A stretch of 64,000 nucleotides of DNA from NCBI GenBank assembly GCA_017472255.1, contig JAFUQU010000014.1, positions 357,845 to 421,844 on the forward strand, in the 5' to 3' direction. The position numbers and the translations under genes are program-made. This document shows, piece by piece, positions 1 through 64,000 of the stretch. The DNA is from Clostridia bacterium (GTDB taxonomy: Bacteria; Bacillota; Clostridia; Oscillospirales; CAG-272). The notes under the pieces are model-generated. The model had not been told where the DNA came from, ran no database searches, and worked only from the letters and a program-made list of their open reading frames with translations. Each line of letters opens with the position of its first letter. Position 1 is the first letter of the stretch.

Positions 1-48
1 ACGGCGAAATTTTTGCAATAATTCACTTTGATACTTTCATATTGCCTA

Positions 49-77
49 TTGACATTGTCGGCAAAATGGTGTAAAAT
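49..77 (+). promoter_or_regulatory. sigma-A-type promoter for the glutamate synthase operon
   Basis: TTGACA (49-54), 17-nt spacer, TAAAAT (72-77) with TG directly upstream. Confidence 0.6.
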
Positions 78-124
78 ATAAACATCAGATTTTTTAGTCT
101 GTATTCACTAAAGCATAGATATTA

Positions 125-193
125 ATGAACAAAGACGTTCATCCAAGGTTTCACGCATCCGTGTGTGGCTTTTGATGAGCGTCTTTCTGTTTT
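125..193 (+). promoter_or_regulatory. Leader attenuator: hexaloop hairpin (125-142) overlapping a 13-bp terminator stem (131-143 / 174-186) plus U-tract
   Basis: atgaac-AAAGAC-gttcat hairpin. AAAGACGTTCATC pairs with GATGAGCGTCTTT (one G-U), then CTGTTTTC. RBS AGGGGG 195-200 and ATG 209 follow. Confidence 0.5.
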
Positions 194-208
194 CAGGGGG
201 TAAATATT

Positions 209-1309
209 ATGTTAAAAGAAGGTTTCAACGGATACCGCATCCCTGCCGGATGTGCCATATCCGGCATGATTTCCAAGAGCGGCAGGCGGATTTCCGGCGA
301 GGATATCATCAAGAGCATTGCTGTGATGCACGATCGCTCCAACGGTCTGGGCGGCGGCTTCGCCGGCTACGGCATCTATCCCGAATACAAGGATCTGTAT
401 GCGTTCCATGTGTTTTACAACGATCTTAAATGCCGAGAGGAGTGCGAGCAGTTCCTCGAACGCCATTTCGATATCGTCAACCTGTCTAAGATTCCCACCC
501 GCAAGGTGAAGGAAATCACCGATGAACCGCTGATCTGGCGCTACTTCGTCGATCCGCTGCACACCAAGCTGGTAGAGAGTCAGCTGGAGCCGGATGAGTT
601 CGTTGTACGCTGTGTGATGCGCATTAATACCGAGATCGACGGCGCGTACATATTCTCCAGCGGCAAGAACATGGGTGTCTTCAAGGCTGTCGGTTATCCT
701 GAAGATGTGGGCGCTTTCTACCGTCTGGATGAATACGATGGCTACAGCTGGACAGCCCACGGACGTTATCCCACCAATACACCCGGCTGGTGGGGTGGCG
801 CACATCCCTTCGCCATGCTGGACTACTCCATCGTCCACAACGGCGAAATTTCGTCCTACGACGCAAACCGCCGCTTCATCGAAATGTTCGGCTACAAATG
901 CAACCTGCTCACCGACACCGAGGTCATCACCTATATCATCGATTACCTCTGCCGCAAGGAAAAGCTGTCGCTGGAGGAAATGGCCAGCGTCATCGCCGCT
1001 CCCTTCTGGTCAACCATCGAAACATTGCCCGCAGAGGAGCGGGAACGGCTTACTTATCTGCGCACCGCCTTCTCCAGCCTGCTGATTACCGGTCCGTTTT
1101 CCATTATACTGGGCTTCAACGGCGGTCTGATGGCGCTGAACGACCGACTGAAGCTGCGGTCGATGGTCGTGGGCGAAAAGGATGACATGGTATATCTGGC
1201 CAGCGAGGAATCGGCCATCCGCGTGATCGCGCCGGAGCTTGATAAAATTTGGTCGCCCGAGGGCGGCGAACCGGTCATCGTTACGCTGGACAAGGACGCG
1301 CAGCACTGA
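209..1309 (+). CDS. Glutamate synthase glutamine-amidotransferase subunit (class II Ntn GATase, archaeal-type GltB domain 1)
   Basis: GCAISGM catalytic Cys context after a ~14-aa N-terminal propeptide; GOGAT domain-1 similarity; first gene of a split gltB operon; RBS GGGGG. Confidence 0.8.
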   Translation: MLKEGFNGYRIPAGCAISGMISKSGRRISGEDIIKSIAVMHDRSNGLGGGFAGYGIYPEYKDLYAFHVFYNDLKCREECEQFLERHFDIVNLSKIPTRKVKEITDEPLIWRYFVDPLHTKLVESQLEPDEFVVRCVMRINTEIDGAYIFSSGKNMGVFKAVGYPEDVGAFYRLDEYDGYSWTAHGRYPTNTPGWWGGAHPFAMLDYSIVHNGEISSYDANRRFIEMFGYKCNLLTDTEVITYIIDYLCRKEKLSLEEMASVIAAPFWSTIETLPAEERERLTYLRTAFSSLLITGPFSIILGFNGGLMALNDRLKLRSMVVGEKDDMVYLASEESAIRVIAPELDKIWSPEGGEPVIVTLDKDAQH

Positions 1310-1339
1310 GCTGCTGAATTGATATGGGGGTAAATTAAA

Positions 1340-2845
1340 ATGCCGATAGATTTTCTGTATCCTGATTATGAAGTAATCCGCAACCCGGGTCGCTGCATCA
1401 CCTGCCGCGCCTGCGAACGCCAGTGCGCCAACGAGGTGCATCGCTTCGATCCCGACGCGGGCGTGATGATTTCCGACGAATCGAAGTGCGTCAACTGCCA
1501 CCGCTGCGTGTCGCTCTGCCCGACCCGCGCGCTCAAAATTATCAAAACCGATCATACCTTCAAGGACAACGCAAACTGGAGCGGCGAGGTCATCAAGGAG
1601 GTTTACCGTCAGGCGGGAAGCGGCGGCGTGCTGCTCTCGTCCATGGGCAATCCGAAGCCCTATCCGATCTACTGGGATAAGATTCTCATCAACGCTTCCC
1701 AAGTTACCAACCCGCCCATCGACCCGCTTCGCGAGCCTATGGAGACCCGCGTTTCCCTTGGTCGCAAGCCCGAAGGCATCGAGCGGGACGCCGACGGCAA
1801 GCTGGTGAACAACCTGGCGCCCCAGCTTAATCTGTCACTTCCGGTGATGTTCTCCGCCATGTCCTACGGCTCCATCAGCTACAACGCTCACGAGAGTCTG
1901 GCGCGCGCCGCAACCAAGCTGGGCACCTACTACAACACCGGTGAAGGCGGTCTGCATGAGGATTTCTACAAGTACAGTCCGAACACCATCGTTCAGGTAG
2001 CGTCGGGACGATTCGGCGTCCACAAGGATTATCTGGAAGCCGCAGCCGCCATCGAAATCAAGATGGGTCAGGGTGCAAAGCCCGGTATCGGCGGTCATCT
2101 GCCTGGCGCGAAGATTGTGGGCGATGTTTCCCGCACACGCATGATTCCCGAAGGCTCGGACGCCATCTCTCCCGCACCGCACCACGATATTTATTCCATC
2201 GAGGATCTGCGGCAGCTGGTATTTTCGCTCAAAGAAGCTACCGAATATAAGAAGCCGGTGATCGTGAAGATCGCCGCTGTCCACAACGTGGCCGCCATTG
2301 CGTCGGGTATTGCCCGCAGCGGCGCGGATATTATCGCCATCGACGGCTACCGGGGCGGTACCGGCGCGGCGCCCACTCGCATTCGCGACAACGTGGGTAT
2401 CCCGATTGAGCTTGCGCTGGCCAGCGTGGATCAGCGTCTGCGTGACGAAGGCATTCGCGGGCGGGTATCGCTGGTGGTCGGCGGTTCGATTCGATCCAGC
2501 GCCGATGTGGTGAAAGCCATTGCTTTGGGCGCGGATGCTTGCTACATCGGTACGGCATCGCTGCTGGCACTGGGCTGCCACCTCTGCCGTTCCTGCCACA
2601 GCGGCAAGTGCAACTGGGGGATTGCTACCCAGCGTCCTGACCTGGTTAAGCGTCTGAACCCCGAAATGGGTGCGGCTCGTCTGGTCAACCTGCTGACCGC
2701 GTGGGATCATGAAATCAAGGAAATGATGGGCGGCATGGGCATTAACTCCATTGAAGCCCTGAAAGGCAACCGCCTGATGCTGCGGGGTGTGGGTCTGAAC
2801 GAAAAAGAGCTGGAAATCCTCGGCATCAAGCACGCCGGCGAATAA
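1340..2845 (+). CDS. Glutamate synthase FMN-binding subunit (GltB domain 2) with N-terminal 2x[4Fe-4S] ferredoxin domain
   Basis: CxxCxxCxxxCP twice at N-terminus; FMN/TIM-barrel GOGAT central-domain motifs (GTGAAP, CHLCRSC). Confidence 0.85.
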   Translation: MPIDFLYPDYEVIRNPGRCITCRACERQCANEVHRFDPDAGVMISDESKCVNCHRCVSLCPTRALKIIKTDHTFKDNANWSGEVIKEVYRQAGSGGVLLSSMGNPKPYPIYWDKILINASQVTNPPIDPLREPMETRVSLGRKPEGIERDADGKLVNNLAPQLNLSLPVMFSAMSYGSISYNAHESLARAATKLGTYYNTGEGGLHEDFYKYSPNTIVQVASGRFGVHKDYLEAAAAIEIKMGQGAKPGIGGHLPGAKIVGDVSRTRMIPEGSDAISPAPHHDIYSIEDLRQLVFSLKEATEYKKPVIVKIAAVHNVAAIASGIARSGADIIAIDGYRGGTGAAPTRIRDNVGIPIELALASVDQRLRDEGIRGRVSLVVGGSIRSSADVVKAIALGADACYIGTASLLALGCHLCRSCHSGKCNWGIATQRPDLVKRLNPEMGAARLVNLLTAWDHEIKEMMGGMGINSIEALKGNRLMLRGVGLNEKELEILGIKHAGE

Positions 2846-2870
2846 GCTCTGATAGATTAGGGAGTATAGC

Positions 2871-3299
2871 ATGAAACGAGTATATGTGAATGAAAAATGG
2901 TGTCTGGGTTGTCACCTCTGCGAATATTACTGCGCTTTTGCCAATTCGGGCGAAATCGACATGGTGAAAGCCCTGAAGGGTGTTACCCTCAATCCCCGCA
3001 TCCGGGTGGAGGGAGACAACAACATCAGCTTCGCCGTCAGCTGCCGTCACTGTACCGATCCGCTCTGCGTGAAAAGCTGCATTGCGGGCGCGTTATCGAA
3101 AACGGACGGCGTAATCTGCATCGATCAGACCAAGTGCGTGGGATGTTATACCTGTGTGGCAGCTTGTCCCTATGGTGCGATCATGCCGGGCGATAACGGC
3201 GTGATGCAGAAATGCGCCCTGTGTCTGGACAATGCTTCCGGCAGCCCGGCCTGCGTGAAGGGATGTCCCAACAAAGCCATTGTTTTCGAGGAGAGATGA
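2871..3299 (+). CDS. 4Fe-4S dicluster ferredoxin-domain protein
   Basis: Several CxxCxxCxxxCP motifs in 142 aa; sits inside the GOGAT operon. Confidence 0.75.
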   Translation: MKRVYVNEKWCLGCHLCEYYCAFANSGEIDMVKALKGVTLNPRIRVEGDNNISFAVSCRHCTDPLCVKSCIAGALSKTDGVICIDQTKCVGCYTCVAACPYGAIMPGDNGVMQKCALCLDNASGSPACVKGCPNKAIVFEER

Positions 3300-3302
3300 G
3301 CT

Positions 3303-4538
3303 ATGACCGACCATTATGTTATTATCGGAAATTCGGCGGCCGCTGTGGGCTGCATCGAGGGCATCCGTGCCACGGATAAGCAGGGCAGGATTACGCTGAT
3401 TTCCGACGAACCGTATCATACCTATTCCCGCCCGCTGATCTCCTACCTGCTGTGGGGAAAGACCAGCGAGGAACGCATGAAATACCGCCCGGACGATTTT
3501 TATGAAAAGAATGGTGTCAGGACTTTGCTGGGACATCGTGCTCTGGCCATCGACAACGTGATGAAGCGCGTTACGCTGGACGATGGGGAGCAGATTCCCT
3601 ACGAGAAGCTGCTGGTGGCGACCGGCTCCAAGCCCTTTGTGCCGCCGATGAACGGTCTTGACCTTGTGACAAAGAAGTTCAGCTTCATGAAGCTGGATGA
3701 CGCCCACGCGCTGGCCGATGCGCTGACTGCCGATGCCCGGGTGCTGGTTATCGGCGCAGGTCTGATCGGTCTGAAATGCGTGGAGGGCATCAAGGATCGC
3801 TGCGGTCAGATTACGGTGGTAGACCTCGCGCCCCGTATTCTGCCCAGTATTCTGGATGAAAACGGCTCCGCTCTGGTGCAGAAATTCCTTGAGGGGAAGG
3901 GCATACGCTTTATCCTTTCGGACAGCGTTGACAGCTTTGAAGCCAACGCGGCCACGCTGAAAAGCGGCAGAAAGCTGGATTTCGACGTGCTGGTGCTGGC
4001 AGTGGGCGTCCGCCCGAACACCGAGCTGGTGTCGGCGGCAGGCGGCGAAGTGAATCGCGGCATCGTGACCAACCTGCGCTGCGAGACGACGCTGGACGAT
4101 GTGTATGCCGCCGGTGACTGTGCGCTTTCCCATGATATCACGCTGGATCAGGATCGCATTCTGGCGCTGCTGCCCAACGCTTATATGCAGGGTTACGCGG
4201 CCGGTGTGAACATGGCGGGCGGCGACGCGAAGTGGGATCGCGCCATGGCGATGAATGCCATCGGTTTCTTCGGTCTGCATATTATCACCGCCGGAAGCTA
4301 TACAGGCCATGTTTATGAAAAGAGCACCGAGGACAGCTACAAGAAGCTGTTCTATCAGGACAACAAATTAAAGGGTTTTATTTTGATCGGCGATGTGATG
4401 CGCGCCGGAATTTATACGTCGCTCATCCGTGAGGAGACGCCGCTTGATACGGTGGACTTTGAGCTGATCTGCGAAAAGCCGCAGCTGATGGCATTCACGC
4501 GGCATGAACGTGCGAAACAATTGAGCACGTCGCATTGA
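3303..4538 (+). CDS. FAD/NAD(P)-binding pyridine nucleotide-disulfide oxidoreductase (GltD-like electron donor subunit)
   Basis: N-terminal GNSAAAVG dinucleotide fold and a second Rossmann fold (VIGAGLIGLKC); operon context. Confidence 0.75.
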   Translation: MTDHYVIIGNSAAAVGCIEGIRATDKQGRITLISDEPYHTYSRPLISYLLWGKTSEERMKYRPDDFYEKNGVRTLLGHRALAIDNVMKRVTLDDGEQIPYEKLLVATGSKPFVPPMNGLDLVTKKFSFMKLDDAHALADALTADARVLVIGAGLIGLKCVEGIKDRCGQITVVDLAPRILPSILDENGSALVQKFLEGKGIRFILSDSVDSFEANAATLKSGRKLDFDVLVLAVGVRPNTELVSAAGGEVNRGIVTNLRCETTLDDVYAAGDCALSHDITLDQDRILALLPNAYMQGYAAGVNMAGGDAKWDRAMAMNAIGFFGLHIITAGSYTGHVYEKSTEDSYKKLFYQDNKLKGFILIGDVMRAGIYTSLIREETPLDTVDFELICEKPQLMAFTRHERAKQLSTSH

Positions 4539-4559
4539 ATCATAACGGGGGTAACAAAA

Positions 4560-5288
4560 ATGGCATATACAATCAACGCCGGAACTACATATTATAAAGA
4601 AATCAACGAGGCCGTCCGAAAGTCGGGAGAACAGGAGATTGTCATCGACAACTGTATCGGACAGCGTTACATCGGCTGCTCTCAGAGCGGATGCAAAATC
4701 ACTGTCAACGGCACGCCGGGCAATGCGCTGGGCGCTTACCTGAACGGCGCGACGCTGGTCATCCACGGCAACGCACAGGACGCTACAGGCGATACCATGA
4801 ACGACGGTGCGATTATCATCGACGGTTCGTCGGGTGACGCTACCGGCTACGCCATGCGCGGCGGCGCGATCTATGTCCGCGGCGACGTGGGCTATCGGGC
4901 AGGAATCCACATGAAAGCCTACAAGGAGAAATTACCTGTTCTCGTTGTCGGCGGAAAAGCGGGCAGCTTCCTCGGCGAGTACCAGGCGGGCGGCAAGATT
5001 GTCGTGCTGGGACTGGGCTGCGAGGATGAGGTTCCTGTGGGAGATTTCTGCGGCACGGGTATGCACGGCGGCAAAATGTATCTGCGGGCGAAGAAAGCGC
5101 CCCGCGATCTTCCGCCGCAGGTGGTAGTCACCGAAGCGACTCACGAGGACATGGCTGAGATCATGCCCTATATCGACAGCTACTGCCGTTATTTCGGCGT
5201 TGAACACACCGAGATTCTGCCGCACAAATTCTATGTTCTCACGCCGGATACAAAAAATCCGTACAAACAGCTTTACGTGAACAACTGA
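4560..5288 (+). CDS. Glutamate synthase GXGXG-domain subunit (GltB domain 3)
   Basis: Repeated G-x-G-x-G beta-helix motifs (GDTMNDGAIIIDG, GGAIYVRG, GKIVVLGLG); ~240 aa, typical of archaeal-type GltB C-terminal subunits. Confidence 0.8.
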   Translation: MAYTINAGTTYYKEINEAVRKSGEQEIVIDNCIGQRYIGCSQSGCKITVNGTPGNALGAYLNGATLVIHGNAQDATGDTMNDGAIIIDGSSGDATGYAMRGGAIYVRGDVGYRAGIHMKAYKEKLPVLVVGGKAGSFLGEYQAGGKIVVLGLGCEDEVPVGDFCGTGMHGGKMYLRAKKAPRDLPPQVVVTEATHEDMAEIMPYIDSYCRYFGVEHTEILPHKFYVLTPDTKNPYKQLYVNN

Positions 5289-5291
5289 TTG

Positions 5292-5300
5292 TGGTATAAT
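5292..5300 (+). promoter_or_regulatory. Extended -10 promoter element (TGgTATAAT) just downstream of the gltB-operon stop codon
   Basis: TG-n-TATAAT at 5292-5300; possible glnA promoter. Confidence 0.4.
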
Positions 5301-5302
5301 AT

Positions 5303-5335
5303 AAGCAAGGGAATCCATTTCCCTTGCTTTTCCCA
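5303..5335 (+). terminator. 11-bp stem-loop + short U-tract between GOGAT operon and glnA
   Basis: aagcaagggaa / ttcccttgctt perfect stem, loop tccat, followed by TTTT-CCC. Confidence 0.45.
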
Positions 5336-5362
5336 ATTCACATATACAATGGAGGTTTCCAT

Positions 5363-6643
5363 ATGGATTATACGAAATCAGAAGTTATGAGTTTTGTGTC
5401 GGAGAACGACGTGAAATTCATCCGTCTCGCCTTCTGTGATATTACCGGTGCGCAGAAGAACATTGCCGTCATGGCCAGTGAGCTGCCCCGCGCCTTCGAG
5501 GAAGGCATTATGGTGGACGGCGCCGCTATTCCCGGCTTTGCGGGGGTGGAGCATTCCGATCTGATGCTGCACCCCGATCCGGCTACGCTTGCGGTGCTGC
5601 CATGGCGTCCCTCCCACGGACGTGTGGTGCGTATGTACTGCGACGTGACCTATCCGGACGGACGGCAGTTTGAATGCGACAACCGCCATATCGTCCGAAC
5701 CGCCGAAGCCGCGCTGCTGTCGGCAGGCTATACCTGCAAAATCGGCTCGGAGTGCGAGTTTTATCTTTTCAACACCGACGAGAAGGGTTCGCCCACGCTG
5801 GAGCCTTGCGATCAGGCTGGCTACATGGATGTTGCGCCGCTGGATCGGGGCGAAAACGTTCGCCGCAGTGTCTGTCTGACGCTGGAGGAAATGGGCATCA
5901 AGCCTGAAAGCTCTCATCACGAACAGGGACCGGGACAGAACGAGGTGGACTTTATGTACGCTTCTCCGCTTGTTACCTGCGATAATACCACCACCTTCCG
6001 CGCGGTGGTCAAGACGGCGGCGGCGCAGAACGGATTCTTTGCCAGCTTTCTGCCGAAGCCGCTGCCGGATTTCAGCGGCAGCGGTCAGCATCTGAATATT
6101 TCGGTGTACAAAAACGGCATTGATCTGTTCGGAAACAGCTTTGCCGGGGATCGCAGAATTGCCGACAGCTTTATGGCGGGCATTCTGACGCATATTCGGG
6201 AGCTGACGGTATTCCTCAATCCGATTCCCAATTCCTATGAGCGCTTTGGCGTTTTCGAAGCGCCCCAATACGTGTCCTGGTCGGTAGGCAATCGTTCCCA
6301 GCTGGTGCGCATTCCCGAATGCCGGGGCAATGGAGCGCGGATGGAGCTGCGTTCCGCCGACTGTGCGATGAACCCCTATCTGGGTGTGGCGCTGCTGATT
6401 TACGCCGGATTAGATGGCATCAAGCGGGAGCTTCCCCTGCAGCCTGCGGACAATCGCGATTTGTTCAGCACTGTCGATTCATCGCTGCCCACGCTGCCGA
6501 TGTCCCTGAGCGAAGCCATTGCGGTGGCCGAGGACAGCGAATTTCTGCGCGGCTGTCTGCCCGCAAAGCTGCTGGAGAATTATCTGGCGCTGAAGCGGTC
6601 GGAGACGGCGCTTGATGTGAAGGCCTATTTCCCGAAGATATAA
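5363..6643 (+). CDS. glnA: Glutamine synthetase type I
   Basis: GS beta-grasp N-domain (FIRLAFCDITG) and catalytic domain motifs; RBS GGAGG 8 nt upstream; start moved to ATG 5363 from the longer track ORF. Confidence 0.9.
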   Translation: MDYTKSEVMSFVSENDVKFIRLAFCDITGAQKNIAVMASELPRAFEEGIMVDGAAIPGFAGVEHSDLMLHPDPATLAVLPWRPSHGRVVRMYCDVTYPDGRQFECDNRHIVRTAEAALLSAGYTCKIGSECEFYLFNTDEKGSPTLEPCDQAGYMDVAPLDRGENVRRSVCLTLEEMGIKPESSHHEQGPGQNEVDFMYASPLVTCDNTTTFRAVVKTAAAQNGFFASFLPKPLPDFSGSGQHLNISVYKNGIDLFGNSFAGDRRIADSFMAGILTHIRELTVFLNPIPNSYERFGVFEAPQYVSWSVGNRSQLVRIPECRGNGARMELRSADCAMNPYLGVALLIYAGLDGIKRELPLQPADNRDLFSTVDSSLPTLPMSLSEAIAVAEDSEFLRGCLPAKLLENYLALKRSETALDVKAYFPKI

Positions 6644-6656
6644 TAACGGGGGTTGT

Positions 6657-7226
6657 ATGGACAGAATTCTGATCGCAGCCAGTGGAGACAAGGGTGCGGG
6701 CTATATCAGCGAGCTGCTGGATCCATCGGGCGACGTAATGTACGACATTGCGCGCAGCGGTGGCGAGGCCCGACGGATGCTGGGGGCGGACAATTACGAC
6801 ATTTTGATTGTGAATGCGCCCCTGTCTGATGAATTTGGCAATGATCTGGCTGCTGACACGGCGGATACATACGGTGTAGGTGTGATTATACTGGTAAAGG
6901 CGGAAATAGCGGACGAGGTGGCTGACAGGCTGGAGCCTTACGGTGTTTTCGTAGTACAGAAGCCGCTGAGCCGGGCGCTGTTCTATCAGGCGCTGAAGCT
7001 GCTTCATGCTTCCAGACGGCGGATTCTGGGATTGAAAACCGAGAATCTGAATCTTCAGGCAAAGATGGAGGAGGTACGCTTGATTTCCCGCGCCAAGTGT
7101 GCGTTGATACAGTACCTGAACATGACTGAACCGCAGGCGCATCGTTACATTGAGAAGCAGGCGATGGATATGCGTGTGACCCGTCGCGAAATCGCCGAGG
7201 GAATTATCAAAACCTACGAAACGTAG
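6657..7226 (+). CDS. ANTAR-domain antiterminator with pseudo-receiver domain (AmiR/NasT family)
   Basis: C-terminal ANTAR helix pattern (RLISRAKCALIQYLNMTEPQAHRYIEKQAMDMRV); N-terminal receiver-like fold lacking the acidic pocket; directly downstream of glnA. Confidence 0.75.
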   Translation: MDRILIAASGDKGAGYISELLDPSGDVMYDIARSGGEARRMLGADNYDILIVNAPLSDEFGNDLAADTADTYGVGVIILVKAEIADEVADRLEPYGVFVVQKPLSRALFYQALKLLHASRRRILGLKTENLNLQAKMEEVRLISRAKCALIQYLNMTEPQAHRYIEKQAMDMRVTRREIAEGIIKTYET

Positions 7227-7287
7227 AAGGAGCTGCTGCACCTCCGTGCAGCAGCTCGCTCTGTCAATGAAAAGAATGGATATCCGC

Positions 7288-8619
7288 TTATCGCAGCAGG
7301 AGCGCGGCGGCAAGCTGAACGGCTTCGGCGCGGGTCAGGGGCGCGTAGGCGTTGAGAACGCCGTCGGAACCGCGCATAATGCCCGCTTCCATCAGACCGA
7401 ACATTGCGGAGCGTGCCCATGCGGGGATGCTTTCCGCGTCCGCGGGGGCGCTGACGCTCAGAGTATCCGAACCGCGGATGCCGGTGATTCTGGAGAGGAT
7501 GACGGCTGCTTCACAGCGGGTGATCTGATTGTTGGGATAGAAGCGCAGACCGTCCTCCGCCTCCACGCCGCTGATGATGCCGATGGCGTCGGCAGCGGCT
7601 ACGCTGCCTTTATAGGCTTCGGGGATATCGGCGTCATCAGCGAAGCCGGTATTCAATGTGGAGAAGCCGGTATATCCGGCGGCGTTCATGACCAGCGACA
7701 GGAATTCAGCCCGGCTGATACCCTCGTTTGGGTAGAAGTTGGCTGTGCCCTCCACGCCGCCTGCTGTTTCGACGGTCAGCGCCATGCCGGCTTGTTCCAG
7801 CACGCCACTGCGCAGGCAGGTAATCAAAGCGCTTTCTGCCCAGTGACCGTCCATATCGGCGATAACCTCGCCAGCTTCGGGCATATCCACGCGCAGACGG
7901 ACTTTCAGCGTATTGGAGCGTCCGCCGTAAAAGTCAACGGCGCGCACCTCAAAGCTGTCAACGCCCTCGTAATCGTCGAGGGGCGTGTAAACGTAGTAGC
8001 CGCGCTCACGGTCGGTGAGGGTTACGCTGCCGTGGGCAGGCTGAGAAACCAGCTCAAAGCGCACGCTGTCGCCGTCCGGGTCTGCCATTTCGATGCTGCC
8101 CGAGCAGGCTACGCCCGAGTAAGCAAAGACTTCTGCGGCTGATTGGGTGAGGATGGGGGCGCTGTTCACGTAAGTCAGGGCATACAGCGCACATTCATAG
8201 CTGACGCCGCTGCCGGTGGTGAAGCCGAAGGAAGTATCCAGCTCGTCACTGCCGTAGGGGACGAAGCGCAGGGAGGACAGGTTCTTTTTATTGATGGTCT
8301 GTCCTACGGCTACGTCCTGGCTGCCGAGGCGGAGCACGCCCAGCTCACGGTCGGGCAGGGAAGTGATTGTGATTCTGCTCACCGATTCCACGCCCAGCGC
8401 TTCGGCGAAATCGTCGGCGGTAAAGCTGATATCGGTGTTGGCGAGACCGGTTTTGACCATCGGTTCGTCGGCGGCGATGATGGCCAGCGCGGGTGAAAGG
8501 GGAGCGTCCGCTGCCAGTGCCGGGATGGTGAGTGATACAGCCAGCAGGGCGGCGGTAATGGGGATTATGTGTTTCATTGAAGTTACCTCCGTTTGGGATA
8601 TAGGATGATGCTGCACCAC
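7288..8619 (-). CDS. Cell-surface protein with signal peptide, Ig/cadherin-like region and three C-terminal SLH domains
   Basis: N-terminal signal peptide (AALLAVSLTIPALA); three SLH repeats (FYPNEGISRAEF, FYPNNQITRCEAAVIL, LTRAEAVQLAA). Confidence 0.75.
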   Translation of the reverse strand: MVQHHPISQTEVTSMKHIIPITAALLAVSLTIPALAADAPLSPALAIIAADEPMVKTGLANTDISFTADDFAEALGVESVSRITITSLPDRELGVLRLGSQDVAVGQTINKKNLSSLRFVPYGSDELDTSFGFTTGSGVSYECALYALTYVNSAPILTQSAAEVFAYSGVACSGSIEMADPDGDSVRFELVSQPAHGSVTLTDRERGYYVYTPLDDYEGVDSFEVRAVDFYGGRSNTLKVRLRVDMPEAGEVIADMDGHWAESALITCLRSGVLEQAGMALTVETAGGVEGTANFYPNEGISRAEFLSLVMNAAGYTGFSTLNTGFADDADIPEAYKGSVAAADAIGIISGVEAEDGLRFYPNNQITRCEAAVILSRITGIRGSDTLSVSAPADAESIPAWARSAMFGLMEAGIMRGSDGVLNAYAPLTRAEAVQLAAALLLR

Positions 8620-8699
8620 TATTTTTTTCCGCCCCGGGCATGATTATGCACCGGCGTTGAATATTTTTTGGAACCCGCGAATTTTTTTGCCCGAAGCTA

Positions 8700-8728
8700 T
8701 TGAAATTTTAACATATTAGTGTTATAAT
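8700..8728 (+). promoter_or_regulatory. Promoter of ilvE (TTGAAA-17-TATAAT with TG extension)
   Basis: TTGAAA 8700-8705; TGT-TATAAT 8720-8728. Confidence 0.6.
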
Positions 8729-8765
8729 AATCTTTATAGAAAACATATTTCGGAGGTATACCGAC

Positions 8766-9836
8766 ATGATTGATATCAAAATTGAAAGAACGACTGCGCC
8801 TAAGGTTAAGCCCGATCCGGACAAGCTGGGCTTCGGCAACTATTTTACCGACCACATGTTCCTGATGAACTACACCGAGGGTCAGGGCTGGCATGACGCA
8901 CGCATTGTGCCCTACCAGAACTTCTCGCTGGATCCCGCGTCGATGGTATTCCATTACGCACAGGAAATTTTCGAAGGTCTGAAGGCTTACAGAACGCCTG
9001 ACGGACACGTTCAGCTTTTCCGTCCCCAGAAGAACATTCAGCGTATGAACCGCACCAACGATCGTATGTGCATCCCGCGGGTGGACGAGGAAGACGTCCT
9101 CACCGCCCTCAAGACGCTGGTTGAAGTGGACAAGGATTGGGTTCCCAGCAAGGAAGGCACGTCCCTGTACATCCGTCCCTTCATCTTTGCCACCGACGCG
9201 CATCTGGGCGTTCACGTGGCTAAGACCTACATATTCTGCATTATTCTTTCCCCCGTTGGTTCCTACTACGCAGCCGGCATCAACCCGGTGAAGATCTTCG
9301 TGGAGACCGAGTATGTGCGCGCTGTCAAGGGCGGCACCGGCTTCACCAAGTGCGGCGGCAACTACGCGGCATCCCTCATTGGTCAGAAGAAGGCTGAGGA
9401 ACTGGGCTATGCGCAGGTGCTCTGGCTGGATGGCATCGAGCACAAGTACATCGATGAAGTGGGCGCGATGAACGTCTTCTTCGTCATCGACGGTGAGGTA
9501 ATTACACCTACGCTTGAGGCTGGTTCGATTCTGCCGGGCGTTACCCGTATGTCCTGCATCGAGCTGCTCCAGAGCTGGGGTTACAAGGTTACTGAGCGCC
9601 GCCTTGCCATCGCCGAGGTGATTGAGGCTGCCAAGTCCGGTCGCCTGAACGAAGCCTTTGGCACTGGCACCGCAGCTGTTATCAGCCCCATCGGCGAGCT
9701 GAACGACAACGGCGACAAGATGATTGTAAACAATGGCGAGATCGGTCCGATCTCCCAGAAGCTGTACGACAATCTGACCGGCATCCAGTGGGGTCGCATC
9801 CCGGATGACAAGGGCTGGACTGTTCGCGTAGACTGA
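8766..9836 (+). CDS. ilvE: Branched-chain amino acid aminotransferase
   Basis: Class IV aminotransferase motifs (FGNYFTDHMF, EIFEGLKAYR, GGTGFTKCGGNYAASL); 356 aa. Confidence 0.9.
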   Translation: MIDIKIERTTAPKVKPDPDKLGFGNYFTDHMFLMNYTEGQGWHDARIVPYQNFSLDPASMVFHYAQEIFEGLKAYRTPDGHVQLFRPQKNIQRMNRTNDRMCIPRVDEEDVLTALKTLVEVDKDWVPSKEGTSLYIRPFIFATDAHLGVHVAKTYIFCIILSPVGSYYAAGINPVKIFVETEYVRAVKGGTGFTKCGGNYAASLIGQKKAEELGYAQVLWLDGIEHKYIDEVGAMNVFFVIDGEVITPTLEAGSILPGVTRMSCIELLQSWGYKVTERRLAIAEVIEAAKSGRLNEAFGTGTAAVISPIGELNDNGDKMIVNNGEIGPISQKLYDNLTGIQWGRIPDDKGWTVRVD

Positions 9837-9851
9837 GGTTAATTGAATAAA

Positions 9852-9880
9852 CGGCGGCAGTCACTGACTGCCGCCGTTTT
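9852..9880 (+). terminator. Rho-independent terminator of ilvE
   Basis: cggcggcag-tcactga-ctgccgccg followed by TTTT. Confidence 0.8.
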
Positions 9881-9937
9881 GGCAAGGGGGCACTATGGAA
9901 GCGAAGCCTTTGAGCGGGCTGTAAATACATAATAAAT

Positions 9938-10345
9938 ATGGAAACAATCATTGCTGTAGTGGCATATCTGTTTGTTATCTTTGGGTTCCTGTTTATCCCT
10001 TCATTCATTGCATTCGTTTTATGCTATTGTTTTGAGTGGAAGTTCAAACGTGCTGTTCGGGTGCTGCTGGCTGCGTTGGCTATAGAGACAGGGATGATTG
10101 TGTATCTGTCCCAGCATCCGATTTTCATTTGCCCCGGAGAATATCAGGATTATGTGGAGCGTAATGGCGCGCCCACAAGGAGAGGAATATATTCATCGCA
10201 AATTCCGCTCTTTGTGATAGCGAATCAGGTAGAGTATGCTGGAGATGGTGAAGTTCATGTGCGGACATGGTATTTCCCACTTGGCGCTGTGACCATGGGC
10301 GTCGGCAGAGATGGATATTTTCAACTTGAAGGTTTATTTGAATAG
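9938..10345 (+). CDS. Hypothetical small membrane protein (2 predicted TM helices)
   Basis: ORF in a locally AT-richer stretch; hydrophobic N-terminus; no recognisable domain. Confidence 0.35.
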   Translation: METIIAVVAYLFVIFGFLFIPSFIAFVLCYCFEWKFKRAVRVLLAALAIETGMIVYLSQHPIFICPGEYQDYVERNGAPTRRGIYSSQIPLFVIANQVEYAGDGEVHVRTWYFPLGAVTMGVGRDGYFQLEGLFE

Positions 10346-10379
10346 CGAAAAGGACGCGCATCGCGCGTCCTTTTCGTAT

Positions 10380-11090
10380 TTACTCCAGTGCCTGACCGGC
10401 TCTTGCCGGGTCGTAGCCGCAGACCTCCGCCATCAGATCGATCAGCGTCCGTCCATCCTCTGCCAGCGCGTCGAGGGTAGTATCCGCGCGCAGCTTGCCC
10501 CGGTGAAGAATCACTGCCCGATCGAGAAAACCCGAGATTTCGCTGATTTCGTGGGTGGCGATGAGCAGTGTCTCGCCGTCCAGCATGGATGCCGCCAGCT
10601 TCAGAAAATCCCGGCGGGTGAAGATGTCCTTGCCCAGAAAAGGCTCATCCATCAGCAGATATTTCGCTCCCTTGGAGAAGCCGATGACTGTTTCCAGCTT
10701 GGCACGCTGTCCCTTGGACATGGCATAGGCTTTTTTGTCTAGCGGCAGATCAAAGAACTTCATCAGCCGGCAGAATCGCTCGCCGTCAAAGCGGGGATAG
10801 AATTTTTCCAGAAACCGCATATGTCCCCGCCCGTCCAGCGACGGAAACCAGCTGCCCGCTTCCGAGATATAGGCGATATCCGCCAGCATCTTTTCGGGCG
10901 GCTGACCGTCGATGGTGACGCTGCCGTTGGTGGGAGCGATCAGCCCGGCGATAATCCGCAGCAGCGTGGATTTGCCCGCGCCGTTGACGCCCAGCACACC
11001 TACTACTTCGCCGTCCGGGATGGTCAGCTTGATGCCCTCCAAGCCGATGGATTCCTTATAATATTTGTCAAGCGCATGACAGATGATCAT
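10380..11090 (-). CDS. ABC transporter ATP-binding protein (YtrB-like, ABC-2 subfamily)
   Basis: Walker A GVNGAGKST, signature MSKGQRAKL, Walker B LLMDEP; start overlaps the stop of the upstream paralog (ATGA). Confidence 0.85.
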   Translation of the reverse strand: MIICHALDKYYKESIGLEGIKLTIPDGEVVGVLGVNGAGKSTLLRIIAGLIAPTNGSVTIDGQPPEKMLADIAYISEAGSWFPSLDGRGHMRFLEKFYPRFDGERFCRLMKFFDLPLDKKAYAMSKGQRAKLETVIGFSKGAKYLLMDEPFLGKDIFTRRDFLKLAASMLDGETLLIATHEISEISGFLDRAVILHRGKLRADTTLDALAEDGRTLIDLMAEVCGYDPARAGQALE

Positions 11091-12595
11091 GGTTCCTTGC
11101 TCCTTTCAAGAAAAAGCTGCACATATTGATAGTCTCCGCTGCCGCCGGAAAAGCTGGCGGTGAAGGGATGAAGATTCATAGCCACCCCGCCGTTTTTGTC
11201 CATAACCGAAACCGAGACCACGTAACCGATGGCGCCGCCTCCGTACTCGGTCAGCAGTCCGGCGTAGGTTTCGCCGGAGACGCCTCCGGCATCCACACGA
11301 AGCCAGGTCTTATAATCGGACAAATCCAGCACATACAACCGTTCGCCGTCCCACAGCGCGTCCCAGGAGGGGCGCAGGTATTCGACCAGCCGATAGTCGG
11401 TGTAAACACCGATTGGATATTCCCACGCCGTATCGCCGTATGCCAGCAGCTTGCCTGTGTCCGGTGAAAGGGCGGCGTAATACGCATGGTCGGCGGTCAG
11501 CACGCGGAAGACGGCGGCGTTATCGTCGGCCATGATGGCGGAGGTGTCCAAGATTTCGTCGTCAAGCGTCCACGTCATGCCCGGCTTGCCCGATAATCCC
11601 TCGGCGAGGACGGACAGGTGCAGGCTGTCCCCGTCCCGGATTGCGCAGAGGGCTCGTCCGTGGTCGGCGCTGAACCACTCCAGCGTTCCGGCGGTGTCCT
11701 CGGGGAAGGTATAGATACGTTTGGTGCCGATATAGTCGTCCGTTGTATCAATTTCCGTGACCCAGACCGCCGCGCCTCCAATCCGGTCGGCACACAGCAG
11801 GTCAACGCTGGTCAGCCGATAACTGCGGCTTCCGGTTCTCTCCGACCAGAGAAAGTCTGTCGGATCGATTTCCTCACCGTTGATGGTGATGTAGACGGTT
11901 GTCGTATAATCATACGCCAGCGGATCGGGTTCTTCGAGAAAGTTGTCGGTACGCTGGGGCGGGAACCATACCCGGATATCGCCGTATTCCTCAGCAGTGA
12001 TGGTGCGCGGCTCACCCAGCGGGGTGGCATTTTTGTAACCGTAGGATGCCAGTTCGCCCAGCGAATGAAACCCATGCAGCGCAAGCTGAACGTTCACCTT
12101 GTCGATGGTGTAGCATTCCGTCCAGTAGGTACCGGCAACACCGTCGATGACACCTTCCAGAATGGGGTAGTCCGGGTTGAGATCGCCGACTCGCGTCATT
12201 TTTGCATCCTCCGGAATGAATGCGATGATGAATGGCTTCTGACCGATAGCATAGCCACGGATGTTGTTGAATAAGCTCCAGACACCCTCTGTCAGATGTC
12301 CGCAGTAATCTGCGGCCGCTTGCCCGCCCAGCTGACGGACGATGACGGTTTCGCCGCCGGTGACGCGGAATTCACAGCCCCAATCGTTGCCGGTGTCGCT
12401 ATCCCGGCTGTATGGGTCATAGTAGTATGGGTCATAGAAGCTGCCCCGGATGGCGATGCTGTCCAGCAGTCCGCCGCAGTCATCCAGCGTGAGGGTAGTG
12501 AAGCTGCGATAACCCGCACCGAACAGTCCGCACACCAGCCCCAACACAATTGCAATTGCAATCAGCGGGAGAAAAGCCTGAATATTTTGTCTCAT
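11087..12595 (-). CDS. Exported or membrane-anchored protein of unknown family, paralog 1 of 3
   Basis: N-terminal TM anchor, DDCGGLLD motif, conserved LGEPRTITAEEYG, GKLLAYG, DALWDGERLYVLD, and C-terminal YGGGAIGYVVSVSVMDKNGGVAMNLHP motifs shared with the two upstream genes. Confidence 0.6.
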   Translation of the reverse strand: MRQNIQAFLPLIAIAIVLGLVCGLFGAGYRSFTTLTLDDCGGLLDSIAIRGSFYDPYYYDPYSRDSDTGNDWGCEFRVTGGETVIVRQLGGQAAADYCGHLTEGVWSLFNNIRGYAIGQKPFIIAFIPEDAKMTRVGDLNPDYPILEGVIDGVAGTYWTECYTIDKVNVQLALHGFHSLGELASYGYKNATPLGEPRTITAEEYGDIRVWFPPQRTDNFLEEPDPLAYDYTTTVYITINGEEIDPTDFLWSERTGSRSYRLTSVDLLCADRIGGAAVWVTEIDTTDDYIGTKRIYTFPEDTAGTLEWFSADHGRALCAIRDGDSLHLSVLAEGLSGKPGMTWTLDDEILDTSAIMADDNAAVFRVLTADHAYYAALSPDTGKLLAYGDTAWEYPIGVYTDYRLVEYLRPSWDALWDGERLYVLDLSDYKTWLRVDAGGVSGETYAGLLTEYGGGAIGYVVSVSVMDKNGGVAMNLHPFTASFSGGSGDYQYVQLFLERSKEP

Positions 12596-14055
12596 GATTC
12601 GTTTTCTACCTCAAAATATAGCTGCACATATTGACCGCTGCCGCTGGAGCCGGAAAAATTGGCGGTGATGGGGTGCAGTCCCATGGCGATTTCGCCGTCC
12701 TTATCCATGACCGAAATCGAAACCGCATGACCAATGACGCCGCCGCCATAAAGCGCCAATCGTTCCTGATTATCGGTGTTTGTTGAATAAAGCTGGCATT
12801 CATAGTCCGAGCGGTCGAGGACATACAGCCGCTCGCCGTCCCAGAGGGCGTCGAAGCCGGGGACGCTGCTGTTGTAGTTCAGCAATCGGCTGTCGAATGC
12901 AAAGGGTGTGCTTCCGTATGCCAGCAGCTTGCCGGAGGCGGGGTCAACGGCGGCGTAGGTGACGGTGTCGTAGTTGGTGGATATCCGCATACAGACCGCG
13001 CCGTTTGAGACGAGAGAGGCGACGGATGCGTCTTCAACGCCGTACAGGGTCAGAACCCTGACCGGGCTTTTCCCGCAGGACAGGGCGCGCAGCTCCAGCA
13101 TATCGCCGTCCCGAACCGCACAGACGGCGGCGTTTTCTCCGTTGGTGTAAATCCCCGCCAGCGACAGCTTTTCGTTATCCTCAAAGGCGGCAATCCGTTC
13201 GGTGGATATGACCTTCCTGTCCGCATCCAGCGTCGTGACCCACACCGACGCGCTGCCGATATTGTCCGTGGTCAGCGCGTCCACATGGGTGACGGCATAG
13301 CCGCCCTTCGTTTTCTCGGCAAAGACTGCGCCATGCGGCAGCTCGCTGATGTCGCCGATTGAGAACCACGCCGTCCATTCGGTGTTATAGGAGACGTAGG
13401 GGTAGCCGCTCTTCGGCACGGTTTTGCTGTAGTCGAAGTATGGAGCCATCCAGACAGTCAGCTTGCCGTATTCCTCGGCGGTGACGGTGCGCGGCTCGCC
13501 CAGCAGAATCAGATCAAGCTGCTCGGGGGTGTATTCGATCAGGTTTTCCAGCGAACCACGGGACAGGGCGTATTGATACGTCAGCTTGTCGGCGGTGTAG
13601 CCCTTGGCGCGGAAGCCGTCGAGGACGGTTTCGCCGTCCCTGTCCACGCTGCCGTAGCAATAGGGCAGATCGGGGTAAACATTGTCGATGGGGGTCAGCG
13701 TGGCGTCGTCCGGAACGGTAACGACGGCGATAAGACTGCGATTAAGGATGTCGCGGACGGTGGAACTGCTCCAGATGGCAGAATTCATGCCGTAATAGGA
13801 TTTCAGCTCCTTCCACTGCACATGAGTTTCTGCTTTAACCGTCTCCCCGGCGTTCAGCTTGAAGCTGCATCCGTAACTGCCGGACTGGTAAAATCGTCCG
13901 CTGACGGCGAGACCGTCCAACAGCCCGCCGCAGTCATCGAAGGCAACGGTAAAGGCGTAGTCACTGTAGCCCACTGCCAGCAGACTTACGGTCAACACCA
14001 TGACCAGAATCAGGGCAAGAATCGGAAAAAGTGCGTGAAGCCAGTATTTTTTCAT
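12592..14055 (-). CDS. Exported or membrane-anchored protein of unknown family, paralog 2 of 3
   Basis: Same architecture and motifs as 11087-12595; start chosen at MKKYW (RBS AAGGAGA upstream); alternative ATG at 14061. Confidence 0.6.
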   Translation of the reverse strand: MKKYWLHALFPILALILVMVLTVSLLAVGYSDYAFTVAFDDCGGLLDGLAVSGRFYQSGSYGCSFKLNAGETVKAETHVQWKELKSYYGMNSAIWSSSTVRDILNRSLIAVVTVPDDATLTPIDNVYPDLPYCYGSVDRDGETVLDGFRAKGYTADKLTYQYALSRGSLENLIEYTPEQLDLILLGEPRTVTAEEYGKLTVWMAPYFDYSKTVPKSGYPYVSYNTEWTAWFSIGDISELPHGAVFAEKTKGGYAVTHVDALTTDNIGSASVWVTTLDADRKVISTERIAAFEDNEKLSLAGIYTNGENAAVCAVRDGDMLELRALSCGKSPVRVLTLYGVEDASVASLVSNGAVCMRISTNYDTVTYAAVDPASGKLLAYGSTPFAFDSRLLNYNSSVPGFDALWDGERLYVLDRSDYECQLYSTNTDNQERLALYGGGVIGHAVSISVMDKDGEIAMGLHPITANFSGSSGSGQYVQLYFEVENES

Positions 14056-14066
14056 GAACATTCTCC

Positions 14067-15486
14067 TTAATCGGCGAAGCGGACGATGAACCGCTGGGCT
14101 GAGCCGTTATTGCCCGAATAGAGGGTGTTGAGCGGATGGAGGTTCATGGACACTTCGCCGTCGGCGTCCATCACCGACAAAGTGACGAAGTATCCGGTCA
14201 TGCCGCCGCCGTATCGTGTGAGCATATCCTGATCGCTCCATTCGGGAGTGGAGGGGTAATCATACTGCAGGGCGGTGGAGAAGTGGTATTCGGCGTTGTC
14301 GAGGACGTAGAGCCTGTCATGAAGCCACAGCGCGTCGAAATCCTGTTCCGTTCCGGTCAGCGTGTAGCCCCGGTGGTAAACGTTGGTCAGCTCGGTTTTG
14401 CCGTGAGCCAGCAGGCTGCCGTCGGTCATGGACAGGGCGAAATACTGCGCCTCCTCCTCGTAGGACACGCCGCCGTACATCCGCCGGACACGGAAGCAGG
14501 CCGCGCCGTTTGAGAGGACCGCACGAACCGTGGGGGCGTAATACTCCTCGACGGCGGTGGGAATGTTGTACGGCTCACAGGGCTGACCGTCGGCAAAGAT
14601 TTGCAGGATGATAGCGTTGTCCGAACGGACGGCGGTGAGCAGATTCTTGCCTTCAGCGCTGAACCAGAGTAAGGTTTGCGGGCTGTCGTAGTTGATTTCG
14701 GTCAGCAGCCAGCTGCCGACCGGTGTGGTTCCCACGATATCGGTGACGCGCACATCGGCGTGCAGGCAGTCGTGGCTGTCCCAGAGGTAGCAGCGCATAC
14801 CGCTGCCGGTGTATTCGATGTAGGCGATGCGGTCTTCAAAGGAGGTATCATCGGTGTAAAAAGGCTTTCCTGCGGCAAAGCTCTGAATCTTGCTGTAATC
14901 GACGGCAACAGTGTGACCGCCGCCCTCCCAATCCGGGAGTATATCCAGCGCGTAGCGGATGTACAGCGGCTGTCCCTCATCATCCTCGGTGAGTGTACGT
15001 GGTTCGGCGAGAGGGATTTCCTTCTTTTTTGTACTGTCTGTCAGATAGTATTGATATGTGACGGCAGACACCTGATAATAGTCATCATAGTAGAGATTTC
15101 CCTCATAGGAAAAAGCTATAGGCAGATTGTACGCGGCGGGATCGATCTGCGTCAGCTCTGCACCCTCCGGCAGAGTGATGCGGCATTCCAGAAACCAGCC
15201 GGAAGCGCCGTTTGCTGACAGCACGCCGTCGGTGTAGAACTTCGATTCGTCGGACATGACTGCGGCGTGGGCGCTGCCGCCGAAGGAAACAGTGGTGTCA
15301 TAGCGCAGCTTGTCGAAGCTGTCGTAATATTCCAGCTCCAGGGACACATTCTCCAGTCCATCCACGGCGGTGAGATAAGCGGGGAAGGCGTAGCTTGTGT
15401 AGCCGACAGTTATGCAGCCGATAAACAGCGCCAGAGTCAGCGCCGCTGTCAGAATCGGCAGGGACGCGGTGAACAGATGCTTCATG
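14067..15486 (-). CDS. Exported or membrane-anchored protein of unknown family, paralog 3 of 3 (most divergent)
   Basis: Signal/anchor MKHLFTASLPILTAALTLALFIGC; shares LAEPRTLTEDDEG, DALWLHDRLYVLD, YGGGMTGYFVTLSVMDADGEVSMNLHP; track ORF trimmed by 101 codons to the first plausible start. Confidence 0.55.
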
Positions 15487-15496
15487 GCGGTAAGCC

Positions 15497-16264
15497 TCAC
15501 AGGGTATCGCCGCGGCGGATAAGGCTGCAGGCTTTCCATCCGGCGATGGCTGCTAAAACAAGCGCGGCGAAGATCAGTACGGGAATCACATCCGCCGTTC
15601 CCAAAGCGCAGAGCAGGATGAAGCCTGCGGCAAGAGCAAGTCCCGACCAGCGGCGGGCCATCACGGACAGGGCGGCACAGAGGGTGACGGCGGGTGCGCC
15701 AAGGTGGACGGTCAGCATAAAGAGCCATTCTCCGGCGGTGCGGGGAAGGACGAAGTGCAGGAATTCGTCCCGCAGGAATGCCAGCCATACGGCGTTCGGT
15801 TCCACATAGACGGTGTAAGTCACCCTCTCACGCAGGGAGGTCAGCGCGGCGTAAAGCTGCTCATAAGCCAGCCGGACGCTGATATGCTGTGCGGCACTCA
15901 GCAGCAGAAGGGTCATCACGCCGCCGACGAGATAAGCGATGAACACCCAAACCCGGCTCACCGGAACCGTGTACAGGCTGAGCACCGATCGGGAGATCAG
16001 ATAGCGGCGAAGCACTGACGCGGTCAACAGCGCCATCAGCAGCACGACGGCGGCGACATAGACGCCCGCGAAGCCGCTTTGATCGATCATTGTGGAAAAG
16101 AGGACATAGCGCAGTTCCAGCGAACCTGCGCTGTCGAGCTGCAAGGCAAACATGAGCTGCTGTACGACAATCAGCGCGGCGGAGACGGCGAGCCCGGCGA
16201 TCAGCAGATCGCGCATAAGAAATTCGCAGAGCAGGAGCGGACGCTTGATGGTTTCGTTTTTCAT
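15497..16264 (-). CDS. Polytopic membrane protein (about 6 TM; possible ABC-2-type permease partner)
   Basis: Hydrophobic segments throughout; lies between the GntR regulator and the paralog triplet; start at MKNETIKRP. Confidence 0.5.
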   Translation of the reverse strand: MKNETIKRPLLLCEFLMRDLLIAGLAVSAALIVVQQLMFALQLDSAGSLELRYVLFSTMIDQSGFAGVYVAAVVLLMALLTASVLRRYLISRSVLSLYTVPVSRVWVFIAYLVGGVMTLLLLSAAQHISVRLAYEQLYAALTSLRERVTYTVYVEPNAVWLAFLRDEFLHFVLPRTAGEWLFMLTVHLGAPAVTLCAALSVMARRWSGLALAAGFILLCALGTADVIPVLIFAALVLAAIAGWKACSLIRRGDTL

Positions 16265-16326
16265 GGTAATTTCCAGCCTTTCGTGGGTAAAGTGTGTGGT
16301 TTGATTCATACGGTGTGTCGGCGGAT

Positions 16327-16707
16327 TCAATCCTTCCAGTTGTCGCCCAGCAGCTGTACCGCCGAGCGGAAGTCCAGCCCCAGGTCGCGCAGACGGTTGA
16401 CATAAATCTGCGCCGCCTCATGCGCCAGTCCTTCGCGGATGGCGTCCACCGTTTCATCGGACGCGCAGAGGACGCTGCCCGAGCCTGGCTGACTGGCGAG
16501 AATGCCCTCATCCTCTAATATTTTATATGCTTTCTGAACGGTGTTTGGGTTGATTTCCAGCTGAACCGCCAGCTCCCGCCTGCTGGGCAGGGGATCGCCC
16601 CGGTGCAGCTGACCAGCTGCCAGCCGTGATTTTACCTGCCGCACGATGGACAGGTAGACCGGCTCACTGCCGTCCGGACGCTCGAATTCAATGCCGCTGT
16701 GTGCCAT
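16327..16707 (-). CDS. GntR-family transcriptional regulator (YtrA-like, short)
   Basis: Winged HTH: LPSRRELAVQLEINPNTVQKAYKILEDEGIL; 126 aa; first gene of the minus-strand operon. Confidence 0.8.
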   Translation of the reverse strand: MAHSGIEFERPDGSEPVYLSIVRQVKSRLAAGQLHRGDPLPSRRELAVQLEINPNTVQKAYKILEDEGILASQPGSGSVLCASDETVDAIREGLAHEAAQIYVNRLRDLGLDFRSAVQLLGDNWKD

Positions 16708-16805
16708 GCGCTCACCTCTCTTGTAACTGTATTATATCAGCAATACGGTTCCTTGTCAATAGGTTTGCAGAATTTTTCTAAGGAAATTTTTTCTGCGCAA
16801 CGGTG

Positions 16806-16834
16806 TTGACAAGACGAATGAAGCGTGATATACT
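16806..16834 (+). promoter_or_regulatory. Promoter of the SGNH hydrolase gene (TTGACA-17-TATACT)
   Basis: TTGACA 16806-16811; TATACT 16829-16834; RBS AAAGGAG before ATG 16865. Confidence 0.55.
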
Positions 16835-16864
16835 ATTAAAAAATCACATGAAAGGAGCAGCTTC

Positions 16865-17983
16865 ATGTTCAAAAAATATGTTTCCAACACGGCTGCCGGT
16901 ACCGGCACCAACTTCATTCTGCTTTATGACAAGCCCACACGTCTGCGCGCGCGGATTTACTTCCGACCGGAGGTCTTCGGCGATTTTAACTGGCGCTTTT
17001 ACTACGTCAATTCGGTGAACAGCACCTTCGGCGATGGAGATGTTGCGCAGCGCAATCGCAGCGGCGGAAGCTGGCGCATTCTGTCTGCGGCGATTGCCGA
17101 CGGCGGCGTCATCGATGGTCCGGAGGTTGTTCCCGGCGAGCTGGAGCTGTTGCCGGTTACATACGACGGCAGCACATCCCGGAACGTTCAGCCTGATGAG
17201 GCGTTCTGGAGCGATCCGGTGAAGCTGAATATCCCCGACGGACACTACATCGCCTTTGAATGGGAGCTGGAGGGCGATGCAATCCCCTGCACGCCGGACA
17301 GTCGTACCGCCGCGTTCATCGATATGGGCGGAGGCTGGACAACCGGTGATCACTTCGACTGCCCCATGCCGGCGCTGATCGGCTGCGACAGACCGTACAA
17401 AAAGCGTGTCGCCTTTGTGGGCGATTCGATCACCCAGGGCTGCGGCACGCGCAAGAATTATTATGAGAACTGGGTTCATCGTATTGCCGCCATGCTCCAG
17501 CCCGATTATGCCGTTTGGAATCTGGGGCTGGGATTTGCGCGCTGTGATGACGCGGCGACCGACGGCTGTTGGCTGAATAAGGTGAAGCAGAGCGATGTGG
17601 TGGTTGTCACCTGCGGCACCAACGATCTGCTGCGGGGTCCGCTGGGATTGGGGCGTCCTTCCACTGCGGGCGAGCTGTGCGCCAATTTGCAGAAAATCGT
17701 AAAGGCGTTGAAAGAAGCGGGGGCAGAGGTTATTCTGTCCATCATTCCACCCTTCTCCTACAGTGAAAAATCTGTGCTGGAATGGCGGGCATTCAATCTG
17801 GCGATTCCGTCCATCGCGGCTCAATACGGCTGCCGCGTGTTCGATCTGGACGGCGCCATCGAGGGAGACAGCAATCTGGACTGCCGCTATCCCTACGGCG
17901 CTCATCCGGATGGCGAGGGCGGACGGGTCATTGCGGAAAAATTCTATGAGACTTTCCATATTGACAGCGGATGGAATCTGTAA
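16865..17983 (+). CDS. SGNH/GDSL hydrolase (carbohydrate esterase-like) with N-terminal beta-sandwich domain
   Basis: Block I VAFVGDSITQG, block III CGTNDL, catalytic DxxH near C-terminus (HPDGEGG). Confidence 0.7.
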   Translation: MFKKYVSNTAAGTGTNFILLYDKPTRLRARIYFRPEVFGDFNWRFYYVNSVNSTFGDGDVAQRNRSGGSWRILSAAIADGGVIDGPEVVPGELELLPVTYDGSTSRNVQPDEAFWSDPVKLNIPDGHYIAFEWELEGDAIPCTPDSRTAAFIDMGGGWTTGDHFDCPMPALIGCDRPYKKRVAFVGDSITQGCGTRKNYYENWVHRIAAMLQPDYAVWNLGLGFARCDDAATDGCWLNKVKQSDVVVVTCGTNDLLRGPLGLGRPSTAGELCANLQKIVKALKEAGAEVILSIIPPFSYSEKSVLEWRAFNLAIPSIAAQYGCRVFDLDGAIEGDSNLDCRYPYGAHPDGEGGRVIAEKFYETFHIDSGWNL

Positions 17984-17995
17984 GGGGGAATTTCT

Positions 17996-18613
17996 ATGGT
18001 ATACTATATCGATTTTCAGCCGAAGACCACCTCACGCGTCCACGAGGCAACCGAGTGGTCGATCACTTATACATACAACGCGCCCGACACAACACTGCCC
18101 CGTGTGCTGCTCATTGGCGATTCAATCTGCAACGCCTATCAGGCGCGGGTGAGAGACAAACTGGACGGGAAGGTGAACGTTTCCTTCTGGGCAAGCTCCA
18201 AGTGCGTCACCGACCGGGAGTATTTCCGGGAGCTGGATTTCATGCTGGGCGCGTATCAATATGACGTTGTGACCTTCAACAACGGTCTGCACAGCCTTGG
18301 AACCAACCGCGCCGAGTGGGAAGCCGCGTACACCGCTGTATTGCGCTTCATCCGCGCAAAGCTGCCCGACGCGAAGCTGCTGCTGGTTTCCACCACGCCG
18401 CTGAAGGATTCACGGCTGACCGCCGTCTCCGCCGAGCTGGCTGATTATGCGAAGAAGACCGCCGTCTCACAGGGGCTGGGCTTTATCAATCTGTTTGCCG
18501 CCTTCATGCCGCTGGATCGGGAGCTGTACTGGTCGGACACCTACCACTTCAAGCCCTCCGCGGTGAATATGCAGGCGGAGATCATTGCCGGACGGGTCAG
18601 GGAAGCGTTGTAA
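17996..18613 (+). CDS. SGNH/GDSL hydrolase
   Basis: VLLIGDSICNAY block I; GNGLHSL block; DTYHF catalytic His. Confidence 0.7.
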   Translation: MVYYIDFQPKTTSRVHEATEWSITYTYNAPDTTLPRVLLIGDSICNAYQARVRDKLDGKVNVSFWASSKCVTDREYFRELDFMLGAYQYDVVTFNNGLHSLGTNRAEWEAAYTAVLRFIRAKLPDAKLLLVSTTPLKDSRLTAVSAELADYAKKTAVSQGLGFINLFAAFMPLDRELYWSDTYHFKPSAVNMQAEIIAGRVREAL

Positions 18614-18630
18614 GAAAAACTGCATAAAAA

Positions 18631-18672
18631 CAATCAGCTTCAGCCGCGCTTATGCGCGGCTGAAGCTGATTG
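18631..18672. terminator. Bidirectional terminator, 19-bp perfect stem (shares a 22-nt core with the hairpin at 63401-63422)
   Basis: caatcagcttcagccgcgc-ttat-gcgcggctgaagctgattg; T-rich flank on the minus strand. Confidence 0.7.
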
Positions 18673-18687
18673 TGTGATGTGTGCGTT

Positions 18688-20256
18688 TTATTTCACTCTG
18701 CGGAACCAGAGCAGCTTCTCAAGCGGTGAGGCCAGCTTTACGGTCTGGCGTCCGTCGTAAACATTGCCGTCGCTGTCAGCCCAGCGTCCGGCGGGGAAGG
18801 TGACATCCTTTGTGAAGGTGCCCTTCGTGACAATCGGGCAGACCAGTATATCCTCGCCCAACATGAATTCGTCCGTAATCCGTGCATAACCCTGATGCGG
18901 ATCGTTGTATTCAAGGGCGCGGAGAATCGGCTCGCCGGTGCGCTCGGCATCTCCGACCAGCGCGATAATCTCGTCTGCCAGCTCCTTGTGCAGCTGACCA
19001 GCCTCGGCGACGATTTTGTAGGATTCCTCCGACAGCGCGCGCCAGGGCGCCCAGGAGAACTGCATCATCGGACAGAGCGCCGATGCCTGCGCCATCCGGA
19101 TGAACAGTTCTTCGTCGATTTTGAAGCCGGGCTTCAGGTTGAAGCTCCACTCGCCGCCGCCAATCATGTCCGGGCAGATGAAGGGATGTCCCATCAGCCC
19201 CTGCATGATCGAGCAGGGAATAACCGTGTTGATGCCGTCGTTGTCCCAACGGTGCCCGCGGTCGCAGAGACGCTGGATGGTAGCCTTGCCGCCGCCCTTG
19301 TAGGTGTCCTTGTACTCGTGGAATTTATAACGGGCGCCGAACTCATTCCATGCCAGATTCAGCGCGGCGGGGTCGTGATCGTCGGCAGGCTCGCCGTTTG
19401 CCATGTTGGCGGGGTGATACATCCCATAGGAGCCGCCGTCAAACTTGAAGCCGTCCACGCCATATTCGCTCATCAGGTGTTTTAGCTTGGAATCGAGAAA
19501 TTCCCGGTCGCAGTCCTTGCGGAAGTCCAGAATGGCGGAATAGCCGTTCCACCAGTTGACCAGCGCCACCTGTCCGGTCTTGTTGCGCAGGAAGAGGCGG
19601 TTCCAGCTGTCCGGGTTGAAATCGGGACGGGTGTTCATGCTGAACTCTTGACCGTCCGCTGTGACCAGCGGCGTGACCCAGAGCATGACGATGAACCCCA
19701 GCTTGTGCAGCTCGTCAATCATAGCCTTGGGATCGGGGAACTTGTGCAGATCGAACTGCCACAGACCATAGCGGGTGTGCCAGCCCTCGTCGATGATTAA
19801 AATGCCCGGTTCAAAGCCGTGATCAATGATGGCGTGAGCGTAATCGAGAACGCCCTGCTGGGTGGGATGGTAGGTAAATTCCATCCATGTGTTGTATTGC
19901 GCGGTACGGAAAAATTCCCGGGGAAGCTGCTTGCCGTTTTTGCGGGTTTCGGTGAAGGGAAAATGAGCGTTCATCGCTGCCAGATAGGCGTCGCGCAGGC
20001 AGTCTCCGGCTTCGACGCATTCGAACCCGCCGCCCTCGAAGCAAAGCTCGTCGCCATCCACCCATGCGCGGAAGGTGTCCTCGCTCCAGATATAGCGACC
20101 CTTGCTGGACAGGAACAGGGGCATGAACTGATTGACCGGACGGCGGCGCATATCCCGTGACCAGGTACAGCCTGCGGCGATGGGCATCTCTGTGCCGTTG
20201 ACGGTGGGACCTCCCCAGAACAGCTCGCCGGGGAGAAATTTTACGCGGTATTCCAT
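18688..20256 (-). CDS. TIM-barrel glycoside hydrolase (clan GH-D-like, alpha-glycosidase superfamily)
   Basis: ILIIDEGWH and GVDGFKFDGG blocks typical of GH27/31/36-type (beta/alpha)8 glycosidases; start set at MEYRVKF with a strong RBS AAGGAGGAT; the 731-aa track ORF is an upstream over-extension. Confidence 0.55.
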   Translation of the reverse strand: MEYRVKFLPGELFWGGPTVNGTEMPIAAGCTWSRDMRRRPVNQFMPLFLSSKGRYIWSEDTFRAWVDGDELCFEGGGFECVEAGDCLRDAYLAAMNAHFPFTETRKNGKQLPREFFRTAQYNTWMEFTYHPTQQGVLDYAHAIIDHGFEPGILIIDEGWHTRYGLWQFDLHKFPDPKAMIDELHKLGFIVMLWVTPLVTADGQEFSMNTRPDFNPDSWNRLFLRNKTGQVALVNWWNGYSAILDFRKDCDREFLDSKLKHLMSEYGVDGFKFDGGSYGMYHPANMANGEPADDHDPAALNLAWNEFGARYKFHEYKDTYKGGGKATIQRLCDRGHRWDNDGINTVIPCSIMQGLMGHPFICPDMIGGGEWSFNLKPGFKIDEELFIRMAQASALCPMMQFSWAPWRALSEESYKIVAEAGQLHKELADEIIALVGDAERTGEPILRALEYNDPHQGYARITDEFMLGEDILVCPIVTKGTFTKDVTFPAGRWADSDGNVYDGRQTVKLASPLEKLLWFRRVK

Positions 20257-20370
20257 GATAATCCTCCTTGAAGGGTTGATTTTTGTCTCTGATTCTATTA
20301 TAATTATATATACGGGCTTGTAAATAGGAAAACAGCCAAAATATTTTAGATTTTGGGCATAGGAGGGCAT

Positions 20371-21162
20371 ATGACGGTTGATTGCTTTGAAAAATGCTAT
20401 CACTACCGCAAGGACAGCAGCTATGTGTTTGAGGGACACCGCCATTCCGGGCGGAACGGCTACGAGGTGAATATCGTGCTGGCGGGCTGTCTGGAGGTGA
20501 CTTGTGGAGCGTCGGTTTTCCGGCTGAGGGCGGGAGAGCTGGGCGTCTGGCACACCGACTGCTTCCACTGCAACCGGACGGCGGCGGAGGGAATGACCGA
20601 ATTCCTGTCCATCCATTTCGATTCCGCCGACCGGGGTCAGGCGGAGGAACCGGCGGTCTACCATCTGTCGGATAGCAGCCGGACATTGGTGGGGCTGATC
20701 GACGAGGAGGCGGGCGGCAATGCCGTGGACGGAAACTCCGGGAAAATCAACCGTGCGGCGCTGGATCTTTTGGAAGCGCTGCTGCTGCGTTTGGAAGGAA
20801 TGGGCAGCGTTCCCGAGCGGACGATGACCGGCAATCCGGCGATTTACCATCGGGCGGTGACGGTGATGGGCGATCATCTTCACGAGCCGCTGACTGTGCC
20901 GATGATCGCCAGACAGTGCGGCGTCTGCGTCACGGCGCTGAAAAACGCCTTTGCCGAATGTGCTGGCAAGGGCGTGAAGGCTTATTTTGTGGAGATGAAG
21001 ATGGAAGCTGCCAGACAGATGCTGCTCGATGGCGCGGGAGTGGACGAGATTGCGGCGAAGCTGGGCTTTTCGTCGGCGTCCTATTTCTCCCAGTGCTTCC
21101 GCCGGCTCAACGGCTGCACAGCCAGTGAATACAGGTCGAACGCCGGACGCGTGCGACCATGA
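20371..21162 (+). CDS. AraC-family transcriptional regulator (cupin + HTH)
   Basis: C-terminal AraC HTH (IAAKLGFSSASYFSQCFRRLNGCTASEYR); RBS AGGAGGG before ATG 20371. Confidence 0.75.
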   Translation: MTVDCFEKCYHYRKDSSYVFEGHRHSGRNGYEVNIVLAGCLEVTCGASVFRLRAGELGVWHTDCFHCNRTAAEGMTEFLSIHFDSADRGQAEEPAVYHLSDSSRTLVGLIDEEAGGNAVDGNSGKINRAALDLLEALLLRLEGMGSVPERTMTGNPAIYHRAVTVMGDHLHEPLTVPMIARQCGVCVTALKNAFAECAGKGVKAYFVEMKMEAARQMLLDGAGVDEIAAKLGFSSASYFSQCFRRLNGCTASEYRSNAGRVRP

Positions 21163-21202
21163 CGAAAATACGGGGCAGGTGAAATCACCCGCCCCGTTTA
21201 TT

Positions 21203-22042
21203 TTATGCCAGATAAGGTTTGCAGCGTCCGCCGTAGAAATAATGGAAGCAGTTCGGTCTGTCGATCATCTCCCGGGCAAAGATCAGCAGCGCGGGGAAGG
21301 ACGGCGACGGCTGGAAGGTGTAAACCTCCTGCGGCTCATCATCCATTTCCACCGTGGTGATGTGTACGAGCTGATATTTTTTCAGCTTTTCCAGCATCTC
21401 CTTTGCGGCGTCAGCGGAAAGCCCCAGATTCTTCACCAGCAGATTGGGGGTGAAGGCCTTGTTGTGGTCGCGCCGGTTCAGATAGACCAGTGTGTCGAAG
21501 AAGGTTCTGTCTGCCAGATCGGCGAAAAGGGTGGGATAATCAATGCCGTCAAGCAGCGCTTTCCCCATATCGGCGATCTCCGGGACGAGCAGAAAATAGG
21601 ACAGACGCCTGCCCAGCCCCATTTCGGTGTAACCGTTGTCGCGGCGGATGCTGGAGTAGCGCTGCTGACCTTCGTCGATTCCGCTGCACACGTTTGCAAG
21701 CGTATCCTCCGGACGGAGGGGCTGGTCGTACATGGCGCGCTCAATTGTCCAGCACAGCTCAAAGGCGGTGTTGATTCGCTCCTCATGGGGAACGTCCGCC
21801 AGCTTTTTTGCCAGCGCCGTCTCCACGTCGCTGTAGTCGGCGATGCTCCGACCGAACAGGGTGTCGATGGAAACGCCAAAAAAATCGGCGATGCGGGGCA
21901 GCAGCTCGGTATCGGGCAGACCGCCGTTCTCCCATTTGGAGACGGCCTGTGCGGATACGCCCACGAAATTGGCAAGCTCCTCCTGTTTTGTGCCTTTTTC
22001 TTTTCGCAGAGATGCGATGTTGGTTCCGATGTTGTTTGTCAT
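21203..22042 (-). CDS. XRE-family HTH regulator with uncharacterised C-terminal domain
   Basis: N-terminal Cro/C1 HTH (LRKEKGTKQEELANFVGVSAQAVSKWENG). Confidence 0.7.
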   Translation of the reverse strand: MTNNIGTNIASLRKEKGTKQEELANFVGVSAQAVSKWENGGLPDTELLPRIADFFGVSIDTLFGRSIADYSDVETALAKKLADVPHEERINTAFELCWTIERAMYDQPLRPEDTLANVCSGIDEGQQRYSSIRRDNGYTEMGLGRRLSYFLLVPEIADMGKALLDGIDYPTLFADLADRTFFDTLVYLNRRDHNKAFTPNLLVKNLGLSADAAKEMLEKLKKYQLVHITTVEMDDEPQEVYTFQPSPSFPALLIFAREMIDRPNCFHYFYGGRCKPYLA

Positions 22043-22182
22043 GGTTTTACCTCCGGATTTTTTTCTGAACGGTCTTTCAGTGTCTCTATTATATCACAAT
22101 CTCCGGTTGTCTGCAAGGGAGGCGTTTTTGACAAAATCAACTTTAGATTGATGAATAAAACATCAATCAACCCGGAGTTGCA

Positions 22183-23136
22183 TCAGAAGTGCAGACCGCG
22201 GATGGTGCGGATAAGATTATCCGCGTAGTATTTGTGTCCCAGCAGATTGGGATGCACCTTGTCCTCATGCAGCAGCTCCGGCAGATTGGGCATCAGCGTG
22301 AAGCCGTTCACAATCGCGATGTTGGGATATTTCGCGCAGATTTGGCGCACCTTCTCAAGGTTTCCGGGGAGGAAGGCACAGGCATCGTCCGCCCGCCAGA
22401 TGGGGGAAATCACCAGCGTGGGGATGCCGGAATAAAGCCGGTTCAGCGCGGCATAGAAGCGTTCGGCGCGGTCGGCGAAGTCAGCCCCGCCGCAGCCGTT
22501 GGTGCCCAGCGAGACAATAATCTTGTTCGGCGTATAGCCTTCCAGCGGGAGCATATAGCCGTCGTCGTACATCAGTCCGCCAATGGCCTGATCCAGCGAA
22601 TCATAGCCCAGCGTCCGGGTGGTCAGGTTCACGTAACTGCCGCTGGACATCATGGAACCGACATTTTGAGAACCCGCCCCCTGCGTGATGGAATCGCCCA
22701 GCCAGAGCACCTTTGTGCGGCGGCGGGTCGGTGTGAAGCTGCCGTTCAGCGTGAAATTGCGCAGCATAAGGCGGCAGTAGTTGGGAAAGTAAATCTGTAC
22801 CGTTTTCATTCCCGCGGGCAGCTTGCAGGAAAAGTGCCCCTCGGTTATGTCGCCCATGGGGAAGACATGGCAGGGAACGCCGTCCACGCAGACGTCGATG
22901 CTGCCTGTCGAGACGATGTAGTCCAGCTTGTAATCGAAACCGATTTCCGTGGCGTTGGTGCGCAGGTCGGCGTGAACCGCGCCGGTGTGATGGGCGCGGA
23001 CATAGAAAATTTCGACGCTTTTGTAATATTCCATCTGCGCGTCGGTAACGCGGCAGCAGACGGTATAGCCGTCCTCGTCCTTAAACTGATACGCGCCGTG
23101 GATGATGCTTTTCAGCTGCTTGGGTGTGAGAATCAT
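22183..23136 (-). CDS. SGNH/GDSL hydrolase (carbohydrate esterase-like) with N-terminal beta-sandwich
   Basis: KVLWLGDSITQGAG block I; SLGTNG block III; DKVHP catalytic His. Confidence 0.7.
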   Translation of the reverse strand: MILTPKQLKSIIHGAYQFKDEDGYTVCCRVTDAQMEYYKSVEIFYVRAHHTGAVHADLRTNATEIGFDYKLDYIVSTGSIDVCVDGVPCHVFPMGDITEGHFSCKLPAGMKTVQIYFPNYCRLMLRNFTLNGSFTPTRRRTKVLWLGDSITQGAGSQNVGSMMSSGSYVNLTTRTLGYDSLDQAIGGLMYDDGYMLPLEGYTPNKIIVSLGTNGCGGADFADRAERFYAALNRLYSGIPTLVISPIWRADDACAFLPGNLEKVRQICAKYPNIAIVNGFTLMPNLPELLHEDKVHPNLLGHKYYADNLIRTIRGLHF

Positions 23137-23179
23137 GACAATTCGCTCCTTTAAGTATAATTTTCAAAAATAGTTTACT

Positions 23180-24001
23180 TTATGAATTTTCCCGCTGCCG
23201 GCGATAGGCGGTCAGATCATCCTTGGGAGACAGACCGAACAGGCTCCGGTACTGCCGCCAGAAGGAGGAATAATCGGAGAAGCCGCTGCCCGTGAATCCG
23301 GCGCTGACGCTCCCGCCGAGGAACATATTCTGTCTGGCGGCGATGAGACGCTTTTTCGTGGTGTAATCCCAGATTGTCGTACCCACTGTCGCCCGGAACC
23401 GGCGGTTCAGATAGGATTTGTCCCGGTAGAGCGCCGATGCCAGCGTGTCCAGATCCCAGTGATCGCCCAGATGGGTGTTGACATAACGGATGATCTCGCC
23501 CACCAGCGGATCGCCGCCGTCCTCATCGGGCGGGAGCGTGTCCGCGTCGGAAAGATGGTGCAGGATGGCTCCCAGCGAAACGAGAACGGCACAGCGGCGG
23601 TTTTCCACCGGTGTGTGGAAAATCTGCGTCAGACAGGTGCGGATGAAGCCGTCGTCATCGCGGCAAAGGGCGCGTTGACGGTTCCGCAGGCTGTCGCCCA
23701 GCGGGGACAGCTCGCCGGTGAAGATGGTGTCCCGAAAGAGCAGCGCCATCCGTTCGTAGGGCATACTGGCGTCCACGTGCATGGCGTGGGTTTCGCCGGG
23801 GCAGAGCAGCAGACAGCGTCCCGGCTCCATGCGGGTTGACACGCCCTCCACCGCCATGCTTCCGCTGCCGCCGATGAAATAGTACAGCTCAAAGCGGTCA
23901 TGGAAATGGGCGGAGTAGGATATACTTCCGGCGTCCGGCTCCGGGCTGATCGAGTGATGCAGATAGATGTCCGCGTCACGGTATTCATCGCATTTCTCCA
24001 T
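23180..24001 (-). CDS. AraC-family transcriptional regulator
   Basis: C-terminal AraC HTH (GFTGSGFSDYSSFWRQYRSLFGLSP); start set at MEKCDEY with RBS AGGAGGG. Confidence 0.7.
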   Translation of the reverse strand: MEKCDEYRDADIYLHHSISPEPDAGSISYSAHFHDRFELYYFIGGSGSMAVEGVSTRMEPGRCLLLCPGETHAMHVDASMPYERMALLFRDTIFTGELSPLGDSLRNRQRALCRDDDGFIRTCLTQIFHTPVENRRCAVLVSLGAILHHLSDADTLPPDEDGGDPLVGEIIRYVNTHLGDHWDLDTLASALYRDKSYLNRRFRATVGTTIWDYTTKKRLIAARQNMFLGGSVSAGFTGSGFSDYSSFWRQYRSLFGLSPKDDLTAYRRQRENS

Positions 24002-24144
24002 GAACAGCCCTCCTTTCGTCCGATCATAAAAACAGTATAACACAAGATGTCGATATTTGCAATAGTTTTTGCGATAATCGCAATTGCATTGAAGAAAAAT
24101 ATGCGTTATAATGGTATCATCAAATTCATATAAGGAGAATGTAA

Positions 24145-24915
24145 ATGGAACTGTTAAAAGAGCTTCTCTGCGATAAGCTGACCATCCGCGTTTGGAACAA
24201 CCGCCGTTCGGCAGGAGCTGCCGCCGCATCGGACGGCGCTGCTATCCTGAAAAAGCTGCTGACCGAGCAGGATCATGTCAACGTGATTTTCGCCGCCGCA
24301 CCGTCGCAGGACGATACGCTGTCCGCGCTCTGCGCACAGCCGGGCATCGACTGGAAGCGGGTTCACGCCTACCACATGGATGAATATGTGGGCTTCGACC
24401 GGGAGCATCCCCAGAGCTTCGGCAGGTATCTGGACAACCATATCTTCGGTCTTGTTCCCTTCGGAAAGGTCTGCTACATCGGACGCGCCGACGCGGACGG
24501 CGAAACGGTCTGCGCCGATTACGCCAAACTGCTGCATGACAATCCGCCGGATGTGGTGTTCCTCGGTATCGGCGAGAACGCGCATATCGCGTTCAACGAC
24601 CCGTGGGTGGCGGATTTCAATGACCCGAAGCTGGTCAAAACCGTGCCGCTGGACGAAACCTGCCGCAATCAGCAGGTTCACGACGGATGCTTCCCGACCC
24701 TCGCCGATGTGCCGACCCACGCATACACGCTGACCATCCCCGCGCTGACCTCGGCGAAAGCGCTGATCTGCACCGTTCCCTGCACCACCAAGGCGGAGGC
24801 GGTGTACAATACGGCATCAAAGCCGATCAGCCCCGATTATCCTGCCACCATCATGCGCCGTCACCCGAACGCGGTCATGTACTGCGACCCGGACAGCGGT
24901 GCGAAGCTTCTCTGA
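24145..24915 (+). CDS. nagB: Glucosamine-6-phosphate deaminase
   Basis: NagB/6-phosphogluconolactonase fold; MDEYVG motif; 256 aa. Confidence 0.8.
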   Translation: MELLKELLCDKLTIRVWNNRRSAGAAAASDGAAILKKLLTEQDHVNVIFAAAPSQDDTLSALCAQPGIDWKRVHAYHMDEYVGFDREHPQSFGRYLDNHIFGLVPFGKVCYIGRADADGETVCADYAKLLHDNPPDVVFLGIGENAHIAFNDPWVADFNDPKLVKTVPLDETCRNQQVHDGCFPTLADVPTHAYTLTIPALTSAKALICTVPCTTKAEAVYNTASKPISPDYPATIMRRHPNAVMYCDPDSGAKLL

Positions 24916-24930
24916 TTGGAGGAAATGAAC

Positions 24931-25998
24931 ATGAAACAAATGAGAATTGCCATCATCGGGCAGGGACGTTCCGGTCGTGACATCCACGGCGCGTTCTTGC
25001 TGAACGACAAAAGCGAGCGCTACAAGGTCGTCGCCGTCTGCGACTGGAAGGCTGACCGCCGGGAGCGTGCCGCAAAGGACTTCGGCTGCGACGTTTACGA
25101 GGATTACCGCGAATTATTCAAGCGGGACGATATCGATCTGGTTGTCAACTCCACCTTTTCCTATGAGCATTGTCCCGTAACCCTCGATCTGCTGTCCCAC
25201 GGCTTCAACGTGCTGGTGGAAAAGCCCTTCGCCATGACCGAGGCTGACTGCAAAAAGATGATTGACACGGCTTACGAGAACAACGTGAAGCTGTTCGTTT
25301 TCCAGCAGTCCAGATTCGCGCCCTACTACACCAAAATCCGCGAAATTGTGGACAGCGGCGTTCTGGGGAAGATCGAGCAGATTTCCATCAGCTTCAGCGG
25401 ATTTGCCCGCCGCTGGGACTGGCAGTGCTCCCAGCGATTCGGCGGCGGCGGACTTTACAACACCGGACCCCATCCGCTGGATCAGGCGCTGGATCTGCTG
25501 GATTTCGATCCGCAGACAACGCTGCTTTACTCGCGGCTGGATACGCTTAACACCTACGGCGACGCGGACGATTACGCCAAACTGCTGATTACCGCGCCGG
25601 GCAAGCCGCTGATCGATTTAGAGGTCAGCAGTGCCAACGGCTATTTTAAGGATAACTATGTGATTCACGCGAAAAACGGCTCTCTGCGCGCTACGCTTCG
25701 GGAGATTCAGTACAAGTATTTCGTTCCCTTGGAGAATGTTGACCACACGCTGATTCTGGAGCCGCTCTGCCATGAAAACGGCTATCCCGCCTACTGCTCG
25801 GAAAAGCTGAACTGGCACGAGGAAACCATCAGTCTGGACGGTTCCGCCTTCGATGTGGGAACCAGCCGCTATTACGACATGGTTTACCGCTGCCTGTTCG
25901 AAGGACGCCGTCCCGAGATTGAGCCGTGGCAGTCGATGATGCAGATTCAGATTTCCGAGCAGGTTCACCGGGACAATCCGCTGACCATCAAATATTGA
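24931..25998 (+). CDS. Gfo/Idh/MocA-family NAD(P)-dependent oxidoreductase
   Basis: N-terminal Rossmann MRIAIIGQGRSGRD; EKP motif (VLVEKPFAMT); C-terminal alpha/beta domain. Confidence 0.8.
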   Translation: MKQMRIAIIGQGRSGRDIHGAFLLNDKSERYKVVAVCDWKADRRERAAKDFGCDVYEDYRELFKRDDIDLVVNSTFSYEHCPVTLDLLSHGFNVLVEKPFAMTEADCKKMIDTAYENNVKLFVFQQSRFAPYYTKIREIVDSGVLGKIEQISISFSGFARRWDWQCSQRFGGGGLYNTGPHPLDQALDLLDFDPQTTLLYSRLDTLNTYGDADDYAKLLITAPGKPLIDLEVSSANGYFKDNYVIHAKNGSLRATLREIQYKYFVPLENVDHTLILEPLCHENGYPAYCSEKLNWHEETISLDGSAFDVGTSRYYDMVYRCLFEGRRPEIEPWQSMMQIQISEQVHRDNPLTIKY

Positions 25999-25999
25999 T

Positions 26000-27151
26000 A
26001 TGACGACGAAAATCATCAACGCCCGCGTTGTGGACGGCGGCGAGGTGCGGCAGGGGGAGCTTTGCTTTGGCGAGCGCATTCTGCCGCCCGGCACGCCCTG
26101 CGAGCGGGTGATCGATGCAGGCGGACGCTATGTCAGCGCCGGATTTATCGATATTCACGTCCATGGCGGCGGCGGGTACGATTTCATGGACGGGGACGAG
26201 GAATCCTTTATCGGCGCGGCGGCGTTTCACGCAAAGCATGGCACGACGGCTCTGTGTCCGACCACGCTGTCCGGCGAATTTAAGGAAACGTTGCGGGTAT
26301 TCGACACCTATCGCCGGGTGAAGGCGATGCGGCGGGACGGTGCGGATTTCATCGGACTGCATCTGGAAGGCCCCTATTTCGCCCTGTCCCAGAAGGGCGC
26401 GCAGGATGAAAAGTACGTTCACCCGCCGGTGCGGGAAGAGTATATGCGCGTGCTGGAGGCGGCGGGCGGCGATATTGTCCGCTGGAGCGCCGCGCCGGAG
26501 CTGGACGCGGGCTATGAATTCGCCGCCGAGCTGCAAAGACGGGGCATATTGGTCAGCGCCGGGCATACGGATGCCAACTGCCGCCAGATGCTGGATGCGG
26601 CAAAGAACGGCTACAGCCATATGACCCATTTTTACTCCTGTATGAAGGGCGTTGAGCGGGTGAACGGCATCCGCATCGCCGGTGCGATTGAAGCGGGATA
26701 TCTGGACGATTCGATCACGGTGGAGGTAATCGCTGACGGGATGCACATTCCCCATGAGCTGCTGGCGCTGGTCTATAAGTGGAAGGGCGCGGACAAAACT
26801 GCGCTCATCACCGACGCCATGCGGGGCGCAGGTTTACCCGAGGGCAGCGAAAGTCTGCTGGGCAGCCGAAAAAACGGGCAGCCGGTCTATATCGAACGAG
26901 GTGTGGCATGGCTGCCGTCGGGGCAGGCCTTCGCGGGAAGCGTGGCGACCACCGATCGTCTGGTGCGCAATATGCTGGAAGCGGGCGTACCGCTTGCCGA
27001 CGCGGTGAAGATGGCGTCCGAGACGCCGGCGAAGCTGGTGGGCTGCCAATCCAAGGGGCGGCTGACTACAGGCTGCGACGCGGATATTGTGATCTTCGAC
27101 GAAAATGTGAATGTCAGCCGTGTTATCATCGGCGGACGCACGATTGTATGA
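26000..27151 (+). CDS. nagA: N-acetylglucosamine-6-phosphate deacetylase
   Basis: Amidohydrolase metal ligands (FIDIHVHGGGGYDFMDG; HLEGPYF; GHTDA). Confidence 0.85.
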   Translation: MTTKIINARVVDGGEVRQGELCFGERILPPGTPCERVIDAGGRYVSAGFIDIHVHGGGGYDFMDGDEESFIGAAAFHAKHGTTALCPTTLSGEFKETLRVFDTYRRVKAMRRDGADFIGLHLEGPYFALSQKGAQDEKYVHPPVREEYMRVLEAAGGDIVRWSAAPELDAGYEFAAELQRRGILVSAGHTDANCRQMLDAAKNGYSHMTHFYSCMKGVERVNGIRIAGAIEAGYLDDSITVEVIADGMHIPHELLALVYKWKGADKTALITDAMRGAGLPEGSESLLGSRKNGQPVYIERGVAWLPSGQAFAGSVATTDRLVRNMLEAGVPLADAVKMASETPAKLVGCQSKGRLTTGCDADIVIFDENVNVSRVIIGGRTIV

Positions 27152-27163
27152 GGTATAACTATG

Positions 27164-27619
27164 TATAAAATAGCGGTTCTCGGCTCGAGAATTCCCATGC
27201 TGACAGCTTTCTTACGATGATTGCCGACGGCAGCTTCCCGGATGTGGCGGTCGCTGGCATCTACAGCAATGAACCGGAAGCGGCGGAATTCATGCGTGAA
27301 GCGGGTCAATGCGGAGGTTCGGGACGATAAGCTCTATTTCCTCGCTGATTACGGCGGGTACGAGGTCACGGCATCCTACGCAAAACAAAAGGGCTACTTC
27401 CATGTGTCGGTGTTCGGCACAAAGGGCGCGAAGGCAGATTTTCTCTCGCTGGATGGCGCCGCCCATCGTGAGATGGAGCATATGCACGATCTTCTGTGCG
27501 GTGAGCCGATGAAGGTGGATTATGATCGCTTCATCGCTCCGGTATTTGTTATGAACGCCATCGAGCGCTCGTCCAAGTCCGGAACGTGGGCGGACGTTCA
27601 AGCTGTCACGATCGATTAA
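27164..27619 (+). pseudogene. Decayed Gfo/Idh/MocA oxidoreductase remnant (N-terminal about 50 aa fused to C-terminal about 100 aa; frameshifts; internal deletion)
   Basis: Three short frames: MYKIAVLGSRIPMLTAFLR* / MIADGSFPDVAVAGIYSNEPEAAEFMREAGQ.. / ..C-terminal domain ending AVTID*; the central catalytic region is missing. Confidence 0.6.
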
Positions 27620-27687
27620 ATCTTTGAATCACATTTTCTGTTTTGGAGACACTATGAGCAAATCCAAAACAGAAAGTGTGATTTTTT

Positions 27688-28683
27688 ATGAGTATCCGTT
27701 TTGCCTTTTTTGACGCCAAGCCCTACGACATCGCCGCCTTTGAGCCGCATATCGGGCAGGACATTCGGTTCAAATTTTTCGAGACCAAGCTGAACGCCGA
27801 CACCGCCGAGCTGGCTCACGGCTTCGACGGCGTGTGCATCTTTGTCAACGATACCGCTGACGCCGAGGTCATCGATCATCTCTGTGAGGCCGGGGTGAAG
27901 CTGATTGCCCTGCGCTGCGCGGGCTTCAATAATGTCGATTTGAAGCACGCCGCCGGGAAGCTGACGGTAGTGCGCGTTCCCGCTTATTCGCCCCACGCGG
28001 TGGCTGAGCACGCCATGGCCATGCTGCTCTGCGTGCTGCGTAAGGTTCACCGCGCCTATATCCGCACCCGCGACTTCAATTTCAGCCTGAACGGTCTCAC
28101 CGGCTTCGAGCTGCACGGACGCACCATGGGTGTTGTCGGTACGGGGCGCATCGGCCGGGAGTTTATCCGAATCTGCAAGGGCTTCGGCATGAAGATTCTC
28201 GCCTATGACAAATTCCCCGCCAAAGACGCGGATTTCGATTATGTGCCCTTGAACGAGCTGCTGGCAGGCAGCGATATCATTTCGCTTCACTGCCCGCTGA
28301 CCGACGACACCTACCATATTATCGACGCTGATGCCATCGCCCGCATGAAAAAGGGCGTGGTGCTGATCAACACTTCCCGGGGCGCGCTGGTGGACGCCGA
28401 CGCGCTGCTGGAGGGCATTAAAGCCCGTCAGGTGGGCGCTGCCTGTCTGGATGTGTACGAGGAGGAGTCGGACATCTTCTTCGAAGATTATTCGGGGCAT
28501 ATCGTTCAGGATGACACGCTGGCGCGGCTGATCTATATGCCGAATGTGATTGTCACGTCCCATCAGGCATTCCTGACCGATGAGGCGCTGTCCGCCATCG
28601 CGGCTACCACGATTTCAAATATCCGGGAATTTTTCGCCGACGGGAAGTGCCAAAACGAAATCAGCTATAAGAAGCAGGGGTAA
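27688..28683 (+). CDS. ldhA: D-isomer-specific 2-hydroxyacid dehydrogenase (D-lactate dehydrogenase)
   Basis: N-terminal substrate domain and NAD-binding GVVGTGRIGREF; catalytic His near C-terminus; strong full-length similarity to D-LDH. Confidence 0.8.
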   Translation: MSIRFAFFDAKPYDIAAFEPHIGQDIRFKFFETKLNADTAELAHGFDGVCIFVNDTADAEVIDHLCEAGVKLIALRCAGFNNVDLKHAAGKLTVVRVPAYSPHAVAEHAMAMLLCVLRKVHRAYIRTRDFNFSLNGLTGFELHGRTMGVVGTGRIGREFIRICKGFGMKILAYDKFPAKDADFDYVPLNELLAGSDIISLHCPLTDDTYHIIDADAIARMKKGVVLINTSRGALVDADALLEGIKARQVGAACLDVYEEESDIFFEDYSGHIVQDDTLARLIYMPNVIVTSHQAFLTDEALSAIAATTISNIREFFADGKCQNEISYKKQG

Positions 28684-28761
28684 AAACTCTTTACAACCGG
28701 GTTGGGGTATGGTATAATAGTATCATACCCCGATCGATTTTTATACAGGAGATATACAGCC

Positions 28762-30117
28762 ATGAACATACTGATTCTCAACGGCAGCCCCAAGGGACAG
28801 TACAGCATCACGCTCCAGACGGTGAATTACCTGATGCTTCTGCATCCCAAGCACAGGTGGGAGGTGCTGCACGTTGGACGCCGCATCAAATCGCTGGCGA
28901 AGGATTTCACCCCTGCGGTCGAAGCGGTGAAGCGGGCGGATCTGCTGCTGTTCGCCTATCCGGTTTACACCTTCCTCGCGCCCAGTCAGCTGCACCGCTT
29001 CATTGAACTGCTGAAAGCGGCGGGCGTTTCGGCGGAGGGCAAGTTTGCCACGCAGATCACCACCTCCAAGCATTTCTATGATGTGACCGCCCATCGATAC
29101 ATACAGGATAACTGTCAGGACATGGGAATGAAATTCATCCGCGGTCTGTCGGCGGATATGGATGATCTGCTCACCGATAAGGGTCAGGGCGAAGCGTCCG
29201 CTTTCTTTGATCATGTGCTGTGGAGCATGAAGCGGGATATTTACGAGTCTGCGCCCACTCCTCAGCCCGCCGGGGAACGTATTCCTGCCGTTGTGCCCCC
29301 GTCGGCGGAGAAAACAAAGGGCGATGTGGTCATTGTTACCGACTGCGCGCCCGAAGATGCCCAGCTTTCAGGGATGATCGAACGCTTCCGCGCTGTAATG
29401 CCCCTGAAAACCCGGGTGGTGAATCTGCGCGAATATCCCTTTGCGGGCGGATGTCTGGGCTGCTTCAACTGCGCGGTGTCCGGCGAGTGCGTGTATAAGG
29501 ATGGGTTTGATGAGTTCCTGCGGGGCAGCATCCAGACGGCGCAGGCTATCGTCTATGCCTTTACAATCCGCGATCATTCCATGGGCGCGCTGTTCAAACT
29601 CTACGACGACCGCCAGTTCTGCAACGGACACCGCACCGTCACCATGGATATGCCGGTGGGGTATCTGATCTCGGGCGATTATTCGCGGGAGTTCAACCTG
29701 CAAATGGTTGTCGAAGCTCGGGCGCAGGTGGGCGGCAACCATCTGGCGGGTGTGGCGACCGATGAGCAGAATACGGACGCTGCCGTCAACAATCTGGCGC
29801 GCAGCCTCTGCTACGCGCTGAAAAATAAATACACCCAGCCTCAGAATTTCTGGGGTGTGGGCGGCATGAAGATTTTCCGCGACCTGATCTGGGTGATGCA
29901 GGGCATGATGAAGGCGGATCACAAATTCTACAAGGAGCACGATCAATACGACTTTCCGCAGAAGCAGAAGGGAACCATCCGCAAGATGTATCTGGTGGGC
30001 GCGCTGCTGTCGGTTCCGGCGGTGAAAAAGAAGCTGGGCAACAAAATGAACGAGGGTATGCTGGCGCCCTACAAAAAGGTGCTGGACGCTGCGGAGAAAA
30101 AGCAGAATGAGCCTTGA
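28762..30117 (+). CDS. Flavodoxin-like NAD(P)H-dependent oxidoreductase with Cys-rich C-terminal domain
   Basis: N-terminal NADPH-dependent FMN reductase fold (ILILNGSPKGQYS); CLGCFNCAVSGEC motif in the middle. Confidence 0.6.
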   Translation: MNILILNGSPKGQYSITLQTVNYLMLLHPKHRWEVLHVGRRIKSLAKDFTPAVEAVKRADLLLFAYPVYTFLAPSQLHRFIELLKAAGVSAEGKFATQITTSKHFYDVTAHRYIQDNCQDMGMKFIRGLSADMDDLLTDKGQGEASAFFDHVLWSMKRDIYESAPTPQPAGERIPAVVPPSAEKTKGDVVIVTDCAPEDAQLSGMIERFRAVMPLKTRVVNLREYPFAGGCLGCFNCAVSGECVYKDGFDEFLRGSIQTAQAIVYAFTIRDHSMGALFKLYDDRQFCNGHRTVTMDMPVGYLISGDYSREFNLQMVVEARAQVGGNHLAGVATDEQNTDAAVNNLARSLCYALKNKYTQPQNFWGVGGMKIFRDLIWVMQGMMKADHKFYKEHDQYDFPQKQKGTIRKMYLVGALLSVPAVKKKLGNKMNEGMLAPYKKVLDAAEKKQNEP

Positions 30118-30142
30118 CAAATCCGCCGCCGTGTGATACAAT
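30114..30142 (+). promoter_or_regulatory. Promoter overlapping the stop codon of the preceding gene (TTGACA-17-TACAAT)
   Basis: TTGACA 30114-30119; TACAAT 30137-30142. Confidence 0.5.
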
Positions 30143-30159
30143 AATACAAACAAATACAT

Positions 30160-30237
30160 AGCCCCTGCCACCGGGTAGGGGATGAAAGCATCCGCGCACA
30201 TCGTTAGGTCTTTGAAGATGTGCGGCGGGTGCTTTTT
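30160..30237 (+). ncRNA. Candidate riboswitch-like leader (small hairpin + intrinsic terminator) upstream of a pnuC-like gene
   Basis: Hairpin cccct-gccaccgggt-agggg (30162-30180). Terminator ccgcgcacatc..gatgtgcggcgg then GTGCTTTTT (30192-30237). The gene starts at 30258. Confidence 0.4.
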
Positions 30238-30257
30238 GGCTGAAAGGGGATATTACC

Positions 30258-30938
30258 ATGCTGCAATCCATCCGTGATCTGACGCGCGGCGAGCGGCTGC
30301 TCTGGATTTGTTCCGCCGCCGCTGTAACCGCTTCCTTCCTGCTTTTCGGCAGGGAAGACTGGCTGACGCTCATTGGCTCGCTCATCGGCGTGACGGCGCT
30401 GATTTTTGTCGCCAGGGGCTATGTTCTGGGGCAGGTGCTGACCGTGGCGTTCAGCCTGTTTTACGGCGTGATTTCCTTTGGTCAGCGCTATTACGGCGAG
30501 ATGATCACCTACCTCGGCATGACCTCGCCCATTGCCATTCTGACGGTAATTTCATGGCTGCGGCATCCCTACGCGGGAACGCGGGAGGTGGAGGTGAAGC
30601 GTCTGTCCATACGGGGATGGCTGCTTCTTCTGTTGGCGGCGGGAGTGGTGACGTGGGGGTTCTACTACATCCTCGATTTCTTTGGCAACGCGAATATGCT
30701 GTTCAGCACCATATCGATTACCACCAGCTTTCTCGCCTCGGCGCTGACCCTGCTGCGCAGTCCATGGTACGCAGCGGCTTACGCTGCCAACGACCTTGTT
30801 TTGATCGTGCTGTGGATTATGGCATCGACCGGCGATACATCCTGCCTGCCCATGGTGGTTTGCTTTGCCGCATTCTTCTTCAACGATGTGTACGGCTTCA
30901 TCAGCTGGCGGCGGATGGCGGCAAGACAAAGGCGGTGA
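30258..30938 (+). CDS. PnuC-family nicotinamide riboside transporter (putative)
   Basis: 7-TM profile with Trp-rich loops resembling PnuC; 226 aa. Confidence 0.5.
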   Translation: MLQSIRDLTRGERLLWICSAAAVTASFLLFGREDWLTLIGSLIGVTALIFVARGYVLGQVLTVAFSLFYGVISFGQRYYGEMITYLGMTSPIAILTVISWLRHPYAGTREVEVKRLSIRGWLLLLLAAGVVTWGFYYILDFFGNANMLFSTISITTSFLASALTLLRSPWYAAAYAANDLVLIVLWIMASTGDTSCLPMVVCFAAFFFNDVYGFISWRRMAARQRR

Positions 30939-30973
30939 TTTTATAGGAAAATTCGGTTTCAGCACTTTTTTCT

Positions 30974-31002
30974 CTTGTCAAACCGACGCGGATGGTGTAT
31001 AA
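30974..31002 (+). promoter_or_regulatory. Near-consensus promoter (TTGTCA-17-TATAAT)
   Basis: TTGTCA 30974-30979; TATAAT 30997-31002; predicted TSS about 31009. Confidence 0.55.
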
Positions 31003-31008
31003 TATTGT

Positions 31009-31105
31009 CATGGGTATGATTCCGTGGGCGTGCAGTTGCCCTCGGCTGCGTTCGGTGTACCAAAACGCATGGAAATACCCTAATCGCGGGTTCGAATCCC
31101 GCCGA
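31009..31105 (+). ncRNA. Structured RNA element of unknown class at the 5' end of a ~430-nt leader
   Basis: P1 helix GGGUAU(GAU)UUCC 31011-31023 pairs with GGAAAUACCC 31071-31080 and encloses GC-rich hairpins. Followed by a tRNA-T-arm-like hairpin GCGGG-UUCGAAU-CCCGC 31086-31102. No terminator U-tract. Confidence 0.3.
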
Positions 31106-31445
31106 AGTCATGCACCGCGTCGTCGCTTCTGACGGTCATACGCGGCAGGCAGGCTTCGCCAGTGGTTTGGAGCTTTTGAAAAGTATTGAAAGGTTTTACA
31201 ACCACTATAATCAGTTCTGTTCCCCGTGTCCGCGCACGGGTCTGTTTCACGTCAGTGAGGCAGACTTGTGTATACCGGCAGCGCTCTGCCGGCGGGAGGA
31301 TACCGCGCCGTCAAAGCCCGGTCAGGACAACCGTTTCAGACGGCTGTCTCCGCCGTGCGGCGGCTGCGCTCAATCCCGCCGCCGCGCCATCGGTATGGAC
31401 CGGGAACGGACGTCAATTCCACTTCCAAAGGAGGTTTACCATATA

Positions 31446-32557
31446 TGAAAGAGATTATCCTTGAAAACGAACGCGGCATCCTGATTAAAAACGGACGCTA
31501 CGCCGGGCTGCTGGAGCCGGGAAAATATCGCTTTTTCGGCGATGTTACCGTGCAGAAGCTGCCCGCCGCCGGTCAGATTCTGCCGTCCCAGTGTACGCTG
31601 GAGACTCTGCTGTCCGACCCGAAGGCCGCCGTTTTTGCCGAGCCGGTGACGGTGGAGGACGGACATCTGGCGCTCCACTTTGTTGACGGCGTCTTCCGCG
31701 ATGTGCTGCGTCCCGGACGCTACGCCTTCTGGAAGATCAGCGAATCCCACAGCTTCACGATCGTCGATACCACGGAGCCGGAGATTACCGGAATTCCCGC
31801 CGGTGTGCTTGTCCGGATGCCCAGCGATCTTTACCTGCGCGTCAACGTGTTTGAATACCAGAAAGCCCGGCTGTACTACGATAACAGGCTTGTGCGGATT
31901 CTGGACGGCGGCGTTTACTATTTCTGGCGGGGCGGCGTGGATGTGGCGGCGGACATCGTGGACACCCGCGTAACCCGCATGACTGTCACCGGGCAGGAAC
32001 TGCTCACCGCCGATAAGGTAGCGCTGCGCGTGACCTTTGTCTGCAATTACCGCATCACCGATTGCGTGAAGGTGCTTACTGAAATCGATGATTTCCGGGA
32101 GCAGATTCATGTCACCGCTCAGCTGGCGCTGCGCGATTACATCGGGCGCCGCAGCCTGGACGATATTCTTGAGAATAAGGAGGAGCTTTCGGCTTATGTG
32201 GGCGGGAAGCTGTCCGAGAAAGCGCCGTCGCTTTACGTGGAAATCAGCGACGCCGGCGTGCGTGACATCATTCTTCCCGGTGAAATCCGCAGCATCATGA
32301 ACACTGTGCTGGTGGCCGAGAAGAAGGCGCAGGCCAACGTGATCACCCGCCGCGAGGAGGTGGCGTCCACCCGCTCCCTGCTGAACACCGCCAAGCTGAT
32401 GGATGAAAACAAGACCCTCTACCGTCTCAAGGAGATGGAGTACATCGAAAAGCTCTGCGAAAAGGTGGGCAACATCAATCTGAGCGGGCAGGGCGATATT
32501 CTGTCCCAGCTGGCGTCGGTGATGGGCTCGCAGAAGAAGCAGGATGATTGGATATAA
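31446..32557 (+). CDS. SPFH/band-7 (stomatin/prohibitin-like) domain protein
   Basis: C-terminal SPFH core plus coiled-coil (IRSIMNTVLVAEKKAQANVITRREEVASTRSL); RBS AAAGGAGG before ATG 31446; the upstream track ORF extension is leader. Confidence 0.65.
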
Positions 32558-32563
32558 GCAAAC

Positions 32564-32596
32564 AAATCCGACAGGGCGCGCCCTGTCGGATTTGAT
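32564..32596. terminator. Bidirectional terminator (15-bp perfect palindrome) between convergent genes
   Basis: aaatccgacagggcg|cgccctgtcggattt with T-rich flanks on both strands. Confidence 0.75.
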
Positions 32597-32600
32597 ATAT

Positions 32601-33290
32601 TCAGATAACCACCGCGCCGCCGTGGTCGGTGAGCGCGCCGTGCAGTTCGATCACTTCGCAGCCGCTTTCCGCGCAGAAGGTGCGGATGGCATCGCCGTCC
32701 GGATGACCGTTCAAACGACCATAGAAGATGATTCGCTCTCCATCCACGAAGGACGCGCCGCCGATAAAGCCGTAGGGAATACCATTCAGCAGGATGCCGT
32801 CGGGCGAAATCCGAAGCACCTGCACGCCCCGCGCTTCCATGGCGTCGGCGATGCCTCGGTCGGCGGTGACGGCACGATTGGCGTGGGGCAGCGCCAGCAC
32901 CGAGCAGCGGGTGTACCCCTGCCGCACATTTACCAGCTCCAATCCGGATTCTTCCGCCAGTCTGCGCACAGTGTCGGACAGGGCGGGGAGGTAAGCGTAC
33001 AGGCAGTCCCCGAAGAACAGCGCGTTCAGCCGCACGTCGTCCGGATAATCACCGTGCGGAGGGTCGGGGATGACCACCAGCCGCGATAACAGCGGGGCGG
33101 ACAGAACATGAACCAGCGCGCCGCTGCCGTACAGACGACCGTTCCACGGGAAAACGCAGGTGTCGGCATGGGTGCAGACCATCCGGTTCAGGCTTTCGTC
33201 CGGCGGCAGCGCACACAGATCATACCCCAGCGCCTCCAGCTCACGACCATATTCCCACGCGGCCTGTATCGATAGAATCAGATTGCGCAT
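32601..33290 (-). CDS. Hypothetical protein (no recognised domain)
   Basis: 229-aa ORF with coding-like codon usage; RBS GGAGGAG upstream of the start. Confidence 0.45.
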   Translation of the reverse strand: MRNLILSIQAAWEYGRELEALGYDLCALPPDESLNRMVCTHADTCVFPWNGRLYGSGALVHVLSAPLLSRLVVIPDPPHGDYPDDVRLNALFFGDCLYAYLPALSDTVRRLAEESGLELVNVRQGYTRCSVLALPHANRAVTADRGIADAMEARGVQVLRISPDGILLNGIPYGFIGGASFVDGERIIFYGRLNGHPDGDAIRTFCAESGCEVIELHGALTDHGGAVVI

Positions 33291-33365
33291 AAACTCCTCC
33301 TGAATACGAAAAAAGAGCCTATGTCCGGCAGACGCCGACAGGCTCTTTGTTCATGCTTGAAAGAC

Positions 33366-33554
33366 TCAGACAGTTCTGGTTACTTTGCCGGAGCGCAGGC
33401 AGCGGGAGCATACGTTGACGGTCTTGGGAGTACCGTTGACGATAGCCTTGACTCTTCTGATGTTGGGCTTCCAGGTTCTGTTGGTCTTGCGATTGGAGTG
33501 CGAGACAGCCAGACCGAAAGTCACTGCTTTGCCGCAGATTGCACACTTTGCCAT
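33366..33554 (-). CDS. rpmB: 50S ribosomal protein L28
   Basis: MAKCAICGKAVTFGLAVSHSNRKTNRTWKPNIRRVKAIVNGTPKTVNVCSRCLRSGKVTRTV; RBS AGGAGGTA; the 116-aa track ORF is an over-extension. Confidence 0.9.
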   Translation of the reverse strand: MAKCAICGKAVTFGLAVSHSNRKTNRTWKPNIRRVKAIVNGTPKTVNVCSRCLRSGKVTRTV

Positions 33555-33920
33555 TTTTCTTACCTCCTGAAAAAGCCGCGCCTGGAAAGGGGGCGTCCCG
33601 TCAGGGACTGTATACCGATTCCGTCGGACGGCGATACTGATTTCATAACTAACAACAGCTATTATACCACAAATCAATCGAAATTGCAAGATGTCCGGGC
33701 AAAAAAGTTTGCACAAATTCGTATTTTTTTCGCTTTCACCGCTTCATGCGCGTTTGCCCGGATGCTGTTTGTGAAAAAAGCATAAAAATCCCGCCCGGTT
33801 TGGGAGATAATTTCTCCGGCCGCCTGAGAAAATTTGTCGGATAATGCTTGCAAAGATCATGATTTTGTAGTAAGATATTATTATCGGAAAAATTTTATAT
33901 TTAGATAAGGAGTTATCATC

Positions 33921-35261
33921 ATGACACTTTCCATCAACGATAAATATATCAGCGACTTTCTCGCTGCCGAGGATCTGAAGGGAATCGCTCCCGCTGTCAA
34001 AATGGCGATGGGCGAGGTTCGCGCGAGAAACGGTCTGGGCAACGACTTCCTGGGCTGGGTTGACCTGCCCGTGGACTACGATAAGGAAGAGTTCGCACGC
34101 ATCAAGGTCGCTGCCGAGAAGATTCAGAAGACCTGCGACATTCTCGTGGTTATCGGTATCGGCGGTTCCTATCTGGGCGCGCGCGCTGCCATCGAGTTCG
34201 TCAAGTCCCCCTTGTACAACGAGCTGAAGAAAGACACCCCCTCCGTTTACTTCGCAGGCAACAACATCTGCTCCTCCGCGCTGGCTGAGCTGCTGGCACT
34301 CTGCGAGGGCAAGGATGTCTGCGTGAACGTTATTTCCAAGTCCGGCACCACCACCGAGCCTGCCGTCGCCTTCCGCATCTTCCGCGAGCTGCTGGAGAAG
34401 AAGTACGGCGAGGACGGCGCCCGCGAGCGTATCTTCGTCACCACCGACAAGGCGCGCGGCACCCTTAAAAAGTTCGCTACCGACAAGGGCTATGAGACCT
34501 TCGTCGTGCCGGACGATGTGGGCGGACGTTATTCCGTGCTTACCGCTGTCGGTCTGCTGCCCATCGCTGCTGCCGGCTGCGACATTGACAAGATGATGGC
34601 TGGTGCCGCTGCCGCTCGCGAGGCTTACGCTTCCGACGATCTGAACGCCAACGACGCCGCAAAGTATGCCGCTCTGCGCAACCTGATGTACAGAAAGGGC
34701 AAGACCACCGAAATTCTTGTCTCCTACGAAAGCGCCATGCTGATGATGAACGAGTGGTGGAAGCAGCTCTACGGCGAGTCCGAGGGCAAGGACAATATGG
34801 GTATTTTCCCGGCTTCCGTCATCAACTCTACCGACCTGCACTCCCTGGGTCAGTACATTCAGGAAGGTCGCCGCAACCTGTTTGAGACGGTTATCAACAT
34901 CGAAAAGTCCAACGACACCGTTGTTATCCCCAACGATCCGGCCAACATCGACGGTTTGAACTTCCTCTCCGGCGAGGAGCTGCACTCGGTCAATCAGGCT
35001 GCCATGAAGGCTACCCTGCTGGCTCATGTGGACGGCGGCGTGCCGAACATCGTGCTCAACCTGGCTGACCGCAGCGAATATTCCTTCGGCTGGCTGGTAT
35101 ACTTCTTCGAGCTGGCCTGCGCCGTTTCCGGCTACATTCTCGGCGTGAACCCCTTCAACCAGCCCGGCGTTGAGGCTTACAAGAAGAATATGTACGCGCT
35201 TCTGGGCAAGCCCGGCTATGAGGCGGAGAAGGCTGCGCTGGAAGAGCGTATGTCCAAGTAA
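33921..35261 (+). CDS. pgi: Glucose-6-phosphate isomerase
   Basis: PGI family motifs ([34 protein letters not shown]); 446 aa. Confidence 0.9.
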
Positions 35262-35334
35262 GCCAACATTATCACGCAGATTTGTACAAGATGTAAAAAC
35301 TTTGTGCAATCATGCCGTTTGTTTAGAAAACCTC

Positions 35335-35363
35335 TTGAAATTTTCCGCGTTTTAGTGTAAAAT
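35335..35363 (+). promoter_or_regulatory. Promoter (TTGAAA-17-TAAAAT)
   Basis: TTGAAA 35335-35340; TAAAAT 35358-35363. Confidence 0.5.
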
Positions 35364-35412
35364 ATAATCAGAGCAATTCCAAAACTCTATTATATCTCAG
35401 GAGGAGTTCACT

Positions 35413-35820
35413 ATGTTAAAGTTAATTATCGGCGTCAAGGGTACTGGCAAGACCAAGCAGCTCATCGAGATGGTCAACACCGCTTCCGAACAGAGCAACG
35501 GTTCCGTTGTCTGCATCGAAAAGGGCACCAAGCTCACCTACGACATCAAGCACACCGCGCGCCTGATTGATACAGAACAGTACGGCATCTGCGATGCACA
35601 GTCGCTGTTCGGCTTCATCGCCGGCATCATCGCCAGCAACCACGACATCACCAACATCTACATCGACTCGGCTCTCAAAATCTGCGATAACGATGTCGCC
35701 AGCTTCGACAAATTGGCTGACGAGGTCAACGCACTGGCCGAAAAGCATGGTCTGCAGTGTGTTATGACCCTGTCGCTGGCTGCTGATAAGGCAACCGACA
35801 CGATCAAGAAGTATCTTTGA
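35413..35820 (+). CDS. Small P-loop (Walker A GVKGTGKT) protein, function unknown
   Basis: IIGVKGTGKTKQ Walker A; hhhhD Walker-B-like IYIDSA; 135 aa. Confidence 0.45.
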   Translation: MLKLIIGVKGTGKTKQLIEMVNTASEQSNGSVVCIEKGTKLTYDIKHTARLIDTEQYGICDAQSLFGFIAGIIASNHDITNIYIDSALKICDNDVASFDKLADEVNALAEKHGLQCVMTLSLAADKATDTIKKYL

Positions 35821-35911
35821 TCGACTGTTTCCATAACCTGAAATTACACTGGAAATGCACTTGATGAAAGTGCATTTTCGGTGTAATTAGCATTGAAAGG
35901 ATTTGTCAAGT

Positions 35912-36607
35912 ATGACAAATGATGCGTATATTCCCGAGGTGCGCGGGCACCTGAAAAAGAATATCATTAAGCTCCCCGACGCGATTTCCATGGCCAGCGG
36001 CGTGAAAATTAACGGACGCATCCTGCGCTCCTTCATTTTTACCACCGATGTGGCTACCATCCGCAACAACAACGCGGACGCGGTCATCGCAATCTATCCC
36101 TTCGTTCCTCAGCCGATCATCACACAGGCGATTGTATCGGTGGCGGACGTGCCGGTCTTCTGCGGAATCGGCAGCGGCGCGGGTGCGGGCGGCATCAAGC
36201 GCGTGGTCAATCCGGCCAAGCACGCCGAATATCAGGGCGCGCAGGGCGTGGTTGTCAGCGCAAACATTTCCAATGAGGCGGTGGCGGAGACCGCTTCGGC
36301 GATTGATATCCCGGTGATTCTGACGGTTATTTCCGAGAATACGGATTTCAAAGCCAGACTGGAGGCGGGCGTGTCCATACTCAACGTATCGGGCGCGGCA
36401 AATACCCCGGCTATTATCCGCAAGATCCGCAGCGAATACCCCTATGTGCCGATTATTGCCACCGGCGGTCCCAGCGATGAAACCATCCGCCAGACCATTG
36501 AAGCCGGCGCCAATGCCATCACCTACACGCCTCCCACCAGCGGCATTCTGTCCGCTGAAAAGATTAGCAAATCCCGTGAGCTGGAAACCCGCCGCAGCGG
36601 CGAGTGA
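35912..36607 (+). CDS. TIM-barrel-like protein of unknown function (Gly-rich phosphate-binding loops)
   Basis: Alternating beta/alpha pattern; GIGSGAGAGG and IIATGGPSD loops; ATG 35912 with RBS GAAAGGA. Confidence 0.4.
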   Translation: MTNDAYIPEVRGHLKKNIIKLPDAISMASGVKINGRILRSFIFTTDVATIRNNNADAVIAIYPFVPQPIITQAIVSVADVPVFCGIGSGAGAGGIKRVVNPAKHAEYQGAQGVVVSANISNEAVAETASAIDIPVILTVISENTDFKARLEAGVSILNVSGAANTPAIIRKIRSEYPYVPIIATGGPSDETIRQTIEAGANAITYTPPTSGILSAEKISKSRELETRRSGE

Positions 36608-36700
36608 CCGCTGCTCCACCGTTATGGCGGACAGATGAGGGTTTCGCGGCAGACCGGCCATGACGGGATCGGAAATATTAAAAAATTCTGGATTTAAGCA

Positions 36701-37375
36701 ATGAAAACGATGAGAAAAATCGCAGCGCTGACGGCGGCGCTCTGCCTTGCGTCCTCGCTGCTGTGCGGATGCCGCAGCGAAAAGCAGCTGACCGAGGACT
36801 TTGAGGTGCCGAAGCAGGGCTGTGAAAATGCGATTGCGCTGGAATCGGGCGAGATTATGATCTACGCATCGGTGAAGGCGGAGAAGGATGTTCCGGTGTA
36901 TGCTACCAACAGCTCCACCGAGACCTACATCAAGTTTGTCCAGGGCGAAGCACTGGAATATGATCTGACGGCAAACACCACGATCACCTCCACCGGCGAA
37001 ACCTCCACCTTTGAGGCGACGCAGGAGATGGGCGAGCTGGTACAGCTTCAGGACGGCGTGGTGATATCGGCGGAGGAGCCGGATATTTTTGAGGGCTTCC
37101 GCATCAATTATACGACAGCCGACATTGAAAGCATCGAGGTTGTGTCTACCGGTGATGGGCTGACGCTTTACGCGGTGACTATGACCGGCGCATATGCCGA
37201 CACCTTCGATCTGGAGGCGGACGGCGTGAAGTCGGACTGCACGAAGGTACTTTACAATTATTATGTGGATGCTTCCGGTGTGACACGTACCGTGCTCAGC
37301 GAGTTTACCCGCACCGTCACCAGCGACGGCGAGTCGCAGTCGGTGACTGAGTTCACACAGACAAAAATCAACTGA
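36701..37375 (+). CDS. Lipoprotein (lipobox LLCGC)
   Basis: Signal peptide MKTMRKIAALTAALCLASSLLCGC; no known domain. Confidence 0.6.
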   Translation: MKTMRKIAALTAALCLASSLLCGCRSEKQLTEDFEVPKQGCENAIALESGEIMIYASVKAEKDVPVYATNSSTETYIKFVQGEALEYDLTANTTITSTGETSTFEATQEMGELVQLQDGVVISAEEPDIFEGFRINYTTADIESIEVVSTGDGLTLYAVTMTGAYADTFDLEADGVKSDCTKVLYNYYVDASGVTRTVLSEFTRTVTSDGESQSVTEFTQTKIN

Positions 37376-37536
37376 TTATGAGCGATGCTGTATAAGCCGT
37401 GAATACGGTCGCAGTGTCGCTTTTTCATTTATTATGGATGGTTTGCCAGAGCGTGAATTCGACAGGCATTTCCTGTGTCGAAATGTGAATCAATCTGCAT
37501 GATAATGTTGGCAGGATGTTAAATTTTCTGCACGTG

Positions 37537-37565
37537 TTGACAAATATATTTTAATATGCTATAAT
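37537..37565 (+). promoter_or_regulatory. Consensus promoter (TTGACA-17-TATAAT)
   Basis: TTGACA 37537-37542; TATAAT 37560-37565. Confidence 0.6.
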
Positions 37566-37717
37566 AAAATATGTGAGGGAGAGTTCAGCGTTTTCCACTC
37601 GCGCTTCTTTCCGAGCACGTAGGGTGTCCGTTTATGATATGAACCGACTGCATCCTCATCGGCGTTTTGACAATGGAACAGCAGGATTGTTCGTATCGCA
37701 GCCAATGGATGAGAGGT

Positions 37718-38053
37718 ATGACACGGCATATGAAAACCAATGTACCGCATAATGTTCTGACCATTTCGGAAATGACAAAACGACCCAACAAGATTTGTGC
37801 AGAGATGATCGACATCGACAATCTTGTGCTGACCGACGAACTGATCAAAAAGCTGCGCGCCAGCAAAAGTATGTTCAACAAAACTACATATGTGCAGATT
37901 CTCTGCGGCGGCATTCGCTACAACGTGGAGGGTGTGGACCGCATGAAGAACGGAAAGTACCGAATCACACTGATCTCACCGCAGTTCTATGCAACGCTCT
38001 ACGGTCTGATGAATCAGAGCGTGCATCTTGCAAAGCTGCAGGCAATATCATGA
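37718..38053 (+). CDS. Hypothetical small protein upstream of an ABC transporter pair
   Basis: RBS GAGAGG then ATG 37718; the track ORF begins with a TTG alternative start at 37667. Confidence 0.4.
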   Translation: MTRHMKTNVPHNVLTISEMTKRPNKICAEMIDIDNLVLTDELIKKLRASKSMFNKTTYVQILCGGIRYNVEGVDRMKNGKYRITLISPQFYATLYGLMNQSVHLAKLQAIS

Positions 38054-38110
38054 AATACAGGAGGTGTCGTTGTTTCGGCACCTCCTTTTCACAAAAAGGA
38101 GATTAAGCAA

Positions 38111-38827
38111 ATGGACGATATGACAAACGAGCTTCCACTGCTGGAGTTCCGTAATGTTGTGAAAAACTACGGCTCAAAGCGGGTGCTCGATGACATCAGC
38201 TTTACCATTGGACGGGGCGGCATTGTGGGACTGCTCGGCCCCAACGGCAGCGGCAAAACCACAATCATCAAGCTGATCAACGGTCTGCTGGTGCCCAATA
38301 TGGGAGAAATTCTCATCAATGGTATGCCGCCTTCAAAGGATACGGCGGTCATTGTCTCCTATCTGCCCGAGCGCAATTATCTGCCTGATGCCAGCCGGGT
38401 CTGCGATCTGGTGGACTTTTTCGCCGACTTCTACCGGGATTTCGACCGGGTAAAGGCGAGTGAAATGCTGACCCGCCTGCACATCAATCCCAAGGATCGG
38501 ATGCGCACGCTGTCCAAGGGTACGAAGGAAAAGGTGCAGCTGATTCTGGTTATGAGCCGGCGGGCGCTGCTCTATGTGCTGGACGAACCCATCGGCGGCG
38601 TGGATCCCGCCGCGCGGGACTATATTCTGGAGACGATTTTGCAGAATTACAACGAGAGCGGCTCCATCCTTATCTCCACCCACCTGATCAACGATATCGA
38701 GAAGGTGCTGGATGACGTAATCTTCCTGTCGGAGGGCAAAGCGGCGCTCTGCGCGTCGGTGGCGTCCATCCGCGAGAAGCACAACATGACGGTGGATGAG
38801 CTGTTCCGGGAGGTGTACAGATGTTAG
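38111..38827 (+). CDS. ABC transporter ATP-binding protein (ABC-2 subfamily; paralogous to 10380-11090)
   Basis: Walker A GPNGSGKTT, signature LSKGTKEKV, Walker B LYVLDEP. Confidence 0.85.
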   Translation: MDDMTNELPLLEFRNVVKNYGSKRVLDDISFTIGRGGIVGLLGPNGSGKTTIIKLINGLLVPNMGEILINGMPPSKDTAVIVSYLPERNYLPDASRVCDLVDFFADFYRDFDRVKASEMLTRLHINPKDRMRTLSKGTKEKVQLILVMSRRALLYVLDEPIGGVDPAARDYILETILQNYNESGSILISTHLINDIEKVLDDVIFLSEGKAALCASVASIREKHNMTVDELFREVYRC

Positions 38828-39654
38828 GAAAACTGATCAAGCACGAATTCCGCGCCACGGGAGCGTGGGTGGCGCTGCTCTGTGCTGGCGTTATCGTATT
38901 TGCCGGACTGACCCGGCTGTTCATGCTGTTGGCAGACATGATGGAGCTGTTTGCCATTCCGATGGGAATCTCCATGTTCTTCTATGTGCTGCTGATGATC
39001 GCCTCCGTCGTGGTTGTCGTGGTGCTGAACATCCGCCGCTTCTATAAGAATGTCTACGGCGACGAAGGCTATCTGACCTTGACCCTGCCGGTGAGCCGCT
39101 GGAAGATCATCGTCTCCAAGCTGTTGGTGGGCGTAACGTGGTCGCTGCTGTCCGGGCTGTGCGCGCTGCTGTCGCTGCTGATCATCGCGTCCTCCCAGAC
39201 GCTTTGGCAGACCCTTGGGGAAGTGATGTATTATCTCGGATATGCTTTCGATGAAATCCTTTATATCCTGCGGATGCCCGCGCCGCTGTTGATCGTGGAA
39301 ATTGTTCTTATGGCGGTTATCAGCCTGTTCAGCGGTCTGCTCATGTGCTACGCATCCATCTCTCTGGGACAGCTGTTCACGGGACATCGGCTGCTCGGCT
39401 CTGTGATCGGCTACATAGGGCTGAACACTGTGGTGCAAATCATCACCTCCGCGTTCTCCTTCGCGCTGACCCTGACGCAGGGCGTGGTGCTGGATTTTGA
39501 GGAACTGCTTCAGTACAGCAGGCAGATTGACGGCTTTACCGCCTTCAATCTACAGGTCAACATCGTGCTGGCGATCATCCTTCAGCTTTTCCTGATGGCG
39601 GGCTATTTCACCATCAGCAACGCTATTATGAAAAAATCGGTTAATCTGCAATGA
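38821..39654 (+). CDS. ABC-2-type transporter permease
   Basis: 6 hydrophobic segments; start overlaps the ATPase stop. Confidence 0.7.
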   Translation: MLGKLIKHEFRATGAWVALLCAGVIVFAGLTRLFMLLADMMELFAIPMGISMFFYVLLMIASVVVVVVLNIRRFYKNVYGDEGYLTLTLPVSRWKIIVSKLLVGVTWSLLSGLCALLSLLIIASSQTLWQTLGEVMYYLGYAFDEILYILRMPAPLLIVEIVLMAVISLFSGLLMCYASISLGQLFTGHRLLGSVIGYIGLNTVVQIITSAFSFALTLTQGVVLDFEELLQYSRQIDGFTAFNLQVNIVLAIILQLFLMAGYFTISNAIMKKSVNLQ

Positions 39655-39778
39655 CATAAAAAGTATCTGCTGTAACTCTCGGCAGATACTTTTTTATCCT
39701 CACCATGTATAAGCGGCGTGACGCCGGTCAACAATATTACCAAACCGCATGGAAATCAGAAAGGTTGGTAATAAATAC

Positions 39779-40567
39779 ATGGAAAACAAAGTAAAAAGAA
39801 AATCCATCAACTCGGTTATTTATCTTCTGCTGGCAGGTATGCTGCTCTGCGTGATCTTCGTCTCGGTCTACACCGTCGCGTCCCGTCGGAACAAACCCAC
39901 TCCTGTCGAGGGAGACGACACCTCGGCTGTCACGTCCGACACCACCGGTTCAGGCACATCCACCACCAAGCCCGTCGATACCTCGGCTTCTGGCACAACG
40001 GCTCCTGCCGATACGACGGCGCGTTCTGCCGAATCCACCGCCCCCGCATCAGTGACCAAGTCTCCCGATGAGGTTCCCGTAGCCATCAACGACGGTGAAG
40101 AACTGCCTACGTCCATTGATATCCGCTATTTTGTGATGCCGGTGGCAGGCACAATGGGCAAGGCGTTTGAGATCGATATTCCCGTCTGGTCGCAGACGAT
40201 GAACGACTATCGCGCTCATACGGGCGTGGACATCGCGGCGCCGTTGGGCAGTGAGGTAGTTTCATCCTCCAGCGGCGTGGTCTGCAAGATCTGGAACGAC
40301 CCGATGATGGGACGCTGCGTCACCATTGACCACGGCGATGACATCTACACCACCTATATGAATCTGGCGCCCGATCTGGCCCAAACAATGGCTGTGGGAG
40401 CGAAGGTCTCCATGGGACAGGTGATCGGCGCGGTGGGTGAAAGCTCACTGGTGGAGATTGCCGAGGAACCGCACCTTCACATGGAGATGAAGGTGTCCGG
40501 CTCGTATGTGAATCCGCTGGATTACTTTGAGCTGTCCTCGTCCGACAACGCGGTTTACGAGGACTGA
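39779..40567 (+). CDS. M23-family metallopeptidase with N-terminal TM anchor and Thr/Ser-rich linker
   Basis: HTGVDIAAPLGSEV and HLHMEM M23 motifs; low-complexity T/S linker. Confidence 0.8.
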   Translation: MENKVKRKSINSVIYLLLAGMLLCVIFVSVYTVASRRNKPTPVEGDDTSAVTSDTTGSGTSTTKPVDTSASGTTAPADTTARSAESTAPASVTKSPDEVPVAINDGEELPTSIDIRYFVMPVAGTMGKAFEIDIPVWSQTMNDYRAHTGVDIAAPLGSEVVSSSSGVVCKIWNDPMMGRCVTIDHGDDIYTTYMNLAPDLAQTMAVGAKVSMGQVIGAVGESSLVEIAEEPHLHMEMKVSGSYVNPLDYFELSSSDNAVYED

Positions 40568-40614
40568 CGAGAAAGGGATGCACCCGGCCAATATCCGGGG
40601 CATCCCTTTCCTTA

Positions 40615-41115
40615 TTAAAACACATCCAGCAATTCCAGAATCTTCGACAAAGTGTCTTCCACGCTGCCATGACAGTTAAAAAACATATCCGCCCAGCGCT
40701 GATAGAGGGGCTGACGCTCCTCGTATACATCCCGCAGGGTTTTGCCGGGGGCGAGGACAATGCCGCGGGTAGTGATATTTTGAATTCGCCGCTCGATTTC
40801 CTCATAGGGCAGGGACAGCCAGACTATGGTGCCGTTCTCGCGCAGATGCTTCATGGCGGCATCGCAATAGACGGCGCTGCCTCCGGTGGCGATGATCGTG
40901 TGAGACACATTTATGCCGCAGAGGGCGCGTTCCTCCGCCTGCTCGAAGTAAGCAAGTCCGTCCTCGTCAATGATCTGTTGGAGCAGCTTGCCCTCCTGAC
41001 GCTGGAGCACCAGATCGGTGTCGAGAAATTCATAGCCGAGCGCTTTGGCCATCAGCACGCCGAGCGTGCTTTTGCCGCATCCAGGCATACCGATCAGGAC
41101 GATATTTGATTTCAT
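40615..41115 (-). CDS. aroK: Shikimate kinase
   Basis: LIGMPGCGKSTLG Walker A; FLDTD; 166 aa. Confidence 0.85.
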   Translation of the reverse strand: MKSNIVLIGMPGCGKSTLGVLMAKALGYEFLDTDLVLQRQEGKLLQQIIDEDGLAYFEQAEERALCGINVSHTIIATGGSAVYCDAAMKHLRENGTIVWLSLPYEEIERRIQNITTRGIVLAPGKTLRDVYEERQPLYQRWADMFFNCHGSVEDTLSKILELLDVF

Positions 41116-41149
41116 AGGGATTCCTCATTTCTATGGTTTGGAGTTTAAT

Positions 41150-42028
41150 ATGCAGCTTGCAAAATTAAAGAAAAAGCATATGGGATTGATGCAGGACGCC
41201 GTATCGGTAGCCGTCGGCGCGCTGCTGTTCGCGGTATCGATGAATATGTTCCTGCTGCCCGCAGGAATTGTGCTGGGCGGCATGACCGGCGTGGCTACAG
41301 TGATCAACCTGTTCTGGGGATTGCCCATCGGATTGATGATTCTGCTGCTCAACGTGCCGCTGCTCATTGTCAACACGAAGCGTTACGGCATGGGTTTCAC
41401 CGTTCGGACATTGATCGGGCTGGTGTCCACCTCTACCGCCGTTGACCTGCTGAAAATCTTCCCGGTGACGGTCACTGACCCGTTGTTATGCGCGATTTTC
41501 GGCGGGCTGACCATGGGCGCGTCGGTGGGAACACTGGTCGCACGAGGCTTTACCACAGGCGGTACCGATCTGATCGCCAGCCTGCTCAAAGCGAAGTGGC
41601 CGAAGATTTCTACCGGAAGCCTGGTGATGATGGCCGATCTGGTGATCATCGTAGGCGCGGCGCTGCTGACCGGCGATTACAACGGTATTTTTTACTCGGT
41701 GATCTGCATCTTCGCTTCGGGTAAGCTGATGGATCACTTCATCTCGGGTGCGTCCCGGGGCGGATTGGCGCTGGTGGTATCCTCGAAGCCGGAGACGGTA
41801 GCGTCCGCTATCCTGCGGGAGCTGAACCGGGGCGTGACCTTGCTGCAAGGGCGCGGCGGCTGGTCGGGCGAGGAAAAACAGGTGGTAATGTGCGTGGTCA
41901 GCCGCCGGGAGGTGTTCTTCCTCAAGCAGACGGTGATTGGCTGCGACCCGGGGGCGTTCATCATAATCGGCGACGCTGCCGAGGTGATGGGGCAGGGCTT
42001 TGCACGGAAGAATCATCTTGCCGGATGA
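41150..42028 (+). CDS. YitT-family membrane protein (DUF161 + DUF2179)
   Basis: 4-5 TM N-domain plus C-terminal DUF2179-like domain; start at MQLAKL with RBS GGAG. Confidence 0.7.
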   Translation: MQLAKLKKKHMGLMQDAVSVAVGALLFAVSMNMFLLPAGIVLGGMTGVATVINLFWGLPIGLMILLLNVPLLIVNTKRYGMGFTVRTLIGLVSTSTAVDLLKIFPVTVTDPLLCAIFGGLTMGASVGTLVARGFTTGGTDLIASLLKAKWPKISTGSLVMMADLVIIVGAALLTGDYNGIFYSVICIFASGKLMDHFISGASRGGLALVVSSKPETVASAILRELNRGVTLLQGRGGWSGEEKQVVMCVVSRREVFFLKQTVIGCDPGAFIIIGDAAEVMGQGFARKNHLAG

Positions 42029-42155
42029 TATCATTATACCGCATATCGTACTTTTTGTCAATCCATAATTAAAATTAACAAAATGGTACTTGTTATCCCG
42101 CGCGGGACGTAGTATAATTAAAATAATTGTGAATTCGCAGAAAGGATCCAACAAC

Positions 42156-43343
42156 ATGATTATTGAACCTCGTACCCGCGGCTTTATCTGCACCACAGCC
42201 CATCCCACCGGCTGCGATGAAAATGTGCGCCGCATGATCAAATACGTCCTCGAAAATAAGAACACCTCTGCCGATGCGCCGAAAAACGTGCTGGTAATCG
42301 GCAGCTCCACCGGCTATGGTTTGGCAAGCCGGGTTGCTGCCGCTTTCGGTTACGGCGCAAAGACGGTGGGCGTGGCTTTTGAAAAGCCCTCGGTGAACGG
42401 TCGCCCCGCTTCCACCGGCTGGTACAATACCGCCGCCTTTGACAAATACGCTTCCGCCGCCGGACTTTATGCCGCCAACGTGATGGGAGACGCCTATTCG
42501 GACGCCGCCAAAGACGCGGTATGCGACATCATCCGCCGCGATTTGGGTAAGATCGATTTGCTGGTTTATTCGCTGGCAGCCCCCCGCCGCACCATGCCCG
42601 ACGGTGAGACCGTCTCGTCGGTGCTCAAGCCGGTGGGTGAACCTTACACCAGCATGAGCATTGATCTGCGCACCCATACCCTCAGCGAGATTTCGCTCCA
42701 GCCCGCCACCGACGCCGAAATCGCCGACACCATCAAGGTTATGGGCGGCGACGACTGGAAGCGCTGGATGAAGCGTTTGTCCGACGAAGGACTGCTGGCT
42801 GACAACTTCACAACGGTCGCTTACAGCTACATTGGTCCCGAGCTGACCCACGCCATCTATACCAACGGCACCATCGGTCAGGCCAAGCGCGATCTGGCTG
42901 AATCCGCGAAAGCCATCGCCGACGCATACGGCGTTCGCGCGCTGGTATCGGTGAACAAGGCGCTGGTTACGCAGTCCAGCGCGGCAATTCCCGTCGTGCC
43001 GTTGTACATTTCGATTCTCTTTGCCGAGATGAAGAAGCGGGGCACCCATGAAGGCGTCATTGAGCAGATGCACCGCATGATGGGCAAGCTCTACGGCGAT
43101 ACCCCCTGCGAGCTGGATGGCGAGGGGCGTCTGCGCATGGATGATTGGGAAATGGAGCCTGAGCTTCAGAATCGCATCAGCGAAATCTGGGGCAGCCTGA
43201 CCAACGAAAATCTGAGCGAATACGCTGATTTTGCCGAGTACGACAGCGAATTTTTGAAGCTGTTCGGCTTCGGCGTGGAGGGCGTGGATTACGCCGCCGA
43301 TGTGGAGCCGGATCTGCCGGTGGGACATTTGACCACGCTGTAA
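42156..43343 (+). CDS. fabV: Trans-2-enoyl-CoA/ACP reductase (NADH), FabV/Ter family
   Basis: MIIEPRTRGFICTTAHPTGC N-terminus and GSSTGYGLASR dinucleotide-binding motif, typical of FabV. Confidence 0.85.
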   Translation: MIIEPRTRGFICTTAHPTGCDENVRRMIKYVLENKNTSADAPKNVLVIGSSTGYGLASRVAAAFGYGAKTVGVAFEKPSVNGRPASTGWYNTAAFDKYASAAGLYAANVMGDAYSDAAKDAVCDIIRRDLGKIDLLVYSLAAPRRTMPDGETVSSVLKPVGEPYTSMSIDLRTHTLSEISLQPATDAEIADTIKVMGGDDWKRWMKRLSDEGLLADNFTTVAYSYIGPELTHAIYTNGTIGQAKRDLAESAKAIADAYGVRALVSVNKALVTQSSAAIPVVPLYISILFAEMKKRGTHEGVIEQMHRMMGKLYGDTPCELDGEGRLRMDDWEMEPELQNRISEIWGSLTNENLSEYADFAEYDSEFLKLFGFGVEGVDYAADVEPDLPVGHLTTL

Positions 43344-43373
43344 CATAAAACGATAAAGAGGGGAGGGAGCACT

Positions 43374-44819
43374 ATGGTCAAGGATGCCAGACGGCGCGCC
43401 CACAACTATCTTGATGAAACTTACTGGGACGGGCTTGATAACGCCGCCAAGCTCTTTCCCGCCATATCCAATACCCGCTCCTCCAATGTATTCCGCATGA
43501 CGGCAGTGCTGTTCGAGGAGGTTCGTCCGGATATTCTGAAACAGGCGGTGGAACGCGCGCTGGAGGTGATGCCCGCCTTCGCGGTTAAGCTGCATACCGG
43601 ACTGTTCTGGTACTATTTCGAACCGAATTACGAGAAGCCGACGGTGCGGGAGGATTACCGTTATCCCTGTACGCACTTCCTGCGCTATTATGAAAACGGC
43701 TATCTTTTCCGGGTTACTTATTATCACAGGCGAATCAATCTGGAGGTCTTCCATGCCCTGACCGACGGTATGGGCGCCACCAGCTTTCTGCACTGCCTGC
43801 TTTATTATTACTTCAACCTGATGGATGGCGACGCGGTTCCGGAGGATGTAATCCGCCGCATTGCCGACACCTCGTCGGTGGAATTCGACGAGGACAGCTT
43901 TGTCCGAAATACGGTTCGGGACGATGAACAGTCCCGGCAGAGCATATCCGCGCAGGTTTCCGAGCCGCCAGAGGCTTACCATATCAACGGCTACAAATAC
44001 GACGGCGATCGTTTGGGTGCGCTGATGGCCATTCTGCCCACCGATAAGCTGCTGGCATTGGCGCACGAGAAGGGCGTTACCCTGTCCGAGTATATGTGCG
44101 GACTGCTGATCTGGTCGATCTACAACACCACCTATCGCCGTTCCAAGCGCAGCAAGCCCATTGTGATCAGCGTGCCTGTGAATCTGCGGGGATTGTTCGG
44201 TTCAAACACCATGCGCAATTTCTTCGGTCATCTGAGCATCGCCGTTTCTGGCGAGGGGCTGACCTTCGACGATGTGCTGAAAACGACGGCGGAGCAGCTG
44301 AAAAATTGCCTGACCAAGGGCTATTTTGAGCGTCAGATTGCCGCTCATGTTCGCATTGAGCAGATTCCCATCGTTCGATTTGTGCCTATCTGGCTGAAGA
44401 ATCTGATTCTGCGCCAGCAGTATATGCGCACGCAGCGAACCTATACCTGCACCTTCTCCAATGTGGGGCGGATGCAGCTTCCCGAAGCCATCGCCGACCG
44501 GGTGGAGCGCTTTGAACTGCTGCTCAGCGGCTCTCAGACCCATCCGAAGAAGGTTTCGTTGATATCCTATAGAAATAATCTGGTGCTGGGCTTTGCCTCA
44601 ACCATCGACGATAACTCGATTGAGCGGTTTATGATCAGCTTTCTGGTGTCCGAGGGGCTGGATGTGACCATCTCCTCCAATGAGACGCCCGCGCCGTCCC
44701 GTTCCTCCAAGGAGGAGCCGTCCCGGCTCTCCAAAGAAAAAGCGAAAGCGGAAAAAGCGGAGCGCAAAGCCATCAAAAAAGCTGCCAAACGGGAGAAGAA
44801 GGAGCGTGAGCGTCAATGA
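43374..44819 (+). CDS. HxxxDG-motif acyltransferase (condensation / WS-DGAT / alcohol acetyltransferase superfamily) with Lys-rich C-terminal tail
   Basis: FHALTDGMG catalytic motif at about residue 130; C-terminal KEKAKAEKAERKAIKKAAKREKKERE. Confidence 0.55.
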   Translation: MVKDARRRAHNYLDETYWDGLDNAAKLFPAISNTRSSNVFRMTAVLFEEVRPDILKQAVERALEVMPAFAVKLHTGLFWYYFEPNYEKPTVREDYRYPCTHFLRYYENGYLFRVTYYHRRINLEVFHALTDGMGATSFLHCLLYYYFNLMDGDAVPEDVIRRIADTSSVEFDEDSFVRNTVRDDEQSRQSISAQVSEPPEAYHINGYKYDGDRLGALMAILPTDKLLALAHEKGVTLSEYMCGLLIWSIYNTTYRRSKRSKPIVISVPVNLRGLFGSNTMRNFFGHLSIAVSGEGLTFDDVLKTTAEQLKNCLTKGYFERQIAAHVRIEQIPIVRFVPIWLKNLILRQQYMRTQRTYTCTFSNVGRMQLPEAIADRVERFELLLSGSQTHPKKVSLISYRNNLVLGFASTIDDNSIERFMISFLVSEGLDVTISSNETPAPSRSSKEEPSRLSKEKAKAEKAERKAIKKAAKREKKERERQ

Positions 44820-45478
44820 ACTACTGCCGTCACTGCGGCGTGAAGCTGTCCAACGATCTGCCTTACTGTCCCCTGTGCGATATGGAAACGGTTAAGCTGG
44901 ACGATCATTACGATCTGGATTATCCCTATATCAAAAGCCGTTTTTCCCGTGGATTGATGATTCGTATCGTTACCTTTTTAGCGGTGGTGTTCGCAGCGGT
45001 GAGCCTGCTGATCAACCATCTGGTTCCCACGGACAATCCATGGGCATTCATCACGGCGGCGGCTATTGTTTATGTGTGGTTCAATCTGCTGAACATTATC
45101 CGCAACACACGCAATCCCGGTATGCTGCTGCTGTGTCAGCTGCTGAGCGTCAGCGGCCTGCTGTTCCTCATTGATTATCTCACCGGCTGGCATCGCTGGT
45201 CGGTGAACTATGCAATCCCCGGTCTGGTTGTGGCGGCAGCGGTGGCGATTGTGCTGATGATTGTCATCAAGCCGGTGAAGTACCGGGCGTATACCATTTA
45301 TCTGCTGGTGAACGCGGTGCTGGGGGTGCTGTCGGTGCTGCTTTGGATATCGGGCGCCGCCACGGTGGAATGGCCGGTGGTGACAGCTTGTGGAACGGCG
45401 CTGCTCTGCTTTCTGGCGATGCTGGTTTTTGCCGACCGGCGTACACGCAACGAGCTGCACAAGCGATTCCACTTTTAG
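44816..45478 (+). CDS. Zinc-ribbon + polytopic membrane protein, translationally coupled (ATGA overlap) to the acyltransferase
   Basis: CRHCGVKLSNDLPYCPLC zinc ribbon followed by about 5 TM segments. Confidence 0.55.
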   Translation: MNYCRHCGVKLSNDLPYCPLCDMETVKLDDHYDLDYPYIKSRFSRGLMIRIVTFLAVVFAAVSLLINHLVPTDNPWAFITAAAIVYVWFNLLNIIRNTRNPGMLLLCQLLSVSGLLFLIDYLTGWHRWSVNYAIPGLVVAAAVAIVLMIVIKPVKYRAYTIYLLVNAVLGVLSVLLWISGAATVEWPVVTACGTALLCFLAMLVFADRRTRNELHKRFHF

Positions 45479-45544
45479 AAACTGTCAATATGCGCGCCGT
45501 ATGACGGTGCGCGAAAATATATGATTTTACAAGGAGATTTAACC

Positions 45545-46024
45545 ATGGTACAGATTGAAATGGAAGACGGCGGCATCATTAAGCTGCAGCTTTACCCGGC
45601 GGTTGCGCCGATTACGGTGGCCAACTTTGAAAAGCTGGTCAAGGAGGGCTTCTATGACGGCCTGATTTTCCACCGAGTGATCAACGGCTTTATGATTCAG
45701 GGCGGCGATCCTACCGGTACCGGCATGGGCGGCTCCCCCGACACCATCAAGGGCGAGTTCAAGTCCAACGGCGTTACGAACAACCTGAGCCACACCCGCG
45801 GCACCATCTCCATGGCGCGCACGCAGGTTAAGGACAGCGCATCGTCCCAGTTCTTCATCTGCCACGAGGATGCTACCTATCTGGACGGCGAATACGCCGC
45901 GTTCGGATGCGTTACCGAGGGCATGGATGTCGTTGACCGCATTGCCGCAGTAGACACCAACTACATGGACAAGCCGCTCAAGGATGTTGTCATGAAGAAG
46001 GTCACACTGATCGCTGACAAGTAA
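45545..46024 (+). CDS. ppiB: Peptidyl-prolyl cis-trans isomerase, cyclophilin type
   Basis: FHRVINGFMIQGGDPTGTGMGG cyclophilin signature. Confidence 0.9.
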   Translation: MVQIEMEDGGIIKLQLYPAVAPITVANFEKLVKEGFYDGLIFHRVINGFMIQGGDPTGTGMGGSPDTIKGEFKSNGVTNNLSHTRGTISMARTQVKDSASSQFFICHEDATYLDGEYAAFGCVTEGMDVVDRIAAVDTNYMDKPLKDVVMKKVTLIADK

Positions 46025-46036
46025 AAAATGCTGCAC

Positions 46037-46069
46037 AAAAGTGCTGCACGTTCTGTGCAGCACTTTTTC
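46037..46069. terminator. Bidirectional terminator between ppiB and the convergent thrE-family genes
   Basis: aaaagtgctgcac-gttct-gtgcagcactttt. Confidence 0.8.
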
Positions 46070-46080
46070 ATGCAGCAATA

Positions 46081-46542
46081 TCATTTTTCTCGCATCTTCC
46101 GCAGCGCTCCCGCCGCTTGAAGCACCCCGCCGATGATAATGGAAGCCACGCTCACACCGACAGCCATGCCCAGTACAATGCTTGCCGTGCTTTTTGCGTT
46201 GCGGACAAACTCCGCTTCATTCCAGAACAGCAAATTGTAGACGGTGTAGTAAAGCCCGCCGCCGGGTACAATCGGAATCGCGCAGGGAAAGAGAAAGATA
46301 ATCGTTGGGGCGTGCAGAATCCGCGCGAGGGCTTCCGAGTAAAGCGCCATAAACAGCGAGGATGCGAAGGCGGAGATCAGCGGGTCGCCCAGCAGCTGCC
46401 AGAACAGCTCATAAACCGCGTAGGTGAGCAGTCCGCCCAGCGCCGCCCATGGAAGCCTGCTGCGGCTGACACGAAACATGATGGCAAAGCCCAGCGTACC
46501 GAGCAACGCGGTGATCAATCTGACAATGATATCTGTCATCAC
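46081..46542 (-). CDS. ThrE-family exporter small subunit (YjjB/DUF3815-like)
   Basis: 4-TM 153-aa protein; overlaps the upstream DUF1212-like gene. Confidence 0.65.
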   Translation of the reverse strand: MMTDIIVRLITALLGTLGFAIMFRVSRSRLPWAALGGLLTYAVYELFWQLLGDPLISAFASSLFMALYSEALARILHAPTIIFLFPCAIPIVPGGGLYYTVYNLLFWNEAEFVRNAKSTASIVLGMAVGVSVASIIIGGVLQAAGALRKMREK

Positions 46543-47387
46543 AGACCACCTCCCGCGACCAGCAGCGCCAGCGCGTAGCCCAATGCCATCATTATCGCGG
46601 TGATGATGGCCTGTACTGTTTTAAGCGTACCCGTCAGCGTGTCGCCGCTGAGCAGGTCGCGCATGGCGTTCCCCAGCGATAGACCGGGGATGAGCAGCAT
46701 AATCGTGCCGATGATGATCATGTCGAGGTTTTCGCCCAGCCCGATATGTACCGCGAGGCAGGATAACAGCCCCGCTGCGAAGGAGATGAGCATGGTTTTG
46801 ACCATTTTGTTGATCTGATCAATTTTTACGCGGTCGAGAAACGCCATCACCACGCCGATGAGGGCGGCGGTGATACCGTCGCGCAGCGAGCCGCCGAAAA
46901 AGACGGCGAAGCTGCCCGCCGCCAGCGCATGGGCGAGGACGATCAGGTAAAACGGATAGGCGCGCTCCTTTTTGATTTCGCGTATTTCCTCGTCAACGCG
47001 GGCAATGGAAAGCGTCTCCTCGCAGATTCTGCGGGAGAGGGAATTGTACAGCTCCAGACGGGATAGATTATTGGAGGTTTCATAAATACGCCGGGACTGG
47101 GTGGAATGGGAGCCGTCGGGCATATAGGCCGCGGCCAGAATCAACGAGTGTATCGTGAACACATCGATATGCGCGGCGCCGTAGGTGCGGCAGATTTTCT
47201 CTATTGCGACTTCGACGCGGTGAACCTCCGCACCGCAGGTCAGCATTCCCTCGCCGACATCGAGAGCGATGCGCAGGATATTGTCCGCGAGCGTTCCGGT
47301 ATAGGGGGTCAGCTCGGGCAGAGCAGTGGTATTTGTCAAATTAGGACTCCTTTGCAGTAGGTCTATGTTATACAGTAAGTATATCAC
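46539..47387 (-). CDS. ThrE-family exporter large subunit (YjjP/DUF1212-like)
   Basis: ALDVGEGMLTCGAEVHRVE motif typical of DUF1212/ThrE N-domain; exact start uncertain. Confidence 0.65.
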   Translation of the reverse strand: MIYLLYNIDLLQRSPNLTNTTALPELTPYTGTLADNILRIALDVGEGMLTCGAEVHRVEVAIEKICRTYGAAHIDVFTIHSLILAAAYMPDGSHSTQSRRIYETSNNLSRLELYNSLSRRICEETLSIARVDEEIREIKKERAYPFYLIVLAHALAAGSFAVFFGGSLRDGITAALIGVVMAFLDRVKIDQINKMVKTMLISFAAGLLSCLAVHIGLGENLDMIIIGTIMLLIPGLSLGNAMRDLLSGDTLTGTLKTVQAIITAIMMALGYALALLVAGGGL

Positions 47388-47494
47388 ATTCCCGGAGGCA
47401 AGTCAATCCAATCGGAAAGTACGATGATTTTTTCTGAAAAAGCGCGAACTTTCCGCATATTTTTCCGACATCGTAAGTGAAAGGAGGTCATCCC

Positions 47495-49123
47495 GTGACC
47501 GAAAACGAATTAACACAATATTATGCGGAGCTGCTCGATTATGCCTGCCGCCGCTGCCGGACGATGCGCGAAGCGGAGGAGGTGGCGTCCGATACGATTC
47601 TTGCCGTTCTCACCGATATCAGAATGGGGAAGGTCATTGATCATCCAATTGCCTATATGCGGGGCGTATTTGCCAACAAACACAATGAATGGCTGCGCCG
47701 CAGGTACCAGGATTCGATCGTGGTTTGGGACGACGGTACTATGCTGTCCCGGGTACGCGAATCGCACATCGACGCCAGGGAAATGGCGCAGCGTGAGTTC
47801 GACGAGGCGAAGGTACGTCGGGAGCTTGGACGGCTCACCGCCATCTATCGGGAAGTGATGGTGCGTTATTACATGAAGGGCGAGAGGGTGGACGCAATTG
47901 CTGCTGCGCTGGGTATTCCGGTGGGAACGGTGAAGCGTCGGCTGGCAGCGGGCAGGGAGCAGGTGCGGGATGGAATTGTTATGCAGGAAAAGCGTTATTC
48001 GAATTTGAGCTATGCGCCTAAGTCGCTGCACATCGGTATCTGGGGGAACAGCAGTACAAGAAATGAGCCGTTCAGTCTGGTGTACCCGTCAAAAATCGCG
48101 CAGAATCTGCTGATTCTTGCCTACGAGAAGCCGACTTCCCCAAAGGTACTGGCAGACGCGCTGGGAATTCCACTGCCCTACATTGAACCGGAGCTTGATA
48201 AGTTGGTTCAGGGGGAACTGATGGGGAAGACGTCCGGCGGACTGTACTACACGAGGATATATCTGTGCGATTACAACGACAGCTATGGCGACATTCCTGC
48301 ACAGGAGGCGCTGGCGGAGGAGGTTTGCGAGGCTCTGTGGACGGTGTTCCGTGAGGGTATCGCACCGGTGTTCGAATGGGATGAATACCGGGCGATGAGT
48401 GAAAAGCAGCGTTCAACGCTGCTGCTGTACTGTCTGATGGTGCAGATTGACGGCTGTGTGAAATATATACTGGAGCAGTTGACCACTCTGCCGGAGAGTA
48501 TACCCGAACGTCCCAACGGCGGAAGCTGGCTGGCGGCCGGAAGCTGGCGGGATGAGGGAACACCGGTGCATCGGTATGATTCATCGGGGCCGGTTTGGGT
48601 CAGCACTGCCCGCCCGGATGGCAGCGGCATCGACTGCATGATGCGGGATTATCAGTCCTGCTTCGGCGATACACATTGGGTGTACGGCGGGCTAAAATAC
48701 AGCTTTACATTGCGGGAGATTCTGAAATTTTACGTCTCCTTTGTTACCGACCGTGTAACGCCGGATGATCCGCGTATCTACGAGCTGGCGCCTGATTTCA
48801 AGCGGCTGCATATCCTGCGTCAGGATGGAGACAAAATGGCGCTGGATATTCCGGCGCTGCCTTGGGTACGGCATAATGAATGTGGAAGGCTGCTGGGAAA
48901 AATGAACGCGGCCTTTGACCATATCCTTGGCGAGCGGCTGAAAGCGTTGATTCTCGTTCATGACAACAAGCTGCCTGCCCACGTGGATGCACCGGAATAT
49001 TATCGGCATTACGGCGCAGCCAGAGCGTTGCCGTTGGCAGTTCTGCTGGCGGTTGTCCGTCGGGGGCTGCTGCCGCATCCGGTGGTGGTTGGTGAAACGC
49101 CTATTATCTATGTAGCGTACTGA
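47495..49123 (+). CDS. ECF sigma-70 factor (regions 2 and 4) fused to a ~370-aa C-terminal extension of unknown function
   Basis: Sigma-2 (YYAELLDYACRRCRTMREAEEVASD) and sigma-4 HTH (LGIPVGTVKRRLAAGR); GTG start at 47495 preceded by RBS AAGGAGG; the track ATG at 47477 lies inside the RBS. Confidence 0.7.
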   Translation: MTENELTQYYAELLDYACRRCRTMREAEEVASDTILAVLTDIRMGKVIDHPIAYMRGVFANKHNEWLRRRYQDSIVVWDDGTMLSRVRESHIDAREMAQREFDEAKVRRELGRLTAIYREVMVRYYMKGERVDAIAAALGIPVGTVKRRLAAGREQVRDGIVMQEKRYSNLSYAPKSLHIGIWGNSSTRNEPFSLVYPSKIAQNLLILAYEKPTSPKVLADALGIPLPYIEPELDKLVQGELMGKTSGGLYYTRIYLCDYNDSYGDIPAQEALAEEVCEALWTVFREGIAPVFEWDEYRAMSEKQRSTLLLYCLMVQIDGCVKYILEQLTTLPESIPERPNGGSWLAAGSWRDEGTPVHRYDSSGPVWVSTARPDGSGIDCMMRDYQSCFGDTHWVYGGLKYSFTLREILKFYVSFVTDRVTPDDPRIYELAPDFKRLHILRQDGDKMALDIPALPWVRHNECGRLLGKMNAAFDHILGERLKALILVHDNKLPAHVDAPEYYRHYGAARALPLAVLLAVVRRGLLPHPVVVGETPIIYVAY

Positions 49124-49127
49124 TGAT

Positions 49128-49166
49128 AAGCATCCCCCGCAGAGCTTCGCTCTGCGGGGGATGCTT
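49128..49166. terminator. Bidirectional terminator, 18-bp stem
   Basis: aagcatcccccgcagagc-ttc-gctctgcgggggatgctt. Confidence 0.8.
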
Positions 49167-49171
49167 AATTC

Positions 49172-49453
49172 CTATTTCTTAGCCAGTTCGGTTTCGAGCC
49201 AGATTATGCCGTAGTCGAAAGCTTCCTGCAAGCCGTTTTTGATTCCTGATTTCACAACCGTTTTATCCTCGCCGGTTCGCTGAATCATAATCATAATCTG
49301 ATCGGGAAGCTCCTTGTTTCCCACCTTCTTTGTGGACATAATGCCAAGCACCAATACATATTTGTCATTCATATTACCGTAGCAGAGCTGCTGTCCCTCG
49401 CGAACCAGCGGCTTGCCCCGATACATCATATATTTACCATTTACCGTACTCAT
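49172..49453 (-). CDS. Hypothetical small protein (93 aa)
   Basis: ORF with RBS; convergent with the ECF sigma gene; no known domain. Confidence 0.45.
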   Translation of the reverse strand: MSTVNGKYMMYRGKPLVREGQQLCYGNMNDKYVLVLGIMSTKKVGNKELPDQIMIMIQRTGEDKTVVKSGIKNGLQEAFDYGIIWLETELAKK

Positions 49454-49590
49454 CGGTCAGCCTCCTGTTATATCAATTTTAATATATTCATTTTAACATA
49501 TGAGGCGCGTAAATTCTACATACAAATTGTAAACTATATAAAAAGGCGGAAAAAGGATTCGACAAGTCGGTGTTTGTTGGCGAATTATGA

Positions 49591-49619
49591 TTGACAAGCG
49601 GCGATTTTTATACTATAAT
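49591..49619 (+). promoter_or_regulatory. Consensus promoter (TTGACA-17-TATAAT)
   Basis: TTGACA 49591-49596; TATAAT 49614-49619. Confidence 0.6.
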
Positions 49620-49692
49620 ATAATGGTATACAATTGCAGTCACCATAAAAATACGGCGCGTTTGCATATAGACGTGCCGATGGAGGATGAAT

Positions 49693-50895
49693 ATGTTCGC
49701 ATTCAGTAAACATCGCAATTTCCGTATCCTGCTGGCAGCATTGCTTGCCGCACTCAGCGTTTTTGCTGCATCCTGCGGTACCATGCAGACACCTGTCGAT
49801 TCCACCGACGATTCCACTGCCGCCGAAACCACCGCGCCCGATACAACGGAAGCGCTCACTACCGAAGAAACTACCGCTGATACCACTGCCGAAACCACCG
49901 CCGAAACTACAGCCGAGACTACCGAGGAAGTTACCACCCTGCCTGTCCCGGTCGAGCCTGATAGGCTCAACCCGCTGACCGGATTGGAGGCTGCCGAGGA
50001 TCTGCGCAGTGTTCGTCCGGTGGCAATTATGATCAACAACATCAAGGTTGCCACGCCTCAGGAGGGCATTTCCTACGCCGACATCATGTATGAATGCGTG
50101 GTGGAAGGCTATCAGACCCGCTTGATGATGCTGACCTGCGATTATGCCAATCTGCCCGTGGTCGGCTCGGTACGCTCGTCCAGAGAGTATTTCCTGGACT
50201 TTGCCGCCAATCATGACGCCATTTACATCCACGCGGGCGGCAGCGATCAGGCTTATGTCGAGATCAAGTCGAGGGACGTGGACAATCTGGACGGCGTGAA
50301 TATGTACATACCCAATATGTTCTACCGCGATTCCTGGCGGCAGAAGAATATGGGTCTGGAGCACAGCCTGATGACCACCGGCGAAAAAATCGCGGACGGC
50401 ATCGCTTACATGAAATACCGCACCGAGATCGATGAAAAGCTTGATTCGCCGCTGGATTTCGTGGACTACGGCACCACCCGCCTGCCCGCCAAGGGAGATG
50501 CTTCCTATCTGAAGGTGAAGTATTCCGGTTCGCATCAGCCCTACTTCGAATTCAACGAGGACGAGGGCGTTTACTACCGCTGGCAGTTCCTCGGGGACAA
50601 GCATATGGACAACACGGCGAACGTACAGCTCTCCTTCGAAAATATTATCGTGCTCTACCTGCCCAGCGTCAACACCAAGGATTCCTACAATCACATGGAT
50701 GTGACCACCACCGGCAGCGGCGATGGATATTACCTTTACGGCGGAAAATACGAGGAAATCACCTGGAAGAAGTCGGACGAGGACTCGCCGGTGAAGCTCT
50801 ACAACGAAGCCGGTGAGGAGCTGCTGATCAACCGCGGCAAGACCTTCTTCCAGATCTGCACCACCGCTATGAAAGAGACGACGGAGATCAGATAA
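49693..50895 (+). CDS. Lipoprotein with Thr/Glu/Ala-rich linker and DUF3048 (YerB-like) domain
   Basis: Lipobox FAASC; (TAET)n linker; RPVAIMINN motif characteristic of DUF3048. Confidence 0.7.
   Translation: MFAFSKHRNFRILLAALLAALSVFAASCGTMQTPVDSTDDSTAAETTAPDTTEALTTEETTADTTAETTAETTAETTEEVTTLPVPVEPDRLNPLTGLEAAEDLRSVRPVAIMINNIKVATPQEGISYADIMYECVVEGYQTRLMMLTCDYANLPVVGSVRSSREYFLDFAANHDAIYIHAGGSDQAYVEIKSRDVDNLDGVNMYIPNMFYRDSWRQKNMGLEHSLMTTGEKIADGIAYMKYRTEIDEKLDSPLDFVDYGTTRLPAKGDASYLKVKYSGSHQPYFEFNEDEGVYYRWQFLGDKHMDNTANVQLSFENIIVLYLPSVNTKDSYNHMDVTTTGSGDGYYLYGGKYEEITWKKSDEDSPVKLYNEAGEELLINRGKTFFQICTTAMKETTEIR
49840..49925 (+). repeat. Short imperfect coding tandem repeat encoding (T-A-E-T)n linker
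   Basis: Repeated accgc(c/t)ga(a/t)ac(c/t)ac units. Confidence 0.5.
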
Positions 50896-50902
50896 CACCT
50901 TG

Positions 50903-52324
50903 TCAATTGCTTTTCGTTTTTAATTTTTCCCGCACAACCAGCCGCTTCAGCGCCTTTCCGTTAAAGGGAATCAGCGGATAAAGATAATTGCGCTTGCCGT
51001 TTACCGTTTTGTTGGTGGCGGCGAAGGTAAGATTCAGCACCAGCCCGCCGATATAGCCCCACAGTCCGAACAGCGCCGTTGTGGCCAGCAGAAGCATTCG
51101 CATGAGCTTGAACGCATAGCCCAGCTCGTAGCTGGACTGGGAAAAGTTCGCGATGGCGACGAAGGCCATGTAGACGATGACCTCCGGCACGAACCAGCCG
51201 ATCTGCACCGCGAAATCGCCCAGAATCAAACCGCCTACCACGCCGAAAGTATTGTTCAGCGAATTCGGCGTGTTCATGGACGCCAGCTTCAGCCCATCCA
51301 GCGCAAATTCGATGATGAACAGCTGGACGATGATGGGAAGATTGCATTCCGAATCCACGAAGATGAAATTCAGCCAATCGGGAACCCAGTTCGGATGGGT
51401 AATCAGCAGATACCACGTGGGAGTCAGCAGCATGGTCATCAGGAAGACGGCGTAGCGCAGCAGCCGCAGATAGGAGCCGATCAGCGGCGGAAAGTAATAA
51501 TCATCGGTTTCCTGCATGAAATCGAAGATGCAGGTGGGCAGAATCATCGCTTCCGGCGACGTGTCGCAGAGGATGATGACGCCGCCCTCCAGCAGATGAG
51601 CCGCCGCTGAATCCGGACGCTCGGTATAGCGGAATTTGGGAAAGGGATTGTACCACCGCCGTTTGATTAGACATTCGGCAAGGCTCTGCTGTCCCAGCGT
51701 CAGGGCGTCCACCTTGATCGCTTTGATTTTGGACAGCAGGGTCTGCACATACTCCTTGTCAGCTTTGCCGTCGATGTAGGCCACGACCACATCGTTTTTT
51801 GCCGTCTCGCCAACGACAATTCGTTCGAAGGTGAGCCGAGGATCGCGGATGCGGCGGCGAATGAGGGTGGAGTTCTGCTTGATTGTTTCCACGAAGCTGT
51901 CGTGGGCGCCCCGAAGAACCCGGTCGTTTTCCGACTGCTGGATGCCCCGTGTGGGATAGCTGCGCACATCGATGATGATGCCCGCGGCGCCCAGCGAATC
52001 CATGATTACGCCCATGGTGCCCGACATGACGGCGTAAACGAACTGATCGAAATCCGTAACTACCGAAACCTCGGTGTAGGGCAGATGGCGGGCGGCAAAC
52101 TGCTTTGCGTCCTGCGCGTTTTCCACCGTCTCAAGCTGTGCCAGATAGATGAACAGCCGCTCCAGAACGTCGCTTTTGACAAAGCTGTCGATGTAGTAGA
52201 AGTGCGCCGAGTGACCGCCGAAAATCTGCTCGCGGCTGATGAAATCGTAATTTTTTCCGATACCAAAAAGGGTATCGAGGGTTTTTATGTTTTTCTGATA
52301 GCTTTCGCTGAATGTCTGCGACAT
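50903..52324 (-). CDS. GerA-family spore germination protein (GerAA / SpoVAF-like), orphan
   Basis: GerA family N-terminal domain and C-terminal 4-5 TM domain; no adjacent GerAB/GerAC genes; alternative start at 52339. Confidence 0.7.
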   Translation of the reverse strand: MSQTFSESYQKNIKTLDTLFGIGKNYDFISREQIFGGHSAHFYYIDSFVKSDVLERLFIYLAQLETVENAQDAKQFAARHLPYTEVSVVTDFDQFVYAVMSGTMGVIMDSLGAAGIIIDVRSYPTRGIQQSENDRVLRGAHDSFVETIKQNSTLIRRRIRDPRLTFERIVVGETAKNDVVVAYIDGKADKEYVQTLLSKIKAIKVDALTLGQQSLAECLIKRRWYNPFPKFRYTERPDSAAAHLLEGGVIILCDTSPEAMILPTCIFDFMQETDDYYFPPLIGSYLRLLRYAVFLMTMLLTPTWYLLITHPNWVPDWLNFIFVDSECNLPIIVQLFIIEFALDGLKLASMNTPNSLNNTFGVVGGLILGDFAVQIGWFVPEVIVYMAFVAIANFSQSSYELGYAFKLMRMLLLATTALFGLWGYIGGLVLNLTFAATNKTVNGKRNYLYPLIPFNGKALKRLVVREKLKTKSN

Positions 52325-52382
52325 AGGATTACCTGCCAATCTTGGTTGATGTCCATAGTATCGGCAGAATTTGCAGAAATTA

Positions 52383-52946
52383 TTACAATCCGAAAAATTG
52401 CAGGATGCCGTTGTAAATGCCCAGCGCGAACAAATCAGGCTCCCCGGACATCAGCGCCGCGTCGCCGGGATTGGTGATGTAGCCCATTTCAATGAGGGTG
52501 GCGGGCATATTCGTCCTCCGCAGGACATAAAGCGACGGGCGGGCGAAGGTGCCGCGATTTTCAAGACCGGTGATCAGGCTCAGCTGATCGACGATGTTTT
52601 CGCCCAGCCGGAAGCCCTCGGTTCCGGTGCGGTAAGCGTAGGCTTCCACGCCGGACGCGGAGGGATTGGAGAAGGCGTTGGTGTGCAGGCTGATGAAATA
52701 GTCCGCGCCCCATTCGTTGGCGGCGTTGACCCGGGCGGCAAGGCTGGATGCATTGGACGTTCCCAGCTGCTCGGTGGGCGAATTGCGGGAGAGCATGACC
52801 TCAAAGTTTCCGTTGGCGCGCAGCAGATCGGCAAGAATAACACCTATATTGTAGGTGATGTCCTGTTCGCGCAGACCGTTGCCCTCGGCGCCCGCGTTGG
52901 GATTGGTGGGATTGTGCCCCTGATCGATGAAAATTTTAATTGCCAT
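52383..52946 (-). CDS. N-acetylmuramoyl-L-alanine amidase, Amidase_3 family (CwlD-like)
   Basis: IFIDQGHNP ... GADYFISLHTNA ... metal-binding motifs; 187 aa, catalytic domain only. Confidence 0.75.
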   Translation of the reverse strand: MAIKIFIDQGHNPTNPNAGAEGNGLREQDITYNIGVILADLLRANGNFEVMLSRNSPTEQLGTSNASSLAARVNAANEWGADYFISLHTNAFSNPSASGVEAYAYRTGTEGFRLGENIVDQLSLITGLENRGTFARPSLYVLRRTNMPATLIEMGYITNPGDAALMSGEPDLFALGIYNGILQFFGL

Positions 52947-53021
52947 GTGTGTACCTCCGAAATATCATCATGGTACAGCATATGAAAAAACGGCGATAAT
53001 GCCACAGAATGGACTTAAATC

Positions 53022-53774
53022 ATGAAAGAAATCAAAAGAATTCTCAGTTTTACCCGCCGTGCCGTGGACGATTACGAGATGATCGACGACGGCGACCGTA
53101 TCGCCGTGGGCATTTCCGGCGGCAAGGATTCGCTGACGCTGCTTTACGCGCTGGCAGAGCTGCGGCGGTTTTATCCGAAAAAATTTGAGCTGGAGGCTAT
53201 TACAATCGACATGGGCTTTTCCACGCCGGTGGATTTCACGCCGGTGGCCGATTTATGCCGGGAGCTGGATGTGCCCTACACCATCGTACCTACGCAGATT
53301 GCTCATATCGTTTTTGACGTGCGCAAGGAGAAAAATCCCTGCGGACTTTGCGCGAAAATGCGGCGGGGTGCGCTGCATGACGCCTGCAAGCTGCGTGGCT
53401 GCAATAAGCTGGCGCTGGGACATCATTTCGACGATGTGGTGGATACCTTCATGCTCAATCTGTTCTACGAGGGACGGCTTGGCTCCTTCTCGCCCGTGAC
53501 CTATCTTTCCCGAAAGGATCTGACCATGATCCGCCCGCTGCTCTATGCACAGGAGAAGGATGTGCGCTATTTCATCAACCACCATCCGCTGCCGGTAATT
53601 ACCTCTCCCTGTCCGGCGGACAAGCATACCGAGCGGGAGTCCATGAAGCAGCTGCTGGCCTCTCTGGAGCGGAACAATAAAGGCTTGCGCCACCGTATTT
53701 TCGGCGCGCTCCAGAAGGCGGGAATCGACGGCTACAAGGAAGGAAAGCTGGTCGTCTTCCCGGATGATGAATAA
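53022..53774 (+). CDS. PP-loop ATPase of the TtcA/TilS superfamily (tRNA thiolation-type)
   Basis: SGGKDS PP-loop; CGLCAKMRRG and later Cys motifs. Confidence 0.7.
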   Translation: MKEIKRILSFTRRAVDDYEMIDDGDRIAVGISGGKDSLTLLYALAELRRFYPKKFELEAITIDMGFSTPVDFTPVADLCRELDVPYTIVPTQIAHIVFDVRKEKNPCGLCAKMRRGALHDACKLRGCNKLALGHHFDDVVDTFMLNLFYEGRLGSFSPVTYLSRKDLTMIRPLLYAQEKDVRYFINHHPLPVITSPCPADKHTERESMKQLLASLERNNKGLRHRIFGALQKAGIDGYKEGKLVVFPDDE

Positions 53775-53869
53775 TTTCCCTGCATTTCATAAAAACTTTC
53801 GCAAAAGCCTTTATTTTGGGGGACTTTTGTGATATAATATAATGTAACGAACTTTTTTGGAGATTTACT

Positions 53870-55702
53870 ATGTGTGGATTTGTCGGCTTCACCGGGAAGC
53901 TGGAAAAGCAAAAGGAAATCCTGAATAACATGATGGCGCGGATTGTCCATCGCGGCCCTGATTCGGCGGGAGAATTCCTCGGCGAGGATGTGGCGCTGGG
54001 CTTCCGGCGTCTGAGCATCATCGACCTTGACGGCGGCTCGCAGCCCATGTACAATGAGGACGGCAGCGTAGTCATCGTTTTCAACGGTGAGATATACAAT
54101 TTTATGTCCCTTCGCGAGGAGCTTTCGGCGGCGGGACATACCTTCAGAACCCGGTCGGACACCGAAACGCTGGTGCATGGCTGGGAAGAATGGGGCGAAA
54201 AGCTCGCATCGAAGCTGCGCGGGATGTTCGCCTTCCTGCTTTACGATAAAAAGAGCGGCGTCCTTTACGGCGCCCGGGATTACTTCGGCATCAAGCCGTA
54301 CTACTACTACCGCACCGCAGAGGGAAACTACCTTTTCGGCTCGGAAATCAAGTCCTTCCTCGAGCATCCGGGCTTTGACAAGCGGCTCAACAAAAAGGCG
54401 CTGCGCCCCTATCTGACCTTCCAGTATTCGTCGCTGGACGAGACCTTCTTCGAGGGCGTGTTCAAGCTGCCTCCGGCGCATTATTTCACGCTGAAGGACG
54501 GAGCGATGACAGTCACTCGTTACTGGGACGCCGACTTCACCGAGAAGCCGGGCGACTTCGACGCATATGTCAACGACATCGACAAAACGGTCAATGAGTC
54601 CGTGGCGGCGCATAAGATCAGCGATGTGAAGGTGGGTGCGTTTCTTTCGGGCGGCGTGGATTCGTCCTATATCACCGCCTGCCTGATGCCCGACAAGACC
54701 TTCTCCGTGGGCTTCGATTACCATAAATTTAACGAAACCAACTACGCAAAGGAACTGTCTGACCGTCTGGGCATCGAAAATTACCGCAAGCTGATTACCG
54801 CCGACGAATGCTTTGACGCTTTTGCTGACATTCAGTATCATATGGACGAGCCGCAGTCCAACCCCTCCAGCGTACCGCTCTATTTTCTCGCAAAGCTTGC
54901 CAGAGAGCAGGTTACAGTGGTGCTGTCCGGCGAGGGCGCGGATGAAATCTATGCCGGCTACGAGTGGTACGACGAGACGCCCATGATGCAGAAATACAAG
55001 AAAATCCCGCAGCCCCTGCGTATCGCGGCGGCGGGTGTGGCAAAGCGGCTGCCCTACTTTAAGGGACACGATTTCATCATCAAGTCCAGCGGACGCCCGG
55101 AGGATTACTTCATCGGTCAGGCTATGGTCTGGGCGGAGAAGGACGCGCTTCGGGTGCTCAAGCCCGCGTTTCGCTGCGGACCTTCCACGAAGGAGGTCAC
55201 GGCGCCGATTTATGCCCGGGTGAAGGACAAATCGGAGCTTGACAAGAAGCAGTACCTCGACCTGAATCTCTGGCTGCCGGGGGATATTCTGCTCAAAGCC
55301 GACAAAATGAGCATGGCAAGCTCGCTGGAGCTTCGCGTGCCCTTCCTCGACCGTGTGGTCATGGAACAGGCGCAGGCGCTGCCTCACGAGTACAAGATCA
55401 ACGGCAAAAATACCAAGTACATCTTCCGCAAGGCCGCCAACAAAACCCTCCCCGACGAGTGGGCTGACCGCAAGAAGATGGGCTTCCCCGTGCCCATCCG
55501 CTACTGGCTGAAGGAAGAAAAATATTACAACATCGTCAAAGGCTATTTCACCAGCGACTATGCCGCCGAGTTCTTTGACACCGACGCGCTCGTCGCCCTG
55601 CTTGACGAGCACCGCGCCGACAAGGCCAACAACGGACGCCGCATCTGGACGGTTTTCACCTTCCTTGTCTGGTACAAACGATTCTTCATCGACGAAACAT
55701 AA
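53870..55702 (+). CDS. Asparagine synthase (glutamine-hydrolysing) family amidotransferase (AsnB / AsnH-like)
   Basis: N-terminal MCGFVGF Ntn-GATase; SGGVDSS PP-loop; 610 aa. Confidence 0.85.
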   Translation: MCGFVGFTGKLEKQKEILNNMMARIVHRGPDSAGEFLGEDVALGFRRLSIIDLDGGSQPMYNEDGSVVIVFNGEIYNFMSLREELSAAGHTFRTRSDTETLVHGWEEWGEKLASKLRGMFAFLLYDKKSGVLYGARDYFGIKPYYYYRTAEGNYLFGSEIKSFLEHPGFDKRLNKKALRPYLTFQYSSLDETFFEGVFKLPPAHYFTLKDGAMTVTRYWDADFTEKPGDFDAYVNDIDKTVNESVAAHKISDVKVGAFLSGGVDSSYITACLMPDKTFSVGFDYHKFNETNYAKELSDRLGIENYRKLITADECFDAFADIQYHMDEPQSNPSSVPLYFLAKLAREQVTVVLSGEGADEIYAGYEWYDETPMMQKYKKIPQPLRIAAAGVAKRLPYFKGHDFIIKSSGRPEDYFIGQAMVWAEKDALRVLKPAFRCGPSTKEVTAPIYARVKDKSELDKKQYLDLNLWLPGDILLKADKMSMASSLELRVPFLDRVVMEQAQALPHEYKINGKNTKYIFRKAANKTLPDEWADRKKMGFPVPIRYWLKEEKYYNIVKGYFTSDYAAEFFDTDALVALLDEHRADKANNGRRIWTVFTFLVWYKRFFIDET

Positions 55703-55744
55703 TATCGTCGTTTTTCTCATAAAATCAACTGGAGAGATCAAATC

Positions 55745-56980
55745 ATGGAAAAACGCAACATCATCCCGGTTCTGCTGGGCGCTGACCTGAACTGCTACAG
55801 TGTGGCGCGCGCCTTTCACGAACAGTACGGGGTAAAATCCTATGCGTTCGGACGCTATGCCATCGGCGCGTCCAAATATACACGAATTCTGAAATTCAAC
55901 GTGGTCGAAAAGCTGGACGATCCCGACGTGATGGTTGAGACGCTGCTTGACTTCGCGGCAAAGCATGAGGGCGCGTCCCTTATTGCCTTTGGCTGCACCG
56001 ACGATTACGCCGCCATGCTCATCCATAACGGCGACCGCCTCCGTCCCCGCTATATCGTGCCCTACATCGGACCGGAGCTGTTCGAGCGGCTGGCGTACAA
56101 GGCCAGCTTCTACGAGGACTGCGACCGCTGCGGCATTCTCTATCCCAAAACGGTGGTTGTCACCCCCGAAACCAATCTGGACGAGACGCTGGATGAGGCG
56201 GCGCTGGGCTTCTCCTATCCGATCATCGTCAAGCCCTCGGCCAGCGCGGTTTACTGGAAGTATCCCTTCGACGGCATGAAGAAGGTCTACACCGCCGCGT
56301 CCAAGGGCGAAGCCGAGATCATTATCCGCCGCATCTATGGCTCGGGCTACCCGGAGAAGATTATTCTTCAGGATATGATTCCCGGCGACGATTCCAGAAT
56401 GCGGGTGCTCACCGCCTATTCCGATCAGAACGGCAAGGTGAAGATGATGTGCCTCGGTCATGTGCTGCTGGAGGAACACACGCCCAAGGGTCTGGGCAAT
56501 CACTGTGCCATCATTACCGAGCAGGATCGCCCGCTGATGGAGAAGTTCAAGGCTTATTTGGAGGGGCTGCATTTTGTGGGCTACTCCAATTTCGACATCA
56601 AGTATGACGAGCGTGACAATACCTTCCGCGCCTTTGAAATCAATCTGCGGCTGGGACGAAGCAACAACTATGTGACCTCTGCGGGCTGCAACGTGGCGCG
56701 CTATATTGTGGAGGACTTTCTTGGCGAAGGCTTGCCGGAGGAGACCTATTTCTGCGACAATGAGATACTCTGGCACAGCGTGCCTAAAAAGGTGGTCTAC
56801 GAATACTGCCGCGACAAGGCTATGGCTGATCGAGCAAAAGAACTGGCGAAGACCGGCAAGGCGCATCCGGCGCTGTGGTATAGCCCGGACACCTTCTTCA
56901 ACCCCATGCGCACCTTCTTCCTGACCATGCACGGCTACAACCATTTCGGAAAATTCAAGAAGTATTATGGCAAAGAGTAA
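55745..56980 (+). CDS. ATP-grasp family ligase (candidate D-aspartate ligase, Aslfm/AslA-like)
   Basis: PreATP-grasp + ATP-grasp fold; 3' end overlaps an aspartate racemase gene, with AsnB-family and murE genes flanking. Confidence 0.55.
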   Translation: MEKRNIIPVLLGADLNCYSVARAFHEQYGVKSYAFGRYAIGASKYTRILKFNVVEKLDDPDVMVETLLDFAAKHEGASLIAFGCTDDYAAMLIHNGDRLRPRYIVPYIGPELFERLAYKASFYEDCDRCGILYPKTVVVTPETNLDETLDEAALGFSYPIIVKPSASAVYWKYPFDGMKKVYTAASKGEAEIIIRRIYGSGYPEKIILQDMIPGDDSRMRVLTAYSDQNGKVKMMCLGHVLLEEHTPKGLGNHCAIITEQDRPLMEKFKAYLEGLHFVGYSNFDIKYDERDNTFRAFEINLRLGRSNNYVTSAGCNVARYIVEDFLGEGLPEETYFCDNEILWHSVPKKVVYEYCRDKAMADRAKELAKTGKAHPALWYSPDTFFNPMRTFFLTMHGYNHFGKFKKYYGKE

Positions 56981-57674
56981 AACGCTTGGCATTCTGGGCG
57001 GTCTGGGACCGATGTCCACCGTCTACTTCTACGAGCTGCTGACCTCGCTGACCCGCGCGTCGTGCGATCAGGAGCATATCGATATCGTCATCTCCAGCCG
57101 CGCCACCACTCCCGACCGCACCCGCTATATTTTAGGGCAGTCGGATGAAAATCCGCTGGACGCCATGATTCCCGACGCGAAGCGTTTGATCGCCTTCGGC
57201 GCGGAACTGATCGCCATTCCCTGCAATACGGCGCACTATTTCTATGACGCGCTGGCCGCCGAAGTGGACGTTCCCATTCTCAACATCATCGAGGAAGCGG
57301 TGCGGACGATGAAAGGAGACGGCGTGTCCCGGTTCGGACTGCTGGCGACCGACGGTACCGTGCGCTCCGAAACCTATCAGCGCTACTGCTCCACCCACGG
57401 CATCGAATGCGTCGTTCCCGACGACGCCAGACAGGCTCGGGTGATGGACATTATCTACGGCTCCATCAAGCAGAACAAGCCGGTGGACACCGAGAGCTTC
57501 TATGAAATCGCCCACACGATGCGCTCCTGGGGCTGTGAGCGGCTGGTGCTGGGCTGCACCGAGCTGTCGCTTATCAAGAAAAACGAGGGGCTTGGCGCTT
57601 ATTACGTGGATCCGCTGGAGTGTCTGGCGCTGTCGTCCATCCACGCCTGCGGAAAGCAGTCAATATTTGACTGA
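56967..57674 (+). CDS. Aspartate racemase (Asp/Glu/hydantoin racemase family)
   Basis: Two conserved Cys regions (ASCDQEH..., IPCNTAHYF, LGCTELS); 235 aa. Confidence 0.8.
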   Translation: MAKSKTLGILGGLGPMSTVYFYELLTSLTRASCDQEHIDIVISSRATTPDRTRYILGQSDENPLDAMIPDAKRLIAFGAELIAIPCNTAHYFYDALAAEVDVPILNIIEEAVRTMKGDGVSRFGLLATDGTVRSETYQRYCSTHGIECVVPDDARQARVMDIIYGSIKQNKPVDTESFYEIAHTMRSWGCERLVLGCTELSLIKKNEGLGAYYVDPLECLALSSIHACGKQSIFD

Positions 57675-57701
57675 AATCATTCAAAAGGAGTCAACGCTTT
57701 T

Positions 57702-59195
57702 ATGCTGCTGACACACATTCTCGCCGATCTGAACTATACATCCGATACCCCTGCCGAAAAGCTGGGACGTATCAATATTGCCGACATCGTTTATGATTCC
57801 CGCAAAGCGGTGCCCGGGACGATGTTCATCTGCCTCATCGGCGCGGTGTCCGACGGACACAATTACGCAGAGGGCGCTTATCAGAGCGGCTGCCGGGTCT
57901 TTCTGGTGCAGCGAAAGCTGGAACTGCCCGCCGACGCGGTGCAGATTCTGGTGGAAGATACCCGCACGTCCATGGCATTGGCATCGGCGGCGCTGTTTGA
58001 ATATCCGGCGCGCTCGCTGCTCATCATCGGCGTTACCGGCACCAAGGGAAAAACCACCGTTGCGTCGCTGGTTGCCGATATTCTCAGCGAGGGCGGCATC
58101 AACACCGCTTACATCGGTACTACCGGCATCCTGATCAACGGCGTGCGCACACCTACGGTGAACACCACCCCCGAAAGCTACGAACTGCACAAAGCCTTCC
58201 GCAAAATGGTGGAATCGGGCGTGTCCTGCTGCGTCATGGAGGTGTCCAGTCAGGCGGTCTATATGCGCCGCATCACCGGCATTCACTTTCACATCGGCGT
58301 GTTCACTAACCTCTCCCCCGATCACATCGGCGGTGTGGAGCATCCCACCTTCGAGCATTATATGAGCTGCAAGGCGGAACTGTTCAAACAGTGCCGCTAC
58401 GGTATTTTCAACGCGGACGATTCGCATTTCACCGATATGGTGAAAAACGCCCGGTCGATCAACACCACCTTCGGGCTGGAAGCAAACGGTGTCCGCGATA
58501 TCAGTGCCCGGGATATGCGCCCGTGGAAGCGAGGAAATCTGCTGGGAGAACGGTTTATCTGCAAATCCGTGCTGGGCGAAAGCGAAATCGAGCTGCGTAT
58601 GCCCGGCGAGTTTAACGTTTACAACGCGCTGGCAGCCATTGCCGTGGCGCAGCGGATGGGCATCCGGGAGAGCGTGATCAAAAGTGCCCTTGCCAAAGCT
58701 ACGGTGCGCGGACGCTTCGAAATCGTGGACGCGCTGCCCGACGCGGTGACGATTATCGATTACGCCCACAATGCCGTCTCCATGCGTGCCGCGCTGGAGA
58801 CGATTCGCAAGTACCAGCCCAAACGGCTGGTGGTGCTTTTTGGCTCGGTGGGCGGACGAACCCAGCTGCGCCGGGGCGAGCTGGGGGAAATCGCCGCCAC
58901 TATGGCGGATTTCTGCATCATCACCAGCGATAACCCCAATTTTGAGCCGCCGGAGGACATTATTCACGACATCGAGGAAAGCGTGGCCGCCACCTCCTGT
59001 CCCTATGTTACCTTTGTCGATCGCCGGGAGGCTGTACGTTATGCAATCGGTCACGCGCTGGCGGGCGACTGCATCCTGTTCGCCGGAAAGGGGCATGAGC
59101 AGTATCAGCTGATCGAGGGCGAATACTGCCATTACGACGAGCGGGAGGAAATTCTCGCGGCTGCGGCTGCGGTTCGCGCGGCGGTCAATCAATAA
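57702..59195 (+). CDS. murE: UDP-N-acetylmuramoyl-L-alanyl-D-glutamate ligase, Lys-type signature (DNPN instead of DNPR)
   Basis: Mur ligase domains (GVTGTKGKTT P-loop); DNPN at residues 410-413 (nt 58929-58940). Confidence 0.8.
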   Translation: MLLTHILADLNYTSDTPAEKLGRINIADIVYDSRKAVPGTMFICLIGAVSDGHNYAEGAYQSGCRVFLVQRKLELPADAVQILVEDTRTSMALASAALFEYPARSLLIIGVTGTKGKTTVASLVADILSEGGINTAYIGTTGILINGVRTPTVNTTPESYELHKAFRKMVESGVSCCVMEVSSQAVYMRRITGIHFHIGVFTNLSPDHIGGVEHPTFEHYMSCKAELFKQCRYGIFNADDSHFTDMVKNARSINTTFGLEANGVRDISARDMRPWKRGNLLGERFICKSVLGESEIELRMPGEFNVYNALAAIAVAQRMGIRESVIKSALAKATVRGRFEIVDALPDAVTIIDYAHNAVSMRAALETIRKYQPKRLVVLFGSVGGRTQLRRGELGEIAATMADFCIITSDNPNFEPPEDIIHDIEESVAATSCPYVTFVDRREAVRYAIGHALAGDCILFAGKGHEQYQLIEGEYCHYDEREEILAAAAAVRAAVNQ

Positions 59196-59218
59196 GTTCA
59201 AAACGGAGAACGTAAAAA

Positions 59219-60694
59219 ATGAAGAAACGGCTTCTCTCCCTGCTTCTTGCATCGCTCCTTGCTCTCACAGCCTGCGGTGGGTCGGCTTCGCCCGATGAAA
59301 CGCAGGAAAGCAGAACCTACACCCACGACGAGCGCATGGAAATCCTTGACGATACCGCGTTAAAGCTGCCTGTAGATTTCTACGAAACGGAGGCGAAGGC
59401 TCGCTATTTCGAAACGCTGGATATTATCCGGCAGGAATATTTTGAGCCGATGTCCGTAGCCGATCAGTGCTTTACCGATTTTCTGGAGGCGAAAGCGGCG
59501 CTGACCTGCTCCTATCGCAGCGACTATCCGGTGATCGTCATCACCGCCCCGAACAATCTGGGCAAAACCTACGCAGACGGGTATGTGACGGTCATTGAAG
59601 ACGGCGAGATCATCGAGAGCGATGTGACCATCAAGGTTCGCGGCAACAGCACCGCCGGTGCGCCCAAGAAGCCGTACAACATTAAATTCCCCGAATCGGT
59701 GTCCCTGCTGGGCATGGAGGAGGGCAAAAAGTGGTCGCTGCTGGCGAATATGTTCGACAAAACCATGCTGCGCAATAAGCTGGCGCTGGATTTTGCCGGA
59801 GAGATGGGGCTGGCGCACACCTCCCAGTCGGAGTTCTGCGAGGTCTGGTTCAACGGAAAGTATCAGGGCAACTACCTGCTCTGCGAGCCGGTTTCGGACG
59901 GCAAGAACCGCTTGGATCTGGACACGTCGGGTAACGAGTTTATTCTGGAGATCACGCCCTTCGGCGGCTGGAGCTTCAAGTCGGGCGCTGGGGTGGAGAT
60001 TCTCTACGATTCGCCCGAAGATCCCACCGAGGCTCAGAAGACATATCTGAACAAACTGCTGGATTTGGCTGAGGCTGCCATGGAAAGCGGCGATTTGAAG
60101 GAATGTGCGAAGTATATCGATGTGCAGTCGTTCATCGATCTCTACTGCATGATGGAGCTGTTCAAGGATGTGGACGGCTACTGGAAATCGCTCTATTTCT
60201 ACGTGAAAGACGATAAGCTTTGCGCCGGACCTGCGTGGGATTTTGACCTGTCCTGCGGCAACGTGAGCAAAACCTACGTGGAGGATAATTACTTCAACTA
60301 CCACAATTCCAACGGTTACGGCGATAAGTCCAACGACAGCACCCATGGTTTACGCATGGCTCACGGCTGGTGGGCGATTCTGCTGGAATCGGAGGAGTTC
60401 GCGTCGATGGTGCGTGAGCGGTATCTGGAATTGCAGTCGCTGATTGTCAATCTGTACGAGGACAACGAGCTGGGCGGAAACCGCATCGATGCGCTGATCG
60501 AGGAAAACGGCGCGTCCTTTAACCGGGAGTATACGAAGGACGACGGCTCGGGCTATGGCGCGGGTTGGAGCATCAGCGAGATCTATTCGATCTATGCGGG
60601 CGAGTCTATGGGCGATTATGAGGATAACGTGGAGTTTCTTCGGGAGTGGCTGCGTGACCGCAACGCCTGGCTTCTTGAAAATATAGGAAAATAA
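59219..60694 (+). CDS. CotH-family lipoprotein
   Basis: Lipobox LTACGG; CotH kinase-fold motifs (NIKFPESVSLLG..., VWFNGKYQGNYLLCEPV). Confidence 0.65.
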   Translation: MKKRLLSLLLASLLALTACGGSASPDETQESRTYTHDERMEILDDTALKLPVDFYETEAKARYFETLDIIRQEYFEPMSVADQCFTDFLEAKAALTCSYRSDYPVIVITAPNNLGKTYADGYVTVIEDGEIIESDVTIKVRGNSTAGAPKKPYNIKFPESVSLLGMEEGKKWSLLANMFDKTMLRNKLALDFAGEMGLAHTSQSEFCEVWFNGKYQGNYLLCEPVSDGKNRLDLDTSGNEFILEITPFGGWSFKSGAGVEILYDSPEDPTEAQKTYLNKLLDLAEAAMESGDLKECAKYIDVQSFIDLYCMMELFKDVDGYWKSLYFYVKDDKLCAGPAWDFDLSCGNVSKTYVEDNYFNYHNSNGYGDKSNDSTHGLRMAHGWWAILLESEEFASMVRERYLELQSLIVNLYEDNELGGNRIDALIEENGASFNREYTKDDGSGYGAGWSISEIYSIYAGESMGDYEDNVEFLREWLRDRNAWLLENIGK

Positions 60695-60721
60695 AATCTG
60701 GCAAATAAAGAGGGTTTGAAT

Positions 60722-61567
60722 ATGAAAATACTCATCTGCGGTTTAGGTCTGATCGGCGGCTCCATGGCGCGGGCGCTGAAATATTTCACCGAGCACACGG
60801 TGGTTGGCTACGATCCCGACGAGGAATCGGCGCGCAAGGCGGTGCTTGTGGGCGCGTGCGATGATGCGTCCACCGAGATACCCGATGTGTCCGGCTTTGA
60901 TGTGATTCTGCTGGCGGCATACCCCAACGCATCCAAGGCGTTTCTGGAGCAATATGCCGATCGTATCAGCCCAAACGCTCATGTGTTCGATCTGGGCGGC
61001 ACCAAGCGTATGGTCTGCGAAGCGGGCTTCACGGCGGCGAAACGGGTGGGCTTTTCCTTCATCGGCGGACATCCTATGGCGGGCACCCAGTTCTCCGGCT
61101 TCACGGCGTCCAAGGAATCGCTGTACAAGAATGCCACCATGCTGCTGGTTCCGCCGGCTGATGTTGACGCGGCGGATATGGATTTTGCGGTGAGCTTCTT
61201 CAAGGAGGTTGGCTTTGCTGCGGTGCGTATCACCACGGCGGAGGAGCACGACGAGATTATTGCCTACACCTCGCAGCTGGCACACGTGCTGTCGAATGCT
61301 TACGTCAAAAGTCCCACATCTCGCCGTCACAAGGGATTCAGTGCGGGCAGCTTCCGCGACCTGACTCGGGTGGCGCATCTGAATCCGCAGATGTGGAGCG
61401 AGCTGTTTATGGAGAACAAGGACAACCTGATTCCCGAGGTGGAGCGCCTCGCCGCCGAGCTGATGGCGTATGCCGACGCCATGCGCGACGGGGATGGGGA
61501 GCGTCTGACCCAGCTGTTGGCTGACGGAAGCCGGATCAACGACGAGATCAAAGAAGGTAACTTCTGA
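60722..61567 (+). CDS. tyrA: Prephenate dehydrogenase
   Basis: N-terminal Rossmann ICGLGLIGGSMA; PDH C-terminal domain; RBS AGAGGG. Confidence 0.8.
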   Translation: MKILICGLGLIGGSMARALKYFTEHTVVGYDPDEESARKAVLVGACDDASTEIPDVSGFDVILLAAYPNASKAFLEQYADRISPNAHVFDLGGTKRMVCEAGFTAAKRVGFSFIGGHPMAGTQFSGFTASKESLYKNATMLLVPPADVDAADMDFAVSFFKEVGFAAVRITTAEEHDEIIAYTSQLAHVLSNAYVKSPTSRRHKGFSAGSFRDLTRVAHLNPQMWSELFMENKDNLIPEVERLAAELMAYADAMRDGDGERLTQLLADGSRINDEIKEGNF

Positions 61568-61577
61568 TACATAGGGA

Positions 61578-61610
61578 AGGAGCCGACATCGTGGGATGTC
61601 GGCTCCTTTT
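61578..61610 (+). terminator. Rho-independent terminator after tyrA
   Basis: aggagccgacatc-gtggg-atgtcggctcct + TTTT. Confidence 0.8.
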
Positions 61611-61642
61611 GTAACGATTCTGTGAACATATGCGATTTCCCC

Positions 61643-61700
61643 TTGACAAATCTGGTTGGTAGTTGTAGACTATAGATACAGGTCGGTAATAACCAACCAA
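61643..61700 (+). promoter_or_regulatory. Promoter (TTGACA-17-TAGACT) overlapping an inverted repeat GGTTGGT..ACCAACC (candidate BlaI-type operator)
   Basis: TTGACA 61643-61648; TAGACT 61666-71; GGTTGGT 61654-60 and ACCAACC about 61692-98. Confidence 0.4.
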
Positions 61701-61720
61701 ATCGAACAAGGGGGATAACA

Positions 61721-62083
61721 ATGGAAAACCTGAAACTCTGTGAAAGCGATTACCGCTTCATGTGCGTGATCTGGGACAACGAGCCGCTGACGTCCCGGCG
61801 TCTGGTGGAACTGTGCGCCGGACGTCTTGGCTGGAAGAAGCCCACCACCTACACCACGCTGAAAAAGCTCTGCGACAAAGGGTTCGCGCAGAACGTGGAC
61901 ACCATCGTCACTTCGCTGATACCACGGGAACGGGTGCAGGCTTACGAAAGCGAGCGCTTTGTGGAACGCGCCTTCGACGGTTCGCTGCCCGGATTTTTAG
62001 CGTCCTTCCTCGGCGGCAAGACGATTTCCGACGAGGAAGCCGAAGCGCTGAAGGCGCTGATCGACGCGCATCGGGAGGATTGA
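61721..62083 (+). CDS. BlaI/MecI/CopY-family transcriptional repressor
   Basis: Winged-helix N-terminus (RFMCVIWDNEPLTSRRLVE..KPTTYTTLKKLCDKGF) plus dimerisation C-terminus; 120 aa. Confidence 0.8.
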   Translation: MENLKLCESDYRFMCVIWDNEPLTSRRLVELCAGRLGWKKPTTYTTLKKLCDKGFAQNVDTIVTSLIPRERVQAYESERFVERAFDGSLPGFLASFLGGKTISDEEAEALKALIDAHRED

Positions 62084-62084
62084 C

Positions 62085-63392
62085 ATGGAAGGGGGATTTG
62101 TGACGATTCTCAACATGAGCATCGCCGCGTCATGGGTGATATTGGCGATACTGGCGGTGCGGCTGGCGCTTGCGCGAGCGCCGAAGAAGTTTTCCTATTG
62201 GCTGTGGATTGCGGCGGGCTTCCGGCTCTGCTGCCCGGTGGGAGTGAAGCTGCCGTTCAGCTTGTTCAACCTGCTTCGTACCGATGATATGACTTTCGTG
62301 CCTGCCGACCTCGGCATGATGGCAGAACCGCAGGTTTCCACCGGCTCTTTGGCGGCGGATTCGCTGATCAACCCGCTGCTTCCGGCGGCGACGCCGCAGT
62401 ACAGTGCCAATCCGATGCAGATTTGGCTATTCGCCGGCGCAATCATCTGGATTGCCGGTGCGGCGGCGATATTGCTTTACGGCGTGATTTCTTACGGGTT
62501 GACGGCTTATCGGATGCGGACTGCGGTAAAGCTGGAGGGAAATGTCTGGCAGTCCGATCGGGTGCGATCACCCTTTGTCATGGGGATATGGAAGCCGCGC
62601 ATTTTTGTTCCGTTTGGGCTGAATGACGAGACGATGCGCTATGTGCTGGCGCATGAACGGTTCCACATCCGGCATGGCGACCATGCTGTTCGGCTGTTTT
62701 CCTACGGATTGTTGGCGCTCCACTGGTTCAATCCCCTCTGCTGGCTGGCGTATAGGCTGATGGGGTGGGACATGGAGCTGCGCTGCGACGAGGCGGTTCT
62801 GGCATCTGGCGAAAGCAGGACGGCATACAGCGAGACGCTGCTGGCACTGGCGGCGAATTCACGGCGGTTTATGCCGGGGCTGTCCGGTTTTGGTGAGACG
62901 GGCGTTCGGGCGCGGATAAAGAACGCGCTGCGCTGGCGTGAGCCGAAGCGCTGGGTCAACGCGGCGGCAGCCGTCGCGGTGGTTGCCGTGGTGACGGCGT
63001 GCGCATCCGACCCGGCGGTGGAGGCGCTGGAGACGTTGGATTCCTGCTTTGTCCATATCGAGGGGCGGAGCTTCACCGCGCAGGCGGCGAAGGATTTTAA
63101 CTTCGACTACGATAAGCTGCCCGACTTGATTGTTGACGGCGAAGGGACGCTGGTTATCAATGTCTCCGTTTCCGGCGATACGCTGACTGTGGGCGAGGAC
63201 TACTATCAGGCGTTGGGGACGAATGGCACTACGATCAAGAGGGAGACCTTTACGCTGAATCGGGACGATGACGGTCTGTTCCGGCTTCCTGTGAAGCGGC
63301 GAGGTACGTCATCGGAGGATGAGTACGCGGTTTATTACATCGTGGGCGACGACGGAAAATACTCGGTTCGGGTGCTGTTTCCCGCTTCATAA
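62085..63392 (+). CDS. BlaR1-like M56-family membrane metalloprotease with non-PBP extracellular C-terminal domain
   Basis: 4-TM N-domain; HEXXH (AHERFHIRHGDH); C-terminal about 150 aa unlike the penicillin-binding sensor domain. Confidence 0.7.
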   Translation: MEGGFVTILNMSIAASWVILAILAVRLALARAPKKFSYWLWIAAGFRLCCPVGVKLPFSLFNLLRTDDMTFVPADLGMMAEPQVSTGSLAADSLINPLLPAATPQYSANPMQIWLFAGAIIWIAGAAAILLYGVISYGLTAYRMRTAVKLEGNVWQSDRVRSPFVMGIWKPRIFVPFGLNDETMRYVLAHERFHIRHGDHAVRLFSYGLLALHWFNPLCWLAYRLMGWDMELRCDEAVLASGESRTAYSETLLALAANSRRFMPGLSGFGETGVRARIKNALRWREPKRWVNAAAAVAVVAVVTACASDPAVEALETLDSCFVHIEGRSFTAQAAKDFNFDYDKLPDLIVDGEGTLVINVSVSGDTLTVGEDYYQALGTNGTTIKRETFTLNRDDDGLFRLPVKRRGTSSEDEYAVYYIVGDDGKYSVRVLFPAS

Positions 63393-63399
63393 AAGCAAG

Positions 63400-63440
63400 C
63401 CAGCCGCGCTTATGCGCGGCTGGTGTTGTGTTTATTCTTT
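63400..63440. terminator. Bidirectional terminator sharing a 22-nt core with the hairpin at 18641-18662
   Basis: ccagccgcgc-ttat-gcgcggctgg followed by a T-rich tract. Confidence 0.7.
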
Positions 63441-64000
63441 GTCCAGCACAAGCTGTACCATGCGGTAGTCGCCGGGAACACGGACGTCGATGCCGTCGGC
63501 GTCGATGTCCGAGCCTGCGAGCAGCTGCTCGCCCATGCGATAGTTGGCGTCGGTATCTAGCACCGGGCAGACAGTGATGGCGCTCTGGCGGTTCTTCCAC
63601 GAGAAAACCAGCAGCTCAATGTGCTCAAAGGCGGTGTCGCTGAATTCCAGTACCAGCATGGTCGGCGTGTCAGTGAGAATGCGGCAGACAGCCTTTTTCC
63701 AGAATTCCTCCTTCGCCTTATGTGCGGCGATGAAGTCGCGCAGCATGGCGCGGGTTTCAGGGGAGAGACGGTTCAGATCGCAGCTGAAGCCCATGGCGCC
63801 TCCGGTGAGAAAGCCCCGTAGAAAGCTGCCGTCCACGCTGACTACCCTTGTCCAGATGGCGTCGTCGGTGGCGAGAATCTTCTCCGTGGTTCCGCCGGTG
63901 CCGTAGACCGGTTCAAACCCAGTCAGCGATGTGATGGTCGCCCACTTCTCAATGGCGCAGGGAGGCATACGGAGCAGGGTATCCTTGAAGATGCGGATGC
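63432..64000 (-). CDS. C-terminal part of a glycoside-hydrolase-like protein (possibly GH36-type), partial: start lies beyond the window end
   Basis: Open frame running into the window edge; beta-sandwich-like C-terminal region. Confidence 0.3.
   Translation of the reverse strand, partial: IRIFKDTLLRMPPCAIEKWATITSLTGFEPVYGTGGTTEKILATDDAIWTRVVSVDGSFLRGFLTGGAMGFSCDLNRLSPETRAMLRDFIAAHKAKEEFWKKAVCRILTDTPTMLVLEFSDTAFEHIELLVFSWKNRQSAITVCPVLDTDANYRMGEQLLAGSDIDADGIDVRVPGDYRMVQLVLDKE

Follow-up and report, generated by a model that had tools for sequence, protein, structure and literature searches.

The stretch of DNA analysed here (64 kb, hereafter the window) carries on its plus strand, close to its 5' end, a set of split (archaeal-type) glutamate synthase (GOGAT) genes at 209-5288, which are assigned from Pfam to GATase_2 (209-1309), Glu_synthase with Fer4 (1340-2845), Fer4 (2871-3299), Pyr_redox_2 (3303-4538) and GXGXG (4560-5288), in an order that is kept in related loci. 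They are followed on the same strand by glnA, a type I glutamine synthetase gene recognized by Pfam (5363-6643), whose true start is the ATG at 5363 behind GGAGG (5351-5355), and then by a gene at 6657-7226 (plus strand) encoding a 189-residue ANTAR protein. Between the two gene groups, a promoter-like site (TTTACG, a 17-nt spacer and TGgTATAAT, 5273-5300) spans the GXGXG stop codon and is succeeded by an 11-bp hairpin (5303-5329) and UUUCCC; the hairpin region has a z-score of -3.9, and the same layout of promoter and hairpin is repeated in many relatives. This element, at 5273-5329 on the plus strand, probably separates the transcription of the GOGAT genes from that of glnA and the ANTAR gene. 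The first-pass annotation had suggested nitrogen-dependent antitermination of one GOGAT operon: a conserved and covarying pair of terminator and antiterminator was indeed found in the leader (see below), but the single operon is too simple a picture, because glnA and the ANTAR gene probably have their own internal promoter behind a strong hairpin.

Upstream of the GATase gene lies a sigma-70-type promoter on the plus strand (49-77), with TTGACA (49-54) and TAAAAT (72-77) separated by a 17-nt spacer and 11 of 12 consensus positions matched, from which transcription is predicted to start at about position 84. Promoters of the orthologous leaders are equally strong. Two competing structures can then form in the transcript. 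The first is the hairpin AUGAAC-AAAGAC-GUUCAU (125-142, plus strand), proposed as antiterminator and ANTAR binding site on the basis of its fold and consensus match, in which 125-130 pair with 137-142 over 6 bp and expose the hexaloop AAAGAC (131-136), with A131 at loop position 1 and G134 at position 4; folded alone, it has an energy of -4.3 kcal/mol. The second is an intrinsic terminator (131-194, plus strand), whose outer stem joins 131-143 (AAAGACGUUCAUC) to 174-186 (GAUGAGCGUCUUU) by 12 Watson-Crick pairs and one G-U pair (U138-G179), with inner helices at 145-150/167-172 and 152-156/161-165. This outer stem forms the lower end of an extended, interrupted rod (131-186, about 24 bp, -30.3 kcal/mol when folded alone), in which G134-C183 is the first G-C pair from the bottom, and the tail CUGUUUUC (187-194) follows directly on the 3' side. 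Hairpin and terminator are mutually exclusive because nucleotides 131-142 are common to both: with the hairpin enforced, the leader folds at -25.3 instead of -37.2 kcal/mol and the arm adjoining the U-run is left unpaired. The leader fold as a whole has a z-score of -5.3, none of 200 shuffled sequences being as stable, and the coupling of a hairpin of this type to a complementary arm and a U-run, found once in the window, was found in none of 200 simulated windows. These results bear out the 13-bp stem with its tail and the mutually exclusive A1/G4 hairpin described in the first-pass annotation, while its distance of 20 nt between stem and ribosome-binding site had to be corrected to 9 nt, as the site GGGGG is at 196-200; the GATase gene starts at an ATG (209-211, plus strand) lying 22 nt past the stem. 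One feature of the terminator counts against the reading preferred below, namely the interruption of its U-run.

The hexaloop hairpin is separated from the predicted start by an extension of about 40 nt, which is unusually long when compared with relatives. This extension holds a 5'-proximal hairpin (CAGAUU-UUUU-AGUCUG, 86-101, plus strand, -4.6 kcal/mol) and a degenerate element (CUA-AAGCA-UAG, 108-118, plus strand) with a 3-bp stem and a 5-nt loop. Among the relatives, the gap between the -10 box and the hexaloop hairpin spans 5 to 61 nt; it is 5-14 nt in 52 of 69 leaders and at least 30 nt in six others, and in the closest relatives (83% identical protein) the promoter lies 7-8 nt from the hairpin. 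A nearer promoter, which would let the transcript begin with the window hairpin as it does in relatives, was also sought; the promoter at 49-77 was retained because the best candidate found by eye matched 7 of 12 positions and was too close to the hairpin. Elsewhere in the window, two further hairpins of the form RRAC-A..G..-GUYY, at 25350 (plus strand) and 43905 (minus strand), were set aside as having no coupled terminator, and a looser candidate at 52181 sits within a minus-strand open reading frame. The asnB-like gene of the window (53870) has its own promoter, and the motif was not found before it.

The two structures are widely conserved. Of 80 loci of various Clostridia, mostly uncultured and largely represented by MAGs of the Oscillospiraceae/Ruminococcaceae type, about 70 share the hairpin RRAC-AAnGRY-GUYY, in overlap with a terminator, upstream of the orthologous gene. 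Cultured relatives such as Yeguia hominis (L010), Acetivibrio mesophilus (L014), Clostridium methylpentosum (L075) and Intestinibacillus massiliensis (L078) carry this type of leader as well. Across 58 distinct leaders, the loop positions A1, A2 and G4 never vary, nor do the closing A-U and C-G pairs; at the loop positions on which no selection was made, position 2 is A and position 5 a purine in all 61 distinct relatives, 57 of which have a pyrimidine at position 6. All of the hairpins have the 4-bp core, with covariation at its two outer pairs (GC/AU and AU/GC/GU); when only the pattern ACAA.G..GT was required, the next two pairs were formed in 74 of 77 cases. Compensatory changes are present in both structures. 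An RNAalifold consensus of 29 leaders, aligned without anchoring, finds the terminator again, with compensatory changes at 14 of its 19 pairs, and 86% of cells are paired in the anchored terminator alignment, where positions other than the invariant ones covary freely. The terminators of this family are unusually long (median 55 nt, -30 kcal/mol). The leader is to be regarded as a real and widely conserved transcriptional stop/go switch.

The genes behind this motif look like a nitrogen regulon. In the related loci, hairpin and terminator precede GOGAT (54 cases), GSIII (25), amt-PII (13), asnA (about 7), asnB (3) and gdh (1), and in one locus, L035, they precede glnA and the ANTAR gene themselves; copies also occur between genes without a visible promoter, for example after the GSIII stop codon and before amt. 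An ANTAR gene is present in 41 of the 80 loci and lies directly after glnA in every one of them. Both the placement after glnA and the targets (GS/GOGAT and other nitrogen-assimilation genes) correspond to what characterizes a NitR-type system.

In the window, the ANTAR gene is 6.5 kb downstream of the leader in the same cluster. Its product, proposed to be the antiterminator, comprises a pseudo-receiver, a coiled coil and an ANTAR domain according to Pfam and to sequence matches with proteins of solved structure; the ANTAR domain (PF03861) is matched at E 7.6e-17 and the receiver domain below threshold (E 0.008). The best solved relative is Rv1626 (1s8n, E 4.6e-13, residues 16-187), and AmiR is matched at E 0.009. 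Asn53 aligns with the phospho-acceptor Asp of Rv1626; 38 of 41 orthologues have Asn here and none has Asp, and the acidic pocket of the receiver-like domain is absent, with Ser, Gly or Ala in its place. The first-pass description of a pseudo-receiver ANTAR protein following glnA therefore stands. The combination of an ANTAR domain with a receiver-like domain devoid of the phospho-acceptor Asp is the hallmark of the AmiR/NasT type, and AmiR (with AmiC) and NasT (with NasS) indeed share with the window protein the succession of receiver-like domain, coiled coil and ANTAR domain. The missing Asp implies that control would be exerted by a partner or a ligand and not by a kinase. No gene for a kinase or for a binding protein of the AmiC/NasS type was seen among the neighbours of the window ANTAR gene, which are glnA upstream and, downstream on the opposite strand, a gene for an SLH/Big_9 surface protein; this counts against the reading preferred here. 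The window protein differs in this from AmiR and NasT, as its conserved neighbour is glnA, and by sequence its closest solved relative is Rv1626 and not AmiR. Among the positions that contact RNA in EutV (list taken from PMC8934654), all are invariant in the 41 orthologues: K149, E160 and M172 are kept, while Y164 is always His. The aromatic residue that stacks on G4 is Tyr in EutV, so that its replacement by His in the window protein counts against an ANTAR reading.

On the RNA side, the window hairpin fits the P1 consensus of the published eut seed, AC-AA(A/U/C)G(G/A)C-GU, closing AC/GU pairs included, and its loop is identical to that of the L. monocytogenes eutV P1 hairpin, which substantiates the ANTAR-like hexaloop proposed at first pass. 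Of the features that define an ANTAR target, we found the hexaloop with A1 and G4, the short stem (6 bp in the window against a minimum of 3 bp) whose closing pairs are conserved, and the mutual exclusion with a terminator; a tandem of hexaloop hairpins, P1 and P2 joined by a short linker, is absent from the window and not enriched among its relatives. Overall, we consider the product of the ANTAR gene beside glnA the most likely reader of the switch, and we give a probability of roughly 70% to a NitR-like, ANTAR-dependent attenuator of the glutamate synthase genes that uses a single hexaloop, with a putative protein-RNA contact and a presumed response to nitrogen limitation.

A real attenuator could also be governed by a different RNA-binding protein, or be a constitutive partial terminator. 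Either would account for the 15 motif-bearing loci in which no ANTAR gene was found within up to 9 kb on each side, although the ANTAR gene of these loci may lie elsewhere in their genomes; it would also suit leaders without the dual hairpin that ANTAR antitermination is reported to need, and the binding of the ANTAR protein to the hairpin is itself putative. Against both speak the agreement of the hairpin with the ANTAR P1 consensus at the closing pairs and at loop positions 1, 2, 4, 5 and 6, the coherence of the regulon marked by the motif, which extends to glnA-ANTAR in L035, and the invariant RNA-contact residues of the linked protein. We thus regard these alternatives as unlikely.

The number of hairpins deserves closer consideration, since both hairpins were needed for antitermination in vivo in E. 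faecalis (PMC3369931), whereas a single hexaloop was later proposed, on structural grounds, to be the smallest unit bound by ANTAR proteins (Walshe et al. 2022, PMC8934654), with the need for two hairpins in vivo left unexplained. In agreement with the first-pass annotation, which had noted a single canonical hexaloop hairpin and an incomplete dual motif, no second hexaloop is enriched in the relatives: a further A..G.. hexaloop hairpin was present upstream in 14 leaders for 8.4 expected, many of these hairpins overlapping promoter boxes, and inside the terminator in five leaders for 9.6 expected, and the apical loops of the relatives' terminators have no preference for a hexaloop or for G4. 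The single canonical hexaloop is the rule for the whole leader family and not a defect of the window locus.

One could nevertheless propose that the window holds a canonical dual-hairpin target, with the element at 108-118 in the 40-nt extension as P1, an 8-nt linker and the hairpin at 125-142 as P2. This is exactly the alignment returned by a covariance model built from seven published eut dual-hairpin seeds (nasF and amiE were misaligned and left out), which matches 107-140 at 16.8 bits (E about 0.02 by rough calibration), its best match in the whole window and in the 128 kb searched; the linker falls within the 5-12 nt of E. faecalis (PMC3369931), and room for a P1 exists only in the window leader and a few relatives. 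The score, however, comes mostly from the P2 half, and relatives score comparably or higher with their "P1" placed on the -10 promoter region (26.9 bits in L020 and 23.4 bits in L028). The element at 108-118 itself departs from the A1/G4 hexaloop rule, with its stem of 3 bp and its loop of 5 nt having G at position 3, and reading it as the hexaloop AAAGCA leaves a U-U closing mismatch; it is not conserved, and the short spacing between promoter and hairpin in the closest relatives does not accommodate it. A true dual hairpin in the window is, in our opinion, distinctly improbable. The covariance search recommended in the first-pass annotation thus yielded this marginal and one-sided match with the seven-seed eut model, and no Rfam family: Rfam 15 gave no match in the whole 64-kb window at the gathering score and, at E values up to 10 in positions 1-300, nothing relevant, only chance-level snoRNA and ROSE hits with E above 1.

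The inverted repeat GAAC-N6-GTTC could alternatively be a DNA operator for a dimeric repressor acting just downstream of the promoter. The repeat does lie 5-14 bp past the -10 box in 52 of 69 loci, a typical operator position, and compensatory changes would preserve DNA palindromy as well. However, strand-specific G-U pairs (GGAC/GTTC) break the palindrome, with 11 such pairs counted in the hairpin core and many others along the terminator, the 6-nt spacer is conserved and asymmetric, copies occur between genes without a visible promoter, and the loop bases covary with the 3' arm of the terminator, with which the overlap is constant while the distance to the promoter varies. The element is therefore of RNA rather than DNA nature, because of its G-U pairs, its asymmetric conserved loop and a hairpin tied to the terminator and not to the promoter, and an operator was rejected as highly improbable. 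As for a metabolite-sensing riboswitch, for glutamine for example, the position before nitrogen-assimilation genes and the presence of a terminator would be suitable, but with no relevant Rfam match, and because only the 14-18 nt of the hairpin are conserved outside a terminator whose interior is not, too little is left for a ligand pocket and the idea can practically be dismissed.

Nitrogen genes are established targets of ANTAR antitermination, and the attenuator favoured here is thus of a known basic kind, of which the single-hairpin layout is a variant. An antisense RNA has reportedly been found for glnA of Clostridium saccharobutylicum NCP262. The same strain has a glnA-nitR arrangement (Stutz et al. 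2007, as cited in PMC6316151 and PMC4676874) in which the ANTAR regulator directly follows glnA as in the window, and according to these two papers NitR is proposed to induce GS/GOGAT by antitermination under nitrogen limitation; the window differs from it in its split five-gene GOGAT, and its relatives are mostly uncultured Clostridia. The cluster Clo1313_2030-2036 of C. thermocellum has the same GOGAT-glnA-ANTAR organization, and our literature search found no study on the function of Clo1313_2030. A search with a dual-hairpin model placed putative ANTAR sites upstream of GS/GOGAT genes in Desulforudis, Carboxydothermus and Desulfotomaculum (Ramesh 2012, PMC3369931, Table S2 and Figure 9), where the targets (glutamine synthetase, glutamine amidotransferase and glutamate synthase) are the same as ours and an ANTAR gene is linked as well. 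In C. thermocellum it gave only an ammonium transporter (PMC3369931), a result that fits single-hairpin GOGAT leaders being missed by such a search. With the described dual-hairpin targets (PMC3369931, PMC8934654), the window leader shares a short stem, an A1/G4 hexaloop, a hairpin competing with the 5' arm of the terminator, an ANTAR protein encoded nearby and the theme of nitrogen metabolism. It differs from them in having one hairpin, of the P1 type, which itself overlaps the terminator; in most relatives, this hairpin begins a few nucleotides from the predicted transcription start. The unusually long terminator and a regulator with a pseudo-receiver instead of a phosphorylated receiver are further differences.

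A mechanism can be proposed for the single-hexaloop attenuator, in which we infer the binding of the protein, the direction of the nitrogen response and the upstream signal, transcription starts being predicted from promoters. RNA polymerase would start at about position 84 and, by default, the nascent leader would fold into the long terminator (131-186 and its U-run), stopping transcription before the GATase gene. When nitrogen is limiting, the NitR-like pseudo-receiver ANTAR protein (6657-7226) would bind the hairpin at 125-142, recognizing the hexaloop AAAGAC, mainly through G134, together with the closing AC/GU pairs. Binding would sequester 131-142, including G134 of the first G-C pair at the terminator base, leaving only the apical part of the rod to form, too far from the U-run to terminate, and polymerase would enter the operon. 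In this switch and its relatives, one hexaloop hairpin, usually at the very 5' end of the transcript, would thus operate without an upstream recruitment hairpin.

These single-hexaloop attenuators form a large and coherent natural set, which spans dozens of species and no fewer than six gene families. By the field's definition ANTAR targets are dual hairpins, and the models used to look for them have two hairpins as well, so that such a regulon would be missed; our literature search found no study on single-hairpin ANTAR attenuators. The 2022 proposal of one hexaloop as the minimal binding unit could be tested on this natural set, whose bearers are abundant gut Clostridia in which nitrogen control has hardly been studied. 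More speculatively, and by analogy with the contacts of glutamine synthetase with TnrA and GlnR in Bacillus, it is conceivable, if rather doubtful, that a distinct class of single-hexaloop ANTAR targets at transcript 5' ends runs the nitrogen regulon of gut and anaerobic Clostridia (GOGAT, GSIII, amt-PII, asnA/asnB, gdh and glnA), and that its pseudo-receiver regulator is switched by direct contact with the glutamine synthetase, whose gene is invariably adjacent, and not by a kinase. If true, this would overturn the idea that ANTAR antitermination requires two hairpins and would make glutamine synthetase the nitrogen sensor in these bacteria.

The operon starts from a near-consensus promoter (TTGACA at 49-54 and TAAAAT at 72-77, 17-nt spacer, 11/12 consensus matches), which a leader of about 125 nt separates from the first split-glutamate-synthase gene. 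Pfam identified, on the same forward strand, GATase_2 (209-1309), Glu_synthase+Fer4 (1340-2845), Fer4 (2871-3299), Pyr_redox_2 (3303-4538) and GXGXG (4560-5288), followed by glnA (likely start ATG 5363, with GGAGG ahead at 5351-5355) and the gene of a 189-aa ANTAR protein (6657-7226). Between the latter and an SLH/Big_9 surface-protein gene that converges on it from the minus strand (7288-8619) lies a perfect 12-bp inverted repeat, GAGCUGCUGCAC-CUCC-GUGCAGCAGCUC (7229-7258), with no U-run on either strand.

The leader folded at -40.8 kcal/mol (z -5.3), a value equalled by none of 200 shuffles, and its dominant structure is a long rod (131-186) followed by CUGUUUUC. The 13-bp stem described in the first-pass annotation (131-143/174-186) indeed forms the base of this rod, with one G-U pair; the RBS had been misplaced 20 nt from the stem, GGGGG at 196-200 beginning 9 nt after it. 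The alternative hairpin proposed there, AUGAAC-AAAGAC-GUUCAU (125-142), is also real, and shares 131-142 with the 5' arm of the terminator. Folded in isolation, the hairpin reached -4.3 kcal/mol versus -30.3 for the terminator, so that termination should be the default and the hairpin should win only if stabilised; when it was enforced, the leader folded at -25.3 versus -37.2 kcal/mol unconstrained. Coupling of such a hairpin to a matching 3' arm and a U-run was seen once in the window and never in 200 simulated windows. In the terminator fold, the loop A-A-A is base-paired to the U's that open the U-run, which leaves G134 to form the first G-C pair, at the base of the terminator proper; the equivalent of G134, G4, flips out and stacks on an aromatic residue in the structure of RNA bound to EutV, the ANTAR protein of eut leaders (PMC8934654).

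We consider the leader to be a conserved attenuator with an antiterminator hairpin, with a probability of about 0.9. Conservation was evaluated in 80 loci encoding GATase-subunit relatives (73-84% identity) from many Clostridia, mostly Oscillospiraceae/Ruminococcaceae-type MAGs, but also Acetivibrio, Defluviitalea, Monoglobus, Yeguia and Clostridium methylpentosum. A hairpin RRAC-AAnGRY-GUYY was found upstream of the GATase gene in about 70 of them, and in 67 loci a simple check showed a terminator arm that overlaps it, plus a U-run. Loop A1, loop G4 and the closing pairs A-U and C-G, invariant in 58-61 distinct leaders, were demanded by the search pattern; loop positions 2, 5 and 6 were free, yet constrained (A in 61/61, purine in 61/61 and pyrimidine in 57/61, respectively). 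When only the core ACAA.G..GT was searched, the next two pairs formed in 74 of 77 cases; these pairs beyond the core covary (GC/AU and AU/GC/GU), and a fifth pair is present in about half of the leaders and a sixth in about a third. RNAalifold recovered the terminator independently from an unanchored alignment of 29 leaders, with compensatory changes in 14 of 19 pairs, while in the anchored terminator alignment 86% of cells were paired, versus 40-57% after sliding the partner by 1-3 columns. Loop nucleotides 3, 5 and 6 change in step with the terminator 3' arm; both structures thus draw on the same residues, the hallmark of an antiterminator/terminator switch. Among individual leaders, one locus (L080) bears two complete hairpin-plus-terminator units in tandem before the GATase gene (8713-8790 and 8856-8990), as serial attenuators, and another (L037) a loop variant with U for A at position 1 (GUGAAC-UAUGGC-GUUCG), about 130 nt ahead of its GATase gene (at 960).

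GAAC-N6-GTTC just past a promoter could also be a DNA operator. Against this, the hairpin core contains 11 G-U pairs, and the terminator dozens more; the hexanucleotide loop is conserved and not symmetric; hairpin and -10 box lie 5 to 61 nt apart, whereas the terminator overlap is constant; and intergenic copies occur with no promoter in view, for instance after the stop codon of type III glutamine synthetase (GSIII), ahead of amt.

The hairpin agrees with published ANTAR targets. In the seed alignment (Ramesh et al., 2012, Fig. S1), the upstream (P1) hairpins of eut leaders read GUGUAC-AAUGGC-GUAUAC, GCAC-AACGGC-GUGC, ACGGUAC-AAAGGC-GUACUGU and GCAC-AAAGAC-GUGU; their consensus, AC-AAnG(G/A)C-GU, is that of the present hairpin, and the last loop is identical to that of the window. 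Induction needed A1, G4 and both closing pairs (Ramesh et al., 2012). An Rfam search, proposed earlier as a check, returned no family for the leader element. The product of 6657-7226 carries an ANTAR domain (E 7.6e-17) and has a 172-residue alignment to Rv1626, a receiver-ANTAR protein (E 4.6e-13), the phospho-acceptor Asp being replaced by Asn53. In 41 orthologues from the loci, this site is Asn in 38 and Asp in none, the acidic pocket is Ser/Gly/Ala, and the equivalents of the EutV RNA contacts K149, E160 and M172 are invariant; EutV Y164, the residue stacked on G4 (PMC8934654), corresponds to His throughout. In each of the 41 loci that have the gene, it directly follows glnA. The pseudo-receiver plus ANTAR assignment of the first-pass annotation was thus upheld, and these features, together with the invariable adjacency, mark a regulator built like AmiR and NasT, its gene arranged like the known glnA-nitR pair of solventogenic clostridia. 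This adjacent protein is the likely reader of the hairpin. Around the former phospho-site (window residues 50-61), (I/V)N(A/T/S)PLxDEFG is highly conserved in the 41 loci and could be a docking surface for a partner. Pfam revealed no kinase or AmiC/NasS-like gene among the neighbours; since glutamine synthetase is the invariable neighbour, it is, speculatively, a candidate partner of the pseudo-receiver in nitrogen sensing.

ANTAR targets are defined by two tandem hexaloop hairpins, both of which EutV antitermination needed in vivo (PMC3369931, PMC8164766). This dual feature fails in the window and family-wide, in accordance with the incomplete motif reported initially. A second A..G.. hexaloop hairpin occurred upstream in 14 leaders, versus 8.4 expected from shuffles, many overlapping -35/-10 boxes, and inside the terminator in 5, versus 9.6 expected, so that such leaders are not enriched over shuffled sequence; terminator apical loops showed no favoured size and no G4 preference. 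In 52 of 69 strong-promoter leaders, 5-14 nt separate the end of the -10 hexamer from the 4-bp core, so the transcript is predicted to start with the hairpin or slightly upstream of it. With 49 nt from -10 box to core, the window is an outlier; this 5' extension contains a hairpin with a U-rich loop (86-101) and a 3-bp-stem, 5-nt-loop element (108-118). A covariance model built from seven eut seed sequences, run on both strands with filters off, matched the window best at 107-140 (16.8 bits, E about 0.02), its P1 half falling on the latter element. As P1, however, 108-118 is unproven, because this half falls on -10 promoter sequence in relatives, with comparable or higher scores, and the closest relatives have no such extension. 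A second canonical hexaloop is convincing in one leader only (L011:1647-1691, GAAGGC-AAUGGU-GUCUUU), where it belongs to the apical portion of the terminator instead of lying upstream; the layout is still not the classical one. Walshe et al. (PMC8934654) found that the ANTAR dimer touches one hexaloop at a time and took one hexaloop as the new definition of the minimal site. However, they expected single sites to occur only free of the time limit that a transcribing polymerase sets, unlike those described here, which sit inside attenuators. The missing second hairpin may be compensated by making the hairpin first, at the 5' end, and by a long terminator (median 55 nt) that delays emergence of the 3' arm. 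We lean towards a switch that works with a single hexaloop.

Regulon sites were located in the loci with the eut-seed model and a pattern scan, and genes were identified by Pfam. A single hairpin fused to a terminator precedes genes for GSIII (25 cases), ammonium-transporter/PII fusions (13), asnB (3), asnA (about 7) and gdh (1). GSIII leaders comprise a promoter, an ACAGC-AAAGGC-GCUGU hairpin, with closing GC/GC pairs as in the terminator-proximal eut hairpin P2 and not AC/GU, and then a terminator; GSIII is divergent from the GOGAT operon at L063:8514-8555, L036:8468-8498 and L080:8491-8532 (all minus) and in about 20 more loci. An ACAC-AAAGGC-GUGU-type hairpin plus terminator stands before the transporter fusions (L036:6257-6297, L003:6389-6427, L022:6434-6465 and L021:6264-6294, all minus), in several loci directly after the GSIII stop codon, and so as an attenuator internal to an operon. 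In L035, where glnA-ANTAR and the GOGAT genes lie apart, a GUGAAC-AAUGGC-GUUCAU hairpin precedes glnA (6624-6672, plus), which implies autoregulation; the divergent gdh gene likewise has a hairpin (6484-6529, minus). Hairpins with other closing pairs showed no association with nitrogen genes in the pattern scan. The coherence of this regulon offers the strongest indirect argument for a single nitrogen-responsive factor as the reader of every site. The asnB-like gene of the window (53790-55702) shares 34% identity with the asnB that carries the motif in L011; it is served by a separate extended -10 promoter, with no hairpin in its short leader. Regulon membership therefore varies between genomes.

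The observation is confirmed, and its interpretation as ANTAR antitermination is supported; protein binding and nitrogen response are what we infer from it. By default, the leader would form the terminator, the hairpin persisting only when stabilised. A held hairpin would withhold 131-142, and the leftover apical stem (145-172), 14 nt from the U-run, should not terminate. By analogy with NitR, described in PMC6316151 as inducing GS/GOGAT upon nitrogen limitation, read-through should rise under nitrogen scarcity. ANTAR control of nitrogen genes and NitR beside glnA in clostridia are already in the literature: the GOGAT-glnA-ANTAR cluster of C. thermocellum is on record (PMC4676874), and ANTAR sites were predicted before GS/GOGAT genes in Desulforudis, Carboxydothermus and Desulfotomaculum, the same dual-hairpin search giving only the ammonium transporter in C. 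thermocellum (PMC3369931). We found no published description of the single-hexaloop, 5'-terminal form across the nitrogen regulon; the primary NitR paper may hold one.

Ahead of glnA, a promoter-like TTTACG, 17-nt spacer and TGgTATAAT (5273-5300, plus strand) straddles the GXGXG stop codon (5288), followed by an 11-bp hairpin (5303-5329) and then UUUCCC. The loop of this hairpin is not ANTAR-like, and the mechanical ORF start of glnA (TTG 5324) falls inside it, ATG 5363 being the likely start; a partial stop after the GOGAT genes is suggested. The layout, TGTATAAT right after the GXGXG stop, then a strong hairpin and a U-run, recurs in many relatives, so that glnA-ANTAR probably has separate transcription as well, which would provide the regulator before the leader terminator must be overcome.

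Follow-up and report, generated by a model that had tools for sequence, protein, structure and literature searches.

Organization of the operon

The window analysed here is a stretch of 64,000 nucleotides from what appears to be an uncultured Clostridia bacterium of rumen or gut. Between positions 10380 and 16707 of its minus strand lie six genes: a GntR regulator, a protein with six transmembrane segments (6-TM), three paralogs of a protein that we call X, and an ABC ATPase. All six ORFs were found where a sequence-only reading had placed them, and the operon is bounded by a sigma-70 promoter and an intrinsic terminator. From the promoter on, GntR (16327-16707, 126 aa) is followed by the 6-TM protein (15497-16264, ~255 aa), X paralog 3 (14067-15485, 472 aa), X paralog 2 (12592-14061, 489 aa; IJ493_04830, which in the NCBI annotation starts two codons later), X paralog 1 (11087-12595, 502 aa; IJ493_04825) and the ATPase (10380-11090, 236 aa). 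The same reading had taken all six genes to be translationally coupled. This holds for their number and strand and not for the coupling as a whole: ATGA overlaps occur at just two junctions, paralog 2/paralog 1 and paralog 1/ATPase, and the remaining spacers measure 62 nt (GntR/6-TM), 11 nt (6-TM/paralog 3) and 5 nt (paralog 3/paralog 2). Gene layout, promoter and terminator are consistent with a single transcript, as had been supposed.

The promoter (16731-16759, minus strand) reads TTGACA-17 nt-TATAAT, with TG ahead of the -10 box, and agrees with the consensus at 12/12 positions. Every related locus whose upstream sequence is complete has the same -35/-10 arrangement 5' of GntR; promoter-like sites inside the operon are weak (9/12). 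A candidate operator, CCGTATTG-ctgata-TAATACAG (16727-16748, minus strand), overlaps the -10 box with its right arm. It is an imperfect copy of a family palindrome, CTGTATTA-N6-TAATACAG (8-6-8), that lies over the -10 box in all complete upstream regions of the related loci. Its core, GTATT-N8-AATAC, occurs once in the 64-kb window, at 16729-16746, and the 7-6-7 core TGTATTA-N6-TAATACA is exact and in the same position in loci L003, L005, L006, L008, L009, L010 and L012. We infer that the conserved palindrome is the footprint of autorepression through binding of GntR; its retention over the -10 box in every related locus lends support to GntR control of the operon.

The terminator (10348-10370, minus strand) is a GC hairpin, GGACGCGC-gat-GCGCGTCC, followed by TTTT and placed 10 nt past the ATPase stop. 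It is the only terminator-like site on the operon strand. Being flanked by AAAA, it may also end the convergent ORF at 9938-10345.

The regulator carries an N-terminal GntR winged-helix domain at residues 18-78 (PF00392, 1.4e-14). Members of the YtrA subfamily are defined by a very short C-terminal part and a total length of ~120-130 aa (PMC5080381), and the protein has this size and domain layout. Its gene sits with an ABC operon, behind a palindrome over its own -10 box in all complete loci. Among solved structures its closest relatives are small YtrA-type proteins of 113-134 aa (3neu, 4r1h, 3by6, 4ham), Lin1836 and Lmo0741 (~125 aa) first; Cgl2947 (2du9) matched too. The NCBIfam models of PmtR (1.9e-11) and Rv1152 match below their cut-offs. 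The YtrA-like assignment made at first sight is thus borne out.

The ATPase consists of a nucleotide-binding domain only (PF00005, 6e-22), again as first read: ABC-2 class, no fused permease. Its top NCBIfam models are drrA (3e-30) and PmtA (7e-29); the lantibiotic-protection ABC model matches at 2e-25, below its cut-off. The scores against the Pmt models, PmtA for the ATPase and PmtR for the regulator, fall far short of the equivalog cut-offs (350 and 200 bits). ABCA1/4/7 NBD1, Rv1218c, TM0544, NosF, LptB and TarH are the best solved relatives. Walker A, signature, Walker B and H-loop motifs (GVNGAGKST, MSKGQ, LLMDEP and ATHE) can be read by eye; the Q-loop position, SEAG, is atypical. By these matches the ATPase belongs to the ABC-2/DrrA/ABCA class and groups with type V-VI motors.

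Two unclassified envelope proteins

The start of the 6-TM protein is taken as the ATG at 16264, which aligns with the starts of nine homologs, and homologs occupy this place in all related loci; alternatives are the TTG at 16330 of the mechanical ORF and the start of the NCBI product of 270 aa. Hydropathy gives six hydrophobic segments, in line with the sequence-only reading, and the positive-inside rule predicts both termini inside. Conservation peaks in the predicted cytoplasmic TM2-TM3 loop (residues 86-110, RRWxGSKSxxTLxxLPVxRxW). In ABC membrane domains, the coupling helix lies in the cytoplasmic loop after TM2. The length of ~250 aa, the six segments, the predicted N-in/C-in topology and this conserved loop would fit an ABC-2 permease, as far as hydropathy and the positive-inside rule can tell. 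The largest external loop, however, is predicted between TM3 and TM4, unlike the usual arrangement in ABC-2 permeases.

No match to the 6-TM family was found in Pfam, NCBIfam, PADLOC, PHROGs or PDB sequences with eight members scanned, and in Pfam none of the eight had a match even at E <= 10, to ABC permeases or to any other family. Alignment of the family with E. coli YadH, YbhR and YbhS by hhalign gave probabilities below 1%; the sole stretch paired with YadH was the TM2-TM3 loop (TLxxLPVSR against EELLVAPVP), not significantly. With no Pfam, NCBIfam or PDB match and this hhalign result, sequence membership in Pfam's ABC2_membrane families is not supported. By all these scans the 6-TM protein is an orphan family, a point absent from the first reading. 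The ATPase must have a partner in the membrane, and no other multi-pass protein is encoded in the operon; the 6-TM protein would be the only candidate for the membrane domain.

The three X paralogs are homologous: paralogs 1 and 2 share 41% identity, and paralogs 1 and 3 match by BLASTP at E = 2e-32, a paralogy far above chance. Several claims about them stand, namely their size of ~470-500 aa, an N-terminal anchor (one N-terminal hydrophobic helix each by hydropathy), and sequence blocks matching no known domain: scans of Pfam, NCBIfam, PADLOC, PHROGs and, by family profile, PDB sequences assigned no family to any of them. At E <= 1 in Pfam and NCBIfam a single, meaningless match (0.18) appeared. 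Profiles of GldG/ABC_transp_aux, DUF4340, MCE/MlaD, LptC, LanI and substrate-binding proteins, considered as candidates for X, gave no match. The motif blocks said to be common to all three are exact in the two promoter-distal paralogs; those of paralog 3 differ (TAVDGLEN, LAEPRTLTEDDEG, GSLLAHG, DALWLHDRLYVLD and YGGGMTGYFVTLSVMD).

An AlphaFold2 (AF2) model of paralog 2 (pLDDT 66, pTM 0.68) contains one long helix at residues 3-33, then β-strands. The hydrophobic stretch of X spans 20-23 residues and, read by eye, a conserved Cys is absent. The missing lipobox, the long hydrophobic stretch and the modelled helix speak against a lipoprotein or a cleaved secreted protein; on these grounds a signal anchor, N-in, is more likely. 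The model matched β-propellers only: the acylaminoacyl-peptidase propeller (5l8s/1ve6), WD40, neuraminidase, BamB (4hdj) and EUBREC_1955 (3s25), at 4-12% sequence identity and TM-scores near 0.2. X matches no Pfam propeller family and has no detectable blade repeats. With modest confidence, we regard its all-β ectodomain as propeller-like, of no specific propeller family that can be named. Conservation across the X family centres on the transmembrane helix, the first β-hairpin and the ~90 C-terminal residues, with far greater variation over residues 83-400.

A recurrent four-gene cassette

A profile search with X among 1.84 billion representative proteins returned 14 clusters, three of them the window's own copies, and all from uncultured Clostridia, apparently of gut or rumen samples. 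About nine distinct loci in different assemblies share a cassette of GntR, the ~250-aa 6-TM protein, X and the ABC ATPase. They occupy at least four unrelated genomic settings (GDSL/IlvE, SpoVG/Mur ligase, topoisomerase/PG_binding and radical-SAM/L19), from which it follows that the four genes move together. X is found between the 6-TM and ABC genes in every locus recovered and overlaps one or both of them by 4 nt in L001, L002, L003 and L009. No X homolog was found outside the cassette context. Identity between loci decreases from the ATPase (54-63%) through GntR (45-60%) and the 6-TM protein (32-39%) to X (25-35%).

Seven of the roughly nine loci have a single X; tandem amplification is seen in the window (three copies) and in L003 (four). 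X has been amplified at least twice independently. As far as the loci compared indicate, the conserved cassette has one X copy and the triplication is peculiar to this genome. Paralog 3 had been described as diverging. It matches the single-copy X of the syntenic genome L001 at E = 5e-55, against 2e-32 to its own neighbour, and is by this comparison the ortholog of that X, not a decaying copy.

Proposed function and comparison with known systems

We put at about an even chance that the operon encodes an ABC machine under its own repression, in which X is the extracytoplasmic subunit. This reading draws on the recurrent four-gene cassette, the tight X junctions and the conserved operator, as well as on the YtrA-type GntR, the ABC-2-class ATPase, the conserved TM2-TM3 loop and the conserved membrane-proximal parts of X. 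It is weakened by the 6-TM protein, which has no profile link to ABC permeases and an unusual TM3-TM4 loop. In the mechanism we infer, a GntR dimer would bind the 8-6-8 palindrome over the -10 box and switch off its own operon, until an envelope- or membrane-derived signal frees it from the operator. The ATPase would dock on the 6-TM protein through the conserved cytoplasmic loop. X, a type-II signal-anchored protein with a propeller-like ectodomain, would join as the extracytoplasmic head, attached by its transmembrane helix, juxtamembrane hairpin and C-terminal segment. ATP hydrolysis could then expel a membrane-associated amphipathic compound, or change the conformation of X at the surface, with the variable middle of X as the specificity surface. 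The three paralogs of this genome may be alternative or hetero-oligomeric heads on one motor.

We consider it unlikely that the 6-TM protein and X form a previously undescribed type of ABC machine and not a divergent ABC-2 exporter: a membrane domain of its own fold, a bitopic propeller subunit as obligatory partner, its transmembrane helix built into the transporter, and tandem X copies as hetero-oligomeric or interchangeable heads, as MlaD is to six Mce paralogs.

Alternatively, no substrate is moved, and ATP switches the conformation of X to control a cell-wall enzyme or another surface partner, as in FtsEX or MacB. A large extracytoplasmic X with conserved membrane-proximal parts would suit such mechanotransmission. 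For YtrBCDEF, roles in cell-wall homeostasis that resemble FtsX and involve no transport have been suggested (PMC8060467, PMC12772383). In its favour, no substrate-related gene is conserved beside the cassette in the loci recovered, but neither is a partner enzyme; PG_binding_1 proteins do adjoin it in L010 and L011, in one lineage only. Pfam and NCBIfam give no FtsX, MacB_PCD or hydrolase-activator domain, and the nearest relatives of the ATPase are lipid and drug exporters rather than FtsE. We hold this reading to be improbable.

Somewhat less probable still is self-protection by analogy with LanFEG and LanI: X would capture a bacteriocin or host peptide and the ABC pump expel it, with paralogs widening the peptide range. 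The sub-threshold matches of the ATPase to the lantibiotic-protection and PSM-export (PmtA) models point this way. So would the fast-evolving middle of X and its recurrent tandem amplification, which fit an arms-race surface, and the apparent gut or rumen origin of the hosts. X, however, is unlike LanI, NisI and SpaI and has no lipobox, no bacteriocin genes lie nearby, and LanFEG systems usually answer to two-component systems rather than to a repressor of YtrA type. That the X proteins are independent binding proteins or enzymes of the surface, merely co-transcribed with a small ABC system to which they do not belong, is very improbable: propeller folds are frequent among secreted enzymes and lectins, but X keeps its place between the 6-TM and ABC genes in every locus recovered, often with 4-nt overlaps, and among its few clusters no homolog was found away from the cassette.

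Cassettes of a small YtrA-type GntR and an ABC transporter abound in Firmicutes and are poorly understood even in model organisms. The present one looks like these, built with two unclassified envelope components: a standard motor and repressor are paired with two families recognised by no library scanned, of which X is large, fast-evolving and predicted to be surface-exposed. The cassette is extremely rare (14 clusters among 1.84 billion), which limits its impact. If X is a true transporter subunit, it would widen the range of known extracytoplasmic ABC partners, and the four genes would make a compact system in which to study what such cassettes sense and do.

The proposed autorepressed ABC machine can be compared with three known systems. 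The Pmt exporter of S. aureus, whose substrates are phenol-soluble modulins, consists of two ATPases with two permeases that are recognisably ABC-2, and lacks a large extracytoplasmic protein, whereas the cassette combines a single ATPase with one unclassified 6-TM protein and one to three copies of X. In pmtR-pmtABCD, as here, the operon opens with the gene of a small YtrA-type GntR protein, presumably under its own control from a single promoter, and the ATPases are of one class, PmtA being the second-best NCBIfam model. The regulatory logic is also alike: PmtR is a characterised YtrA-type repressor of the ABC exporter next to it, and the substrate of that exporter releases it (PMC5080381).

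The sequence-only reading had likened the layout to B. subtilis ytrABCDEF. In ytrGABCDEF, a YtrA repressor controls an ABC system that has an extracytoplasmic component and is linked to envelope homeostasis, its function still being debated (PMC8060467, PMC12772383). The likeness in regulator, ABC ATPase and extracytoplasmic component stands; homology to ytrBCDEF does not. In Ytr, two ATPases and two permeases are joined by YtrF, a protein with MacB-like periplasmic and FtsX-like domains (PMC8060467), whereas here there is one ATPase, encoded last, one unclassified 6-TM protein, and no YtrF-type protein by FtsX or MacB_PCD match.

In overall architecture there is an analogy, of design only, with MlaFEDB, actinobacterial Mce and LptB2FGC. 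In these an ABC ATPase is combined with a multi-pass protein and a bitopic one, whose N-terminal transmembrane helix is followed by a β-rich extracytoplasmic domain; Mce operons encode several paralogs of the bitopic partner in tandem. LptB also appears among the solved relatives of the present ATPase. The cassette differs from them in its Clostridia hosts, in giving no MCE, LptC or LptF/G domain match in Pfam and NCBIfam, and in the modelled, propeller-like ectodomain of X, where those systems have an MCE barrel or a β-jellyroll.

Layout and regulation of the operon

Six consecutive minus-strand open reading frames (ORFs) span positions 10380-16707 of the window, as the sequence-only reading had stated. 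In the direction of transcription, they encode a GntR protein (126 aa; 16327-16707), a hydrophobic protein with six predicted transmembrane segments, here called 6-TM (255 aa; 15497-16264), three members of an unclassified family, X (paralog 3, 472 aa, 14067-15485; paralog 2, 489 aa, 12592-14061; paralog 1, 502 aa, 11087-12595), and an ABC ATPase (236 aa; 10380-11090). Public annotation gives the 6-TM protein 270 aa (P0015; 15497-16330). Its alignment with nine homologs favours the ATG at 16264, the extra N-terminal residues of the longer call being without counterpart in them.

A perfect minus-strand promoter, TTGACA-17-TATAAT, lies upstream (16759-16731). The hairpin GGACGCGC-gat-GCGCGTCC-TTTT (10348-10370, minus strand), 10 bases past the ATPase stop codon, is the sole terminator-like site on the minus strand, and internal promoter-like sites are weak. 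ATGA overlaps join paralog 2 to paralog 1 and paralog 1 to the ATPase gene; the remaining spacers measure 5, 11 and 62 nt. Translational coupling, proposed earlier for all six genes, therefore does not extend through the whole unit. Short spacers and overlaps nevertheless make the operon compact, and the six genes plausibly form a single transcript, judging from their sequence. Convergent with the operon is a 135-aa plus-strand ORF (9938-10345) that has hydrophobic N-terminal segments and matches nothing in Pfam; both appear to use 10348-10370 as a common bidirectional terminator. Scanning the window for Rfam families and tRNAs gave no hits.

The GntR protein matches PF00392. Its closest solved relatives, Lin1836, Lmo0741 and 3by6, are of equal size (about 125 aa); Cgl2947 was also matched. 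By sequence, it is assigned to the YtrA subfamily of GntR regulators, as defined in PMC5080381.

Before every GntR gene in those related loci, described below, whose upstream sequence is complete, the -35 box TTGACA is followed by CTGTATTA-N6-TAATACAG, a palindrome whose right arm is part of the -10 box TATAAT. The window's copy carries two changes in the left arm, leaving the core GTATT-N8-AATAC unbroken; a motif search finds this core once in the whole 64 kb. That the operator has stayed over the -10 box while identity among the coding genes fell to 45-60% is a strong sign of autorepression, and we infer that the GntR protein would bind the palindrome and repress its own operon. Three loci have a second exact copy, TGTATTA-N6-TAATACA, between the GntR and 6-TM genes, directly upstream of the ribosome-binding site (L008, 4949-4968; L010, 6964-6983; L011, 1432-1451). 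It is absent from the window's 62-nt GntR/6-TM spacer.

Distribution and copy number of the cassette

The distribution rests on the three-paralog profile, scored exhaustively against 1.84 billion representative proteins. It retrieved 14 sequences, three of them the window's own. Word-index protein searches, which returned the window's proteins alone, were uninformative on distribution. Look-ups of the remaining X sequences and of 6-TM homologs led to about nine distinct loci: the window and, from other assemblies, L001, L002, L003/L004, L005/L009, L006/L007, L008, L010/L011 and L012/L013. Two scans of GTDB species genomes gave none and one locus, respectively (L009, from a Hadza gut MAG); two scans of JGI metagenomes gave no cassette locus, and tblastn against plasmids no match. 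Database records assign the window's own proteins to a Clostridia MAG, and the sample carries the label XIEF21-1_SAMN15829959.

All of these loci keep the order GntR, membrane protein of about 250 aa, X and ABC ATPase, frequently with 4-nt overlaps. Their neighbours vary: L001 and L003 share GDSL hydrolases with the window, which also has IlvE; L006 has SpoVG and a Mur ligase; L008 and L010 have a topoisomerase and PG_binding proteins; and L012 has a radical-SAM gene with ribosomal protein L19. With a constant order in differing surroundings, the four genes constitute a cassette.

In the window, two genes for GDSL/SGNH hydrolases of 372 and 205 aa (16806-18613, plus strand) diverge from the operon behind a promoter scoring 11/12 (16806-16834), and neither product has an obvious signal peptide. 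A link between them and the operon was rejected: they are syntenic in the three closest loci only (window, L001 and L003), and since the other cassette loci lack them, they probably lie outside the system. Further away, the surface protein encoded at 7288-8619 (minus strand) combines SLH with bacterial Ig (Big_9/cadherin-like) domains, which indicates an S-layer-type host envelope. Pfam recognises neither of two ORFs of about 400 aa, at 21029-22228 (plus) and 3093-4310 (minus); the latter, overlapped by a plus-strand ORF (3303-4538), is possibly not a genuine gene.

Most loci carry one X gene, the window three and L003 four. The tandem X-like genes of L003 (6001-10184; GCA_965342945.1) encode 432, 289, 474 and 160 aa, and the two truncated ones among them retain just the conserved N- and/or C-terminal regions. 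X was amplified independently in L003 and in the window. Paralog 3, the promoter-proximal copy, had been described as diverging. It is closer to the X of L001, a syntenic genome with one copy (E = 5e-55), than to its own neighbour (2e-32), and paralogs 1 and 2 form a sister pair by distance tree and pairwise scores. Sequence comparison therefore identifies paralog 3 as the ortholog of the L001 protein.

The ATPase, the 6-TM protein and family X

The ATPase matches PF00005, with drrA and PmtA as top NCBIfam models. Together with its best solved relatives (ABCA1/4/7 NBD1, Rv1218c, NosF, LptB and TarH), these matches place it in the ABC-2/type V-VI class. No other protein of the cassette is as well conserved. 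Read by eye in the window (10380-11090), L001, L003, L006, L009, L010 and L012, the position expected to hold its Q-loop glutamine is (S/T)EAG (CEG in L006), a Q-to-E change that might bear on coupling; its signature is MSKGQ/LSRGQ and its D-loop FLGKD.

The 6-TM protein has no match in Pfam, NCBIfam, PADLOC or PHROGs, and its family profile none among PDB sequences; a DUF6709 match (0.12, in one of eight members) is noise. Family-averaged hydropathy reveals six hydrophobic segments, and the positive-inside rule predicts both termini in the cytoplasm. Conservation peaks at RRWxGSKSxxTLxxLPVxRxW, in the loop that follows TM2 and is predicted to be cytoplasmic; the external TM3-TM4 loop of about 50 residues contains another conserved stretch, EPNAxWxAFxRxxFLxxxLP. 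In ABC membrane domains, the cytoplasmic loop after TM2 carries a coupling helix. The conserved loop and the high conservation of the ATPase fit a 6-TM protein acting as the membrane partner of the ATPase. Its profile, compared by hhalign with E. coli YadH, YbhR and YbhS, gave non-significant probabilities (<1%), so that no ABC-2 permease homology is shown; the sole stretch paired with YadH is the post-TM2 loop, which is suggestive, no more.

The three X paralogs are clearly homologous in sequence: paralogs 2 and 3 share 41% and 32% identity with paralog 1, and the most distant pair in the window gives a BLASTP E-value of 2e-32. Paralogs 1 and 2, the promoter-distal copies, carry exact versions of the motif blocks said to be common to all three; in paralog 3 the blocks are degenerate. 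None matches Pfam, NCBIfam, PADLOC or PHROGs, in agreement with the earlier impression of an unrecognised domain, nor does the family profile match PDB sequences. Fab heavy-chain PDB matches to paralog 2 (E ~1e-4) vanish with the family profile and are spurious; PADLOC Cas6 matches (E 0.01-0.04) are noise.

Each X protein is acidic and has a single long N-terminal hydrophobic helix, with neither a conserved cysteine nor an obvious cleavage site. AlphaFold2 reached pLDDT 58 and pTM 0.59 from three sequences, and 66 and 0.68 from thirteen, all five models agreeing; the predicted structure has a helix (3-33) and then about 35 β-strands. Conservation centres on three zones. One is the transmembrane helix, whose outer end bears a conserved Pro and a GY motif; another is the first hairpin (DDCGGLL...GET), and the third comprises the last 90 or so residues, with FDALWDGERLYVLD and YGGG...VMDK. 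Residues 83-400 are variable, and the profile compared with itself revealed no internal repeats.

Proposed function and known relatives

The observation that opened this analysis is real and its interpretation largely right, with the corrections given here. The reading that we rank first, regulatory frame included, has about an even chance of being correct: an autorepressed ABC machine for substrate expulsion or extraction. The ATPase would drive the 6-TM protein, X would serve as the extracytoplasmic subunit, with its anchor next to or inside the membrane domain, and the machine would expel or extract a membrane-active compound. Mechanotransmission, in which the machine passes force to a surface partner, comes second and seems rather unlikely. 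Immunity, with the machine protecting against peptides, is a slightly poorer candidate still. Mere co-location of X with the ABC genes comes last, and we consider it highly improbable.

The system is a new form of a known kind, built round two extremely rare orphan families, 6-TM and X. Its regulatory logic and ATPase class match those of pmtR-pmtABCD and ytrGABCDEF; its membrane and surface components bear no relation to theirs. By analogy only, the Mla/Mce and LptB2FGC systems resemble the cassette, in which a motor is encoded with a multi-pass protein and a bitopic, β-rich partner that some genomes carry as tandem copies.

Follow-up and report, generated by a model that had tools for sequence, protein, structure and literature searches.

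The gene for a PnuC-like membrane protein described here is preceded by a leader with a promoter, a hairpin and a terminator, and the locus raises the question of what, if anything, this leader senses. The initial annotation took it for a cis-regulator of the transporter gene, either an NAD+-responsive riboswitch (pnuC motif/NAD+-II) or a new or divergent element. Positions given below are those of the window, that is, the whole 64,000-nucleotide stretch of DNA that was analysed, and all features lie on the + strand.

Promoter and layout of the leader

A sigma-70-type promoter occupies positions 30114–30142 and is characterized by a −35 hexamer TTGACA (30114–30119), a 17-nt spacer and a TG-extended −10 hexamer TACAAT (30137–30142). 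It possesses 11 of 12 consensus matches in addition to the TG ahead of the −10 box and, as had been noticed initially, overlaps the end of the preceding gene, the −35 box covering the TGA stop codon (30115–30117) of the ORF at 28702–30117. Transcription presumably starts near position 30149. Similar promoters accompany related leaders: when the 68 related loci and the window were taken together, 49 of these 69 leaders had a sigma-70-like site no more than 80 nt upstream of the first hairpin (P1), versus 4 in control windows located 400–480 nt upstream. The median distance from the −10 box to P1 in the related leaders is 19 nt.

P1 (CCCCUGCC-ACCG-GGUAGGGG) spans 30162–30181 and corresponds to the short GC hairpin originally placed at 30162–30180. 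Its loop, ACCG, is found at 30170–30173, and its conserved core consists of CUGCC (30165–30169) paired with GGUAG (30174–30178), which is extended here by CCC/GGG. The intrinsic terminator, first delimited as 30192–30237, is indeed present and ends as proposed, but it is longer: it spans 30184–30237, with a 5′ arm at 30184–30202, a 3′ arm at 30217–30236 in which G30224 is bulged, and a U5 tract at 30233–30237. The upper part of its stem (30195–30202/30217–30224) represents the aptamer portion and carries a 14-nt loop, GUUAGGUCUUUGAA (30203–30216). The ribosome binding site AAAGGGGA (30243–30250) follows downstream of the terminator, 7 nt ahead of the ATG at 30258; it lies outside the switch and outside every conserved pairing. 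The gene itself (30258–30938) encodes a 226-aa PnuC-family (PF04973) membrane protein, a putative guanidine transporter, so that this part of the initial description was also accurate. The 123-nt leader exhibits a minimum free energy of −49.3 kcal/mol (z = −4.43), and none of 200 shuffled sequences folds as well.

Conservation and covariation

The motif is found directly upstream in 68 of 80 orthologous PnuC loci (51–64% protein identity) from diverse Clostridia MAGs. In these 68 loci it combines the P1 loop CC-ACCG-GG with a 14-nt terminator loop, GUUAGGUCUUWGAA; the window sequence at 30165–30178 (CUGCC-ACCG-GGUAG) is their consensus. Alignment of pnuC upstream regions, which had been suggested as a check, reveals strong covariation in both stems, and covariation is also seen in a loop–loop pseudoknot. 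RNAalifold gave compensatory changes at 16 of 19 pairs. For the structure named here 97% of cells are paired and 18 of 24 pairs are compensatory, a result reached by none of 500 shuffles, while all slid controls collapse. Compensatory changes occur at four of the five pairs of the P1 core (99.7% of cells paired), at six of eight pairs in the lower terminator helix and at seven of eight in the upper one.

The pseudoknot is a kissing interaction whose 5′ half lies at 30170–30172 (A30170:U30209, C30171:G30208 and C30172:G30207). Among about 170 copies there are 144 with ACC/GGU, 22 with GCC/GGC and one wobble combination (GCC/GGU), with neither ACC/GGC nor any mismatched copy. Alignment position 12:87 is accordingly A:U in 144 copies, G:C in 22 and G·U in one, and A/C is never found. 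Hardly any variation is seen in the terminator loop, either in the 133 PnuC-associated copies or in about 40 others. Pairing inside this loop (UUAG/UUGA), as drawn by RNAfold, was rejected, since copies with A at position 91 do not conserve it. Another candidate pair, 83:90 (U·U replaced by C-G), was seen in two related sequences only, L036 and L076.

A metagenome scan placed the motif ahead of genes for MatE, SMR (SugE), Pyridox_ox_2 (PNPOx, NimA-like), B3_4, EamA and GNAT proteins. These loci were retrieved by a pattern drawn from the PnuC-associated consensus, so identity at the fixed positions is partly built in; independent evidence comes solely from the free positions and from the genes that follow.

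It could be argued that nothing is sensed at all, the hairpin being the terminator of the upstream flavodoxin-like gene next to chance promoter hexamers, or else a protein-bound attenuator. The terminator does lie 67 nt past the upstream stop codon and could end that transcript too, and Salvail et al. (bioRxiv 10.1101/2020.10.21.349134) point out that motifs of this kind readily pass for ordinary terminators. Nevertheless, the motif tracks the downstream gene, in 68 of 80 PnuC loci and in six unrelated gene families, the near-invariance of its terminator loop is never shown by ordinary terminators, the loop–loop pair covaries, promoters are enriched just upstream of P1, and the in vitro response of homologues to guanidine requires no protein; we regard this explanation as very improbable. 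Since the motif proved to be conserved and the terminator is not merely that of the upstream gene, the riboswitch reading stands. The element is thus what had been supposed in general terms, a conserved cis-regulator of the PnuC gene with its own promoter and a terminator platform.

Assignment to the guanidine-IV class

A covariance model (R1) was constructed from two validated aptamers, those of L. lactis (Lla) and R. timonensis (Rti), and 25 non-PnuC examples; it includes zero PnuC-associated sequences. The underlying alignment was made using MAFFT, with the L. lactis sequence trimmed at its 5′ end. R1 matches window positions 30161–30238 over its full length (1–82) with 66.3 bits (E = 1.5e-15). 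The second-best match in the window (31979–32039; 9.8 bits, E = 1.4) was taken as chance, since it sits within an SPFH-domain ORF and is without the terminator loop.

Direct comparison with the validated RNAs is congruent with this result. The window reads CUGCCACCGGGUAG...AUCGUUAGGUCUUUGAAGAU versus CUGCCGCCGGGUAG...AUCGUUAGGCCAUAGAAGAU in 92 Rti. The P1 hairpins are CUCC-ACCG-GGAG in 95 Lla and CUGCC-GCCG-GGUAG in 92 Rti, the CC-ACCG-GG loop of the window being identical to that of L. lactis; the terminator loop GUUAGGUCUUUGAA was compared with GUUAGGCCAUAGAA (Rti) and AGUAGGUCUGAGAA (Lla). The L. lactis substitutions G66C, U67A and G72C each abolish guanidine-dependent modulation (PMC7736828; bioRxiv 10.1101/2020.10.21.349134), and the equivalent residues, G30208, U30209 and G30214, are all present in the window. 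A loop–loop pseudoknot has been described for the class ("P2" in Salvail et al., bioRxiv 10.1101/2020.10.21.349134), and the validated R. timonensis aptamer has the G:C version of the variable pair.

The genes under control agree as well. Table S4 of Lenkeit et al. (2020; PMC7736828) gives guanidine-IV gene shares of 31% for SugE, 25.2% for PnuC, 22.6% for MATE and 10.5% for NimA, to which Salvail et al. (bioRxiv 10.1101/2020.10.21.349134) add EmrE-like and B3/B4 genes; the families found downstream in the metagenomes are this published set.

Rfam did not reveal the relationship. A cmscan of the whole 64 kb window returned no match at the gathering score, and a search of 30050–30330 at E ≤ 10 yielded noise only (Ref64, Mahella-1, isrJ and mir-210, all at 13–16 bits). 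Rfam was equally silent on SugE- and MATE-associated copies of the motif, and its null result is therefore uninformative about the membership of this leader; it appears that Rfam release 15, the copy used, has no model that detects the guanidine-IV class. A new motif, as the null result had suggested, was dropped as an interpretation when the metagenome scan put MatE and SMR genes downstream. Three candidates considered by eye, preQ1-I, the ACGR loops of guanidine-II and the terminator-embedded aptamer of HMP-PP, were ruled out by sequence and by the absence of Rfam matches.

The class identity of the leader is evident in sequence and structure, in the covariation of both stems and the pseudoknot, and in the common gene set. 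Judged from its sequence, we are highly confident that the leader represents a typical guanidine-IV (GGAM-1/mepA motif) riboswitch. It belongs to a known class whose association with PnuC has already been published, with PnuC-like genes making up about a quarter of the members, and is neither a new or divergent regulator nor an NAD+ sensor. The locus originates from 2020 metagenome samples (SAMN15829959, SRR12529333), and it may be absent from the published guanidine-IV alignments.

Proposed switch mechanism

Guanidine binding, the ON direction and the linker-length mechanism are inferred from L. lactis sugE, R. timonensis emrE and C. botulinum mepA. By analogy with these, the riboswitch would act within the 5′ UTR of the PnuC-like gene, a monocistronic unit with its own promoter, and its aptamer would be split between the P1 loop (CC-ACCG-GG) and the 14-nt loop that caps the terminator hairpin. 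In the absence of guanidine the full 19-bp terminator is expected to form, and transcription would end at the U tract (30233–30237). Guanidinium binding to the nascent RNA would stabilize the 3-bp pseudoknot between A30170–C30172 and G30207–U30209. This loop contact would occupy about 7–8 nt or more of single-stranded linker and so block the basal pairs of the terminator, which cannot zip because the contact demands that the linker be single-stranded. Polymerase would then read into the PnuC-like gene, making the element a transcriptional genetic ON switch. The transporter would most likely be a guanidinium exporter or serve guanidine handling in some other way.

The geometry of the leader is compatible with such a switch. 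With the full terminator formed, 2 nt (30182–30183) lie between the extended P1 and the base of the terminator in the MFE structure, whereas 13–16 nt are free between P1 and the stem when only the upper 8 bp are formed. The published model needs a linker of at least 7–8 single-stranded nt for loop contact; two are too few, and aptamer and full terminator are hence mutually exclusive. The calculated energies are −47.1 kcal/mol for the full terminator state versus −28.4 for P1 and the upper stem alone.

The linker can also form a 5-bp hairpin of its own at 30180–30193 (GGAUG 30180–30184 with CAUCC 30189–30193), which takes up the 5′ base of the terminator stem. An equivalent helix (A2 columns 42–46 with 61–65) occurs in most PnuC-associated leaders and is compensatory in five of six tested pairs, among them 42:65, in 10 sequences, and 46:61, in 5. 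It may perhaps function as a conventional anti-terminator, in addition to the published linker-length mechanism.

Validated homologues have KD values of 190–210 µM (210 µM for the A:U form of L. lactis, 190 µM for the G:C form of R. timonensis), an 80-fold reporter induction and an EC50 of about 69 µM, and in validated members of the class, which are ON switches, the ligand induces expression. For a vitamin importer, repression by its own ligand would be expected. The repression implied by the initial annotation is the reverse of how validated members of the class behave.

The PnuC-like transporter and the NAD+ hypothesis

The 226-aa product matches PF04973 with 107 bits (1.4e-30) and structure 4QTN at E = 2.8e-20. 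It scores 66.6 bits against TIGR01528 (cut-off 42.45) and so passes the NCBIfam equivalog "nicotinamide riboside transporter PnuC," which nominally favours nicotinamide riboside as the substrate. In characterized Pnu transporters (PnuC for nicotinamide riboside, PnuT for thiamine) the ligand-binding motif is WxxW(x)3[D/N] in TM6. This motif is absent from the window protein, in which AAAYAAND aligns with WALWIVVN of 4QTN (pairwise HMMER alignment only). No variation occurs at A172, Y175, N178 or D179 among 21 clade members.

These data bear on the idea that the leader senses NAD+, NMN or nicotinamide riboside, as a divergent NAD+-II/pnuC motif or a new NAD+ class, and represses a nicotinamide riboside importer. 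In its favour the protein belongs to PF04973 and exceeds the TIGR01528 cut-off, and some pnuC genes are controlled by NAD+-II. But the cmscan with the nadA and pnuC motif models, which the initial annotation had recommended, produced no match to NAD+-I or NAD+-II, either in the window at the gathering score or in 30050–30330 even at E ≤ 10. Furthermore, the pnuC motif occurs in Streptococcus alone and employs a pseudoknot at the RBS, not a terminator (PMC7749635), the present motif also precedes SugE, MatE, NimA-like, B3/4 and GNAT genes, which have no NAD+ link, and the protein is without the ligand motif of characterized Pnu transporters. An NAD+-type ligand is consequently given next to no credence. 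The literature searched under NAD-type riboswitch names contained nothing relevant on a PnuC-linked Clostridia motif.

The substrate of the PnuC-like protein is a matter of speculation, but the protein probably transports guanidine and is probably not an importer of nicotinamide riboside. Lenkeit et al. (2020; PMC7736828) have suggested that guanidine-IV-controlled genes of the PnuC and MATE classes represent new guanidine exporters; no experimental test of this proposal for PnuC-like proteins was found in the searchable literature. We lean slightly towards the view that the PnuC-like clade under guanidine-IV control represents a separate guanidinium transporter family with a Pnu/SWEET-like fold, in which AxxYxxND replaces WxxW(x)3[D/N]. 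If this were true, the annotation "nicotinamide mononucleotide transporter" would be wrong on thousands of gut Clostridia genes.

The main value of these findings concerns annotation, and the understanding of riboswitches is unchanged. The gene name "PnuC" misled towards NAD+, while the RNA ahead of the gene indicates guanidine. It has been argued in print that the riboswitch class predicts the substrate of a Pnu protein, and the guanidine-IV/PnuC case agrees. Because the Rfam copy used misses guanidine-IV, a routine cmscan overlooks abundant copies, each of which resembles an orphan candidate riboswitch. The element marks this gut Clostridia MAG as having an inducible guanidine response and points to a candidate transporter family.

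Comparison with known systems

The HMP-PP riboswitch (thiS motif; Atilho et al. 2019) is comparable in that some of its aptamer nucleotides sit within an intrinsic terminator hairpin, so that the motif is readily overlooked as a plain terminator; it differs in sequence, ligand and gene set and has no Rfam match in the window. NAD+-II (pnuC motif; Panchapakesan et al. 2021, PMC7749635) likewise lies upstream of a pnuC-annotated gene and forms a pseudoknot, but its sequence and fold are unrelated, and it is a translational OFF switch known from Streptococcus only, with the pseudoknot over the RBS. Guanidine-II (mini-ykkC) shares with guanidine-IV the ligand, the ON direction and two hairpins whose loops kiss on binding, whereas it is built on two ACGR tetraloops and regulates translation; according to Lenkeit et al., its binding core bears no meaningful resemblance to that of guanidine-IV.

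A close variant of the class is Gd4v (Lenkeit et al. 2022, PMC9788692; ligand unknown). It has the P1 loop CCACCGGG, a pseudoknot and, as its expression platform, a terminator with UAGGU in the loop, and is also enriched in gut metagenomes. It is set apart by two features. In D1 a binding-critical G is replaced and is never G (95 Csp has UUACAAG, thus CAAG versus GAAG in the window); the window keeps G at 30207, 30208 and 30214, the last of which probably corresponds to D1, going by the text of the Gd4v paper. D2 is an extra hairpin in the terminator loop (95 Csp: CGGCGCGCUCUGCGCG), where the window has 14 unpaired nt and no inserted helix. Gd4v mostly precedes a PRK07324 transaminase gene, and sugE never follows it.

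Gd4v demonstrates that the fold can switch ligand, and the leader might accordingly be a specificity variant, either Gd4v or a PnuC-specific subclass, that senses not free guanidine but, for example, a nicotinamide-related metabolite or guanidino compound carried by the PnuC-like protein. The RNAs tested in the guanidine-IV literature precede sugE, emrE and mepA, no PnuC-associated representative was found among them in the papers examined, and 128 of 133 PnuC-associated copies have the A:U pseudoknot pair, SMR-associated ones being mostly G:C (5 of 7). Against this, both strict discriminators favour guanidine-IV, both window loops agree in every letter with copies found ahead of SMR/SugE, MatE and GNAT genes, the A:U and G:C forms bind guanidine with similar KD, and the PRK07324 transaminase, the signature of Gd4v, is not among the downstream genes. 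A change of ligand is accordingly considered unlikely, and guanidine-IV proper remains the preferred assignment.

Differences from guanidine-IV itself (PMC7736828; bioRxiv 10.1101/2020.10.21.349134) are not substantial: P1 of the window is longer by three G-C pairs, and the linker, single-stranded in the published descriptions, is able to form the 5-bp hairpin with the 5′ base of the terminator. In all other respects the two correspond, in the P1 loop CC-RCCG-GG, the terminator loop GUUAGGYCUUWGAA, the covarying pseudoknot, the short linker, the terminator platform with its U tract, the Firmicutes/Clostridia hosts and the PnuC-like gene downstream.

Locus architecture

The leader stands before a gene (30258-30938, + strand) encoding a PnuC-like protein of 226 aa (PF04973, 1.4e-30; TIGR01528, 66.6 bits). 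As the initial annotation had it, a TTGACA-17-TACAAT promoter (30114-30142, + strand; 11/12 positions match, with a TG extension) overlaps the preceding gene, its -35 element sharing bases with the TGA stop codon of the ORF at 28702-30117. The short GC-rich hairpin, here called P1, is likewise present (8 bp; CCCCUGCC-ACCG-GGUAGGGG, 30162-30181). It is followed by the long terminator hairpin, ending in U5 (30233-30237), which is larger than the 30192-30237 first assigned to it: the 5′ arm covers 30184-30202 and the 3′ arm 30217-30236. The RBS (30243-30250) and the ATG at 30258 complete the arrangement originally described. The leader has a folding energy of -49.3 kcal/mol (z = -4.43), and 0/200 dinucleotide shuffles folded equally well.

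The preceding gene specifies a flavodoxin-like/FMN-reductase-domain protein and the following gene an SPFH/Band 7 protein; the PnuC-like gene therefore stands alone. In the upstream protein (28702-30117, + strand; 471 aa) the flavodoxin-like/FMN-reductase domain is N-terminal (residues 21-122), and the long C-terminal part matches nothing in Pfam or NCBIfam.

Conservation and covariation

Thousands of proteins are related to the PnuC-like protein, and the closest that are not identical to it share 67% identity. Twenty-one of these relatives were aligned (A1), and with this alignment 80 loci were retrieved from species-representative genomes, every one a Clostridia-type MAG, at protein identities of 51-64%. 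At 68 of the 80 the same motif is found upstream of the start codon, at a distance of a few tens of bases (maximum ~110). It consists of CUGCC-ACCG-GGUAG, a variable linker, a long hairpin and a U tract, and the tip of the terminator hairpin is almost invariant (AUC-GUUAGGUCUUWGAA-GAU). RNAalifold analysis of the 68 aligned leaders (A2) predicted P1 as well as the terminator; 16/19 pairs show compensatory changes, which is the covariation that the initial annotation had proposed to look for upstream of pnuC genes. Pair counts on the named structure gave 97% of cells paired and 18/24 pairs compensatory, values reached by 0/500 shuffles; sliding the partners by 1-3 columns reduced pairing to 29-44%. 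In 49/69 leaders a promoter-like site occurs in the 80 nt preceding P1, versus 4 in control windows, and the distance from the -10 element to P1 has a median of 19 nt over the leaders and is 22 nt in the window. The leader could have been merely the terminator of the upstream gene; its conservation, its covariation and the promoter-like sites upstream of P1 rule this out and reveal a conserved structured 5′ UTR element, in keeping with the proposed cis-regulator whose terminator acts on the PnuC-like gene.

Eleven of the 80 loci carry clade orthologues (51-62% identity) with no recognizable motif upstream (L003, L018, L020, L023, L040, L045, L051, L054, L055, L060 and L074), several of which directly follow another gene or a tRNA; at L027 the upstream sequence is too short to judge. 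Locus L032 possesses an orphan extra P1 5′ region (AUUGAUCUGCCACCGGGG, 3800-3817) some 75 nt upstream of a complete riboswitch that starts with the identical AUUGAUCUGCCACCGGG. This looks like the remnant of a local duplication.

Assignment to the guanidine-IV class

The initial annotation suspected an NAD+ riboswitch (pnuC motif, NAD+-II) and suggested cmscan with Rfam models. Neither this motif, which is described as restricted to Streptococcus and which acts through an RBS pseudoknot, nor the nadA motif (NAD+-I) was matched, and both are rejected: Rfam release 15 gave zero matches at the gathering score over the whole 64 kb window and, at E<=10, only noise (13-16 bits) in the leader. Ten loci at which the motif precedes SMR or MatE genes (L082, L083, L088, L111, L124, L136, L165, L168, L177 and L195) also matched nothing in this release; the silence of Rfam is therefore uninformative about membership of the leader. 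The copy of release 15 used appears to hold no model able to detect guanidine-IV, so cmscan-based annotation will overlook this abundant, validated class.

The guanidine-IV riboswitch (GGAM-1) of Lenkeit et al. 2020 comprises two hairpins and a pseudoknot, the 3′ hairpin being a Rho-independent terminator (PMC7736828). Its 2,882 examples are mostly from Firmicutes, and the downstream genes (Table S4) encode SugE (31%), PnuC-like (25.2%), MATE (22.6%) and NimA (10.5%) proteins (PMC7736828). The mepA motif of Salvail et al. 2020 is the same RNA, to which EmrE-like and B3/B4 genes were added (bioRxiv 10.1101/2020.10.21.349134). Validated constructs from L. lactis (95 Lla, ...ACUCCACCGGGAGU...UUUCAGUAGGUCUGAGAAGAAA...) and R. 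timonensis (92 Rti, ...CUGCCGCCGGGUAG...CUAUCGUUAGGCCAUAGAAGAUAG...) are given in the PMC7736828 supplement; the window counterpart is CUGCCACCGGGUAG...ACAUCGUUAGGUCUUUGAAGAUGU. In the L. lactis RNA each of the mutations G66C, U67A and G72C abolished guanidine-dependent modulation (PMC7736828), and the corresponding G30208, U30209 and G30214 are all retained in the window.

A covariance model (R1, from seed alignment A5) combined the two validated sequences with 25 copies found in metagenomes before MatE, SMR, PNPOx, B3/4 and GNAT genes, and included zero PnuC-associated sequences. Its search of the window on both strands gave one full-length match, at 30161-30238 (66.3 bits, E=1.5e-15). The runner-up (31979-32039, + strand; 9.8 bits, E=1.4) lies within the SPFH/Band 7 ORF, has a P1-like CUGUC-ACCG-GGCAG and lacks the terminator loop; we regard it as a chance match, not a second riboswitch. 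The window loops CCACCGGG and CGUUAGGUCUUUGAA equal, letter for letter, those of copies before SMR, MatE and GNAT genes, an identity partly built in by a metagenome search pattern that fixed many loop positions; the independent evidence from these loci is their downstream genes and free positions. Judged by sequence and structure, the window leader is an ordinary member of the published, experimentally validated guanidine-IV class. What stands of the initial annotation is a riboswitch acting by a terminator on a PnuC-like gene; the NAD+ ligand, the regulatory direction and the novelty do not. With PnuC-like genes making up a quarter of the published downstream genes, this is no new or divergent cis-regulator, and the link of guanidine-IV to such genes is itself previously published.

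Genes downstream of the motif

A scan of metagenome contigs with one pattern, in which the pseudoknot positions were left free, returned 120 loci, approximately three quarters of them upstream of PnuC-like genes and the others upstream of unrelated genes. Pfam analysis of representatives assigned the latter to MatE (~440 aa, 15 loci), Small Multidrug Resistance of the SugE/EmrE type (~105 aa, 7 loci), Pyridox_ox_2, NimA-like (~166 aa, 6 loci), B3/4 domain (~240 aa, 3 loci), EamA-like (141 aa, 2 loci) and GNAT acetyltransferase (152-182 aa, 2 loci). A single RNA before several non-homologous genes is a hallmark of riboswitches, and the MatE, SMR, NimA-like, B3/4, EamA and GNAT set is that of guanidine.

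Locus L159 carries paired guanidine-IV riboswitches on the - strand (2703-2758 and 3314-3369, ~600 nt spacing), switch 1 upstream of a 166-aa PNPOx/NimA-like gene and switch 2 upstream of the next gene, which is PnuC-like. This tandem, with one switch per gene, recurs in L194 and L163. Three further loci (L131:7149-7247, +; L193:4402-4510, -; L136:8899-8991, +), which precede EamA-like (141 aa) genes and one SMR gene, retain the conserved loops, but a U-tract terminator is not obvious in them. Their second hairpin has its 3′ arm near the RBS and start codon (in L131, GAUGGAC then GUCCAUCAUG), which suggests that a minority of members use a translational, not transcriptional, expression platform.

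Pseudoknot, linker and mechanism

In the rare variant L042 the P1 loop A is replaced by G together with a U to C change in the terminator loop, from which we propose pairing of ACC (P1 loop) with GGU (terminator loop). Among all copies collected there are 144 ACC/GGU and 22 GCC/GGC combinations; the exceptions are one each of GCC/GGU (wobble), AUC/GGU (wobble) and AAC/GGU, and A/C occurs zero times at the covarying pair. The validated R. timonensis RNA has the G:C pair deduced here from covariation (PMC7736828 supplement). Grouping L001-L200 by downstream gene class gives A:U in 128/133 PnuC-associated copies, and G:C in 5/7 SMR-, 7/14 MatE- and 3/3 B3/4-associated copies. Since both forms bind guanidine in vitro, this bias is probably a matter of phylogeny or GC content, not of specificity.

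Guanidine-IV is a transcriptional ON switch, guanidine causing read-through in vitro and inducing a reporter 80-fold; the C. botulinum RNA has an EC50 of about 69 uM. By homology the window leader would be a guanidine-induced ON switch too, the decision falling on the nascent transcript. The aptamer is split over two loops, and their contact requires at least ~7-8 single-stranded linker nt, so that the state with bound ligand and a fully zipped terminator would be mutually exclusive. The predicted geometry of the window fits this linker-length model: the full terminator state (-47.1 kcal/mol) leaves a gap of only 2 nt between extended P1 and terminator, and the upper 8 bp alone (-28.4 kcal/mol) leave 13-16 nt free.

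The published model takes the linker as single-stranded. The linker and the 5′ base of the terminator can pair as a hairpin of 5-6 bp (A2 columns 41-46 with 61-66) in the L. lactis RNA and in most leaders associated with PnuC, a hairpin that we did not find discussed in the papers searched. It reads GGAUG (30180-30184)/CAUCC (30189-30193) in the window, GAAUGC/GCAUUC in most PnuC-associated copies and AAUCGU/ACGAUU in the validated L. lactis RNA. One pair of the linker hairpin shows compensatory changes in 10 sequences and another in 5; such changes preserve both alternative helices (linker hairpin and terminator), and the linker hairpin may be a conventional anti-terminator.

The PnuC-like transporter

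The PnuC-like protein can be aligned to the solved nicotinamide riboside transporter 4QTN (E=2.8e-20), but the Pnu family ligand motif, WxxW(x)3[D/N], is absent: in the pairwise alignment, AAAYAAND lies opposite WALWIVVN of 4QTN. Within this region (residues ~167-179, RSPWYAAAYAAND) A172, Y175, N178 and D179 are invariant over the 21 clade members of A1, and the altered motif is consistent with a changed substrate. The protein yet exceeds the equivalog cut-off of NCBIfam "nicotinamide riboside transporter PnuC," so the name automatically given to the clade is probably wrong. In the literature searched, no experiment was found that tests these proteins as guanidine transporters.

Comparison with Gd4v

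A close variant of guanidine-IV with unknown ligand, Gd4v (Lenkeit et al. 2022; PMC9788692), is located mostly before a transaminase gene and never before sugE (PMC9788692). Two features strictly separate it from guanidine-IV; one, D1, is a binding-critical G, never G in Gd4v (PMC9788692), which from the text of that paper we take to be the G of GAAG. Gd4v construct 95 Csp (...CCCGUAGGUA[CGGCGCGCUCUGCGCG]UUACAAGGGAG) has the other feature, D2, a hairpin inserted in the terminator loop, and C in place of this G. The window leader, in contrast, keeps GAAG and has no inserted hairpin, which places it with the guanidine-IV type.
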